Source: a virus
Taxonomy: Duplodnaviria > Heunggongvirae > Uroviricota > Caudoviricetes
Reading direction: 5' to 3' (one strand)
Virus record (IMG/VR): IMGVR_UViG_2521172732_000010
Length of the DNA stretch: 45,810 nt
How positions within the stretch are numbered: the stretch's first letter is position 1; the number at the start of each line of letters is the position of its first letter. This document shows positions 1 to 45,810 of this stretch, one piece after another. The position numbers and the translations under genes are program-made. Below the pieces are notes generated by a model, which saw nothing but the letters and a program-made list of their open reading frames with translations, searched no databases and was not told where the DNA came from.

Positions 1-1143
1 CTATGCTGTTTTGATATCTACGATAATCCAGTCTTTACCACGATCATCATTGTATCGGTCGGTCATTTTTCTGGATTTATGACCTAACAACTTTTGCGTA
101 TCCAGACCCTGTTCCCGATATAACCGTTCTGACAGAGATCGCTGCTCATGAAATGTGGGCGCAGTTCCTTGCTCCCATTTTATGCCACATTTTTCCCTGG
201 CCTTTTTAAAAGCCGTTGTAAGAGTATTTGCAGACACCTGGTCTCCTCTGTTTGCTTGAGAGGTAGTGTGACGGTAATGGACCAGATATTTACTAACAAC
301 AGCATCCCTGCACTGAGATATAACTTCACGAAGGGTAATATTCAGAGCATCGCATTTCAGGTTAAGCGGAATAGCAAGTTTTGAACCGGTTTTTTCCTGA
401 GTAATGTGCAACATGTCGTCCCAGATATCAGAGAATTTCAAATTGCAGATATCGCCTAAACGTTGTCCAGTGACAAGAGCAAGTAGCATCCCGCATTTTA
501 AATAGGGCTGCCGTCTGCTTACGCTGTCAAATATTGCCTGCCATTCGGGCAGTGATAATCTTTGGCGGTTTACTCGATTTCGCGGTTGTTTTGTTGCCTG
601 CGCTGGGTTAAATCCTGGCGGAACATGTCCTGCGTGTTGTGCTTCTTTGAAGACGTCGATCAACACCATTCTCACGACTTGCGCCATCCTGTTATGACCT
701 TCAGCCTTTACAGCATCAATTATTTCGGCAATATCAAGTGCGGTAATATCCTTGAGGTGTTGCATTCCACAATGCTCACGGAAAAGACGAATGGGTTTGC
801 CTTTTTGCCGATAGGAGTTGGGTCTTAGTTCATTATGTTGCAGCCTGTCCTCCTGGATAGAAATATATTTATCAAGCCATTCTGTCACCGTAATGTCTGA
901 GCGCCTGCCTTTCATTCTTTCTAGACGCTCATTGACGCTTAATATTTGTCGGGTACGTTGTTCAGCAATAATGGTATTTGCTTCAGTAGCAACTTGTTTT
1001 GCTTCATTCTCATCAGTTCCTAAGCTATGAAAACGACCGGATAGTGGATGTTTGTATTGCCAATATACCTTTCCGGTTCGCTTATCTAATTTGCAATATA
1101 AATTGGGTATAGAGATTTTGTGAGATCGGGGTCTAGCAGCCAT
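1..1143 (-). CDS. int: tyrosine integrase (lambda Int family, not lambda Int itself)
   Basis: 380-aa ORF at the prophage left end next to xis; C-terminal region (HEQRSLSERLY...LLGHKS...DRYNDDRG) resembles the catalytic tail of lambda-family integrases; stop codon at 1-3. Confidence 0.85.
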   Translation of the reverse strand: MAARPRSHKISIPNLYCKLDKRTGKVYWQYKHPLSGRFHSLGTDENEAKQVATEANTIIAEQRTRQILSVNERLERMKGRRSDITVTEWLDKYISIQEDRLQHNELRPNSYRQKGKPIRLFREHCGMQHLKDITALDIAEIIDAVKAEGHNRMAQVVRMVLIDVFKEAQHAGHVPPGFNPAQATKQPRNRVNRQRLSLPEWQAIFDSVSRRQPYLKCGMLLALVTGQRLGDICNLKFSDIWDDMLHITQEKTGSKLAIPLNLKCDALNITLREVISQCRDAVVSKYLVHYRHTTSQANRGDQVSANTLTTAFKKAREKCGIKWEQGTAPTFHEQRSLSERLYREQGLDTQKLLGHKSRKMTDRYNDDRGKDWIIVDIKTA

Positions 1144-1369
1144 CAGCGATTATCCGTTGGAGTTTTGGGTTTGCGTTTATTGGGAGTTGCGGTTCTGCAA
1201 GCGTTCCTACAAAACGGGAATTTCGGTCAATCATCCAGTAGCGACCAACTTTTATAGCGGGTGGGGCCATCATTTTCCCTTGCGCGTATTTTTTCAGAAC
1301 TCGCTCACTTGGTGCTAAGTCCCCAAATTCTTCTTTAGCCCAGTCCTGTAAAGTGATTAGTCGAGACAT
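1133..1369 (-). CDS. xis: excisionase-like protein
   Basis: 78-aa ORF overlapping the int start by 11 nt in the position of lambda xis; sequence differs from lambda Xis. Confidence 0.6.
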   Translation of the reverse strand: MSRLITLQDWAKEEFGDLAPSERVLKKYAQGKMMAPPAIKVGRYWMIDRNSRFVGTLAEPQLPINANPKLQRIIADGC

Positions 1370-1647
1370 TTGTCCTCCTCTTAGCTGCTGAGGGAGTTTG
1401 TGACCGATATATCTGACATGATATTAAGCTCATGGCAGGTACATCTCTTGACTGGTCATAGAGATAAATTTAATGCTGAGAAATGCAGTATTGAATTTAT
1501 CAATTTTTCTATTTCCTGCGTATGGCACGTAACTTCTTAATGTGTTCTGCCGTTTCGATCTCTTCTGCTATCCGATCTGCATCAGCTTTATTCACAGGTT
1601 CAAAGTCATGATTAAAGCGGAACATGCTGGCGATACATGTTCTGCCT

Positions 1648-2704
1648 GGCTTTGTTGAATAAATCGAACTTTTGCTGAGTTGAAGGATCAGATCACGCAT
1701 CTTCCCGACAACGCAGACCGTTCCGTGGCAAAGCAAAAGTTCAAAATCACCAACTGGCCCACCTACAATAAAGCCCTCATCAACCGTGGCTCCATAACTT
1801 TCTGGCTGGATGATGAAGCTATTCAGGCCTGGTATGAATCAGCAACACCTTCTTCACGAGGCAGACCTCAGCGCTATTCTGACCTTGCCATCACGACTGT
1901 GCTGGTCATTAAACGCGTATTCAGGCTGACCCTGCGCGCTGCGCAGGGCTTTATTGATTCCATTTTTTCTCTGATGAACGTTCCGCTACGCTGCCCGGAT
2001 TACAGCTGTGTCAGCAGGCGGGCAAAGTCGGTTAACGTCAGTTTCAAAACGCCCACCCGGGGTGAAATCGCACACCTGGTAATTGATTCCACCGGGCTGA
2101 AAGTCTTCGGTGAAGGCGAGTGGAAAGTCAAAAAGCATGGCCAGGAACGCCGCCGTATCTGGCGTAAGCTGCATCTCGCCGTTGACAGTAAAACACATGA
2201 AATCATCTGCGCTGACCTGTCGCTGAACAACGTTACGGACTCAGAGGCCTTCCCCGGGTTAATCCGGCAAACCCACCGGAAAATCAGGTCAGCCGCCGCC
2301 GATGGCGCTTACGACACCCGGCTCTGTCACGATGAACTGCGGCGTAAGAAAATCAGCGCGCTTATCCCTCCCCGAAAAGGTGCGGGTTACTGGCCCGGTG
2401 AATATGCAGACCGTAACCGTGCAGTGGCTAATCAGCGAATGACCGGGAGTAATGCGCGGTGGAAATGGACAACAGATTACAACCGTCGCTCGATAGCGGA
2501 AACGGCGATGTACCGGGTAAAACAGCTGTTCGGGGGTTCACTGACGCTGCGTGACTACGATGGTCAGGTTGCGGAGGCTATGGCCCTGGTACGAGCGCTG
2601 AACAAAATGACGAAAGCAGGTATGCCTGAAAGCGTGCGTATTGCCTGAAAACACAACCCGCTACGGGGGAGACTTACCCGAAATCTGATTTATTCAACAA
2701 AGCC
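1648..2704 (+). mobile_element. IS903-type insertion sequence (IS5 family), 1057 bp
   Basis: Terminal inverted repeats ggctttgttgaataaatcg at 1648 and its reverse complement ending at 2704; flanked by perfect 9-bp direct repeat gttctgcct at 1639-1647 and 2705-2713; internal transposase ORF. Confidence 0.9.
1680..2648 (+). CDS. IS903-family DDE transposase (start codon uncertain)
   Basis: 322-aa ORF filling the IS; NWPTYNKALINRGSITFW motif region typical of IS903-group transposases as I recall them. Confidence 0.85.
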   Translation: MKDQITHLPDNADRSVAKQKFKITNWPTYNKALINRGSITFWLDDEAIQAWYESATPSSRGRPQRYSDLAITTVLVIKRVFRLTLRAAQGFIDSIFSLMNVPLRCPDYSCVSRRAKSVNVSFKTPTRGEIAHLVIDSTGLKVFGEGEWKVKKHGQERRRIWRKLHLAVDSKTHEIICADLSLNNVTDSEAFPGLIRQTHRKIRSAAADGAYDTRLCHDELRRKKISALIPPRKGAGYWPGEYADRNRAVANQRMTGSNARWKWTTDYNRRSIAETAMYRVKQLFGGSLTLRDYDGQVAEAMALVRALNKMTKAGMPESVRIA

Positions 2705-2861
2705 GTTCTGCCTTTTCGGATGTAGTGAACTTTGTTGTGGGTAGAACGCAGGATTTTGCAGGGAGTGCCGTGGTGGTCGACGTACCAGGTGTTAGGAAAA
2801 ATGATTCTGAACATTTTTACACCTCAGTTGGACGATGTTGAAATTTACTGCTTTGAGGCCA

Positions 2862-3080
2862 TCACAGCCCCCATTGTTTGTTCTTAAGTTCGATCTCCTC
2901 CTGGCAACTTGCACAAGTCCGACAACCCTGAACGGCCAGGCGTCTTCGTTCATCTATCGGATCGCCACACTCACAACAATGAGTGGCAGATATAGCCTGG
3001 TGGTTCAGGCGGCGCATTTTTATTGCTGTGTTGCGCTGTAATTCTTCAATTTCTGATGCTGAATCAATGATGTCTGCCAT
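2862..3080 (-). CDS. TraR/DksA-family C4 zinc-finger protein
   Basis: 72-aa ORF with two Cys pairs (CCECG ... CRTCASC) typical of phage TraR-like zinc fingers. Confidence 0.6.
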   Translation of the reverse strand: MADIIDSASEIEELQRNTAIKMRRLNHQAISATHCCECGDPIDERRRLAVQGCRTCASCQEEIELKNKQWGL

Positions 3081-3178
3081 CTTTCATTAATCCCTGAATT
3101 GTTGGTTAATACGCTTGAGGGTGAATGCGAATAATAAAAAAGGAGCCTGTAGCTCCATGATGATTTTGTTTTTCATGT

Positions 3179-3394
3179 TCACCGTTCCTTAAAGACGCCG
3201 TTTAACATGCCGATCGCCAGGCTTAAATGAGTCGGTGTGAATCCCATCAGCGTTACCGTTTCGCGGTGCTTTTTCAGTACGCTACGGCAAATGTCATCGA
3301 CGTTTTTATCCGGAAACTGCGGTCTGGCTTTTTTGATTTCAGAATTAGCCTGACGGGCAATACTGCGAAGGGCGTTTTCTTGCTGAGGTGTCAT
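3179..3394 (-). CDS. small early-left (delta region) hypothetical protein, in the position of lambda orf61
   Basis: ORF in the pL operon between the zinc-finger ORF and orf63; start chosen at internal ATG (MTPQQ...). Confidence 0.5.
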   Translation of the reverse strand: MTPQQENALRSIARQANSEIKKARPQFPDKNVDDICRSVLKKHRETVTLMGFTPTHLSLAIGMLNGVFKER

Positions 3395-3470
3395 TGAACA
3401 AGTCCCATGTCGGCAAGCATAAGCACACAGAATATGAAGCCCGCTGCCAGAAAAATGCATTCAGTGGTTG

Positions 3471-3662
3471 TCATACCTGGTCTCTCTCATCTGCTTCTGC
3501 TTTCGCCACCATCATTTCCAGCTTTTGTGAAAGGGATGTGGCTAACGTATGAAATTCTTCGTCTGTTTCTGCTGGTATTGGCACAAACCTGACTCCAATT
3601 TGAGCAAGGCTATGTGCCATCTCAATGCTCGTTCTTAACTCAACAGGAGATGCTTTGTGCAT
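3471..3662 (-). CDS. lambda Orf63-like protein
   Basis: 63-aa [26 protein letters not shown]... matching my recollection of lambda orf63. Confidence 0.75.
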   Translation of the reverse strand: MHKASPVELRTSIEMAHSLAQIGVRFVPIPAETDEEFHTLATSLSQKLEMMVAKAEADERDQV

Positions 3663-3817
3663 ACAGCCCCTCGTTTATTATTTATCTCCTCAGCCAGCCG
3701 CTGGGCTTTCAGTGGATTTTGGATAACAGAAAGACCGGGAAATACCCAGCCTCGCTTTGTAACGGAGTAGACGAAAGTGATCGCACCTACCCGGATATTA
3801 TCGTGAGGATGCTTCAT
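3635..3817 (-). CDS. lambda Orf60a-like protein
   Basis: 60 codons from [17 protein letters not shown]..., overlapping orf63 and abutting exo as in lambda. Confidence 0.7.
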
Positions 3818-4494
3818 CGCCATTGCTCCCCAAATACAAAACCAATTTCAGCCAGTGCTTCGTCCATTTTTTCGATGAACTCCGGCACCATCTCGTCAAA
3901 ACTTGCCATGTAATTTTCATCCCGCTCAACCACGACATAATGCAGGCCTTCACGCTTCATTCGTGGGTCATAGTTGGCAAAGTACCAGGCATCTTTTCGC
4001 GTCACCCACATGCTGTACTGCACCTGGGCCATGTAAGCCGACTTTATGGCCTCGAAACCACCGAGCCGGAATTTCATGAAATCCCGGGAGGTAAACGGGC
4101 ATTTCAGCTCAAGGCCATTGCCGTCACTGCATAAACCATCGGGAGAGCAGGCGGTGCGCATACTTTCGTCGCGATAGATGATCGGGGATTCAGTAACATT
4201 CACGCCGGAAGTGAATTCAAACAGGGTTCTGGCGTCGTTCTCGTACCGTTTTCCCCAGGCCAGCGCCTTAGCATTAACTTCCGGAGCCACACCGGTGCAA
4301 ACCTCAGCCAGCAGGGTGTGGAAGTAGGACATTTTCATGTCAGGCCACTTCTTTCCTGAGCGGGGCTTTGCTATCACGTTGTGAACTTCTGAAGCGGTGA
4401 TGACGCCGAGCCGTAATTTGTGCCATGCATCATCCCCCTGTTCGACAGCTCTCACGTCGATCCCGGTACGCTGCAGGATAATGTCCGGTGTCAT
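3814..4494 (-). CDS. exo: Red exonuclease (lambda Exo)
   Basis: 226-aa [39 protein letters not shown]..., matches lambda Exo. Confidence 0.95.
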
Positions 4495-5276
4495 GTAGCC
4501 ACCTTCTGCTCAGTGGCTTTCTGTTTCAGGAATCCAAGAGCTTTCACTGCTTCGGCTTGTGTCAGTTCTGACGATGCGCGAATGTCGCGGCGAAATATCT
4601 GGGAACAGAGCGGCAATAAGTCGTCATCCCATGTTTTATCCAGGGCGATTAGCAGAGTGTTAATCTCCTGCATGGTTTCATCGTTAACCGGAGTGATGTC
4701 GCGTTCCAGCTGACGTTCTGCAGTGTATGCAGTATTTTCGACAATGCGCTCGGCTTCATCCTTGTCATAGATACCAGCAAATCCGAAGGCGAGACGGGCA
4801 CACTGAATCATGGCTTTATGCCGTAACATCCGTTTGGGATGCGACTGCCACGGTCCGGTGATTTCTCTGCCTTCGCGGGTTTTGAATGGTTCGCGGCGGC
4901 ATTCATCCATCCATTCGGTAACGCAGATCGGATGATTACGGTCCTTGCGGTAAATCCGGCATGTACAGGATTCGTTGTCCTGCTCAAAGTCCATGCCATC
5001 AAACTGCTGGTTTTCATTGATGATGCGGGACCAGCCATCAACGCCCACCACCGGAACGATGCCGTTCTGCTTATCAGGGAAGGCGTAAATTTCTTTCGTC
5101 CACGGATTAAGGCCGTACTGGTTGGCGACGATCAACAATGCGATGAACTGCGCATCGCTGGCATCGCCTTTAAATGCCGTCTGGCGAAGAGTGGTGATCA
5201 GTTCCTGTGGGTCGACAGAATCCATGCCGACACGTTCAGCCAGCTTCCCTGCCAGCGTTGCGAGTGCTGTACTCAT
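4491..5276 (-). CDS. bet: Red recombinase Beta
   Basis: 261-aa [40 protein letters not shown]..., matches lambda Bet; 4-nt overlap with exo. Confidence 0.95.
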
Positions 5277-5281
5277 CCGTT

Positions 5282-5578
5282 TTATACCTCTGAATCAATA
5301 TCAACCTGATGGTGAGCAATGGTTTCAACCATGTACCGGATGTGTTCTGCCATGCGCTCCTGAAACTCAACATCGTCATCAAACGCACGGGTAATGGCTT
5401 TTTTGCTGGCCCCGTGGCGTTGCAAATGATCGATGCATAGCGATTCAAACAGGTGCTGGGGCAGGCCTTTTTCCATGTCGTCTGCCAGTTCTGCCTCTTT
5501 CTCTTCACGGGCGATCTGCTGGTAGTGACGCGCCCAGCTCTGAGCCTCAAGACGATCCTGAATGTAATAAGCGTTCAT
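5282..5578 (-). CDS. gam: Gam, RecBCD inhibitor (short 98-aa form intact; long-form N-terminal extension out of frame)
   Basis: [21 protein letters not shown]... matches lambda Gam; upstream [18 protein letters not shown] start at 5697 is in a different frame. Confidence 0.9.
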
Positions 5579-5651
5579 GGCTGAACTCCTGAAATAGCTG
5601 TGAAAATATCGCCCGCGAAATGCCGGGCTGATTAGGAAAACAGGAAAGGGG

Positions 5652-5795
5652 TTAGTGAATGCTTTTGCTTGATCTCAGTTTCAGTATTAATATCCATTTT
5701 TTATAAGCGTCGACGGCTTCACGAAACATCTTTTCATCGCCAATAAAAGTGGCGATAGTGAATTTAGTCTGGATAGCCATAAGTGTTTGATCCAT
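5652..5795 (-). CDS. kil: Kil (host-killing, FtsZ inhibitor)
   Basis: 47 codons [47 protein letters not shown]. Confidence 0.9.
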
Positions 5796-5928
5796 TCTTT
5801 GGGACTCCTGGCTGATTAAGTATGTCGATAAGGCGTTTCCATCCGTCACGTAATTTACGGGTGATTCGTTCAAGTAAAGATTCGGAAGGGCAGCCAGCAA
5901 CAGGCCACCCTGCAATGGCATATTGCAT
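5764..5928 (-). CDS. cIII: CIII (FtsH inhibitor)
   Basis: 54 codons MQYAIAGWPVAGCPSESLLERITRKLRDGW... ; overlaps kil by 32 nt as in lambda; ORF is below the size cut-off of the supplied track. Confidence 0.85.
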   Translation of the reverse strand: MQYAIAGWPVAGCPSESLLERITRKLRDGWKRLIDILNQPGVPKNGSNTYGYPD

Positions 5929-6000
5929 GGTGTGCTCCTTATTTATACATAACGAAAAACGCCTCGAGTGAAGCGTAATTGGTATGCGGTAACGCTGCGC

Positions 6001-6369
6001 TCAGGCGGCCTTGATAGTCATATCATCTGAATCAAATATTCCTGATGTATCGATATCGGTAATTCTTATTCCTTCACTACCATCCATTGGAGGCCATCCT
6101 TCCTGACCATTTCCATCATTCCAGTCGAACTCACACACAACACCATATGCATTTAAGTCGCTTGAAATTGCTATAAGCAGAGCATGTTGCGCCAGCATGA
6201 TTAATACAGCATTTAATACAGATCCGTGTTTATTGAGTCGGTATTCAGAGTCTGACCAGAAATTATTAATCTGGTGAAGTTTTTCCTCTGTCATTACGTC
6301 ATGGTCAATTTCAATTTCTATTGATGCTTTCCAGTCGTAATCAATGATGTATTTTTTGATGTTTGACAT
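6001..6369 (-). CDS. ea10: Ea10-like early protein
   Basis: 122-aa ORF MSNIKKYIIDYDWKASIEIEIDHDV... matching my recollection of lambda Ea10. Confidence 0.8.
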   Translation of the reverse strand: MSNIKKYIIDYDWKASIEIEIDHDVMTEEKLHQINNFWSDSEYRLNKHGSVLNAVLIMLAQHALLIAISSDLNAYGVVCEFDWNDGNGQEGWPPMDGSEGIRITDIDTSGIFDSDDMTIKAA

Positions 6370-6551
6370 CTATTCATATCCTCATAGATAAAAAATCGCC
6401 CTCACACTGGAGGGCAAAGAAGATTTCCAATAATCAGAACAAGTCGGCTCCTGTTTAGTTACGAGCGACATTGCTCCGTGTATTCACTCGTTGGAATGAA
6501 TACACAGTGCAGTGTTTATTCTGTTATTTATGCCAAAAATAAAGGCCACTA

Positions 6552-6752
6552 TCAGGCAGCTTTGTTGTTCTGTTTACCAAGTTCTCTGGCAATCATTGCC
6601 GTCGTTCGTATTGCCCATTTATCGACATATTTCCCATCTTCCATTACAGGAAACATTTCTTCAGGCTTAACCATGCATTCCGATTGCAGCTTGCATCCAT
6701 TGCATCGTTTGAATTGTCCACACCATTGATTTGTATCAATAGTCGTAGTCAT
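6552..6752 (-). CDS. ral: Ral (restriction alleviation)
   Basis: 66-aa ORF MTTTIDTNQWCGQFKRCNGCKLQSECMVKPEEMFPV... Confidence 0.9.
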   Translation of the reverse strand: MTTTIDTNQWCGQFKRCNGCKLQSECMVKPEEMFPVMEDGKYVDKWAIRTTAMIARELGKQNNKAA

Positions 6753-6965
6753 ACGGATAGTCCTGGTATTGTTCCATCACATCTTGAGGATGCTCTTCGA
6801 ACTCTTCAAATTCTTCTTCCATATATCACCTTAAATAGTGGATTGCGGTAGTAAAGATTGTGCCTGTCTTTTAACCACATCAGGCTCGGTGGTTCTCGTG
6901 TACCCCTACAACGAGAAATCGGATAAACTCTATTCACCCCTACAGAGAGCAAAAGAGAAACGCCG

Positions 6966-7547
6966 ATGAACAACTCATGGTGGCAGGAACTAATGCATTT
7001 TTTCCTGCAAGGAATGACACTTAAACAGTTGATTCATATGCTAATCATCCTGATCATATTGATTATTGTTATGCCGGTAAGCGTGAAAGAATGGATAAAC
7101 CTGCATAATCCAGAAATCCTTCCTCATTACTGGATGTATTACATCCTGTTGTTTTGCGTTAGCTATGTGCTTAACGGCGTTGTTAATTCCGCTTATCACG
7201 CTGTGACTGAAAGAATTGAGGTATTCGCTGCTCAGAAGCGCAAATCTAAAGAAGAAAAATATGTGCAAGATTTGTTTGATTCGTTAACTCTTGGAGAAAG
7301 AGCGTATTTGGCATTCGCTGTAGCCGCTAATAACCAGCTACAAACGGAAAAGGGAGCTCATGAATCAATTTCATTGCTCAAAAAAGGACTCCTCGTTCGA
7401 AGGCCTCCTGCTGTTGGATATCCTGATACCGACCGTTTCGTTATCCCTGAAAGCTATAGACATGAGTGCTACATTAGGTTTGCCAGGAAGGCAGACAGCC
7501 TTATGGATGAACTTATCGCTCAGGATAAGCATGGCAAAAACAAGTAA
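6966..7547 (+). CDS. sieB: superinfection exclusion protein B
   Basis: 193-aa membrane protein MNNSWWQELMHFFLQGMTLKQLIHMLIILIILIIVMPV...; between ral and N on the opposite strand. Confidence 0.85.
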   Translation: MNNSWWQELMHFFLQGMTLKQLIHMLIILIILIIVMPVSVKEWINLHNPEILPHYWMYYILLFCVSYVLNGVVNSAYHAVTERIEVFAAQKRKSKEEKYVQDLFDSLTLGERAYLAFAVAANNQLQTEKGAHESISLLKKGLLVRRPPAVGYPDTDRFVIPESYRHECYIRFARKADSLMDELIAQDKHGKNK

Positions 7548-7563
7548 TTAGCAAATGAATTTA

Positions 7564-7836
7564 TCATCTCGCCGTCAATTGTTTTGATTTCCGGTAGCCT
7601 GCCGCGTAAACGGCTACGTTTGGCAGGCAAATACTTCCACTGCATTCATCTGCCTTCTTGCAGCGAAGGCTTCCGAGTGATGCTGCTTTGTCTGCTCTGA
7701 CGCAACCAGAGAGCTTTAGCGCAATTTTTCGCGCCAGTCGCTGTTCTTGCATTGCCTGCTCACGTTGAGCCTGTCTGCGTGCTCTGCGGCGATTTCTGGC
7801 GTTATCGTCAGCCAGATATGTAATGACTACTGCCAT
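7564..7836 (-). CDS. N: N-type transcription antiterminator (P22 gp24-like)
   Basis: Arginine-rich motif NARNRRRARRQAQREQ near the N-terminus, C-terminus ...YAAGYRKSKQLTAR; immediately downstream of nutL/pL; start taken at MAVVITY. Confidence 0.8.
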   Translation of the reverse strand: MAVVITYLADDNARNRRRARRQAQREQAMQEQRLARKIALKLSGCVRADKAASLGSLRCKKADECSGSICLPNVAVYAAGYRKSKQLTAR

Positions 7837-7943
7837 GTTGACCTCCGATGATTGACTTTGGCGGTGACGCGCCGGGTGCATATCTTTCGGTTGCCGTCAT
7901 GCAGCTGCACTTCACGTCACCCCAAAGCCAACTACTCTTTGGT

Positions 7944-7985
7944 TCCCGCATTTCGGCGGGACAATCCCATCAATGTTAAAGAGCC
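7944..7985 (-). promoter_or_regulatory. nutL (boxA ggctctttaaca plus boxB hairpin)
   Basis: Minus-strand boxA followed by hairpin tcccgccgaaatgcggga; the identical boxB occurs at nutR. Confidence 0.75.
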
Positions 7986-8024
7986 TGCCAATCTGTTCCG
8001 TTTGGCTACCAGCGTCCTGCTGAT

Positions 8025-8105
8025 GACTTAAATTTAAGATTTCTTTAATTGTTGGTTAAGGTGGTTTTGAAGAAAACTTAAATTTATTGCGAAGTTTAAG
8101 TTTTG
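8025..8105 (-). promoter_or_regulatory. OL operator repeats and pL region
   Basis: Repeated ACTTAAATTTAAG / TTAAG-type half-sites resembling P22 c2 operators, upstream of N on the minus strand. Confidence 0.55.
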
Positions 8106-8120
8106 CTTTGATTTTTAAAG

Positions 8121-8146
8121 GAAAGAAAAAAGGGGCGAATGCCCCT
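8121..8146 (-). terminator. intrinsic terminator after the repressor gene
   Basis: Minus-strand hairpin ggggcattcgcccc followed by a T-rich tail (tttttctttc), directly after the cI stop. Confidence 0.6.
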
Positions 8147-8796
8147 TATGGAAGGTTTGCTATTTTTGCATCGACAACTACACCGATGATTTTGCAGTTC
8201 CCGTTGATCTCAATCATCGGATATTGTGGGTTAAGTGGTTTTAGAAACCTTCTGCCAGCATCAATAACTAACTTCTTGAAAGTTGCCTCGTTTTCTCCTT
8301 CGAGCTTTGCCACTACCAGCTTCCCATTACGAGGTTCTACTTCAGGATCGACTAGTATTATCATCCCTTCCGGGATGCTAAGACCGGCTGGAGCCGTCAT
8401 CGAATCACCCTTTACGTCCAGCCAAAACGAATCTTCTGAACAATCTACGGTTGTATCGTACCAGTTATCTATTGCACGCTTATGATATGGCTCTACAGCT
8501 TCCATCCAACATCCTGCGCTTACCCAACTAATTAGAGGATACGAACCTCTTGGATCATGCCTGCTGTGATAGGCAATGTTTGAAAGACTATCTTCTCCTT
8601 TCAACAAGTAATCAGGGGAGCACTGTAAAGCCTTGGCTAAAGCCAATAGGTTTTCGCCATTGGGCTCAGTTTCAGAACGCTCCCATTGGGAAATAGCAAC
8701 ATTAGACACGCCAACCATCTTGCCAAGGGCAGCCTGCCTAATCTTAAGTTCTTTTCTGCGAGCGCGAATACGCTCACCCATCAGTTGTGTATTCAT
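8146..8796 (-). CDS. cI: prophage repressor, P22 C2 type (LexA-like HTH plus S24 peptidase domain)
   Basis: 216-aa ORF MNTQLMGERIRARRKELKIRQAALGKMVGVSNVAISQWERSE... matching my recollection of P22 C2. Confidence 0.9.
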   Translation of the reverse strand: MNTQLMGERIRARRKELKIRQAALGKMVGVSNVAISQWERSETEPNGENLLALAKALQCSPDYLLKGEDSLSNIAYHSRHDPRGSYPLISWVSAGCWMEAVEPYHKRAIDNWYDTTVDCSEDSFWLDVKGDSMTAPAGLSIPEGMIILVDPEVEPRNGKLVVAKLEGENEATFKKLVIDAGRRFLKPLNPQYPMIEINGNCKIIGVVVDAKIANLP

Positions 8797-8863
8797 AGTT
8801 AAGACATCTTAAATAAACTTGACTTAAGATTCCTTTGATAGATAATTTAAGTATTCTTTAATT
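8797..8863. promoter_or_regulatory. OR operators (three 18-bp sites) with divergent pRM/pR
   Basis: Three sites close to ATTTAAGATATCTTAAAT at 8797-8814, about 8822-8839 and 8845-8862, between divergent cI and cro. Confidence 0.7.
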
Positions 8864-8876
8864 TCGGAGCGAGTCT

Positions 8877-9062
8877 ATGTACAAGAAAGATGTTATCGAC
8901 CACTTCGGAACCCAGCGTGCGGTAGCTAAAGCGTTAGGCATTAGCGATGCAGCAGTCTCTCAGTGGAAGGAAGTCATCCCAGAGAAAGACGCCTATCGAC
9001 TGGAAGTCGTTACAGCTGGCGCCCTGAAGTATCAAGAAAGTGCTTATCGCAAAGCGGCATAA
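8877..9062 (+). CDS. cro: Cro repressor (P22 Cro type)
   Basis: 61-aa HTH ORF MYKKDVIDHFGTQRAVAKALGISDAAVSQWKE... Confidence 0.85.
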   Translation: MYKKDVIDHFGTQRAVAKALGISDAAVSQWKEVIPEKDAYRLEVVTAGALKYQESAYRKAA

Positions 9063-9068
9063 GCAAAT

Positions 9069-9113
9069 TGCTCTTTAACAGTCATGGTCCTTATTCCCGC
9101 CGAAATGCGGGAA
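9069..9113 (+). promoter_or_regulatory. nutR (boxA tgctctttaaca plus boxB hairpin)
   Basis: boxA at 9069-9080 and hairpin ttcccgccgaaatgcgggaa at 9094-9113, just downstream of cro. Confidence 0.75.
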
Positions 9114-9170
9114 TACAACGCGCATCAGTTGGTGCGTATAACTTCTTATTTGTTAAGGAAATACTTACAT

Positions 9171-29388: not shown

Positions 29389-31942
29389 ACCGGTAGGCGA
29401 TCTGGTCGTTGATTTAAGTCTGGATGCGGCCAGATTTGACGAGCAGATGGCCAGAGTCAGGCGTCATTTTTCCGGTACGGAAAGTGATGCGAAAAAAACA
29501 GCGGCAGTCGTTGAACAGTCGCTGAGGCGACAGGCACTGGCTGCACAGAAAGCGGGGATTTCCGTCGGGCAGTATAAAGCTGCCATGCGTATGCTGCCTG
29601 CGCAGTTCACCGACGTGGCCACGCAGCTTGCAGGCGGGCAAAGTCCGTGGCTGATCCTGCTGCAACAGGGTGGTCAGGTGAAGGACTCCTTCGGCGGGAT
29701 GATCCCCATGTTCAGGGGGCTTGCCGGTGCGATCACCCTGCCGATGGTCGGGGCCACCTCGCTGGCGGTGGCGACCGGTGCGCTGGCGTATGCCTGGTAT
29801 CAGGGCAACTCAACCCTGTCCGATTTCAACAAAACGCTGGTCCTTTCCGGCAATCAGTCGGGTCTGACGGCAGATCGTATGCTGGTCCTGTCCAGAGCCG
29901 GGCAGGCGGCAGGGCTGACGTTTAACCAGACCAGCGAGTCACTCAGCGCACTGGTTAAGGCGGGAGTAAGCGGTGAGGCTCAGATTGCATCCATCAGCCA
30001 GAGTGTGGCGCGTTTCTCCTCTGCATCCGGCGTGGAGGTGGACAAGGTCGCTGAAGCCTTCGGGAAGCTGACCACAGACCCGACGTCAGGGCTGACAGCG
30101 ATGGCACGCCAGTTCCATAACGTGACGGCGGAGCAGATTGCGTATGTTGCTCAGTTGCAGCGTTCCGGCGATGAAGCCGGGGCATTGCAGGCGGCGAACG
30201 AGGCCGCGACGAAAGGATTTGATGACCAGACCCGCCGCCTGAAAGAGAACATGGGTACGCTGGAGACCTGGGCAGACAGGACAGCACGGGCATTCAAATC
30301 CATGTGGGATGCGGTGCTGGATATTGGTCGTCCTGATACCGCTCAGGAGATGCTGATTAAGGCAGAGGCTGCGTTTAAGAAAGCGGACGACATCTGGAGT
30401 CTGCGCAAGGATGATTATTTTGTTAACGATGAAGCGCGGGCGCGTTACTGGGATGATCGTGAAAAGGCCCGTCTTGCGCTTGAAGCCGCGAGAAAGAAGG
30501 CTGAACAGCAGAGTCAACAGGACAAAAATGCGCAGCAGCAGAGCGATACTGAAGCGTCACGGCTGAAATATACCGAAGAGGCGCAGAAAGCTTACGAACG
30601 GCTGCAGACGCCGCTGGAGAAATATACCGCCCGTCAGGAAGAACTGAACAAGGCACTGAAGGACGGGAAAATTCTGCAGGCAGATTACAACACGCTGATG
30701 GCGGCGGCGAAAAAGGACTATGAAGCGACGCTGAAAAAGCCGAAACAGTCCGGCGTGAAGGTGTCTGCGGGCGATCGTCAGGAAGACAGTGCTCATGCTG
30801 CCCTGCTGACGCTTCAGGCTGAACTCCGGACGCTGGAGAAGCATGCCGGAGCAAATGAGAAAATCAGCCAGCAGCGCCGGGATTTGTGGAAGGCGGAGAG
30901 TCAGTTCGCGGTACTGGAGGAGGCGGCGCAACGTCGCCAGCTGTCTGCACAGGAGAAATCCCTGCTGGCGCATAAAGATGAGACGCTGGAGTACAAACGC
31001 CAGCTGGCTGCACTTGGCGACAAGGTTACGTATCAGGAGCGCCTGAACGCGCTGGCGCAGCAGGCGGATAAATTCGCACAGCAGCAACGGGCAAAACGGG
31101 CCGCCATTGATGCGAAAAGCCGGGGACTGACTGACCGGCAGGCAGAACGGGAAGCCACGGAACAGCGCCTGAAGGAACAGTATGGCGATAATCCGCTGGC
31201 GCTGAATAACGTCATGTCAGAGCAGAAAAAGACCTGGGCGGCTGAAGACCAGCTTCGCGGGAGCTGGATGGCAGGCCTGAAGTCCGGCTGGAGTGAGTGG
31301 GAAGAGAGCGCCACGGACAGTATGTCGCAGGTAAAAAGTGCAGCCACGCAGACCTTTGATGGTATTGCACAGAATATGGCGGCGATGCTGACCGGCAGTG
31401 AGCAGAACTGGCGCAGCTTCACCCGTTCCGTGCTGTCCATGATGACAGAAATTCTGCTTAAGCAGGCAATGGTGGGGATTGTCGGGAGTATCGGCAGCGC
31501 CATTGGCGGGGCTGTTGGTGGCGGCGCATCCGCGTCAGGCGGTACAGCCATTCAGGCCGCTGCGGCGAAATTCCATTTTGCAACCGGAGGATTTACGGGA
31601 ACCGGCGGCAAATATGAGCCAGCGGGGATTGTTCACCGTGGTGAATTTGTCTTCACGAAGGAGGCAACCAGCCGGATTGGCGTGGGAAATCTCTACCGGC
31701 TGATGCGCGGCTATGCCACCGGCGGTTATGTCGGTACACCGGGCAGCATGGCGGACAGCCGCTCGCAGGCGTCCGGGACGTTTGAGCAGAATAACCATGT
31801 GGTGATTAACAACGACGGCACGAACGGTCAGATAGGGCCACAGGCGCTGAAGGCGGTTTATGACGTAGCCCGTAAGGCGGCAATGGATGTTGTGACCGGG
31901 CAGATGCGCGATGGTGGTCTGTTCTCCGGAGGTGGACGATGA
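29381..31942 (+). CDS. H: tail tape measure protein H
   Basis: 853-aa ORF, coiled-coil rich, matching lambda gpH. Confidence 0.95.
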   Translation: MAEPVGDLVVDLSLDAARFDEQMARVRRHFSGTESDAKKTAAVVEQSLRRQALAAQKAGISVGQYKAAMRMLPAQFTDVATQLAGGQSPWLILLQQGGQVKDSFGGMIPMFRGLAGAITLPMVGATSLAVATGALAYAWYQGNSTLSDFNKTLVLSGNQSGLTADRMLVLSRAGQAAGLTFNQTSESLSALVKAGVSGEAQIASISQSVARFSSASGVEVDKVAEAFGKLTTDPTSGLTAMARQFHNVTAEQIAYVAQLQRSGDEAGALQAANEAATKGFDDQTRRLKENMGTLETWADRTARAFKSMWDAVLDIGRPDTAQEMLIKAEAAFKKADDIWSLRKDDYFVNDEARARYWDDREKARLALEAARKKAEQQSQQDKNAQQQSDTEASRLKYTEEAQKAYERLQTPLEKYTARQEELNKALKDGKILQADYNTLMAAAKKDYEATLKKPKQSGVKVSAGDRQEDSAHAALLTLQAELRTLEKHAGANEKISQQRRDLWKAESQFAVLEEAAQRRQLSAQEKSLLAHKDETLEYKRQLAALGDKVTYQERLNALAQQADKFAQQQRAKRAAIDAKSRGLTDRQAEREATEQRLKEQYGDNPLALNNVMSEQKKTWAAEDQLRGSWMAGLKSGWSEWEESATDSMSQVKSAATQTFDGIAQNMAAMLTGSEQNWRSFTRSVLSMMTEILLKQAMVGIVGSIGSAIGGAVGGGASASGGTAIQAAAAKFHFATGGFTGTGGKYEPAGIVHRGEFVFTKEATSRIGVGNLYRLMRGYATGGYVGTPGSMADSRSQASGTFEQNNHVVINNDGTNGQIGPQALKAVYDVARKAAMDVVTGQMRDGGLFSGGGR

Positions 31943-32268
31943 AAACCTTCCGCTGGAAAGTGAAACCCGGTATGGATGTGGCTTCGGCCCCTTCCGTAAG
32001 AAAGGTGCGCTTTGGTGATGGCTATTCCCAGCGAGCGCCTGCCGGGCTGAATGCCGACCTGAAAACGTACAGCGTGACGCTTTCTGTTCCCCGTTGGGAG
32101 GCCACGGCGCTTGAGTCGTTTCTGGCTGAGCACGGGGGCTGGAAAGCCTTTCTGTGGACGCCGCCTTATGAGTGGCGGCAGATAAAGGTGACCTGCGCAA
32201 AATGGTCGTCGCGGGTCAGTATGCTGCGTGTTGAGTTCAGCGCAGAGTTTGAACAGGTGGTGAACTGA
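31939..32268 (+). CDS. M: tail tip protein M
   Basis: 109-aa ORF MKTFRWKVKPGMDVASAPSVRKVRFGDGYSQRAPAG... Confidence 0.9.
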   Translation: MKTFRWKVKPGMDVASAPSVRKVRFGDGYSQRAPAGLNADLKTYSVTLSVPRWEATALESFLAEHGGWKAFLWTPPYEWRQIKVTCAKWSSRVSMLRVEFSAEFEQVVN

Positions 32269-32965
32269 TGCAGGATATCCGGCAGGAAACACTGAATGAA
32301 TGCACCCGTGCGGAGCAGTCGGCCAGCGTGGTGCTTTGGGAAATCGATCTGACAGAGGTCGGTGGAGAACGTTATTTTTCTGTAATGAGCAGAACGAAAA
32401 AGGTGAGCCGGTCACCTGGCAGGGGCGACAGTATCAGCCGTATCCCATTCAGGGGAGTGGTTTTGAACTGAATGGCAAAGGCACCAGTACGCGCCCCACG
32501 CTGACGGTTTCTAACCTGTACGGTATGGTCACCGGGATGGCGGAAGATCTGCAGAGTCTGGTCGGCGGAACGGTGGTCCGGCGTAAGGTTTACGCCCGTT
32601 TTCTGGATGCGGTGAACTTCGTCAACGGAAACAGTGACGCCGATCCGGAGCAGGAGGTGATCAGCCGCTGGCGCATTGAGCAGTGCAGCGAACTGAGCGC
32701 GGTGAGTGCCTCTTTTGTACTGTCCACGCCGACGGAAACGGACGGCGCTGTTTTTCCGGGACGTATCATGCTGGCCAACACCTGCACCTGGACCTATCGC
32801 GGCGATGAGTGCGGTTATCACGGTCCGGCGGTCGCGGATGAATATGACCAGCCAACGTCCGATATCACGAAGGATAAATGCAGCAAATGCCTGAGCGGTT
32901 GTAAGTTCCGCAATAACGTCGGCAACTTTGGCGGCTTCCTTTCCATTAACAAACTTTCGCAGTAA
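32268..32965 (+). pseudogene. L: tail tip protein L, frame-disrupted as sequenced
   Basis: MQDIRQETLNECTRAEQSASVVLWEIDLTEVGGERYF in one frame, then FCNEQNEKGEPVTWQGRQYQ... to the stop in the -1 frame; junction is a T-run (32375-32379). Confidence 0.8.
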
Positions 32966-32970
32966 ATCCC

Positions 32971-33714
32971 ATGACAGAGACAGAATCAGCGATTCTGGCG
33001 CACGCCCGGCGATGTGCGCCAGCGGAGTCGTGCGGCTTCGTGGTGAGAACGCCGGAGGAGGAAAGATATTTTCCCTGCGTGAATATCTCCGGTGAACCGG
33101 AGGATTATTTCCGGATGTCGCCGGAGGACTGGCTGCAGGCCAAAATGCAGGGTGAGATTGTGGCGCTGGTCCACAGTCACCCCGGTGGTCTGCCCTGGCT
33201 GAGTGAGGCCGACCGGCGGCTGCAGGTGCAGAGTGATTTGCCGTGGTGGCTGGTCTGCCGGGGGGCGATTCACAAGTTCCGCTGTGTGCCGCATCTCACC
33301 GGGCGGCGCTTTGAGCACGGGGTGACGGACTGTTACACGCTGTTCCGGGATGCTTACCATCTGGCGGGAATTGAGATGCCGGATTTTCATCGCGGGGATG
33401 ACTGGTGGCGTAACGGTCAGAATCTCTATCTTGACAATATGGAGGCGACTGGTTTTTACCGTGTCGCACTGACAGAGGCGCAGCCTGGCGACGTGCTGCT
33501 GTGCTGCTTTGGTTCATCGGTGCCGAATCATGCCGCTATTTACTGTGGTGACGGCGAGCTGCTGCACCATATTCCTGAACAACTGAGTAAACGAGAGAGG
33601 TATACCGACAAATGGCAGCGACGCACACACTCCCTCTGGAGTCACCGGGCATGGCGCGCATCTGCCTTTACGGGGATTTGCAACGATTTGGCCGCCGCAT
33701 CGACCTTCGTGTGA
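32971..33714 (+). CDS. K: tail tip protein K (NlpC/P60-JAB type)
   Basis: 247-aa ORF MTETESAILAHARRCAPAESCGFVVRTPEEERYFPC... Confidence 0.9.
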   Translation: MTETESAILAHARRCAPAESCGFVVRTPEEERYFPCVNISGEPEDYFRMSPEDWLQAKMQGEIVALVHSHPGGLPWLSEADRRLQVQSDLPWWLVCRGAIHKFRCVPHLTGRRFEHGVTDCYTLFRDAYHLAGIEMPDFHRGDDWWRNGQNLYLDNMEATGFYRVALTEAQPGDVLLCCFGSSVPNHAAIYCGDGELLHHIPEQLSKRERYTDKWQRRTHSLWSHRAWRASAFTGICNDLAAASTFV

Positions 33715-34283
33715 AAACGGGGGCTGAAGCCATCCGCGCACTGGCCACACAGCTCCCGGCGTTTCGTCAGAAACTGAGCGACGGCTGGTATCAGGTACGG
33801 ATTGCCGGGCGGGATGTCAGCACGTCCGGGTTAACGGCGCAGTTACATGAGACTCTGTCTGATGGCGCTGTGATTCATATTGTTCCCAGAGTCGCCGGGG
33901 CCAAGTCAGGTGGTGTATTCCAGATTGTCCTGGGAGCAGCCGCCATTGCCGGATCATTCTTTACTGCCGGAGCCACCCTTGCAGCATGGGGGGCAGCCAT
34001 TGGGGCCGGTGGTATGACCGGCATCCTGTTTTCTCTCGGTGCCAGTATGGTGCTCGGTGGTGTGGCGCAGATGCTGGCACCGAAAGCCAGAACTCCCCGT
34101 ACACAGACAACGGATAACGGCAAACAGAACACCTATTTCTCCTCCCTGGATAACATGGTTGCCCAGGGCAATGTTCTGCCCGTTCTGTACGGTGAAATGC
34201 GCGTGGGGTCACGTGTTGTCTCTCAGGAGATTAGCACGGCAGATGAAGGGGACGGTGGTCAGGTTGTGGTGATTGGTCGCTGA
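33612..34283 (+). CDS. I: tail tip assembly protein I
   Basis: 223-aa ORF overlapping the 3' end of K as in lambda. Confidence 0.9.
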   Translation: MAATHTLPLESPGMARICLYGDLQRFGRRIDLRVKTGAEAIRALATQLPAFRQKLSDGWYQVRIAGRDVSTSGLTAQLHETLSDGAVIHIVPRVAGAKSGGVFQIVLGAAAIAGSFFTAGATLAAWGAAIGAGGMTGILFSLGASMVLGGVAQMLAPKARTPRTQTTDNGKQNTYFSSLDNMVAQGNVLPVLYGEMRVGSRVVSQEISTADEGDGGQVVVIGR

Positions 34284-34340
34284 TGCAAAATGTTTTATGT
34301 GAAACCGCCTGCGGGCGGTTTTGTCGTTTATGGAGCGTGA

Positions 34341-37742
<3,402 letters not shown>

Positions 37743-37808
37743 ATTTTATAACCCATAACGGGCGTCAGAAATGACGCCTTTTTTATTGCAGAAAAGCGAG
37801 AGGTAATT

Positions 37809-38408
37809 ATGCGTAAACTTTATGCCGCCATTTTGTCCGCAGCCATCTGTCTGGCCGTATCCGGTGCGCCTGCATGGGCGTCTGAACATCAGTCCACGCT
37901 GAGCGCGGGCTATCTTCATGCCTCGACGAACGTTCCCGGCAGTGATGATCTGAACGGGATTAACGTGAAATACCGTTATGAGTTTACGGACACACTGGGG
38001 ATGGTGACGTCGTTCAGCTATGCAGGAGACAAGAATCGCCAGCTGACCCATTACAGCGATACCCGCTGGCATGAAGATTCCGTTCGTAACCGCTGGTTCA
38101 GCGTAATGGCGGGGCCGTCTGTGCGCGTGAATGAATGGTTCAGCGCGTATGCGATGGCGGGTGTGGCTTACAGCCGTGTGTCGACTTTCTCCGGGGATTA
38201 TCTCCGCGTAACTGACAACAAGGGGAAAACGCACGACGTGCTGACCGGAAGTGATGACGGTCGCCACAGCAACACGTCTCCGGCGTGGGGAGCTGGCGTG
38301 CAGTTTAACCCGACCGAATCCGTGGCCATTGATATTGCTTATGAAGGCTCCAGCAGTGGCGACTGGCGCACTGACGGTTTCATCGTGGGTGTCGGTTATA
38401 AGTTCTGA
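37809..38408 (+). CDS. lom: Lom outer-membrane protein (Ail/Lom family)
   Basis: 199-aa ORF with signal peptide MRKLYAAILSAAICLAVSGAPAWA and beta-barrel-like sequence. Confidence 0.9.
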   Translation: MRKLYAAILSAAICLAVSGAPAWASEHQSTLSAGYLHASTNVPGSDDLNGINVKYRYEFTDTLGMVTSFSYAGDKNRQLTHYSDTRWHEDSVRNRWFSVMAGPSVRVNEWFSAYAMAGVAYSRVSTFSGDYLRVTDNKGKTHDVLTGSDDGRHSNTSPAWGAGVQFNPTESVAIDIAYEGSSSGDWRTDGFIVGVGYKF

Positions 38409-38472
38409 TTAGCCAGGTAACACAGTGTTATGACAGCCCGCCGGTTCAGGCGGGCTTTTTTGTGGGGTGAAT

Positions 38473-41368
38473 ATGGCAGTAAAGATTTCAGGTGTACTGA
38501 AAGACGGCACAGGAAAACCGGTACAGAACTGCATAATCCAGCTGAAAGCAAAACGTAACAGCACCACGGTGGTGGTGAACACGCTGGCCTCAGAAAATCC
38601 GGATGAAGCCGGGCGTTACAGTATGGACGTTGAGTACGGTCAGTACAGCGTTATTCTGTTGGTGGAAGGGTTCCCGCCGTCACATGCCGGGACCATCACC
38701 GTGTATGAAGATTCCCGACCCGGTACGCTGAATGATTTTCTCGGTGCCATGACGGAGGATGATGCCCGTCCGGAGGCATTGCGACGTTTTGAACTGATGG
38801 TGGAAGAGGTGGCGCGTAACGCGTCCGCAGTGGCACAGAACACGGCAGCCGCGAAGAAGTCAGCCAGTGATGCCAGCACATCTGCCAGTGAGGCGGCAAC
38901 CCATGCGACTGATGCTGCAGATTCAGCACGTGCAGCCAGCACGTCAGCCGGACAGGCCGCGACGTCGGCTCAGGAGGCTTTTTCCAGCGCAGGAACGGCA
39001 TCAGCAAAAGCCTCTGAGGCATCAAAAAGTGCTGCCGCTGCAGAGTCCTCAAAAAGCGCGGCGGCTACCAGTGCCGGTGCGGCGAAAACGTCAGAAACGA
39101 ATGCGGCAGCGTCACAACAATCAGCAGCCACTTCTGCATCCACCGCGACCACGAAAGCGTCAGAAGCAGCCACTTCAGCACGGGATGCGTCGGCTTCAAA
39201 AGAGGCGGCAAAATCATCAGAAACGAACGCAGCCTCGAGCGCCAGCAGCGCAACTTCCTCGGCAACGGCGGCAGCAAATTCTGCGAAGGAGGCAAAAACG
39301 TCCGAGACGAACGCTAAGTCTTCTGAAACGGCAGCGGGACAGAGCGCCTCAGCTGCGGCAGGCTCAAAAACAGCGGCTGCGTCGTCTGCCAGTGCCGCGT
39401 CAACAAGTGCCGGGCAGGCCTCAGCCAGTGCCACCGCCGCCGGAAAATCGGCAGAAAGTGCTGCATCGTCTGCTTCAACAGCCACAACGAATGCTGGCGA
39501 AGCCGCTGTACAGGCCAGCGCAGCAGCGAGGTCTGCTTCCGCAGCGAAGACATCCGAGACGAACGCGAAAGCGTCGGAAACCAGCGCAGAATCCTCAAAA
39601 ACGGCTGCCGCATCATCCGCCAGTTCGGCGGCGTCATCGGCATCATCTGCGTCTGCTTCAAAAGATGAGGCGACCAGACAGGCGTCAGCAGCGAAGGGCA
39701 GCGCCACGACGGCATCCACGAAGGCGACAGAGGCAGCTGGTAGTGCGACGGCAGCAGCTCAGAGCAAAAGTACGGCGGAATCTGCAGCAACGCGCGCTGA
39801 GACAGCGGCAAAAACGGGCAGAGGATATTGCATCCGCCGTGGCGCTTGAGGATGCGAGCACGACGAAAAAGGGGATAGTACAGCTCAGCAGCGCGACCAA
39901 CAGCACGTCTGAAACGCTGGCGGCAACGCCAAAGGCAGTAAAAGCAGCCAATGACAATGCTGAGAAACGTCTGCAGAAAGATCAGAACGGTGCGGATATC
40001 CCTGGCAAAGACACCTTTACGAAAAATATTGGTGCCTGCCGTGCCTTCGGTGGGTCAGTAAGCACAACAACAGGAGACTGGACGACTGCACAGTTTATCG
40101 AGTGGCTGGATTCTCAGGGAGCATTTAACCATCCATACTGGATGTGCAAGGGTTCCTGGTCTTATGGCAATAATAAAATCATTACTGATACTGGTTGCGG
40201 TAATATTCATCTCGCCGGAGCTGTCATTGAAGTAATGGGGATAAAGTCAGCGATGACGATCCGCATTACCACACCGACCACCTCCACTGGTGGTGGAACA
40301 ACTAACGCCCAGTTTACCTATATTAATCACGGAACAGATTATTCACCTGGCTGGCGAAGGGACTATAACTCCAGAAATAAGCCAACGGCATCAGAGATCG
40401 GGGCGTTACCGTCAGGTGGAACAGCAGTATCATCAGTTAATCTGGCTTCAAAAGGTCGGGTAACTGCGCTTACAGACAATACGCAGGGGGCAACAGGTCT
40501 TGAGTTATACGAGGTGTATAACAACGGATATCCAACAGCGTATGGAAATATTATTCACCTGAAAGGGATGACAGCCGTTGGCGAAGGTGAGTTACTCATC
40601 GGCTGGAGTGGTACAAGCGGTGCTCATGCTCCGGCATTTATTCGTTCACGACGGGATACGACCGACGCAAACTGGTCGCCGTGGGCGCAGCTTTACACCT
40701 CAGCTCATCCTCCTGCAGAGTTTTATCCAGTCGGTGCACCAATCCCGTGGCCATCAGATACCGTTCCGTCTGGCTATGCCCTGATGCAGGGGCAGACTTT
40801 TGACAAATCTGCTTACCCGAAACTTGCAGCCGCTTATCCGTCAGGCGTGATCCCTGATATGCGTGGCTGGACGATTAAGGGCAAACCTGCCAGTGGTCGG
40901 GCCGTATTGTCTCAGGAACAGGACGGTATTAAATCGCACACCCACAGCGCCAGCGCATCCAGTACGGATTTGGGTACGAAAACCACATCGTCGTTTGATT
41001 ACGGCACTAAATCCACGAATAACACCGGGGCACATACACACAGTGTGAGCGGTACAGCCGCAAGTGCCGGAAACCATACTCATAGTGTCACAGGCGCATC
41101 AGCAGTCAGCCAGTGGTCACAAAATGGGTCAGTACATAAGGTAGTGTCTGCGGCCAGTGTGAATACAAGTGCTGCAGGAGCGCACACTCATAGTGTCAGC
41201 GGCACAGCTGCATCTGCAGGTGCTCACGCACATACTGTCGGTATTGGTGCTCATACGCACTCTGTTGCGATTGGTTCACATGGACACACCATCACCGTTA
41301 ACGCTGCGGGTAACGCGGAAAACACCGTCAAAAACATCGCATTTAACTACATTGTGAGGCTTGCATAA
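38473..41368 (+). pseudogene. stf: side tail fibre Stf, frame-disrupted as sequenced
   Basis: N-terminal frame MAVKISGVLKDGTGKPVQNC... ends at 39849; the +1 frame continues ...[17 protein letters not shown]... to the Stf C-terminus ...[15 protein letters not shown]; junction is an A-run (39810-39814). Confidence 0.75.
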
Positions 41369-41949
41369 TGGCATTCAGAATGAGTGAACAACCACGGACC
41401 ATAAAAATTTATAATCTGCTGACCGGAACTAATGAATTTATTGGTGAAGGTGACGCATATATTCCGCCTCATACAGGTCTGCCAGCAAACAGTACCTATA
41501 TTGCACCGCCAGATATTCCGGCTGGCTTCGTGGCTGTTTTCAACAGTGATGAGTCATCGTGGCATCTCGTTGAAGATCATCGGGGTAAAACGGTTTATGA
41601 CGTGGCTTCCGGCGACGCGTTATTTATTTCTGAACTCGGCTCATTACCGGAAAATGTTACCTGGTTATCGCCGGAAGGGGAGTTTCAGAAGTGGAACGGC
41701 ACAGCCTGGGTGAAAGATGCAGAAGCAGAAAAACTGTTCCGGATCCGGGAGGCGGAAGAAACAAAAAACAGCCTGATGCAGGTAGCCAGTGAGCATATTG
41801 CGCCACTTCAGGATGCTGTAGATCTGGAAATCGCAACGGAGGAAGAAACCTCATTGCTGGAAGCCTGGAAAAAGTATCGGGTGTTGCTGAACCGTGTTGA
41901 TACATCAACTGCACCTGATATTGAGTGGCCTGTAATACCTGAAGTTTAA
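41368..41949 (+). CDS. tfa: tail fibre assembly protein
   Basis: 193-aa [40 protein letters not shown]... Confidence 0.9.
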
Positions 41950-41954
41950 AATAA

Positions 41955-41980
41955 AAGCCCGCTTAAAATATCGCGGGCTT
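41955..41980. terminator. hairpin between tfa and katN (possible bidirectional terminator)
   Basis: aagcccgc-(10 nt)-gcgggctt stem-loop immediately after the tfa stop; the T-rich flank is on the minus strand. Confidence 0.5.
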
Positions 41981-42068
41981 CGAAATATAAATGTATTTTC
42001 AGAGGCTAGAGCTTAGGATATCTCAGCGGCAATTAACTTATGAGGGATAGCTAAATACCAGAAGATAA

Positions 42069-42959
42069 TTAGTTTTTACTATTTATCTTTGTTTGTGGTT
42101 CTCCTTCAGCAAGCTCAGCGCCAGTGACAGGATTGATGTCTTCATGGGATTTCAACCTTGTTGCCATAGCTTTTATCATAGCTTCTTGCTTGGTCGAAAG
42201 ATTTATCGAGGCCTTCCCATCCCCACCGTCAACCGCTGGAACTGGATCGGAAACATAGTCAAAGTTTTCATCACTGTTCCAACTACCTCTGACGTCTTCA
42301 CCTTCTGACATGTTGTAATATACGTTTTTGTATTTCTCAAGTGGTGGTAATTTTCCTGGTGGAAAGGTGTTACGAATTGAATGTAATGCTTTTTCAAATG
42401 AAAGCATGTGTGCTGCTTCCCTGGTCATTAAAAATGCCAGAGTGTCTTTTACTCCAGGATCATCAGTAACATTAATGAGACGTTCGTAAATGATCTTTGC
42501 CCGAGCTTCAGCTGCAATATTTGAACGAAGATCGGCCGTGACTTCGCCAATAGTATCAACATAAGCTGCAGTCCAGGGTACTCCAGCTGAATTAGTTAAT
42601 GCTGGGCCTCCTCCGTAGAGGAGAGAAGTTATATGGCTATCATTGCCATTTTGAGTTAAGGAACGGTAAAGCTCAGCTTCATTCTCAGTTCCTTCAGCAA
42701 GTGCTCCTTTTGCACCTTTGTTGAGCATACCAACAAGAGAACCAATAATTTCGAGATGACTTAGTTCTTCTGTTGCTATGTCCATCAGCATATCCCTTCG
42801 GCCTGCATCTTCATCACTTAAGCCTTGAGTGAAGTATCGGCATGCTGCTGCAAGCTCACCCTGTGGCCCACCGAATTGTTCTAAGAGTAGATTAGCCAAG
42901 CCTGGGTTTGGCTCACTTACACGTACTGTATATTGAAGTTTTTTCACGTGTCTAAACAT
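42069..42959 (-). CDS. katN: manganese catalase (KatN-like, ferritin-like superfamily)
   Basis: 296-aa ORF with Mn-catalase-like sequence (LSDEDAGRRDMLMDIATEELSHLEIIG...), last gene of a yciG-yciF-yciE-katN arrangement. Confidence 0.75.
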   Translation of the reverse strand: MFRHVKKLQYTVRVSEPNPGLANLLLEQFGGPQGELAAACRYFTQGLSDEDAGRRDMLMDIATEELSHLEIIGSLVGMLNKGAKGALAEGTENEAELYRSLTQNGNDSHITSLLYGGGPALTNSAGVPWTAAYVDTIGEVTADLRSNIAAEARAKIIYERLINVTDDPGVKDTLAFLMTREAAHMLSFEKALHSIRNTFPPGKLPPLEKYKNVYYNMSEGEDVRGSWNSDENFDYVSDPVPAVDGGDGKASINLSTKQEAMIKAMATRLKSHEDINPVTGAELAEGEPQTKINSKN

Positions 42960-42977
42960 AATGCCTCCTCAAAAGAA

Positions 42978-43484
42978 TTATTTTTTGGCTTCAACTCCAT
43001 CAATTTCAGATCTGACCATGAATTGCTCAGTGGTGTCAGGAATATGGTTAAGAAGCCATTCAGCCATTTGTTTTTCTTCATTAAGAATTGCTTCAATAAT
43101 GGGTACTGAAGCTGTATCACCCGCATTTTTGGCTGCTGCGAGAAGAGATGTGTAACACGCAATTTCAAATTGTTCGAACACATAGCCACTGATCGAACCT
43201 TTGACAATTTCATCAGATGGAAAAATTCCACCAATGGATTGTCCAAACGCGGCCATTTTACTCATAGAGTCTTTAATGACAGAGCGCGAAATATTATTAC
43301 GATCAAGTATGCTTTCAAGCTGTGAAAGCTGGTTCTTTGTTTCGCTAATGTGCTGCTCAATTCTGGAACGTAACTCAGGATAGTTTTCTATCCGGCTGGC
43401 CATAGACTCAAGCATTTTTTCAGCTTGTTTTTCCATCGCATGTGCATCACGAAGCCAGTCATGGTAATGTTCAATTCTATTCAT
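42978..43484 (-). CDS. yciE: YciE-like ferritin-like (DUF892) stress protein
   Basis: 168-aa ORF MNRIEHYHDWLRDAHAMEKQAEKMLESMASRIENYPELR... Confidence 0.8.
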   Translation of the reverse strand: MNRIEHYHDWLRDAHAMEKQAEKMLESMASRIENYPELRSRIEQHISETKNQLSQLESILDRNNISRSVIKDSMSKMAAFGQSIGGIFPSDEIVKGSISGYVFEQFEIACYTSLLAAAKNAGDTASVPIIEAILNEEKQMAEWLLNHIPDTTEQFMVRSEIDGVEAKK

Positions 43485-43520
43485 AATCTGTTTATCCTAA
43501 AAGAAATTGAAGTCTATAAT

Positions 43521-44027
43521 TCAGGAGTTATCCTGAGCTTTTTTATTAACGTTATTAAATGCCAGGTCTGTTAATTTGACATCAGTAGCTTTTTCCTCTT
43601 CCAGTGTTTCTTTCAGGAGTTTAGCCGCTTTTTTATATCCTAATTGCTCAGCGAGTGTTACCAAAGTGCCATAACTGGCAATTTCATAGTGCTCTACTTT
43701 TTGTGCTGCAGCAATCAATGCAGCATCACGTACTTCATTTTTATCAGTGCTTTCAATTACCTCATTCGCCTCTTCGATAAGTCCTTCCATTGCGGCACAC
43801 TTAATTCTTTTCAATTTAAGACCATCTTCAGAATCAACAACCTGATCGATGCGTTCAATTTGACCATGTGTCTCATCAAGATGTGACTGAAAAGCAGCGG
43901 TTAATTTATCACTATATGCAGAGCGACTAAGTTTAGACAGTGCCTTTGTTAGTTGTTTCTCAGCGCTGTATGTATCCGATAATAAGTGGATGAAGATATC
44001 TTCAACAGATTTAATTTGCATAATCAC
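43521..44027 (-). CDS. yciF: YciF-like ferritin-like (DUF892) stress protein
   Basis: 168-aa ORF ...SVEDIFIHLLSDTYSAEKQLTKALSKL...; start codon uncertain. Confidence 0.8.
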   Translation of the reverse strand: MIMQIKSVEDIFIHLLSDTYSAEKQLTKALSKLSRSAYSDKLTAAFQSHLDETHGQIERIDQVVDSEDGLKLKRIKCAAMEGLIEEANEVIESTDKNEVRDAALIAAAQKVEHYEIASYGTLVTLAEQLGYKKAAKLLKETLEEEKATDVKLTDLAFNNVNKKAQDNS

Positions 44028-44099
44028 TCCAGAGTTTTCACTGCGAGCCCGTAGGCTCGCAGTTAGCTTCAGTTATTCACGAATGTAGGGGGTGATAAA

Positions 44100-44282
44100 T
44101 TAAGAGCCAGATTTACGGCCGCCACCATGGCTATTCTGACCACCTTTTTTCCCTGCTTCTGATGCTCTTTGTGGATCGTTTTTAAAATTACCGCCACTAT
44201 GTTGGCCGCCTTTACTACCAGCGTCAGAAGCTTTTTGTCGATCTTCAGCGAAATTACCTGCACCGCCACGATGTTCGGTCAT
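44100..44282 (-). CDS. yciG: YciG-like KGG-repeat general stress protein
   Basis: 60-aa Gly-rich ORF with repeated KGGQ-type motifs. Confidence 0.75.
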   Translation of the reverse strand: MTEHRGGAGNFAEDRQKASDAGSKGGQHSGGNFKNDPQRASEAGKKGGQNSHGGGRKSGS

Positions 44283-44724
44283 ATCATTTCTCCTCTGATT
44301 TTCAAATTGTAAATAACATGTGCCTTGTCAGCACCCAATTAACTCTAGTAACAAATAAGAAAGTGTCAAATAAGAGATTGGTATGCGCATCTTAATGTGA
44401 GAAATAGCAATTGTAAAAATGTGTACTCAGTGAGTATAATCTATTGATATCTTGGTGATTAACGGAAAGTTTAGGTTGTAACTCAAAAGATTAATAAATC
44501 TAAATTTACATTTCTATATCTTTTGATGTGTATGGCGTTGTTTTTCTCAATCAGAACATTCTAAAAAATAATTTAATTACACGGCGGTAGTTGTTAATGT
44601 TTTTACGACTCTTCCTAATGAAGTCTGTTTCTTGGATAAATAGAGAAATTTTATCTTAAGGACTAATTACAAAAACATCTATATAGCCACAGGAATCATT
44701 ATTGTACTTAACTACAATATTTGA

Positions 44725-44774
44725 GAGTAAAAATTAAACCGCAGACACGGCGTATGCAAGAACGTGCTGCGGTT
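44725..44774 (-). terminator. intrinsic terminator downstream of the methyltransferase gene
   Basis: Minus-strand hairpin aaccgcagcacg...cgtgtctgcggtt followed by taattttt. Confidence 0.6.
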
Positions 44775-44779
44775 GGATG

Positions 44780-45448
44780 CTATTTTTTCCCTGAAGCGGA
44801 AAACATTACTACAGTACCTTGAACCTTGGTTTTAACATTCTCGAAATGCTCTGAGAGTATATGTGTTAAGCCTTCTTCGGAATCTTTTGTGTTTGAAAAG
44901 ATGCCTTTCTGATTGTAAATGCGCATCAGTTTTTGACCGAAGCTATTGTGCACAACTCCATCGCCAAGAATTGTGGCTCCGTATAGAGTTCCATCGTCAG
45001 TTAAGGCCTGCGCCGCATTGCGTATTACACAGCTTTTTGTAGATATATTTCCAGGCAGGCAGTGAAGAAGGTAAAACATGGAAATGGAATCAAATTGACC
45101 ATGTAACGCCGCGGGATAAGGTTCAAAAACATCATGGCTAATTTTATGTTTAATTTTTGATTCCCCAGCCCTTGTAGATGCCGCGTTCAGGCTAGCTTCG
45201 TTCAAATCCATTAAAGATATCAGACTACTCTCAGGTACGTGAGTAAGGTAAAACCCAGTTCCAACACCAATATCCAGATGGTTGTTACCTAAATGTTCCA
45301 GAAAGTGTGGAAGAAGGTGTTCCTTTGTAGGACATCCCCATGCAAGACGATTTGATACTCCCAAAACCCACCAGTCATAAAGCTTTAGGGTAAGTGGTGT
45401 GTAAATTTTAGCCCCATCATCTGTGTTTTTTTTCATTAATTTCACCAT
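44780..45448 (-). CDS. class I SAM-dependent methyltransferase (substrate unknown)
   Basis: 222-aa ORF with motif I LDIGVGTGF. Confidence 0.65.
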   Translation of the reverse strand: MVKLMKKNTDDGAKIYTPLTLKLYDWWVLGVSNRLAWGCPTKEHLLPHFLEHLGNNHLDIGVGTGFYLTHVPESSLISLMDLNEASLNAASTRAGESKIKHKISHDVFEPYPAALHGQFDSISMFYLLHCLPGNISTKSCVIRNAAQALTDDGTLYGATILGDGVVHNSFGQKLMRIYNQKGIFSNTKDSEEGLTHILSEHFENVKTKVQGTVVMFSASGKK

Positions 45449-45504
45449 GTTATAGTTTTATTTGTGAATTAAATCAATTATGGCGATGAATTACAAGGGG
45501 TTAA

Positions 45505-45810
45505 ATGCTGCCGCAGCATAGCGATATTGAAATAGCCTGGTATGCTGCGATACAGCAGGAGCCGAATGGCTGGAAGACCGTCACCACACAGTTCTACATC
45601 CAGGAATTCAGTGAGTATATTGCGCCACTGCAGGATGCTGTAGATCTGGAAATCGCAACGGAGGAAGAAAGATCGTTGCTGGAGGCATGGAATAAATATC
45701 GGGTATTGTTGAATCGTGTTGATACATCAGTAGCTCTGGGTATGAAGCTGTTTGTAACTCATGTTACAGTAATGGCTATTACTATCTCGAAGGTGCAAAA
45801 TGTATATTGA
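45505..45810 (+). pseudogene. truncated tail fibre assembly (tfa) C-terminal remnant
   Basis: Contains ...[37 protein letters not shown], about 90 percent identical at DNA level to 41788-41907 of tfa, but lacks the tfa N-terminal region and has a divergent tail. Confidence 0.6.
45610..45729 (+). repeat. about 120-bp direct repeat of tfa 41788-41907
   Basis: agtgag(c/t)atattgcgccact(t/g)caggatgctgtagatctggaaatcgcaacggaggaagaaa... present at both positions in the same orientation. Confidence 0.85.

What the first reader, a model, noticed from the sequence alone, without database searches (positions are those of the whole stretch)
1639..2713. Recent IS903-type insertion with perfect 9-bp target duplication inside an early-left phage ORF
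A 1057-bp element with IS903-like terminal inverted repeats is flanked by identical gttctgcct copies. Removing it rejoins a 79-codon minus-strand ORF between xis and the TraR-like gene. Transcription from pL towards xis/int must now cross the IS, which could affect int/xis expression and excision.
Basis: seen in the sequence. Interest (0 to 1): 0.5.

Follow-up and report, generated by a model that had tools for sequence, protein, structure and literature searches.

The report
IS903B insertion in a prophage gene
A common 1,057-bp jumping gene (IS903B) has recently landed in a small non-essential gene of a lambda-like E. coli prophage; this is a clean but ordinary event that probably does little beyond knocking out that one gene.

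Summary
Window 1648-2704 is a 1,057-bp IS903B with perfect 18-bp terminal inverted repeats and an intact DDE transposase gene. It is flanked by identical 9-bp copies of GTTCTGCCT (1639-1647 and 2705-2713). It is 100% identical to IS903B copies on E. coli plasmids. An almost isogenic prophage without the IS sits at icd in E. coli O111:H21 strain 15A. That prophage carries one copy of the target and an intact 79-codon gene (Pfam DUF4222) between xis and the TraR/DksA-like gene, so the insertion is real and recent. It cuts the gene at codon 37, inside its only domain. A strong effect on excision is unlikely. The phage has an N/nut antitermination system and the pL operon already contains a native terminator. 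Phage HK022 carries an IS903 in its pL operon and is viable. The prophage is already defective, with a stop codon in the capsid gene. The one small point of added interest is that the disrupted gene belongs to the family of RgdR, a prophage-encoded virulence regulator of EHEC. The element and the phenomenon are already known; interest is low.

The parts
1639..1647 (.). Left copy of the 9-bp target-site duplication, GTTCTGCCT
   Evidence: Present as a single copy in the IS-free relatives.
1648..2704 (+). IS903B (IS5 family, IS903 group), 1,057 bp
   Evidence: 100% identical over its full length to copies on E. coli plasmids NZ_CP093070.1 and NZ_CP136994.1, annotated 'IS5-like element IS903B family transposase'. 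99.2-99.3% identical to the IS903 of P7 and HK022.
1648..1665 (+). Left terminal inverted repeat, GGCTTTGTTGAATAAATC
   Evidence: 18/18 match to the reverse complement of the right end. Only one copy of each end occurs in the window.
2687..2704 (-). Right terminal inverted repeat
1680..2648 (+). Transposase ORF: 322 codons from TTG as RefSeq annotates it, or 307 codons from GTG at 1725 as the HK022 record annotates it. It is uninterrupted.
   Evidence: Pfam DDE_Tnp_1_5 (3.4e-40, full profile) and DDE_Tnp_1 (6.6e-33).
2705..2713 (.). Right copy of the 9-bp target-site duplication, GTTCTGCCT
2705..2814 (-). 5' part of the disrupted DUF4222 gene (codons 1-37). As it now stands it reads into the IS and stops at 2674, giving a 46-aa product.
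1509..1647 (-). 3' part of the disrupted DUF4222 gene (codons 38-79 plus stop)
   Evidence: The intact 240-nt gene is annotated in phage 4A7 (gp36) and in E. coli 15A (WP_000488406.1).
1133..1369 (-). Excisionase gene (xis), downstream of the IS in the pL transcription unit
   Evidence: Pfam Exc; annotated excisionase in relatives
1..1143 (-). Lambda-type tyrosine integrase gene (integrates at icd)
   Evidence: Pfam Arm-DNA-bind_1 and Phage_integrase. Lies next to icd in strain 15A.
2862..3080 (-). TraR/DksA-type C4 zinc-finger gene, immediately upstream of the disrupted gene in pL sense
   Evidence: Pfam zf-dskA_traR
3142..3156 (-). Native intrinsic-terminator-like hairpin followed by TTTTTTATTA, inside the pL operon and upstream of the IS
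   Evidence: Lies in the stretch shared with IS-free relatives.
7564..7836 (-). N-like antiterminator gene
   Evidence: phrog_271 'anti-termination protein N-like', 1.1e-33. Identical to the 15A protein.
7943..7984 (-). nutL candidate: boxA-like GCTCTTTAAC followed by the boxB hairpin TCCCGCCGAAATGCGGGA
   Evidence: The boxB arm is 19/19 identical and the boxA arm 16/18 identical to a second copy downstream of cro.
9070..9113 (+). nutR candidate (same boxA and boxB on the rightward strand)

Best explanation
An IS903B copy transposed into an icd-integrated lambdoid prophage of E. coli. The donor was most likely a plasmid or another chromosomal copy in the same cell. The DDE transposase made cuts staggered by 9 bp, and repair of the gaps duplicated GTTCTGCCT. 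The insertion splits a 79-codon DUF4222 gene at codon 37, inside its only domain (residues 3-53), and so inactivates it. That gene lies in the dispensable early-left segment between xis and a TraR-like gene, and it belongs to the same Pfam family as the EHEC regulator RgdR. The transposase gene points against pL transcription. After induction, the pL transcript must pass about 1.06 kb of untranslated antisense IS RNA to reach xis and int. The polymerase is expected to be N-modified at nutL, so it should read through, and xis/int expression and excision are probably little changed. Expression of int from a lambda-type cII-dependent promoter inside xis would not be touched. Shown here: the element, its hallmarks, its identity, the empty site, the recency, the gene family and the operon layout. 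Inferred: the knock-out phenotype and the near-absence of polarity.
For: IS hallmarks are, and identity to IS903B. The transposase is intact with both DDE domains. The empty site with a single target copy is 99.6% identical in phages 4A7, 4C10, 1W and 3W and 100% identical in E. coli O111:H21 15A. The 15A prophage matches window 1-1647 with no differences. It matches 2705-45810 with 6 substitutions and 6 indels over 43.1 kb. The same junction is absent from 5,426 complete E. coli genomes, the GTDB species representatives, IMG/VR and the JGI metagenomes. The rejoined protein is DUF4222 at 1.4e-19 and phrog_285 at 8e-37. RgdR/ECs1581 is also DUF4222 and aligns at 30% identity, E = 3e-5. The N-like gene, the paired nutL/nutR, the operator repeats, the cI-like repressor and the cIII thermoregulator define the pL operon. 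A terminator-like site already sits in the operon at 3156-3142, and only one irregular candidate lies on the pL-sense strand of the IS. HK022 and its hybrid O276 carry IS903 directly downstream of nun in the pL operon, upstream of the recombination genes, and are viable phages. From established knowledge, not tested here: N-modified transcription from lambda pL overrides the polarity of IS insertions (Adhya, Gottesman and de Crombrugghe 1974).
Against: No expression data exist for this locus. In HK022 the transposase gene is co-directional with pL, and antitermination there is RNA (put)-mediated, so the precedent is not exact. Rho-dependent termination in the roughly 1.3 kb of untranslated RNA cannot be predicted with these tools. 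Function of the N-like protein and of the nut sites is inferred from sequence alone. The flanks of the target fit the published IS903 preferred motif WTTYA-N9-TRAAW (PMC2577343, Table 1) at only 2 of 10 positions. This is compatible with the known loose specificity of IS903 but gives no positive support.
Confidence: 0.9

Rival explanations
1. The IS is strongly polar. The untranslated antisense IS RNA triggers Rho-dependent or intrinsic termination, xis and int are under-expressed from pL after induction, and the prophage is locked in the chromosome. This is the consequence the first reader suggested.
For: The pL transcript must cross 1,057 bp with no translated frame after the premature stop at 2674. 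One irregular hairpin followed by TTTTTGAC lies on the pL-sense strand near 2134, and a weak 5-bp stem lies at 2302-2289.
Against: The N-like gene and the paired nut sites are intact. The operon already contains a better terminator upstream, at 3156-3142, which pL transcripts must pass in every relative. HK022 tolerates IS903 in its pL operon. N is classically known to suppress IS polarity (own knowledge).
Confidence: 0.15
2. The insertion was selected because it removes an RgdR-family small regulator, and so changes host phenotypes such as type III secretion, motility or curli.
For: The gene is DUF4222, as is RgdR. RgdR activates LEE1 and represses motility, and the family is described as prophage-associated and pleiotropic (PMC3378721; PMC10877973).
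Against: Identity to RgdR is only 30% over 47 residues, and the functionally important RGD motif has no counterpart; the aligned position reads PNT. As part of the repressed pL operon, the gene is expected to be silent in a lysogen. This is a single occurrence with no recurrence in 5,426 genomes, which argues for a neutral hit in dispensable DNA.
Confidence: 0.07
3. The IS provides an outward or hybrid promoter that drives xis/int constitutively and so raises spontaneous excision.
For: None was found here. This is only a general property of some other IS elements.
Against: The scan found no promoter-like site on the minus strand anywhere in 1100-3300. The left IS end plus its flank contains no good -35/-10 pair on inspection.
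Confidence: 0.02
4. The IS is an assembly artefact: a repeat placed at the wrong position.
For: The window shows several homopolymer-length differences from its near-identical relative, which suggests an error-prone assembly.
Against: A misplaced repeat would not create an exact 9-bp duplication of a target that is single-copy in relatives, with the break exactly at the IS termini.
Confidence: 0.02

Closest known systems
IS903 / IS903B (IS5 family, IS903 group)
   Same: Length of 1,057 bp, 18-bp terminal inverted repeats, 9-bp target duplication and a single DDE transposase ORF. It is 100% identical to annotated IS903B copies and 99.2-99.3% identical to the IS903 of P7 and HK022.
   Different: Only the insertion site differs. 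That site was not found in any collection searched.
IS903 in the pL operon of coliphage HK022 (and the hybrid O276)
   Same: The same IS (99.2% identity) lies inside the leftward early operon of a lambdoid phage, with a perfect 9-bp duplication (TCATTCCAA). Genes downstream of it depend on antiterminated read-through.
   Different: In HK022 the IS sits just after nun, far upstream of the recombination genes, with the transposase gene co-directional with pL. Antitermination there is put-RNA-mediated. Here the IS lies next to xis, is antisense to pL, interrupts a coding gene, and the phage uses an N/nut system.
IS903-group insertions in the xis-to-TraR segment of other E. coli lambdoid prophages (strains S115 and 81EVA)
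   Same: The same dispensable segment and the same orientation, with the transposase gene antisense to pL. S115 has a perfect 9-bp duplication, CTTTTTTGC.
   Different: They are different prophages (lambda-type int at ybhC), with different target sequences and different genes hit. The 81EVA element is only about 89% identical and its transposase gene is frameshifted.
RgdR (ECs1581), a prophage-encoded regulator of LEE and motility in EHEC O157:H7
   Same: The disrupted gene encodes a small, basic, prophage-borne protein with the same Pfam domain, DUF4222.
   Different: Identity is 30% over 47 residues. The protein here is 79 aa rather than 99 aa and has no RGD motif. It sits in a lambdoid pL operon rather than a P4-like element. 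Its function has not been tested.

Membership tests
IS903 group of the IS5 family | Element length of about 1,057 bp | tested here: met
   1648-2704 = 1,057 bp
IS903 group of the IS5 family | 18-bp perfect terminal inverted repeats, GGCTTTGTTGAATAAATC | tested here: met
   18/18. The same ends are found in the HK022 and S115 copies.
IS903 group of the IS5 family | 9-bp direct target duplication | tested here: met
   GTTCTGCCT on both sides, and a single copy in the empty sites
IS903 group of the IS5 family | Single uninterrupted DDE transposase ORF (about 307 aa) | tested here: met
   ORF 1680/1725-2648. Pfam DDE_Tnp_1_5 and DDE_Tnp_1 are well above their cut-offs.
IS903 group of the IS5 family | Nucleotide identity to named reference copies | tested here: met
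   100% to RefSeq 'IS903B family' copies; 99.2-99.3% to the IS903 of P7 and HK022. ISfinder itself could not be queried.
IS903 group of the IS5 family | Transposition activity | not testable with these tools
   Inferred only from the intact ORF, the intact ends and the fresh duplication
IS903 group of the IS5 family | Preferred target motif WTTYA-N9-TRAAW (a preference, not a requirement) | tested here: not met
   The flanks TACAT / TTTCG match 2 of 10 positions. IS903 inserts at many non-consensus sites, so this does not argue against membership.
DUF4222 / RgdR family of small prophage proteins | Pfam PF13973 match above the gathering score | tested here: met
   69.8 bits against a cut-off of 27, residues 3-53, full profile
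DUF4222 / RgdR family of small prophage proteins | RGD motif important for RgdR activity | tested here: not met
   Extending the pairwise alignment (which starts at RgdR residue 24 = residue 11 here) places RgdR residues 20-22 opposite PNT
DUF4222 / RgdR family of small prophage proteins | Regulatory or DNA-binding activity | not testable with these tools
   No solved structure of any relative; no experiment
Lambda-type N/nut antitermination (relevant to read-through of the IS) | N-like protein encoded as the first gene of the pL operon | tested here: met
   phrog_271, 1.1e-33. The gene lies directly downstream of nutL.
Lambda-type N/nut antitermination (relevant to read-through of the IS) | boxA plus boxB hairpin present downstream of both pL and pR | tested here: met
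   7943-7984 (-) and 9070-9113 (+); boxB 19/19 and boxA 16/18 identical
Lambda-type N/nut antitermination (relevant to read-through of the IS) | Terminator read-through in vivo | not testable with these tools
   Needs transcript measurements

The most novel reading that the evidence does not exclude
The xis-proximal early-left segment of lambdoid prophages may be a recurrent landing pad for IS903-group elements in one orientation, with the transposase gene antisense to pL (this window, S115, 81EVA). In this case the hit silences an RgdR-family regulator, with a measurable effect on host virulence or motility gene expression or on prophage stability.
Probability: 0.06. Interest if true: 0.35.

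Novelty: already known. Interest (0 to 1): 0.1.

Why it matters
It matters little beyond annotation. The locus should be annotated as IS903B plus a disrupted DUF4222 gene, not as two short hypothetical ORFs. The IS marks this prophage lineage as a very recent derivative of the icd prophage seen in E. coli O111:H21 strain 15A, which could serve as a strain-typing marker. If the RgdR-like protein has a host-regulatory role, this allele is a natural knock-out with an almost isogenic wild-type counterpart. The pair could also be used to measure IS polarity under N antitermination. Neither use addresses an open question that could not already be approached by other means.

Tried and rejected
I searched both junction sequences exactly in the GTDB species-representative genomes (two scans). 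I searched the left junction in IMG/VR and in the JGI metagenomes. None gave a match. A megablast of 1100-3200 against 5,426 complete E. coli genomes found no genome covering >=80% of it. The source strain, or any sibling with the same insertion, is therefore not in those collections.

I looked for intrinsic terminators on the pL-sense strand inside the IS, using both the consensus scan and a hairpin-plus-U-tract scan of my own. Only weak or irregular candidates turned up. The minus-strand scan for an outward promoter at the left IS end found nothing.

The good hairpin terminator annotated inside IS903 in phage O276 lies on the transposase-sense strand, at 1930-1948 here. It is not followed by a T-run in the antisense direction, so it is irrelevant to pL transcripts in this orientation.

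The published IS903 target motif does not fit this site. A search of solved structures with the 79-aa protein returned nothing. I looked for attR within 1.6 kb of the right end of the window in strain 15A and did not find it there. It lies about 4.8 kb further on.

Pfam, PHROGs and the RefSeq annotations already answered the conservation question.

Full report
**1. Observation**

The sequence shows GTTCTGCCT at 1639-1647 and again at 2705-2713. Between the two copies lies a 1,057-bp element, 1648-2704. Its ends are perfect 18-bp inverted repeats, GGCTTTGTTGAATAAATC, with weaker complementarity out to 33 nt. The 9-mer occurs only three times on the + strand of the whole window. An identical 9-mer abutting both termini is not plausibly chance, at about 4^-9 for fixed positions. 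Removing the element and one repeat copy restores a 79-codon minus-strand ORF, 1509-1647 joined to 2714-2814.

**2. What the element is**

- The 1,057 bp are 100% identical to copies on E. coli plasmids NZ_CP093070.1 and NZ_CP136994.1, and on a third plasmid, NZ_JBRNHQ010000002.1. All three are annotated 'IS5-like element IS903B family transposase'.
- At least 5,000 plasmids carry copies at 90-100% identity.
- The copies annotated IS903 in phages P7 and HK022 are 99.2-99.3% identical.
- The single ORF (1680-2648 from TTG as RefSeq annotates it; 1725-2648 from GTG, 307 codons, as the HK022 record does) is uninterrupted. It matches Pfam DDE_Tnp_1_5 (3.4e-40, full profile) and DDE_Tnp_1 (6.6e-33).
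- All structural criteria of the IS903 group are met. Only activity cannot be tested here.
- The flanks of the target (TACAT ... TTTCG) fit the published preference WTTYA-N9-TRAAW (Table 1 of PMC2577343) at 2 of 10 positions. This is not a preferred site, but that is unremarkable for an element with loose specificity.

**3. The empty site and the age of the insertion**

- The reconstructed empty site (1,034 nt) is 99.6% identical in phages 4A7, 4C10, 1W and 3W. There the 240-nt gene is annotated 'DUF4222 domain-containing protein', between excisionase and a DksA-like zinc-finger gene.
- The window-to-4A7 alignment breaks exactly at 1647/2705, with a 9-bp overlap in 4A7. The relative therefore has one copy of the target.
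- Among 5,426 complete E. coli genomes, 1,215 cover >=80% of the empty site. One of them, O111:H21 strain 15A (NZ_CP077477.1), matches at 100%.
- The 15A prophage sits at icd and is almost isogenic with the window. Window 1-1647 shows no differences. Window 2705-45810 shows 6 substitutions and 6 indels over 43.1 kb.
- No complete E. coli genome covers >=80% of the IS-bearing stretch 1100-3200. Exact-junction scans of the GTDB representatives, IMG/VR and the JGI metagenomes found nothing.
- A perfect duplication, an IS identical to circulating copies, an intact transposase gene and a near-identical IS-free sibling together make 'recent' well supported.

**4. The gene that was hit**

- The rejoined 79-aa protein matches Pfam DUF4222 (1.4e-19, residues 3-53) and phrog_285 (8e-37). 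No relative has a solved structure.
- The insertion falls at codon 37, inside the domain. The remaining product is 37 native residues plus 9 residues encoded by the IS.
- The one characterised DUF4222 protein found in the paper search is RgdR (ECs1581) of EHEC O157:H7. It is a 99-aa prophage-encoded activator of LEE1 and repressor of motility that binds DNA non-specifically (PMC3378721; PMC10877973).
- I retrieved ECs1581 from the Sakai genome. It is DUF4222 and aligns with the protein here at 30% identity over 47 residues, E = 3e-5.
- The RGD motif of RgdR has no counterpart here. The relationship is therefore at family level, not orthology.

**5. Operon context and likely consequence**

- Leftward from a cI-like repressor gene (8146-8796) lie operator-like repeats (8029-8104, mirrored at 8801-8861).
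- Next comes a boxA-like GCTCTTTAAC followed by the hairpin TCCCGCCGAAATGCGGGA at 7984-7943. This pair is repeated on the other strand downstream of cro, at 9070-9113.
- Then follows an N-like gene (phrog_271, 1.1e-33).
- After that come the cIII thermoregulator RNA (Rfam) and the kil/gam/bet/exo block.
- The rest of the operon is DUF1317, DUF1382, a 93-aa ORF, a terminator-like hairpin with a T-run (3156-3142, minus strand), the TraR-like gene, the disrupted gene, xis and int.

I consider a strong effect unlikely, for five reasons.

- (a) The N/nut system appears intact. N-modified polymerase classically overrides IS polarity and terminators (Adhya et al. 1974; my own knowledge, not tested here).
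- (b) Every relative already has a better terminator upstream of the insertion point.
- (c) On the pL-sense strand, the IS contains only irregular terminator candidates.
- (d) HK022 and O276 carry IS903 just downstream of nun in the pL operon. Their antiterminated transcription nevertheless reaches the recombination genes. Two caveats apply: the transposase gene there is co-directional with pL, and antitermination is put-mediated.
- (e) In lambda-type phages, int for integration is transcribed from a promoter inside xis, downstream of the IS (established knowledge).

This part is inference. I give the polar, 'locked-in' alternative about 15%.

**6. Wider context that lowers the stakes**

- The prophage is already defective. 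The major capsid gene carries an in-frame TAA at 25670-25672, shared with strain 15A, where RefSeq marks it a pseudogene.
- Relative to 15A, the window also has a 4-bp deletion that frameshifts the Q antiterminator gene. It has single-base homopolymer changes that frameshift the W-like, L and side-tail-fibre genes. The homopolymer changes may be sequencing errors.
- In 15A, attR (an icd 3' fragment) lies about 4.8 kb beyond the right end of the window. The window therefore does not hold the whole element.

**7. Comparison with what is known, novelty and score**

- This is a textbook simple insertion of a very common enterobacterial IS into dispensable prophage DNA.
- Independent IS903-group insertions occur in the same xis-to-TraR segment of other lambdoid prophages: S115, with a perfect duplication CTTTTTTGC, and 81EVA, a decayed copy in an ea22-like gene. 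All have the transposase gene antisense to pL.
- Three cases among thousands of prophages and thousands of IS903B copies are no evidence of a hot spot, but I record the pattern.
- The element and the phenomenon are already known. Only the insertion site is new to the collections searched.
- Interest is about 0.1. The small residual comes from the RgdR-family identity of the disrupted gene and from the availability of a natural, almost isogenic wild-type partner.

Noticed in passing
window 24974-25999 (stop at 25670-25672): The lambda E-like major capsid gene has an in-frame TAA (…ELETAV*DLGKAV…). The same stop occurs in the near-isogenic prophage of E. coli O111:H21 strain 15A, where RefSeq marks the gene a pseudogene. 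The prophage therefore cannot build capsids unless the stop is suppressed.
   Followed up: yes
window 14015-14529 (deletion after 14096): The Q antiterminator gene carries a 4-bp deletion (ATTC) relative to strain 15A, which frameshifts it after codon 27. It is not a homopolymer, so it is probably real. If so, late-gene expression would be lost.
   Followed up: partly
window 21601, 32374, 39810 (also intergenic 8125 and 14581): Single-base homopolymer length differences from strain 15A frameshift the W-like head-tail joining gene, the minor tail L gene and the side tail fibre gene in the window only. This pattern suggests long-read sequencing errors rather than decay, but I could not tell which.
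   Followed up: partly
L002 4022-5078 (E. coli S115); L009 ~2500-3560 (E. coli 81EVA); L003 4001-5057 (HK022): There are independent IS903-group insertions in the early-left operon of other lambdoid (pro)phages. In S115 and 81EVA they lie between xis and the TraR-like gene, with the transposase gene antisense to pL, as here. In HK022 the IS lies just after nun, with the transposase gene in pL sense. S115 and HK022 have perfect 9-bp duplications.
   Followed up: partly
window 1509-1647 + 2714-2814 versus L006 3720-4019: The disrupted gene shares Pfam DUF4222 with RgdR (ECs1581), the EHEC prophage regulator of LEE and motility. Identity is 30% over 47 residues, and the RGD motif is absent here.
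   Followed up: yes
window 7943-7984 (-) and 9070-9113 (+): A paired nutL/nutR: an rrn-like boxA (GCTCTTTAAC) followed by the boxB hairpin TCCCGCCGAAATGCGGGA, 19/19 identical between the two sites. Operator-like repeats lie at 8029-8104 and 8801-8861.
   Followed up: partly
window 5883-5941 (-): An Rfam Lambda_thermo (cIII thermoregulator) match at 88.5 bits marks an intact cIII leader.
   Followed up: no
window 42069-45448: A host-like stress-gene cargo lies at the tail-fibre end of the prophage: a manganese catalase, two ferritin-like proteins, a general stress protein and a SAM-dependent methyltransferase. It sits between a tail-fibre assembly gene and a truncated second copy (45598-45810).
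   Followed up: partly
right end of the window; L008 23160-27961: In strain 15A the element continues about 4.8 kb beyond the end of the window (alpha/beta hydrolase, ompT, an HTH protein, an acetyltransferase) before the icd 3' fragment that marks attR. The window is therefore cut short of the true right boundary.
   Followed up: yes
window 14592-14747: tRNA-Ile (GAT) and tRNA-Thr (TGT) genes lie just downstream of the Q gene. RefSeq annotates only the tRNA-Thr in strain 15A.
   Followed up: no
window 6966-7547 (+): A SieB-type superinfection-exclusion gene lies opposite to pL transcription, between the N-like gene and the ea10-like gene. It has one amino-acid difference (K15Q) from strain 15A.
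   Followed up: no

What the first reader, a model, noticed from the sequence alone, without database searches (positions are those of the whole stretch)
32268..32965. Tail tip gene L frameshifted at a T-run
The two ORFs 32268-32471 and 32300-32965 together reconstruct full-length lambda gpL (...GGERYF | FCNEQNEKGEPV...). The junction is a T-run of five at 32375-32379, consistent with loss of one T. L is essential for tail tip assembly.
Basis: partly seen in the sequence, partly recalled or inferred. Interest (0 to 1): 0.45.

Follow-up and report, generated by a model that had tools for sequence, protein, structure and literature searches.

The report
Probable sequencing miscall splitting tail gene L
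The lambda-type tail-tip gene L in this E. coli prophage really is split by a T-run one base too short, but the evidence points to a base-counting error in a 2012 draft genome rather than a real mutation, so it is ordinary.

Summary
ORF1 (32268-32471) and ORF2 (32300-32965) are the two halves of lambda-type gene L, split at a five-T run (32375-32379). Adding one T restores a 232-aa protein, 229/232 identical to lambda gpL. The biological reading is probably wrong. The window is a prophage from the 2012 draft of E. coli DEC15E (AIHS01000015.1). Every close relative has six T, including one assembly that differs by a single SNP over 15.4 kb. Of 7,986 matching places in complete E. coli genomes, one has five T, in a visibly error-ridden assembly. 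The same break occurs in two other drafts that appear to belong to the same project (DEC4A, DEC10F), in different prophages. The window has four more one-base homopolymer changes seen only in these drafts, whereas its other variants checked (three SNPs, a 4-bp deletion in Q, a capsid stop codon, an IS903-like insertion) recur in independent assemblies. An independent read-based assembly of the same strain (Logan SRR124125) matches the window at 7,880 positions and differs only at one homopolymer, where it sides with the finished sister genome. I put about 0.84 on an assembly artefact. If it is real, it is a private lesion in a prophage already dead. Reads at the L site itself could not be examined.

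The parts
32268..32965 (+). Lambda-type tail-tip hub gene L as deposited, interrupted by a -1 frame change
   Evidence: It lies between M (31939-32268) and K (32971-3714 equivalent, 32971-33714), as in lambda.
32375..32379 (+). T5 homopolymer. It is T6 in lambda, in finished strains 15A and EDL933, and in all independent assemblies of this prophage lineage.
32268..32471 (+). ORF1: 37 native gpL residues plus 30 out-of-frame residues (67 aa)
   Evidence: In the large collection this exact product occurs on only one other contig, from a different prophage.
32300..32965 (+). ORF2 (221 aa). Its first ~26 residues are out-of-frame read-through of the L 5' part, and the rest is gpL residues 38-232, including the four Fe-S cysteines.
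   Evidence: The exact product is deposited as EHU93452.1/EHY20052.1 from DEC15E and DEC4A.
8126..8131 (+). A6 run (A7 in finished 15A). This is a sister homopolymer change of the same kind. The read-based Logan assembly of the same strain has A7.
14582..14587 (+). T6 run (T7 in 15A and in independent assemblies L028 and L029); private to this draft
21602..21606 (+). A5 run (A6 elsewhere) that truncates the gpW-like head-tail joining gene to 55 aa; private to this draft within its lineage
   Evidence: The same truncated product recurs in very noisy assemblies.
39810..39814 (+). A5 run (A4 elsewhere) that splits the side tail-fibre gene. It is also present in the draft I take to be DEC15A, but not in the finished genome of strain 15A or in other assemblies.

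Best explanation
The five-T run is most likely a homopolymer-length miscall in the deposited consensus of a 2012 draft assembly (E. coli DEC15E, contig AIHS01000015.1). In the bacterium, gene L probably has six T and encodes an ordinary intact 232-aa gpL-type tail-tip hub protein. Shown here: the break exists in the deposit; it is private to that deposit; it belongs to a set of one-base homopolymer changes seen only in these drafts; and at one member of that set an independent assembly of the same strain's reads disagrees with the deposit. Inferred: that the L site behaves like the site that could be checked.
For: (1) Source: the window is 100% identical to AIHS01000015.1. (2) Private allele: finished sister strain 15A is identical across L except for the missing T. 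At least 24 contigs carry an identical J protein; the four other places shown (L022, L023, L025, L026) all have T6 and an intact 232-aa L, and the places not shown were grouped with them as having the same neighbouring proteins. L023 differs from the window by one SNP in 15.4 kb. (3) Rarity: of 7,986 places matching a 79-nt junction probe in 4,116 complete E. coli genomes, one has T5. That record has nearly all its phage genes annotated as frameshifted. (4) Project-specific recurrence: T5 also occurs in the DEC4A and DEC10F drafts, in different prophages, while the nearest finished genomes have T6. (5) Pattern within the window: against 15A there are five one-base homopolymer indels, four of them shortening A/T runs of 6-7, and a further one-base insertion just outside the window. 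The window has only 43 A/T runs of 6 or more. The four of these indels that could be checked against other assemblies (14582, 21602, 32375, 39810) are confined to DEC drafts. By contrast, the 4-bp Q deletion, the capsid stop, the IS junction and SNPs 5996, 7008, 8062 and 45777 are each corroborated by independent assemblies. (6) Same strain, two assemblies: the draft with zero mismatches to finished 15A over 12.9 kb carries the A5 fibre insertion that the finished genome lacks. (7) Read-level proxy: Logan's assembly of run SRR124125 equals window 2676-10555 at every position, including the IS junction and three strain-specific SNPs, except that it has A7 where the deposit has A6. (8) The exact 67-aa and 221-aa L fragments are not on record for that Logan assembly.
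Against: No reads or read-based contig covering position 32375 of this strain could be retrieved, so the case at the L site is by analogy and population comparison. The prophage is already non-functional (Q deletion, capsid stop codon, IS insertion), so a real further frameshift would carry no cost, and T6 runs are natural slippage hotspots. The absence of the L fragments from the Logan assembly could also mean that region was not assembled there. The sequencing platform of the draft could not be confirmed because the announcement paper is not held. Equating 'strain 15A' with DEC15A, and AIHO with the DEC15A draft, is inferred from serotype, accession order and zero mismatches; no record states it.
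Confidence: 0.84

Rival explanations
1. The T5 run is a real, very recent one-base deletion by replication slippage, private to strain DEC15E. It inactivates L in a prophage that is already decaying. The product would be a 67-aa fragment with 37 native residues and no functional hub protein, so no tail tip could assemble.
For: The prophage has real inactivating lesions shared with independent assemblies: a 4-bp deletion in Q, an in-frame TAA in the major capsid gene and an IS903-like insertion. Selection on L is therefore absent. Mononucleotide runs are known slippage hotspots (established knowledge).
Against: In window 9552-43743, the changes private to this draft comprise four one-base homopolymer indels against two SNPs, far from the substitution-dominated spectrum expected of real divergence. 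The same site is broken in two unrelated drafts that appear to be from the same project. One sister homopolymer change is contradicted by a read-based assembly of the same strain, and another by the finished genome of what appears to be the same strain as a sister draft. At the observed density of about one indel per 8.5 kb, a whole genome would carry hundreds of frameshifts.
Confidence: 0.14
2. The two-frame arrangement is functional. Full-length gpL is made from the T5 allele by -1 ribosomal slippage of tRNA-Phe on the U-run, or by transcriptional slippage, in the way the neighbouring G and T genes are expressed.
For: A -1 shift of the P-site tRNA from UUU (32376-32378) to UUU (32375-32377) would re-pair perfectly and give exactly the wild-type sequence ...YFFC... 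(read). A genuine programmed -1 site (GGGAAAG, 28948-28954) exists in the same operon.
Against: The heptamer U UUU UCU does not fit X XXY YYZ, because the A-site UCU would have to re-pair on UUC. The 91 nt downstream fold no better than shuffled sequence (z = -0.69). The arrangement is not conserved: lambda and essentially all relatives have a single uninterrupted frame. Five U is, from general knowledge, too short for efficient transcriptional slippage.
Confidence: 0.01

Closest known systems
Bacteriophage lambda gpL (tail-tip hub protein; Pfam PF05100 Phage_tail_L)
   Same: With one T restored the protein is 232 aa and 229/232 identical to lambda gpL. It has a full-length PF05100 match, the same position between M and K, and Cys173, Cys182, Cys205 and Cys212, which coordinate the [4Fe-4S] cluster in the lambda tail-tip structure. 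In that structure gpL forms a trimer with gpJ (PMC10721106).
   Different: As deposited, the reading frame is broken after residue 37 by a T5 run in place of T6. There are three conservative or neutral substitutions relative to lambda (M95L, Y124D, S185H).
Homopolymer-length errors in draft and long-read genome assemblies
   Same: The change is a single base in a mononucleotide run and is private to one deposit. Similar changes at other runs accompany it in the same contig. The same T5 call occurs in visibly noisy assemblies: L003, L004, L033, L038, L048 and L049. One sister site is contradicted by a read-based assembly.
   Different: The contig is otherwise good. It has few errors and is nothing like the shredded long-read assemblies, so the error is not obvious from the window alone. 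The platform could not be confirmed.
Decay of defective lambdoid prophages in E. coli
   Same: The prophage sits at icd with integrase at one end, and it carries real inactivating lesions (Q 4-bp deletion, capsid ochre codon, IS insertion) shared with relatives.
   Different: Unlike those lesions, the L frameshift is not shared with any independent assembly of the lineage.
Lambda G-T programmed -1 ribosomal frameshift
   Same: Two overlapping frames in a tail-assembly operon, with the downstream part in the -1 frame.
   Different: There is no canonical slippery heptamer, no downstream structure and no conservation of the arrangement. The real G-T site is present and normal at 28948-28954.

Membership tests
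Lambda gpL / Phage_tail_L (PF05100) | Full-length match to the family profile | tested here: met
   repaired protein residues 29-230 match profile positions 1-206 of 206, E = 4.6e-101. ORF2 alone gives E = 1.8e-98.
Lambda gpL / Phage_tail_L (PF05100) | Gene order H-M-L-K-I-J in the tail operon | tested here: met
Lambda gpL / Phage_tail_L (PF05100) | Four C-terminal cysteines that coordinate the [4Fe-4S] cluster (Cys173, 182, 205, 212 in lambda) | tested here: met
   The alignment shows all four retained. Their role is taken from PMC10721106. The cluster itself is not testable here.
Lambda gpL / Phage_tail_L (PF05100) | One uninterrupted reading frame of about 232 codons | tested here: not met
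   the gene is split at 32375-32379 in the deposited sequence. This feature is met in every relative examined.
Homopolymer-length assembly error | A +/-1 change confined to a mononucleotide run, with identical flanks | tested here: met
Homopolymer-length assembly error | Allele absent from independent assemblies of the same lineage | tested here: met
   L022, L023, L025, L026; finished 15A; 1 of 7,986 places
Homopolymer-length assembly error | Other such changes in the same contig, including outside the prophage | tested here: met
   sites 8126, 14582, 21602, 39810; extra G in an HTH gene 3.6 kb beyond the window
Homopolymer-length assembly error | Raw reads or an independent read assembly of the same strain disagree with the deposit | tested here: inconclusive
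   This is met at sister site 8126 (Logan SRR124125 has A7, the deposit A6). No read-based contig covering 32375 could be retrieved; there is only the indirect absence of the 67-aa and 221-aa products.
Programmed -1 ribosomal frameshift | Slippery heptamer X XXY YYZ in the upstream frame | tested here: not met
   U UUU UCU, so the A-site codon cannot re-pair in the -1 frame.
Programmed -1 ribosomal frameshift | Two-frame arrangement conserved among homologues | tested here: not met
   relatives have a single frame.
Programmed -1 ribosomal frameshift | Downstream stimulatory RNA structure | tested here: not met
   MFE -26 kcal/mol against -23.8 +/- 3.2 for shuffles, z = -0.69.
Real prophage pseudogene | Lesion inherited, meaning seen in independent assemblies of related strains | tested here: not met
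   By contrast, the Q deletion and the capsid stop codon do meet this feature.

The most novel reading that the evidence does not exclude
The T6 run in L could be a genuine slippage hotspot that switches tail production off and on in lambdoid prophages. On this reading the T5 allele in DEC15E is real, and trace full-length gpL is still made by -1 slippage of tRNA-Phe on the U-run. The recurrence of T5 in several genetic backgrounds is compatible with this, but every instance found lies in a draft or a visibly noisy assembly.
Probability: 0.02. Interest if true: 0.35.

Novelty: not a real feature. Interest (0 to 1): 0.05.

Why it matters
It matters little for biology. If the break is real, it is one more lesion in a prophage that already lacks a working late-gene activator and capsid gene. 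Its practical value is as a caution. One-base homopolymer differences in older draft assemblies, or in unpolished long-read assemblies, produce false 'pseudogenes' in phage structural genes. Prophage-completeness calls based on such drafts will undercount intact genes. The window offers a useful internal contrast: the lesions corroborated by independent assemblies (Q deletion, capsid stop, IS insertion) are not homopolymer changes, while none of the homopolymer changes is seen in an assembly from outside the DEC drafts.

Tried and rejected
(1) The paper announcing the DEC genomes (Hazen et al. 2012, J Bacteriol 194:3026; PMC3370608) is not held. Searches for the strain names gave nothing on methods, so the sequencing platform remains unconfirmed. 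(2) The Logan contig ERR5984418_39, the only other contig with the exact 67-aa ORF1, is a different prophage (93.9% identity, 10 gap openings). It does not confirm this allele. (3) The integrase look-up meant to reach housekeeping genes left of the prophage returned only other strains. A comparison of core genes in this contig with finished 15A was therefore limited to 5.5 kb on the right, which showed one extra G. (4) Look-ups of the truncated gpW (55 aa) and of the 146-aa C-terminal L fragment list hundreds of blocks, but only the longest contigs are read, so they could not show whether SRR124125 carries them. They did show that both products recur in shredded long-read assemblies. Of the ten split L genes shown, only two are T5; the other eight have T6 and break nearby. 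(5) The A5-truncated N-terminal fibre fragment is on record nowhere, which is uninformative. (6) Programmed frameshifting was considered and rejected. (7) A mutator-strain explanation was considered. It does not explain the same A5 in the sister draft but not in the finished sister genome, nor the A7 in the read-based assembly.

Full report
**1. What is in the sequence**

The finding is accurate as a description. ORF1 (32268-32471, 67 aa) and ORF2 (32300-32965, 221 aa, -1 frame relative to ORF1) overlap around a run of exactly five T at 32375-32379. ORF1 carries 37 native residues of the lambda tail protein L (ending ...GGERYF) and then 30 out-of-frame residues. ORF2 reads the rest of L (FCNEQNEKGEPV... 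to the normal stop). Inserting one T gives a 232-codon frame. The repaired protein is 229/232 identical to gpL of lambda J02459.1 and matches Pfam PF05100 over the whole profile (E = 4.6e-101). It keeps Cys173, Cys182, Cys205 and Cys212, which hold the [4Fe-4S] cluster in the lambda tail-tip structure. In that structure gpL is a trimeric hub protein paired with gpJ (PMC10721106). The gene lies between M and K, as in lambda.

**2. Where the window comes from**

The window is a lambdoid prophage integrated next to icd.
- It is 99.97% identical to the prophage of the finished genome E. coli O111:H21 strain 15A (NZ_CP077477.1), where L is intact with six T.
- It is 100% identical to contig AIHS01000015.1 of assembly GCA_000250575.2.
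- The exact 221-aa ORF2 product is deposited under the strain names DEC15E and DEC4A.
- The source is therefore the draft genome of DEC15E, a strain of the diarrheagenic E. coli (DEC) collection. I assign AIHS to DEC15E because of its near-identity to an O111:H21 genome. The other contig, AIFK01000024.1, is 99.85% identical to O157:H7 EDL933 over 11.5 kb.

**3. All differences from the finished sister genome**

- Six substitutions.
- A 1,057-bp insertion at 1648-2704.
- A 4-bp deletion in the Q antiterminator at 14097.
- Five single-base changes in mononucleotide runs: A7 to A6 (8126), T7 to T6 (14582), A6 to A5 (21602, in the gpW-like gene), T6 to T5 (32375, in L) and A4 to A5 (39810, in the side tail-fibre gene).
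- One more single-base insertion in an HTH gene, 3.6 kb beyond the window in the same contig.

The window contains only 43 A/T runs of six or more. About one in eleven of the long runs is therefore shortened relative to the reference.

**4. Which differences do independent assemblies corroborate?**

*Corroborated, and none is a homopolymer change:*
- The 4-bp Q deletion is shared with GCA_047625145.1. That assembly differs from window 9552-31475 only by two SNPs and two homopolymer runs.
- The in-frame TAA in the capsid gene (25670-25672) is shared with finished 15A, L028 and L029.
- The SNP at 45777 is shared with GCA_049817185.1.
- The IS junction and the SNPs at 5996, 7008 and 8062 are present in a Logan assembly of sequencing run SRR124125.

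*Not corroborated:*
- None of the five homopolymer changes is seen in any assembly from outside the DEC drafts.
- For L specifically, at least 24 contigs encode a J protein identical to the window's.
  - All four other places shown (L022, L023, L025, L026) have six T and an intact 232-aa L.
  - The places not shown were grouped with these as having mostly the same neighbouring proteins.
  - L023 differs from the window by one SNP in 15.4 kb.

**5. How rare is T5 in general?**

A 79-nt probe across the junction matches 7,986 places in 4,116 of 5,426 complete E. coli genomes. Exactly one has five T. In that record nearly every gene of the same prophage is annotated 'frameshifted'.

The other T5 instances found fall into two groups:
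- **Two further DEC drafts.** DEC4A (an O157:H7 prophage) has four single-base indels in 11.5 kb relative to EDL933, one of them this T-run. DEC10F also has T5, while the nearest finished genomes all have one more base.
- **Visibly noisy contigs.** These are a Logan contig of another prophage, a metagenome contig with many split genes, and long-read assemblies in which the neighbouring genes are shredded.

Three hits within what appears to be one draft project, against one in almost 8,000 places in finished genomes, points to a technical cause.

**6. Two comparisons that approach a read-level test**

First, contig AIHO01000027.1 has zero mismatches to finished strain 15A over 12.9 kb. By accession order it should be the DEC15A draft. 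It carries the same A5 insertion in the fibre gene as the window, but the finished genome has A4 and an intact 964-aa gene. So do the DEC15C draft and three independent assemblies.

Second, the 46-aa product created by the IS insertion is on record on only one contig in the collection, from the Logan assembly of run SRR124125. That 7,881-bp contig equals window 2676-10555 at every position except the run at 8126, where it has A7, like finished 15A. An independent assembly of reads from this strain therefore contradicts the deposit at a homopolymer and nowhere else.

In addition, the exact 67-aa and 221-aa L fragments are not on record for that Logan assembly. This could also mean that the region was not assembled there.

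**7. Interpretation**

The best explanation is that T5 is a homopolymer-length error in the deposited consensus and that L is intact in the organism (confidence about 0.84). The step from 'this draft miscounts homopolymers, as shown at 8126 and probably at 39810' to 'it miscounted at 32375' is an inference. I could not retrieve reads or a read-based contig across L.

The main rival is a real private slippage deletion (about 0.14). It is plausible in principle because the prophage is already dead. Q, the late-gene antiterminator, is broken. The capsid gene has a stop at codon 233. An IS903-like element has inserted. A real deletion, however, does not explain three things:
- the near-exclusive homopolymer nature of the private changes: four indels against two SNPs in 34 kb;
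- the recurrence of the same break across unrelated drafts;
- the two direct contradictions described in section 6.

Programmed frameshifting is rejected (about 0.01). U UUU UCU is not a slippery heptamer. The downstream RNA is unremarkable (z = -0.69). No relative keeps the two-frame arrangement. The operon's genuine G-T site, GGGAAAG, is present at 28948-28954.

**8. Consequence if the break were real**

Only 37 of the 232 residues would be made in frame, lacking most of the HDI domain and the whole Fe-S domain. From established lambda genetics, L is required for tail-tip assembly, so no functional tail tip could form. In this prophage that would change nothing, because late transcription and capsid formation are already blocked.

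**9. Verdict**

- Observation: confirmed.
- Interpretation: partly supported. The anatomy is right, but the biological reality is doubtful.
- Novelty: not a real feature. At most it is an ordinary pseudogene.
- Interest: low.
- Decisive test: count T5 versus T6 in the reads of SRR124125, or Sanger-sequence the DEC15E stock.

Noticed in passing
window 1648-2704 (target duplication at 1639-1647 and 2705-2713): A 1,057-bp IS903-like (IS5-family) element lies inside a DUF4222 gene near int/xis. It has terminal inverted repeats starting GGCTTTGTTGAATAAATC, a 9-bp target duplication GTTCTGCCT and a DDE transposase. It is absent from finished strain 15A. The right-hand junction (window 2676-2714) is confirmed in the read-based Logan assembly, so the insertion is real.
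   Followed up: yes
window 14096/14097 (Q gene, about 14015-14529): A 4-bp deletion (ATTC) relative to strain 15A breaks the Q late-gene antiterminator. An independent assembly (GCA_047625145.1) shares it, so it is a real lineage lesion that should prevent late-gene expression.
   Followed up: yes
window 24974-25999 (stop at 25670-25672): The major capsid gene has an in-frame TAA at codon 233, where a more distant relative has AAA. Finished 15A (annotated 'internal stop') and two other assemblies share it, so it is real.
   Followed up: yes
window 21602-21606: An A5 run (A6 in all relatives) truncates the gpW-like head-tail joining protein to 55 aa. The identical truncated product is listed in 229 blocks of the public collection. 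The places shown are heavily fragmented assemblies, including four copies in one genome, so this run appears to be a recurrent miscall site.
   Followed up: partly
window 39810-39814: An A5 run (A4 elsewhere) splits the 964-aa side tail-fibre gene. The same insertion is in the draft that appears to be DEC15A, but not in the finished genome of strain 15A. This suggests a reproducible consensus error at this site in these drafts.
   Followed up: yes
window 8126-8131 and 14582-14587: Two intergenic runs are one base shorter than in strain 15A: A6 just downstream of the cI-like repressor gene, and T6 downstream of Q. For the first, the read-based Logan assembly of the same strain has A7.
   Followed up: yes
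L018 19600 (same contig, about 3.6 kb beyond the right end of the window): An extra G in a helix-turn-helix regulator gene near ompT is absent from finished 15A, the sister draft and an independent assembly. The gene is not called in the deposit.
   Followed up: partly
window 28948-28954: The canonical lambda G-T slippery heptamer GGGAAAG lies at the end of the G-like chaperone gene, as expected for the normal programmed -1 frameshift of this operon.
   Followed up: partly
L041-L050 (other genomes): In ten megabase-scale assemblies L is split into 65-67 aa plus 146 aa. Only two of these have T5. The other eight have T6 and must be broken at another nearby position, which I did not map.
   Followed up: no

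Follow-up and report, generated by a model that had tools for sequence, protein, structure and literature searches.

The window analysed here, a stretch of 45,810 nucleotides, carries a lambdoid prophage whose integration site in Escherichia coli DEC15E is next to icd. Positions 24344-45810 of the window are 100% identical to contig AIHS01000015.1 (GCA_000250575.2), a 2012 draft from the DECA project whose proteins carry the name E. coli DEC15E.

The side tail fibre gene and its neighbours

The gene J (34344..37742, + strand), encoding the tail tip host-specificity protein, sets a lambda-like order J-lom-stf-tfa, in which lom (37809..38408, + strand), encoding an Ail/Lom outer-membrane protein, is the upstream neighbour of stf, as in lambda. 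The side tail fibre gene stf itself spans 38473..41368 on the + strand, corresponding to 2,895 nt or 964 codons after removal of one extra A, and it is followed directly by tfa (41368..41949, + strand), whose start overlaps the stf stop at 41368. The product of tfa is the tail fibre assembly chaperone (PF02413 Caudo_TAP, E=3.4e-45).

The repaired Stf protein begins with the prophage tail fibre N-terminal domain (PF08400, residues 1-134, E=6.5e-71, matched over the full profile length), which is followed by a strongly skewed stretch at residues 135-446 composed of 38% Ala, 25% Ser and 12% Thr. The remainder, encoded at 39815..41368 (+ strand) and comprising residues 448-964, carries a conserved joint up to the motif TPKAVK, a central part unrelated to lambda, a collar domain at 40733-40876 (PF07484, E=6.7e-12) and finally a His-rich receptor-binding part resembling that of lambda Stf. 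The PF08400 domain, the place after J and lom and directly before the chaperone gene, and the collar with its His-rich C-terminus together mark the gene as probably an ordinary lambda-family stf of 964 codons followed by tfa. The identification as a lambda-type side tail fibre gene, made previously by a sequence-only reading from the open reading frames, thus holds.

The repaired 964-aa protein has exactly the sequence of WP_024183000.1 from E. coli O111:H21 strain 15A (NZ_CP077477.1), the nearest complete genome, in which stf is one 2,895-nt CDS; the sole difference over the whole gene is the extra A of the window (A5 versus A4). The other relatives likewise have stf annotated or called as a single 964-aa ORF, and phage PhiR29_1 has a 966-aa product. 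In the temperate phages PhiR29_1 and PhiR29_2, stf is 96.9% identical over its full length to the gene studied here, spans 2,895 nt as in 15A, carries A4 at the run and is annotated as a single side tail fibre gene with one continuous ORF. The stf of Ur-lambda (774 aa) belongs to the same family and occupies the same J-lom-stf-tfa position, and the homology covers the N-terminal ~330 aa (61% identity) and the last 245 aa (residues 530-774, 69%). The window Stf exceeds it by 190 aa, has a more extended Ala/Ser-rich shaft and differs in the central region.

In lambda, the N-terminus of Stf reportedly joins the tail and the C-terminus binds a cell-surface receptor, a picture credited to Hendrix and Duda in 1992. 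The same authors are said to have found that lambda Stf requires Tfa to assemble but is not needed to form plaques, and that lambda PaPa tolerates the loss of stf.

The frame switch and the lambda PaPa lesion

In the deposited window stf is broken at 39810-39814, where all relatives read on in one continuous ORF. The ORF map places the start of the N-terminal frame at the ATG at 38473 (a GTG at 38467 lies in the same frame) and its end at the TGA at 39847-39849, giving a product of 458 or 460 aa. As deposited, this frame (38473..39849, + strand) encodes 447 native residues and then 11 out-of-frame residues before the TGA. The frame shifted by +1 relative to it is open from 38867 through 41368. 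That the two open frames overlap over such a length is due to the Ala/Ser/Thr-rich composition of residues 135-446, and the same skewed composition accounts for a 249-aa antisense ORF at 38970-39719.

Alignment to NZ_CP077477.1 and the other relatives located the switch at the A5 run at 39810..39814 (+ strand), which is A4 in all relatives, so that the change in stf amounts to a one-base indel in a mononucleotide run (A4 to A5). As deposited, the codons of the first frame read GCA AAA ACG GGC AGA GGA TAT TGC ATC CGC CGT GGC GCT TGA; with one A removed, they read GCA AAA CGG GCA GAG GAT ATT and continue in the native frame. The ends of the two frames, the +1 direction of the switch and its assignment to one extra A at this run had all been proposed beforehand from the letters alone, and the alignment bears them out.

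We considered whether the A5 run might be functional, either as a recoding site, with a +1 slip of tRNA-Lys on A-AAA-A, or as an on/off switch of the fibre operating through run length. Read from the sequence, AAA-A at the run permits re-pairing of the tRNA, and a slip from AAA at 39811-39813 to 39812-39814 would recreate ...AAKRAEDI..., that is, the wild-type protein exactly. However, A5 is kept nowhere and every homologue has A4 within one continuous ORF, so the conserved shift site and two-frame arrangement of a programmed +1 frameshift are lacking in this family. Furthermore, the 0-frame codon after the slip site is ACG, neither a stop nor notably slow, inspection by eye revealed no upstream Shine-Dalgarno-like stimulator as in prfB, and a run of four to five A is not long enough for transcriptional slippage or phase variation to be efficient. 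A functional role of the A5 run is consequently highly improbable.

The split nevertheless resembles the well-known lesion of laboratory lambda: in both PaPa and the window a one-base change in a short homopolymer separates an N-terminal ORF of stf from a C-terminal frame. Alignment of J02459 to KT232076, in which stf is intact, showed that in PaPa the CCCC run at lambda 20832-20835 is one C shorter, which splits the gene into orf-401 and orf-314; it is because of this loss that orf-401 ends in ...NRKAHWTVRH followed by a stop. The window has instead gained an A. Alignment to Ur-lambda stf and PaPa matched its A-run to lambda 20672-20675 (GGCAAAACGTGCAGAAGAT), which precedes the PaPa site by ~160 nt (~53 codons), and thus confirmed that the two positions differ. 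The PaPa lesion had been placed "around TPKAVK", which is right as an approximate vicinity; the lesion itself (between ...NRKAP and LDSP) lies downstream of TPKAVK, not at it. The region of that lesion had also been described as intact in the window. The frame is indeed open there, but the homology between the window Stf and lambda Stf ends just past TPKAVK (39926-39943), which leaves the PaPa site without a true counterpart in the window, and no loss of a C of the PaPa type occurs in it. A further difference concerns the nature of the two changes: that of PaPa has been verified as a mutation of a phage stock, and that of the window is most likely an assembly error.

One-base indels of the DEC15E draft

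The drafts of the DECA collection have accessions AIEV through AIHS (PMC3558956). Since AIFK is DEC4A and AIHS is DEC15E, the accessions apparently follow strain order, from which we infer that AIHO, AIHP and AIHQ are DEC15A, DEC15B and DEC15C. Serotype, accession order and near-identity are the grounds for taking the RefSeq "strain 15A" to be DEC15A and AIHO to be a draft of DEC15A. The relatives compared were finished 15A, DEC15B (AIHP, L026), DEC15C (AIHQ, L024), the assemblies L025, L028 and L031, and the metagenome scaffold L004; five to seven near-identical assemblies were set against the DEC15E draft over ~51 kb.

Over its whole length, the window differs from finished 15A by six substitutions, five one-base indels, a 1,057-bp insertion at 1648-2704 and the loss of 4 nt from Q after 14096. 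This Q deletion is also present in scaffold L004, as are two of the substitutions, and all three are therefore real lineage markers. The deletion frameshifts Q after 27 codons, and in the capsid gene E a change of AAA to TAA (ochre) at 25670-25672 is present in all DEC15 genomes, including finished 15A. As both are common to independent assemblies, they are regarded as real lesions, and the prophage additionally contains a private IS903-like insertion with a 9-bp target-site duplication. A prophage that already bears such genuine-looking lesions would not be under selection against the decay of stf. These lesions thus favour a reading in which the extra A is a genuine slipped-strand +1 insertion (A4 to A5) that knocked out stf both in DEC15E and in the DEC15A stock of 2012, leaving a 458-aa N-terminal stub that lacks the receptor-binding end, as further decay of a defective prophage and as a natural parallel to the PaPa frameshift at another site. 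That short homopolymers are real slippage sites, that the extra A stands in the deposited sequence of two assemblies, and that loss of stf is, as reported above, tolerated in lambda PaPa speak in the same direction. We nonetheless regard this reading as unlikely in view of the indels described below.

The DEC15E draft displays six private one-base indels over ~51 kb. Four of them are one-base losses in runs of six to seven bases: an A is missing after 8125 (A7 to A6), a T after 14581 (T7 to T6), an A after 21601 in gpW (A6 to A5) and a T after 32374 in gpL (T6 to T5). The fifth is the gain of A at 39810 in stf, which is private among the main relatives compared (AIHO01000027.1 also has A5), and the sixth is a G gained in a host helix-turn-helix (HTH) gene just outside the window (position 19600 of L029). 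Four of the six (those in gpW, gpL, stf and the host HTH gene) break genes that are intact in every relative. Sorted by true run length, indels affected 2 of 7 seven-base runs, 2 of 41 six-base runs, 0 of 150 five-base runs and 1 of 418 four-base runs, so the rate of miscalling increases with run length. Against these six indels stand only three private substitutions (8062, 27471 and 35654). Natural divergence in E. coli produces indels and substitutions at roughly 1:10 by our estimate; a ratio of 6:3 is far above this expectation and counts against a real mutation in stf.

Some of these indels recur within the sequencing project. The 221-aa gpL fragment resulting from T6 to T5 was found in only two contigs in the whole collection, those of DEC15E and DEC4A (AIFK01000024.1), and the DEC4A copy lies in a different prophage (97% identity) with the identical T5. 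The truncated 55-aa gpW turned up in 229 blocks, and many among the contigs listed have terminase, portal, capsid and tail genes split throughout, a pattern typical of assemblies rich in errors. The A6 run of gpW has thus evidently been miscalled repeatedly. These recurring indels point to the project rather than the strain, and the recurrence of the gpL indel only inside the same project weighs against treating the stf change as a real mutation. A mismatch-repair mutator lineage was also considered as the source of the indels and rejected, as it leaves unexplained both the recurrence in DEC4A and the fact that the DEC15A draft disagrees with the finished genome.

This disagreement concerns AIHO01000027.1, the only assembly besides the DEC15E draft with A5 in stf. 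Its sequence agrees with the finished 15A chromosome at 12,878 of 12,879 bases, the sole difference being the extra A in stf, and it shares with 15A that strain's private SNP, a C at window position 45777. Should AIHO be the DEC15A draft, the extra A would be exactly the base at which two assemblies of a single strain conflict. The A5 run therefore occurs on both backgrounds of the 45777 SNP, and a real mutation would have to be gained twice, or gained once and then exactly reverted, with the finished genome on the AIHO side having A4. Besides finished 15A, A4 is found at this run in DEC15B, DEC15C, L025, L028, L031, L032 and PhiR29_1.

The presence of A5 in two separate drafts could also mean that the DEC15A and DEC15E stocks of 2012 truly carried it.

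Origin of the extra A

The distribution of A5 was surveyed more widely with a 71-nt query centred on the A-run, which found 4,563 matches in 3,366 complete E. coli records (1,167 of these records exact, with A4). None of these 3,366 records has A5 in the stf segment, a further argument against a genuine insertion. A 43-mer with A5 had no match in the GTDB species representatives or in IMG/VR, and in metagenome contigs it had a single match, in L036, a human-gut contig of 2,390 nt with a coverage of 1.24x. The stf of this contig is 90% identical, and a stretch of a few hundred bases holds five or more additional one-base insertions together with several breaks of the frame. Being error-laden at such coverage, it was rejected as independent support for A5; what the match shows is that errors can generate the A5 string. 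Searches for the exact products of the 458-aa, 460-aa and 833-aa ORFs gave no match, since the annotation of the GenBank drafts has a 509-aa fragment with a GTG start in their place; a search with this fragment led to the source contig and to AIHO. Of the four contigs with this 509-aa product, two (L031 and L032) were likewise dismissed as support for A5, as both have A4 and the fragment was called because the contig ends inside stf.

We also examined whether A4 in the finished genome could itself be the error. No indel differences were found between finished 15A and the independent surveillance assemblies L025 and L031. PGAP marked no frameshifted genes in the ~55 kb of 15A examined, the only genes marked in this segment being that of the capsid, for an internal stop, and two partial remnants. 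The A4 of the finished genome is therefore unlikely to be the mistaken call.

On this evidence the extra A is most probably a run-length miscall (A4 read as A5) in the consensus of the 2012 draft, and the true stf would be intact with 964 codons. An A4 miscalled as A5 would then have been carried into the AIHS01000015.1 consensus, with no frame change in the DNA of the bacterium. The cause was presumably sequencing chemistry or consensus calling, and the DECA genome project is said to have used 454 and/or Illumina data. The indel lies in a run, independent near-identical assemblies do not have it, and the project has an excess of indels, including recurrent ones. The same traits characterize the homopolymer-length consensus errors of draft or long-read assemblies that NCBI lists under "frameshifted proteins": these are one-base indels located in runs with a rate rising with run length, private to an assembly or project, recurring at the same run in unrelated assemblies and breaking conserved genes, as is the case here. 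The stf change departs from the typical error, since it adds a base to a run of only four; of the six indels it is the least typical.

The proposal of the sequence-only reading that the frame change is an independent biological lesion is thus not sustained: A5 occurs only in two drafts of one project, the draft shows an excess of private indels, and every independent assembly has A4. Should the extra A nevertheless be real in the DEC15A and DEC15E stocks, which we hold to be quite improbable, it would represent an independent one-base knock-out of stf, arising once or twice, in a prophage already losing capsid and late-gene functions. Such a true lesion would add one more inactivating mutation to a prophage already unable to make its capsid and would leave the existing knowledge of side tail fibres unchanged. 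The preferred explanation, a miscalled run length, has a practical side. A gene scan of the window would list stf, gpW and gpL as pseudogenes, though the evidence indicates run-length errors of the 2012 draft, and caution is warranted as a spurious parallel with the famous stf lesion of lambda PaPa may result.

Two observations concern the stf run in particular. The stf change is the only one of the indels to lie in a run as short as four, the four clearest miscalls being losses in runs of six to seven, which tells against an artefact at this site. Separately, the stf segment is present at five places in 15A, and collapse of paralogous stf copies might be a source of reproducible consensus error.

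Run-length differences in the draft assemblies

Comparison of the DEC15E draft with its relatives revealed further single-base run-length differences besides the one splitting the side tail fibre gene stf. The gpW gene (window 21473-21640) is frameshifted by shortening of a run from A6 to A5 (21602-21606), leaving a product of 55 aa, and the gpL gene (32268-32965) by a change from T6 to T5 (32375-32379), which leaves pieces of 67 aa and 221 aa. Among the compared relatives, both frameshifts were confined to the DEC15E draft. The 55-aa gpW truncation was found in 229 blocks, many of them, among the matches listed, error-riddled assemblies, and the gpL truncation was found elsewhere only in the DEC4A draft, a product of the same sequencing project as DEC15E. 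Two non-coding runs are each one base short with respect to every relative spanning them, namely an A run just downstream of cI (8126-8131, A6 versus A7) and a T run between Q and tRNA-Thr (14582-14587, T6 versus T7).

The exact 43-mer containing the extra A of the stf frame-switch run had a single source outside the 2012 drafts of that project, the human-gut metagenome contig L036 (ENA OQMN01001634.1, 1.24x coverage). Its stf is 90% identical and is riddled with single-base insertions, chiefly of an additional A.

Lesions in capsid gene E and antiterminator gene Q

The major capsid gene E (24974-25999) contains an internal ochre codon at 25670-25672, where the Lys233 codon AAA is changed to TAA. 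The identical codon is present in the finished genome of E. coli 15A, in which E is annotated as a pseudogene, and the drafts of DEC15B and DEC15C also have E broken into pieces. An ochre codon at this place predicts a prophage that cannot produce capsids, whether its stf is intact or not.

Compared with 15A, the antiterminator gene Q (14015-14529) lacks 4 nt, ATTC, after position 14096 and is cut off after 27 codons. As the identical deletion was also present in the unrelated metagenome scaffold L004 (ENA), it is, judged from the sequences, a true lineage polymorphism.

Insertion next to xis/int

A 1,057-bp IS903-like element (1648-2704) encoding an IS5-family transposase (NF033579, E=6e-107) lies within a DUF4222 gene adjoining xis/int. 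The element ends in terminal inverted repeats of 18 bp (GGCTTTGTTGAATAAATC) and is flanked by a target duplication of 9 bp (GTTCTGCCT), and the insertion looks genuine. Assembly comparison revealed that 15A and L004 lack the element, which makes it private to DEC15E among the assemblies spanning the site.

Tail-fibre region and its cargo

The Ala/Ser-rich part of stf is crossed on the minus strand by an ORF of 249 aa (38970-39719), and gene calls of the DEC drafts place a minus-strand gene of 245-249 aa here; we set this ORF aside as a compositional artefact. The gene calls on record for DEC15E and AIHO (inferred DEC15A) list no N-terminal stf fragment. The stf of a sister strain (AIHP01000010.1, inferred DEC15B; L026 14130-17156) encodes 1,008 aa and carries 132 nt extra near the conserved KRAEDI...TPKAVK joint (window 39868-39955), apparently a duplication or a mosaic patch, suggesting that this joint may be a recombination hotspot.

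About 3.7 kb downstream of the chaperone gene tfa lies a second, partial tfa copy, annotated without its N-terminus; the repeat pair (41787-41907 and 45609-45729) is 90% identical over 121 nt. Cargo genes fill the interval between the copies (42069-45450) and encode a Mn catalase, two ferritin-like DUF892 proteins, a KGG stress protein and a methyltransferase. This block has the appearance of a moron island that entered an old tail-fibre cassette.

Follow-up and report, generated by a model that had tools for sequence, protein, structure and literature searches.

A direct repeat of the tfa 3′ end flanks ybcY and an independent catalase cargo unit in a lambda-like prophage of E. coli

The window, as we call the whole stretch of 45,810 nucleotides that was analysed, is a lambda-like prophage that occupies icd and encodes Exo, Bet, and Gam. 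Its host strain is non-O157 and closest to O111:H21 15A. All genome counts given below refer to complete E. coli genomes (n=5,426). The right end of the window contains the following features:

41368–41949, plus strand: tfa, tail fibre assembly gene, intact, encoding 193 aa and closing the stf-tfa operon
41711–41909, plus strand: repeat copy 1, 3′ part of tfa, matching RF02111 (IS009); core at 41788–41907
41932–44732, minus strand: cargo unit of 2.8 kb, where empty-slot phages have a 29-nt tfa tail and spacer
42069–42959, minus strand: katN, manganese catalase (EHEC Z1921; PMC5363993), Pfam Mn_catalase E=4.8e-87
42978–43484, minus strand: yciE-like ferritin-like gene (DUF892), Pfam DUF892 E=1.2e-50
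43521–44027, minus strand: yciF-like ferritin-like gene (DUF892), Pfam DUF892 E=3.2e-54
44100–44282, minus strand: yciG-like KGG-repeat general stress protein gene, Pfam KGG E=2.4e-16
44733–44779, no strand: shared hairpin/terminator region and right slot boundary, from alignment to PhiR29_1; terminator-like hairpin at 44751–44738, minus strand
44780–45448, minus strand: ybcY-type class I SAM-dependent methyltransferase, 222 aa, Pfam Methyltransf_12/23/25, phrog_2132
45449–45527, no strand: ybcY/tfaX divergent spacer, putative promoter region; promoter-like site at 45504–45477, minus strand, by consensus match
45505–45810, plus strand: tfaX-like ORF, 101 aa, phrog_2341, with a replaced or decayed tail, ending together with the window itself
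45528–45731, plus strand: repeat copy 2, tfa 3′ fragment, below the IS009 gathering score; core at 45610–45729, 5′ 80 nt decayed

The sequence beyond the window contains an alpha/beta hydrolase gene, ompT, an HTH gene, an acetyltransferase gene, and the icd′ attR duplication.

Copy 1 of the repeat belongs to an intact gene. Placed immediately downstream of the tail fibre gene, the tfa ORF overlaps the stop codon of stf, and its product matches the Pfam Caudo_TAP domain (PF02413) from end to end (positions 1–131 of 131, E=3.4e-45, 153.8 bits), is assigned to phrog_105, and is annotated in NZ_CP077477 as tail fiber assembly protein. An earlier note on this DNA described 41788–41907 and 45610–45729 as about 90% identical and in the same orientation, and an ungapped comparison agrees, with 108 of 120 bases matching (90%) and a longest exact run of 40 nt (41809–41848). 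The chance of such a match is ∼1e-47 per register and ∼2e-38 across all register pairs of the window. Outside the 120-nt core, identity reaches background within ∼10 nt on the left and drops to ∼55% on the right. The homologous unit is longer than the core, spanning ∼200 nt (41711–41909 and 45528–45731), and is full-length to the 199-position Rfam IS009 model. Its diverged 5′ 80 nt, which include a 5-nt indel, are only ∼55% identical between the copies, compared with 90% in the core, and align better than 2,000 of 2,000 shuffles; decayed similarity of ∼58% runs on to ∼45757. Within the core, conservation tracks codon positions, and the 12 differences fall in 11 codons, eight synonymous and three non-synonymous. 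Under a flat mutation model this synonymous bias has P=8e-4, weakening to P ∼0.08 when a strong transition bias is allowed; part of it could have come not from the fragment's ancestry but from gene conversion at a later time, with functional tfa alleles as donors.

Copy 2 was said in the same note to lack the N-terminal two-thirds of tfa and to end in a different tail, and the ORF at 45505–45810 bears this out, covering Caudo_TAP 75–121 only. With the N-terminal 74 and last 10 profile positions missing and no stf upstream, it does not qualify as a Caudo_TAP member, and PGAP labels it a pseudogene ('tail fiber assembly protein, missing N-terminus'). Its residues 1–87 instead match positions 1–87 of the 88 in the phrog_2341 profile (E=1.6e-55), including the N-terminal 35 residues that are not tfa sequence. 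The nucleotide alignment with K-12 tfaX (b0563) is near-identical up to mid-core and, judged by sequence and synteny, copy 2 is the orthologue of this DLP12 gene. The DLP12 right arm, tfaD-ybcY-tfaX-appY-ompT, has the same order and orientation, with tfa (+), ybcY (-), the fragment (+), and ompT cargo, and shares the ybcY/tfaX spacer, the near-identical first half of tfaX, and the pair of IS009 matches. It differs in that tfaD and ybcY have no catalase operon separating them, in that the K-12 ybcY is a pseudogene, and in its tfaX, which contains an in-frame stop (61 aa), has a second half and tail of another kind, and precedes appY, not the alpha/beta hydrolase gene. Among lambdoid mosaics the tfaX repeat is commonplace, and it had already been annotated.

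The association of the fragment with ybcY is close. Among IMG/VR prophages, 80 loci have a ybcY with an identity of at least 99%, and tfaX adjoins it in 79 of these 80, all picked for an intact ybcY at that identity; ybcY and its spacer occur in 3,798–3,844 of the 5,426 complete genomes (∼70%). Nonsense or frameshift alleles of tfaX are present in ∼15 of the 79 tfaX-bearing loci. The 35 N-terminal codons specific to tfaX carry five synonymous and ten non-synonymous polymorphisms and two stops, the 5-nt indel upstream of the core disrupts the ancestral tfa frame in copy 2, and many O157:H7 genomes have ISEc8 within the tfaX tail, from which the tfaX of the window is free. An open frame is retained by ∼80% of alleles and K-12 RefSeq lists TfaX as a protein; some residual TfaX function is conceivable. 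The alleles are also mosaic, with breakpoints inside the core or at its end. The K-12 allele switches near the window equivalent of 45675–45684, and in SW4848 and many others the natural tfa tail resumes immediately 3′ of 45729. tfaX and intact tfa genes have linked variant blocks in common, and each tfaX tail type pairs with its own particular downstream module. The evolution of tfaX is like that of a pseudogene into which recombination brings patches of sequence from intact tfa genes.

The catalase operon between the two copies has boundaries of its own. Homology to the phages PhiR29_1, Turner, and PhiR68_2 ends at 41930/41931 and restarts at 44733/44736, placing the cargo junctions at ∼41931 and 44733, well within the repeat bracket. 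The unit contributes the last six tfa codons (VIPEV*), a hairpin at 41957–41978, katN-yciE-yciF-yciG, and a 450-nt AT-rich upstream region, and its GC content is 31–44%, compared with 47–62% in stf. In empty-slot phages the hairpin/terminator region at the right boundary of the unit stands after tfa and before the 3′ end of ybcY, and 42 nt of it also follow tfaX in SW4848 and the cassette in L007. The four genes are co-oriented, have the expected domains, and are 99.8% identical in nucleotide sequence to the O157:H7 copies, which identifies them as the yciGFE-katN operon described on the EHEC O157:H7 cryptic prophage CP-933X (Z1921–Z1924; Wan et al., 2017, PMC5363993). The flanks of the operon also agree with those in O157:H7 genomes, whereas the prophage here lies in icd of a non-O157 strain; the cargo yciE region has 74% nucleotide identity to the chromosomal E. 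coli yciEFG.

The contents of this slot vary from phage to phage. An empty tfa-ybcY junction is found in at least 2,187 of the 5,426 genomes and in free phages, PhiR29_1 having tfa-ybcY-tfaX with a 29-nt spacer only, and in PhiR29_1 and K-12 DLP12 (tfaD-ybcY-tfaX) the repeat brackets ybcY alone, the flanks being 97.7–98.6% identical to the window. Turner and PhiR68_2 hold a third content, pin and ynaE, at the same junctions. The catalase operon is present in 345–382 of the 5,426 genomes, and the segment 41928–42068, the cassette-specific tfa tail, in 381 compared with 382 containing the operon, a comparison of totals rather than genome by genome. In L006 and L007 the operon lies downstream of tfa with neither ybcY nor tfaX. 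From these observations we conclude that katN-yciE-yciF-yciG is a cargo unit independent of the repeat. Because it is an independent unit in the tfa-terminator slot, the repeat brackets it merely as a by-product.

These results bear directly on the proposal of the earlier note that the repeats are the recombination scar left by insertion of the whole 3.7-kb cargo and make it a deletable cassette. Direct repeats with 90% identity and a 40-nt exact block do physically flank all of the cargo, the prophage has its own Exo, Bet, and Gam, and no second tail-fibre locus follows. However, there are 2,187 genomes, as well as PhiR29_1 and other phages, in which the repeats have nothing but ybcY between them; the catalase operon is bounded by junctions of its own (41931 and 44733), and L006 and L007 have the operon but not tfaX. 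As an account of how the catalase operon arrived, the scar model is already contradicted by these junctions, cassette-free repeats, and tfaX-free operons; copy 2, if it is a scar, dates from an older event in which a tail-fibre module and ybcY became attached to a resident tfa. Deletion by homologous recombination is made possible by the 40-nt identical block, but no natural product of it was found. A synthetic deletion junction was covered over >60% of its length in 0 of 5,426 genomes, while the tfaX tail plus flank occurs in 1,207 genomes, giving 1,220 places with a substrate and 0 deletion products; the search covered complete E. coli assemblies and tfa alleles with a similar middle region, to which low-frequency deletions within populations are invisible. 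The repeat could therefore mediate a rare RecA- or Red-dependent deletion of 3.8 kb, but it would not have been the route by which the cassette arrived, and we regard the insertion-scar model as a whole as quite unlikely.

Since both copies align over the full length of RF02111 (model 1–199), they could also be two IS009 small RNA genes, with copy 2 a stand-alone sRNA expressed from a promoter in the ybcY/tfaX spacer. The K-12 spacer is listed as a binding site of RpoD holoenzyme and H-NS (PMC3946193), in genomic SELEX it binds RNA polymerase holoenzyme, and copy 1 scores 229.5 bits, above the gathering score of 117. Copy 2, however, falls below that score (109.1 bits, E=2.5e-25), folding of the two copies is no better than that of shuffled sequences (z=-0.77 and +0.03), and conservation in the core goes by codon position. 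All tfaX-type rows of the alignment lose eight to nine of the consensus structure's 23 pairs, the well-paired helices are invariant, and a single pair has changed on both sides, in a small sample of 12 closely related sequences; neither covariation in these 12 nor folding stability of the two copies indicated a conserved structure. Both copies lie inside same-strand ORFs, and sequence conservation was the sole support that we found for the family's consensus structure. Our literature search returned no experimental characterisation of IS009, which is merely listed there. We consider the sRNA explanation very unlikely.

The earlier note had named an intact second tail-fibre locus continuing past the window, for example an invertible segment, as the finding that would overturn its reading; this was looked for, and the next 8 kb contain neither a second tail-fibre locus nor an invertase. 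Copy 2 might still be what remains of an invertible tail-fibre segment like Mu G, P1 C, or e14 P, which likewise have duplicated tfa-family sequence near stf. Relatives of the prophage hold a Pin-type serine invertase in the tfa-ybcY slot, and the Tfa homologues of P1 and P7 sit in invertible segments. Unlike the Gin, Cin, and Pin segments, the window has no invertase, crossover sites, or alternative fibre tip. Copy 2 is direct and not inverted, the interval from stf to the end of the window is free of invertase genes, no inverted repeat exceeds 23 nt and none in the window is significant, and tfaX is unaccompanied by an alternative stf C-terminus or an inverted Sv-U′ gene set. No gix/hix-like site pairs were found in the window, and AAACCNNGGTTT-type sites occur at the level of chance (three found, 1.4 expected) and are unpaired. 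An origin by inversion is thus highly improbable.

The reading that we consider probable is that tfaX is a relic within a composite tfa-ybcY-tfaX unit, with the catalase operon as independent cargo. Copy 2 would be the 3′-terminal ∼40% of a different, once-functional tfa allele; that it came from a distinct functional allele is suggested by the core differences, which are mostly synonymous (8 of 11 codons). A block consisting of stf, tfa, the terminator, ybcY, and the promoter spacer would have been joined to the middle of a resident tfa, most likely by a non-homologous junction, leaving the relic behind, and the composite would then have spread across the lambdoid prophages of E. coli. The fragment would have been free of constraint at the protein level while its core was repeatedly patched by homologous recombination with intact tfa. 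The core may also have served as the crossover point at which right-arm modules (hydrolase-ompT, appY-ompT, and attR ends) were swapped. In the slot, which lies after tfa codon 188 and before the tfa terminator, the katN operon would have taken the place of a 29-nt tail and spacer; because 29 nt and 2.8 kb replace each other, the direction of this change is argued from frequency and from the three alternative contents. The order of these events is drawn from present-day distributions and not from a rooted phylogeny.

Copy 2 could instead have arisen by tandem duplication of the tfa 3′ end and terminator in place when ybcY inserted, followed by neutral decay. Many tfaX loci keep the natural tfa tail and the 42-nt terminator region, as a duplicated target would. 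A dead copy decaying neutrally would not be expected to show such a predominance of synonymous changes (8 of 11 core codons), two alleles fit the disparity between the 5′ 80 nt (∼55%) and the core (90%) better than a single duplication does, and no transposon ends or mechanism for a 200-bp duplication are evident. We consider duplication in place unlikely.

Lambdoid phages exchange modules at conserved sequence blocks, forming mosaic joints and acquiring morons. The locus resembles such morons in having low-GC cargo 3′ of the tail-fibre operon, with alternative contents at fixed boundaries, and resembles lambdoid mosaics in the clustering of breakpoints in the conserved tfa 3′ block; its sole peculiarity is that the right-hand conserved block is a truncated tfa instead of an intact gene. 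Tentatively, the truncated gene may be kept as a portable right-hand homology arm for lambdoid phages, although we think this somewhat doubtful. If so, any lambdoid phage that has a conserved tfa 3′ block could cross over at this arm, a second crossover in the tail genes would result in uptake of the donor's entire tail-fibre (host-range) module together with ybcY and the slot cargo, and host-range swaps and virulence or stress cargo, here the katN operon, would move as one unit. A homology arm predicts varied tfa tails and modules on a constant ybcY-tfaX and breakpoints in the core, as passive mosaicism does equally.

The prophage in the window is lambda-like, nearly complete and integrated in icd, with int-xis, exo-bet-gam, cI/cro, O/P, the nin region, Q, the lysis genes, terminase through J, lom, stf and tfa. 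Its nearest match is the prophage of E. coli O111:H21 strain 15A, which is virtually identical to the window; the major capsid gene of the strain 15A prophage is annotated with an internal stop (NZ_CP077477 1002955-1003980, equivalent to ∼19900-20900 of the window), given which the prophage may be defective. On the 3' side of tfa lie the katN operon, then a ybcY-type methyltransferase gene and then a tfa fragment:

41368-41949, intact tfa, containing copy 1 of the repeat; whole Pfam Caudo_TAP profile matched
42069-44282, minus strand, manganese catalase, two DUF892 ferritin-like genes and a KGG-repeat gene (yciGFE-katN operon)
44780-45448, minus strand, ybcY-type class I SAM-dependent methyltransferase
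45505-45810, 101-aa ORF containing copy 2 of the repeat; Caudo_TAP positions 75-121 only

The yciGFE-katN operon is known from EHEC prophage CP-933X, where it comprises Z1921-Z1924 (PMC5363993).

The direct repeat of ∼90% identity described in the earlier note was confirmed: 41788-41907 and 45610-45729, which run in the same direction, share 108 of 120 bases. Their longest exact run is 40 nt, at 41809-41848, and a repeat search of 38000-45810 returned this pair as the sole long repeat. With all register pairs of the window counted, the probability of such a match is ∼2e-38, which excludes chance as its source. Also upheld was the description of copy 2 as a truncated tfa with a different tail, since the ORF matches only the Caudo_TAP segment and then continues into an unrelated-looking tail. 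The homologous unit is longer than the 120 nt first proposed, extending over ∼200 nt in the Rfam IS009 alignment. The model RF02111 (IS009, 199 positions) aligns full-length to both copies, scoring 229.5 bits at 41711-41909 and 109.1 bits at 45528-45731, the latter slightly short of the 117-bit gathering score. Identity between the copies drops to ∼55% in the 5' 80 nt of the unit, which contain a 5-nt indel; the alignment of these 80 nt nevertheless beats 2,000 of 2,000 shuffles.

The cryptic prophage DLP12 of E. coli K-12 carries tfaD, ybcY, tfaX, appY and ompT in the order and orientation found in the window. Across the spacer between ybcY and tfaX and through the first half of tfaX, K-12 and the window align nearly base for base, and PHROG 2341 spans the copy-2 ORF from end to end. 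Together, the synteny, alignment and protein family coverage identify copy 2 as the orthologue of K-12 tfaX. Of 80 IMG/VR prophage loci collected via ybcY genes of at least 99% identity, 79 have a tfaX fragment adjoining ybcY, and ybcY with its spacer is present in ∼3,800 of 5,426 complete E. coli genomes. Copy 2 is a copy of a known, widespread relic beside ybcY (K-12 tfaX, Rfam IS009), and is already known in kind. Some ybcY-tfaX loci of IMG/VR (L009, L012 and L014, ∼3236-5682 in window orientation) have no lambda-type tfa sequence other than tfaX and no direct repeat; a 547-aa opposite-strand ORF, a putative leucine-rich-repeat effector judged by eye only, lies upstream of ybcY-tfaX, and before it comes a tail-fibre-assembly gene from a different family.

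IS009 matches were obtained for both window copies, for the 3' end of K-12 tfaD and for K-12 tfaX. The sequence described by RF02111 is the 3' 200 nt of lambdoid tfa genes, read on the coding strand (window 41711-41909 and 45528-45731; 5857-6055 and 6899-7102 in comparison locus L170), so that an IS009 match in a prophage marks a tfa gene or a tfaX relic; such matches are shown to be tfa 3' ends. The matches might instead be read as a structured RNA present in both copies, but this reading is unsupported: neither copy folds more stably than shuffled sequence, and among 12 representative sequences, 8-9 of the 23 consensus pairs are disrupted in the tfaX clade and compensatory changes are virtually absent. 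A literature search on tfaX, ybcY and IS009 yielded only listings and no functional study.

The 12 differences within the 120-nt core fall in 11 codons, eight of which are changed synonymously. This bias has a probability of 8e-4 under a flat model and of ∼0.08 when the synonymous share is doubled for transition bias. The mostly synonymous differences suggest that most of the divergence between the two copies arose when both still coded for working proteins, unconstrained change being unlikely, and such divergence favours a different tfa allele over local duplication as the origin of copy 2. Today the ancestral tfa frame of tfaX is interrupted upstream of the core, ∼15 of the 79 tfaX-bearing loci (∼19%) have nonsense or frameshift alleles beside an intact ybcY, and the polymorphisms of the 35 N-terminal codons specific to tfaX are five synonymous changes, 10 non-synonymous changes and two stops. 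In many O157:H7 genomes, ISEc8 lies in the tfaX tail. TfaX was considered as a selected protein and rejected because its polymorphism looks neutral and ∼19% of its alleles are disrupted; tfaX today behaves as a pseudogene. In the O157:H7-type strain 472 (comparison locus L171, 4754-7200; ∼45753 in the window), ISEc8, of the IS66 family, lies after the repeat core and before the hydrolase gene, and many O157:H7 matches have ∼2.4 kb of extra length and the same IS annotation in the tfaX tail.

The tfaX alleles are also mosaics. One class has tfa-like variants across the whole core, the K-12 allele changes type in mid-core, and many alleles regain a natural tfa tail (e.g., …PTSPAE* or …PEEPDTM*) exactly past the equivalent of 45729, the class in the window having the tail SVALGMKLF…. 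Among the tail types examined, the downstream modules differ, being hydrolase plus ompT, appY plus ompT, or an attR end. The mosaic alleles and the pairing of tail types with different modules point to the conserved tfa 3' block as a recurrent crossover point. Conserved blocks usually serve in this way in lambdoid mosaics.

The window ends at the stop codon of the tfa fragment and the prophage itself continues with an alpha/beta hydrolase gene, ompT, an HTH gene, an acetyltransferase gene and the duplicated icd' end. Copy 2 could alternatively belong to a second tail-fibre locus or to an invertible tail-fibre segment, as the earlier note had allowed. No second tail-fibre locus or invertase gene is present in the rest of the prophage up to the icd' end, and searches found no inverted repeats longer than 23 nt and no paired gix/hix-like sites. 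Individual gix/hix-like AAACCNNGGTTT sites occur at chance level only, one of them inside ybcY at 44821-44832. The invertible-segment reading was rejected.

The relation between the operon and the repeat is clarified by phages with other contents at the same position. In PhiR29_1 the order is stf-tfa-ybcY-tfaX and the flanks match the window at 97.7-98.6% identity, yet there is no cassette, and just 29 nt separate the conserved part of its tfa from the terminator before ybcY. Empty-slot phages are homologous to the window up to 41930/41931, six codons short of the tfa stop, and again from 44733/44736. In phages Turner, Kati and PhiR68_2 a Pin-type invertase gene and ynaE occupy the same slot with the same boundaries. 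The interval from tfa codon 188 to the terminator is thus a cargo slot with at least three contents and the same boundaries (window 41931-44733; comparison loci L002 5633-5661 and L004 4132-5885), namely a 29-nt spacer, pin plus ynaE (1.75 kb) or the katN operon (2.8 kb), for which the last tfa codons are TNPARE*, ALP* and VIPEV*, respectively. Among complete E. coli genomes, the contiguous tfa-ybcY junction is present in 2,187, the catalase operon in 382 and the full window arrangement in 345; the cassette-specific tfa tail and spacer (41928-42068) occur in 381 genomes versus 382 with the operon, a comparison of totals and not of genome lists. In two other prophages, at ydfJ and the lambda att site (L006 and L007), the operon follows tfa without ybcY or tfaX. 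The distinct junctions, the 2,187 empty junctions, the pin-ynaE alternative and these two prophages argue that the operon is a separate unit, which would have replaced the 29-nt tail and spacer at junctions that differ from the repeat. The G+C content of the operon and ybcY (31-44%, versus 47-62% in stf) is as expected of acquired cargo. In the prophages at ydfJ and the lambda att site, the katN operon is the last cargo before attR, and just 13-44 nt remain of the terminator region that in the window comes before ybcY. Such an end would reflect either the loss of ybcY-tfaX and the rest or a move of the operon together with the terminator.

The earlier note had read the repeat as the scar of the cassette's arrival and as a means of deleting it. 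The bracketing of the cargo and the truncated tfa stand; the scar was not borne out, as the operon junctions at 41931 and 44733 lie apart from the repeat, which is found without the operon far more often than with it. Deletion can occur mechanistically. An identity of 40 nt within 120 nt at 90% is a minimal RecA-dependent substrate and a good Red substrate, and the window prophage encodes a Red system. The predicted product, composed of the tfa middle, the repeat, the tfaX tail and the hydrolase-side flank, would be a tfa with an aberrant C-terminus. When searched against all 5,426 complete E. coli genomes, it was covered by >60% at 0 places, whereas the right-hand flank by itself occurs at 1,220 places in 1,207 genomes. 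The 40-nt identical stretch thus makes recombination possible, but deletion is not a variant that persists in nature. These results have little importance beyond housekeeping: they avert the misreading of the EHEC katN operon as a repeat-bounded, self-deleting cassette, and the cargo slot helps both to annotate lambdoid prophages and to trace the spread of katN, reported by one study as a T6SS-secreted effector, among pathogenic E. coli.

In strain SW4848 (comparison locus L089, 5800-9100), the ybcY-tfaX block belongs to a lambdoid prophage that terminates in an ompW' att duplication, and chromosomal yciE-yciF-yciG lie directly beside this prophage end in cargo-like order and orientation. This arrangement raised the idea that the operon was captured by aberrant excision from an ompW-site prophage, which is unsupported. 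The cargo and E. coli's own genes are only 74% identical. Among 80 species genomes, the best KatN relatives are 86-87% identical (Phytobacter, Kosakonia and Yokenella), the ompW-katN-yciEFG-trpA context occurs in Salmonella only, and the cassette flanks 41932-42075 and 44276-44740 have no match at any of these loci. The 450 nt upstream of yciG (44283-44732) are part of the cassette, have a G+C content of 31-34% and are likewise unmatched in the 80 katN-bearing species genomes. The region's best promoter-like matches are in this segment, such as a putative one on the minus strand (44369-44342), as is a palindrome-like inverted repeat of 22 nt at 44483-44526.

Follow-up and report, generated by a model that had tools for sequence, protein, structure and literature searches.

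Two accessory modules, a yciGFE-katN moron and a methyltransferase-tfa remnant pair, where the b-region equivalent of a defective lambda-like prophage probably begins

The DNA analysed here, referred to as the window, is a 45,810-nucleotide stretch of a virus from the class Caudoviricetes (IMG/VR record IMGVR_UViG_2521172732_000010). Downstream of the tail-fibre assembly gene tfa, its right end contains a complete yciG-yciF-yciE-katN operon on the minus strand, a methyltransferase gene, and a remnant of a second tfa copy. This gene content had been proposed in an earlier note, made from the sequence alone; each open reading frame is located where the note placed it, and each was confirmed by a Pfam match. 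The features of the region are as follows.

41368–41949, plus strand: tfa, tail-fibre assembly gene (Pfam Caudo_TAP, E = 3e-45).
41776–41935, plus strand: tfa copy of a direct repeat, matching 45598–45757 in the tfa remnant (160 nt, 82%, ungapped).
41954–41981, minus strand: T1, intrinsic-terminator-like hairpin ending the katN operon (9-bp stem, 10-nt loop, RNA fold −16 kcal/mol, then UUUUAUUUU on the minus strand).
42069–42959, minus strand: katN, manganese (non-haem) catalase of 296 residues (Pfam Mn_catalase, 292 bits, E = 5e-87).
42978–43484, minus strand: yciE paralogue, ferritin-like (Pfam DUF892, E = 1e-50; 88% amino acid identity to K-12 YciE).
43521–44021 (or to 44027), minus strand: yciF paralogue, ferritin-like (Pfam DUF892, E = 3e-54; 80% amino acid identity to K-12 YciF).
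44100–44282, minus strand: yciG paralogue, KGG-repeat general stress protein (Pfam KGG, E = 2e-16; 91% amino acid identity to K-12 YciG over 43 residues).
44283–44737, minus strand: AT-rich operon leader or regulatory region (455 bp, 28.6% GC).
44342–44369, minus strand: promoter-like site TTGACA-16-TAGAGT (consensus scan, 10 of 12 matches), approximately 60–87 nt upstream of the yciG ATG.
44738–44774, minus strand: T2, hairpin terminating the methyltransferase gene (fold −19 kcal/mol, then UUUAAUUUUU on the minus strand).
44780–45448, minus strand: class I SAM-dependent methyltransferase (Pfam Methyltransf_12/23/25/11; phrog_2132, E = 8e-157).
45598–45810 (open reading frame 45505–45810), plus strand: tfa', C-terminal remnant of tfa and counterpart of K-12 tfaX (Caudo_TAP profile positions 75–121 of 131 only).

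The gene order yciG-yciF-yciE-katN and the encoded domains KGG, DUF892, DUF892, and Mn_catalase are those of a yciGFE(katN) operon, and the cassette is collinear with the loci of Salmonella, Enterobacter, and Klebsiella over positions 42217–44294. The katN product clears the curated threshold of Pfam PF05067 (292 bits compared with a cut-off of 27) and scores 167 against the narrower NCBIfam equivalog ManCatBAC, below the 350 needed. It matches the manganese catalases with PDB codes 6J42/4R42 (E = 5e-47) and 1JKU (E = 9e-35), with which the motifs around E35, E65/H68, E151, and E181/H184 align. The motifs containing E35, E65, H68, E151, and H184 are aligned identically with those of the Anabaena manganese catalase 6J42/4R42, and the di-manganese ligand set (Glu, Glu, His, Glu, His) is present. 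The assignment of the ligand residues follows that of PDB entry 1JKU. The remnant tfa' continues to the end of the window, is annotated as a RefSeq pseudogene in strain 15A, and is 97% identical to tfaX of the K-12 prophage DLP12. The core of the direct repeat shared by tfa and tfa' (41787–41907 and 45609–45729) is 121 nt long with a BLAST identity of approximately 89–90%, and the full repeat extends to the 160 nt listed above; therefore, the previous estimate of approximately 120 bp was fair.

The cassette is more AT-rich than the lambda genes, as had been noticed. The GC content of the late region is 56.3%, whereas that of the cassette (41932–44737) is 38.9%; the methyltransferase gene has a GC content of 40.7%. 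The GC3 values of the cassette genes are 0.25–0.33 as opposed to 0.42–0.49, which is the deviant composition expected of a moron. The leader had been described as approximately 500 bp long, and yciG is separated from the methyltransferase stop codon by 497 bp. It has no homologue upstream of the chromosomal yciG loci and is likely to be a target of H-NS. Its identity between prophage contexts is just 84–87%, compared with approximately 99% for the coding sequences. The promoter-like site within it has a C at −13 and TAA after the −10 element, features resembling those of sigma-S promoters; this is a consensus match only, from a scan that yielded 15 promoter-like sites against a chance expectation of 11.7. 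The operon promoter may be positioned exactly at this site.

The cassette is a discrete 2.8-kb insertion spanning positions 41932–44737. Its left border, 41931/41932, lies within the final six codons of tfa; its right border, at approximately 44732–44737, is at a hairpin that is found 3' of tfa in cassette-free phages. The tfaD-ybcY region of DLP12 matches the window with 97% identity until position 41931, and the match resumes at 44733, with approximately 29 bp in between in DLP12. Alignments to phages PhiR29_1 and 2G7b show the same insertion. The identity of tfa to K-12 tfaD and to the PhiR29_1 gene stops at 41931, and the last 18 nt of tfa (41932–41949, encoding ...VIPEV*) are part of the inserted cassette, not of the backbone. 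The gap between tfa and the methyltransferase gene is approximately 29–55 bp in DLP12 and PhiR29_1, compared with 2.8 kb in the window; the cassette thus separates genes that are adjacent in relatives, as morons do. The corresponding slot in phage Turner is occupied by a DNA invertase. The hairpin and U-tract of T1, downstream of katN, are clear, and T1 is absent from the aligned cassette-free backbones. T2 directly follows the stop codon of the methyltransferase gene, in agreement with the proposal that this gene is terminated separately. It is the same hairpin as that 3' of tfa in PhiR29_1, 2G7b, and DLP12, and it is kept in contexts without the methyltransferase.

The methyltransferase gene is the intact counterpart of the DLP12 pseudogene ybcY. 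Within the DLP12 segment tfaD-ybcY-tfaX-appY-ompT, ybcY-tfaX is 97% identical to the methyltransferase gene and tfa', and tfaD is 97% identical to tfa; however, DLP12 lacks the cassette between tfaD and ybcY and carries appY at the spot of the hydrolase gene found here. The methyltransferase gene and tfa' also occur without the cassette in the isolated phages PhiR29_1, 2G7b, ev243, and Turner. The pair is a conserved lambdoid backbone module.

With its insertion between adjacent genes and its deviant GC content, the yciGFE-katN unit has the anatomy of a moron. Like the lambdoid morons bor and lom of lambda and those of HK97 and HK022, it is probably an autonomous unit, with a terminator and a candidate promoter of its own, and expression in the lysogen with a benefit to the host has been published for the copy in O157:H7. 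Unlike these morons, the cassette comprises four genes in one operon instead of one gene, is probably controlled by the general stress sigma factor of the host, and has not been found in the genome of an isolated viable phage: no complete isolated phage genome among 50,697 records has this katN.

Of 5426 complete E. coli genomes, 382 carry the cassette, in the chromosome every time; it is full in 381 of them. One genome has it truncated within yciE. It is positioned directly 3' of tfa in prophages beside zinT and beside ydfJ, both of which lack the methyltransferase, and it also occurs in a DLP12-type remnant beside ompT-envY. In two contexts (L111 and L118), it adjoins an S74-type tail fibre, with the junction inside tfa at window-equivalent position 41807. 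In all contexts inspected but one, the cassette adjoins tfa or another tail-fibre gene, at several chromosomal sites; the exception (L110) has everything left of 42015 replaced by pilus genes. Among the inspected contexts, the cassette is therefore not fixed at one chromosomal position.

The earlier note suggested that yciGFE-katN and the methyltransferase gene are one moron cargo that was picked up when two tfa copies recombined. The direct repeat in tfa and tfa' does bracket the block, and the junctions at 41807 demonstrate that recombination inside tfa occurs in related contexts. However, the methyltransferase gene and tfa' exist without the cassette, and the cassette exists without them. 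Furthermore, the borders of the cassette, at 41931 and approximately 44733–44737, are not at the tfa repeat, and its right edge has no significant similarity to the 3' end of tfa (484 of 500 shuffles scored equally high or higher). The moron part of the proposal is retained, and the capture of a single cargo bounded by two tfa copies is very improbable.

The cassette is an element known from earlier work on E. coli O157:H7, namely Z1921–Z1924 (homologues of katN-yciE-yciF-yciG) of prophage CP-933X, O-island 52, of strain EDL933. Cassette DNA from O157:H7 genomes has 99.8% identity to that of the window; the identity of KatN is 99.7%, YciE and YciF are 100% identical, and YciG of the window differs by two residues. 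The copy in O157:H7 has the same neighbours, tfa on one side and the methyltransferase gene, tfa', hydrolase gene, and ompT on the other, and likewise maps to the icd/min region. By contrast, most O157:H7 genomes have ISEc8 within tfa' or behind it, and their prophage has lost its right end by a deletion at IS1203, whereas that of strain 15A, the closest relative of the window, is intact up to the icd remnant. The window differs from O157:H7 by an extra IS903B insertion and a frameshift in stf.

Z1921 is KatN, encoded in one operon with Z1922–Z1924 on CP-933X (PMC5363993); its reclassification among the manganese catalases dates from 2008 (PMC2631583). Z1921 of EDL933 has a catalase activity of 268 U/mg, and a katN deletion mutant of O157:H7 is sensitive to 1–2 mM H2O2, with both deletion and complementation phenotypes published (PMC5363993). 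RpoS is essential for the expression of the operon, OxyR stimulates it, and expression is increased 450-fold in an hns mutant (PMC5363993). Z1922, Z1923, and Z1924 of O-island 52 in CP-933X are RpoS-dependent by factors of 35, 64, and 137 (PMC2907692), and RpoS-dependent expression of the operon takes place without prophage induction (PMC2907692, PMC5363993). The secretion of KatN from EDL933 was reported to depend on a T6SS (PMC5363993); no T6SS genes, adaptor, or marker domains were found in the window. By analogy with these experiments on a 99.8%-identical copy, the cassette of the window strain would be controlled by RpoS, OxyR, and H-NS, would encode an active and possibly T6SS-secreted catalase, and would protect against H2O2. 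The published RpoS dependence and peroxide protection thus lend support to the previous suggestion that the genes confer oxidative or stationary-phase stress tolerance.

The prophage appears defective, with a nonsense codon in the capsid gene in addition to the stf frameshift and the IS903B insertion. The cassette could accordingly be an inert, decaying passenger of a dead prophage that is of no benefit to the host, as might also be suggested by the genome with truncated yciE and by that which lost all left of 42015. However, all four open reading frames are intact in the window, the cassette is full in nearly all carriers, and its proteins are 98–100% identical between contexts, despite leaders that are 13–16% diverged. 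The metal-ligand motifs of KatN are conserved, and the copy in O157:H7 has published phenotypes and enzyme activity (PMC5363993). It is quite improbable that the cassette is inert.

The cassette has the same gene order and Pfam families as the chromosomal yciGFE(katN) loci, and control by RpoS and H-NS is alike according to the literature. However, it is only 73–74% identical to them in nucleotides and 80–91% in amino acids, no homology to their leaders or 3' terminators is detectable in its own, and it resides in a prophage, away from the trpA-ompW interval. E. coli chromosomal yciGFE, which is present in 4730 of the 5426 genomes, lacks katN, unlike the cassette; the identity of the cassette to the K-12 locus is 74%. 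Because of this low identity and the prophage location after tfa, the cassette is a xenologous or paralogous copy and not an orthologue. No close chromosomal donor was found: the identity to any chromosomal katN locus is at most 73% in nucleotides and 84–87% in amino acids, and the next protein clusters among 5.8 billion are at most 87% identical.

The window begins at the stop codon of int and ends before attR. Since it contains neither att site, the extent of the prophage is based on the closest complete genome, that of O111:H21 strain 15A, which is 100% identical across the region. The genes after tfa in 15A are the cassette, the methyltransferase gene, tfa', and those for the hydrolase, OmpT, an HTH regulator, and an acetyltransferase, followed by the icd remnant and iraM. 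The prophage extends approximately 4.8 kb past the window end to the duplicated 3' end of icd (attR). The 3' end of icd is repeated, over 217 bp and with approximately 95% identity, on both sides of the prophage, and int-xis adjoin icd, as in integration of the e14 or phage 21 type. There is no att site within 41950–42068. The segment is thus part of the prophage, placed and oriented like the b region of lambda, as the earlier note favoured. The note's alternative, in which the prophage ends right after tfa and yci-katN is flanking host chromosome beside another prophage remnant, could draw on the AT-rich, opposite-strand character of the segment, the chromosomal homologues of its genes (yciGFE next to trpA and ompW in K-12), and the frequent ending of IMG/VR provirus calls approximately 119 nt past tfa, but it is rejected as hardly credible because of the attR position in 15A, the occurrence of the cassette behind tail-fibre genes at several unrelated chromosomal sites, the presence of the methyltransferase gene, tfa', hydrolase gene, and ompT between tfa and int in isolated phages, and the different location and 74% identity of the true chromosomal yciGFE.

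Very probably, then, the b-region equivalent of a defective, icd-integrated lambda-like prophage of E. coli begins with this segment, which has two independent accessory modules: the yciGFE-katN moron and the methyltransferase-tfa' backbone. The first module is an AT-rich paralogous copy of the enterobacterial sigma-S-dependent yciG-yciF-yciE-katN operon, and its insertion separates the end of the tfa coding sequence from the hairpin normally located 3' of it. It would be transcribed leftward from its own promoter near 44342–44369, independently of phage late transcription, with T2 insulating it from the methyltransferase gene and transcription ending at T1, before tfa. H-NS would silence the cassette at the 29%-GC leader, and RpoS would activate it in the stationary phase or under stress. 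The di-manganese catalase would remove H2O2 and, together with the two DUF892 ferritin-like proteins and the KGG-repeat stress protein, add oxidative and stationary-phase protection beyond that of the chromosomal yciGFE, which lacks katN.

It is also possible, although doubtful, that the cassette is a phage-transmissible module for lysogenic conversion that passes from one lambdoid phage to another when their tail-fibre and tfa regions recombine. Such movement would explain why it occurs at or in at least five integration sites or backbones. The divergence of the leader, 13–16% compared with approximately 1% in the coding sequences, would then reflect re-tuning after transfer, and the lack of relatives with more than 87% amino acid identity beyond the prophage cluster would point to a lineage that has long resided in phages and was not recently captured from a chromosome. 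Because this katN was not found in the complete isolated phage genomes among the 50,697 records, present-day transmission of the cassette by phages is only putative. If the cassette is transmissible, some carrier prophages would be inducible and could hand a reportedly T6SS-secreted catalase to naive E. coli.

The contribution of the cassette to peroxide resistance and macrophage survival of EHEC has already been published for O157:H7. The additions made here are modest: the exact boundaries of the insertion, the separation of the cassette from the methyltransferase-tfa' module, the occurrence of the same cassette in several lambdoid prophages that occupy different attachment sites, and the lack of a close chromosomal donor. 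The locus represents a clear case of a prophage that supplies its lysogen with a host-regulated stress-defence operon.

The segment that follows tfa in the window comprises two modules: a cassette of yciGFE-katN genes (41932-44737), and a methyltransferase gene with tfa', a remnant of the C-terminal part of tfa that is the counterpart of K-12 tfaX. The open reading frames listed in an earlier note, made from the sequence alone, were all found in the window, and their Pfam identities are far above chance. The genes of the segment are:

41368-41949, plus strand: tfa (Pfam Caudo_TAP, E = 3e-45)
42069-42959, minus strand: katN (Pfam Mn_catalase, 292 bits, E = 5e-87)
42978-43484, minus strand: yciE (Pfam DUF892, E = 1e-50)
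43521-44021, minus strand: yciF (Pfam DUF892, E = 3e-54)
44100-44282, minus strand: yciG (Pfam KGG repeats)
44780-45448, minus strand: class I SAM methyltransferase gene (Pfam)
45598-45810, plus strand: tfa' remnant (Caudo_TAP profile positions 75-121 only)

The segment is AT-rich, as had been noticed: the GC content of the cassette is 38.9%, against 56.3% in the late genes, with values of 28.6% in the 455-bp leader (44283-44737) and 40.7% in the methyltransferase gene. The direct repeat shared by tfa and tfa' spans 160 nt at 82% identity and has a 121-nt core that is approximately 90% identical. Hairpins with U-tracts are encoded on the minus strand just 3' of katN (T1, 41954-41981) and just 3' of the methyltransferase gene (T2, 44738-44774). 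Rfam family RF02111 ("IS009"), a candidate sRNA obtained in screens of K-12, is the only strong hit of an Rfam scan; it matches the 3' part of the tfa coding sequence (41711-41909) with 229 bits, relative to a gathering score of 117, and the tfa' remnant (45528-45731) with 109 bits. The family appears to represent tfa sequence and not an independent RNA gene.

The window begins at the int stop codon, ends with tfa', and contains neither att site. Over positions 41300-45810, it matches E. coli O111:H21 strain 15A, the nearest complete genome, with 100% identity. The gene order in strain 15A is icd, int, xis, lambda-like early genes, Q, and the lysis, terminase, head, and tail genes, followed by J, lom, stf, and tfa, then the cassette, the methyltransferase gene, and tfa', and at the right end alpha/beta hydrolase, ompT, HTH regulator, and acetyltransferase genes, a 168-nt icd pseudogene, and the host gene iraM. 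The 3' end of icd and its terminator are duplicated around the element as a 217-bp repeat with approximately 95% identity, which corresponds to the integration into icd known for e14 and phage 21. The prophage of strain 15A thus runs approximately 4.8 kb beyond the window end, to the icd repeat, which refutes the alternative that it stops after tfa. The genes following tfa are still within the prophage and occupy the position of the b region of lambda. The products of the remaining genes of this b-region equivalent in strain 15A (L001:24695-28864) are an alpha/beta hydrolase, OmpT (an outer-membrane protease), a regulator of the Xre/cupin type, and a GNAT acetyltransferase; therefore, ompT is phage cargo here, as it is in PhiR29_1 and 2G7b, both isolated phages. 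The ORF collinear with ompT in phage Turner (954 nt) carries no annotation beyond hypothetical.

The isolated phages PhiR29_1, 2G7b, ev243, and Turner contain tfa, the methyltransferase gene, tfa', the hydrolase gene, and ompT, and lack yciGFE-katN. Prophage DLP12 of K-12 has the same backbone (tfaD-ybcY(pseudogene)-tfaX-appY-ompT), which shares 97% identity with the window on either side of the cassette. The backbone identity of the phages and DLP12 ends at 41931, within the final six codons of tfa, and restarts at approximately 44733-44738, at T2; the corresponding points in DLP12 are separated by only about 29 bp. In strains A37 and 100181, the cassette directly follows tfa without the methyltransferase gene and tfa'; the right ends of these prophages abut zinT and ydfJ, and the homology to the window stops at 44776 and 44745, respectively. 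Since the cassette is missing from the phages and DLP12, and occurs elsewhere without the methyltransferase-tfa' module, it is a discrete unit of approximately 2.8 kb. It carries its own tfa 3' end and the terminator T1, and its right border is T2. A DNA invertase gene and small ORFs occupy the same place in Turner, which makes this slot a variable hot spot. Identical KatN proteins are encoded in four further contexts: a DLP12-type remnant adjoining ompT-envY; next to an S74-type tail fibre, with the junction inside tfa at window-equivalent 41807; with type IV pilus genes in place of everything left of 42015; and with an AraC-regulator and an integrase. Tail-fibre genes usually accompany the cassette.

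The earlier note interpreted the segment as a single stress cargo captured by recombination between the two tfa copies. This interpretation is for the most part correct, in that the cassette is a b-region moron conferring stress tolerance. However, the methyltransferase gene does not belong to the same cargo, as each module is found without the other, and capture between the tfa repeats is not borne out, as the tfa/tfa' repeat does not set the cassette borders. If the cassette ended on the right (44560-44737) in a degenerate tfa 3' end, such capture would have been favored; however, shuffled sequences align locally just as well (484 of 500 shuffles scored at least as high), and a short GAGAGTAA / GGGAGTAA resemblance is not significant. 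In strain Z0117EC0098 (L100:8029-9056), the cassette has decayed or been rearranged: it is truncated within yciE and adjoins an invertase-type recombinase gene and P2-like tail genes.

The cassette is present in 382 of 5426 complete E. coli genomes, mostly O157:H7; it is chromosomal in all of them, and 345-350 of the carriers have the same tfa and methyltransferase neighbors. The ordinary chromosomal yciGFE genes, located in the ompW-trpA interval without katN, are found in 4730 of the 5426 genomes and share 74% DNA and 80-91% protein identity with the cassette. Because of this low identity to the genes at the other locus, the cassette is a second, foreign copy. The best katN loci among 185,579 species, each represented by one genome, are those of Kosakonia, Phytobacter, Yokenella, and Salmonella, with at most 73% nucleotide and at most 84-87% amino acid identity to the cassette; their leaders and 3' ends have no homology to those of the cassette. 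The prophage KatN cluster, which includes a 94% identical protein from Citrobacter cronae (WP_199951592.1), is isolated among 5.8 billion protein clusters: the next ones are at most 87% identical. These searches of species representatives and protein clusters provided no donor to name. The cassette was not found in any complete phage genome among 50,697 phage records; the search yielded only fragments of 1.6-2.2 kb that carry a katN of the Salmonella type at 84% identity. Matches in IMG/VR are provirus calls from isolate genomes, and PHROGs families exist for all four cassette proteins.

The operon is preceded by a Shine-Dalgarno sequence upstream of yciG and a promoter-like site, TTGACA-16-TAGAGT, at 44369-44342 on the minus strand. 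With a C at -13 and TAA following the -10 element, the site shows features of sigma-S promoters. A good terminator is positioned 3' of katN. Located between genes that are adjacent in relatives, and with a deviant composition, a promoter-like site, and its own terminator, the cassette has the anatomy of a moron, and T2 probably insulates it from the methyltransferase gene. The Rfam scan detected no regulatory RNA in the leader. Between prophage contexts (44283-44737 compared with loci L097:11334-11795 and L098:11334-11797), the identity of the leader is only 84-87%, whereas the four coding sequences from the same contexts differ in only 11-22 of 694 codons; the divergence is thus 13-16% in the leader and approximately 1% in the genes. 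The comparison indicates that the leader evolves, or is exchanged, much faster than the cassette genes. The dN/dS of the genes between contexts is uninformative, with only 4-22 codons differing. A possible binding site for a regulator is an AT-rich 22-nt inverted repeat in the leader (44483-44526), approximately 115 nt upstream from the promoter-like site, which has no spacer and is 82% complementary.

In the early-left region, an IS903B-like element of the IS5 family (1648-2704; transposase ORF 1680-2648) with a 9-bp target duplication (1639-1647 and 2705-2713) separates xis from the DUF4222 and DksA-like genes. Strain 15A, whose prophage is otherwise nearly identical, lacks the element, and the offset between the two sequences is shifted by the insertion. 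The major capsid gene (24974-25999) contains an in-frame TAA at codon 233 (stop codon at 25670), which is shared by strain 15A, where RefSeq lists the gene as a pseudogene. Therefore, the prophage is probably unable to form heads. In stf (38473-41368), the window has A5 at approximately 39810, compared with A4 in strain 15A; the resulting +1 frameshift ends Stf prematurely at 39849, so that the gene is split into two overlapping ORFs (38467-39849 and 38867-41368). The frameshift resembles the stf frameshift of lambda PaPa; however, A5 could instead be a homopolymer sequencing error. Genes for tRNA-Ile(gat) and tRNA-Thr(tgt) (14592-14666 and 14672-14747) are located between the Q antiterminator and holin genes, whereas only tRNA-Thr is annotated there in strain 15A. 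In O157:H7 strain PA20, ISEc8 is inserted in tfa' (L096:15649-18311), and the acetyltransferase gene is cut short by an IS1203, which links it to an autotransporter remnant adjoining minE (L096:22227-23631); therefore, the prophage right end, attR, and host genes up to min are deleted there.

KatN keeps the Mn-catalase ligand motifs, as determined by alignment with solved structures. The stress cassette is an already known feature: its 99.8% identical copy in the O157:H7 prophage CP-933X comprises Z1921-Z1924 (katN-yciE-yciF-yciG). Z1921 was reclassified as a Mn catalase in 2008 (PMC2631583); it is KatN, with a catalase activity of 268 U/mg, and its location on CP-933X was remarked upon by the authors (PMC5363993). 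Transcription of katN in O157:H7 requires RpoS, is stimulated by OxyR, and increases more than 450-fold in an hns mutant; secretion of KatN by the T6SS and a contribution to survival in macrophages have also been reported (PMC5363993). The RpoS dependence of Z1922, Z1923, and Z1924 is 35-, 64-, and 137-fold (PMC2907692). Deletion of katN causes a growth defect at 1-2 mM H2O2 that is rescued by complementation (PMC5363993). Because these experiments were performed on a 99.8% identical copy, the tests of RpoS-dependent expression and peroxide resistance proposed in the earlier note have already been done in EHEC, and their outcome was as predicted (PMC2907692, PMC5363993).
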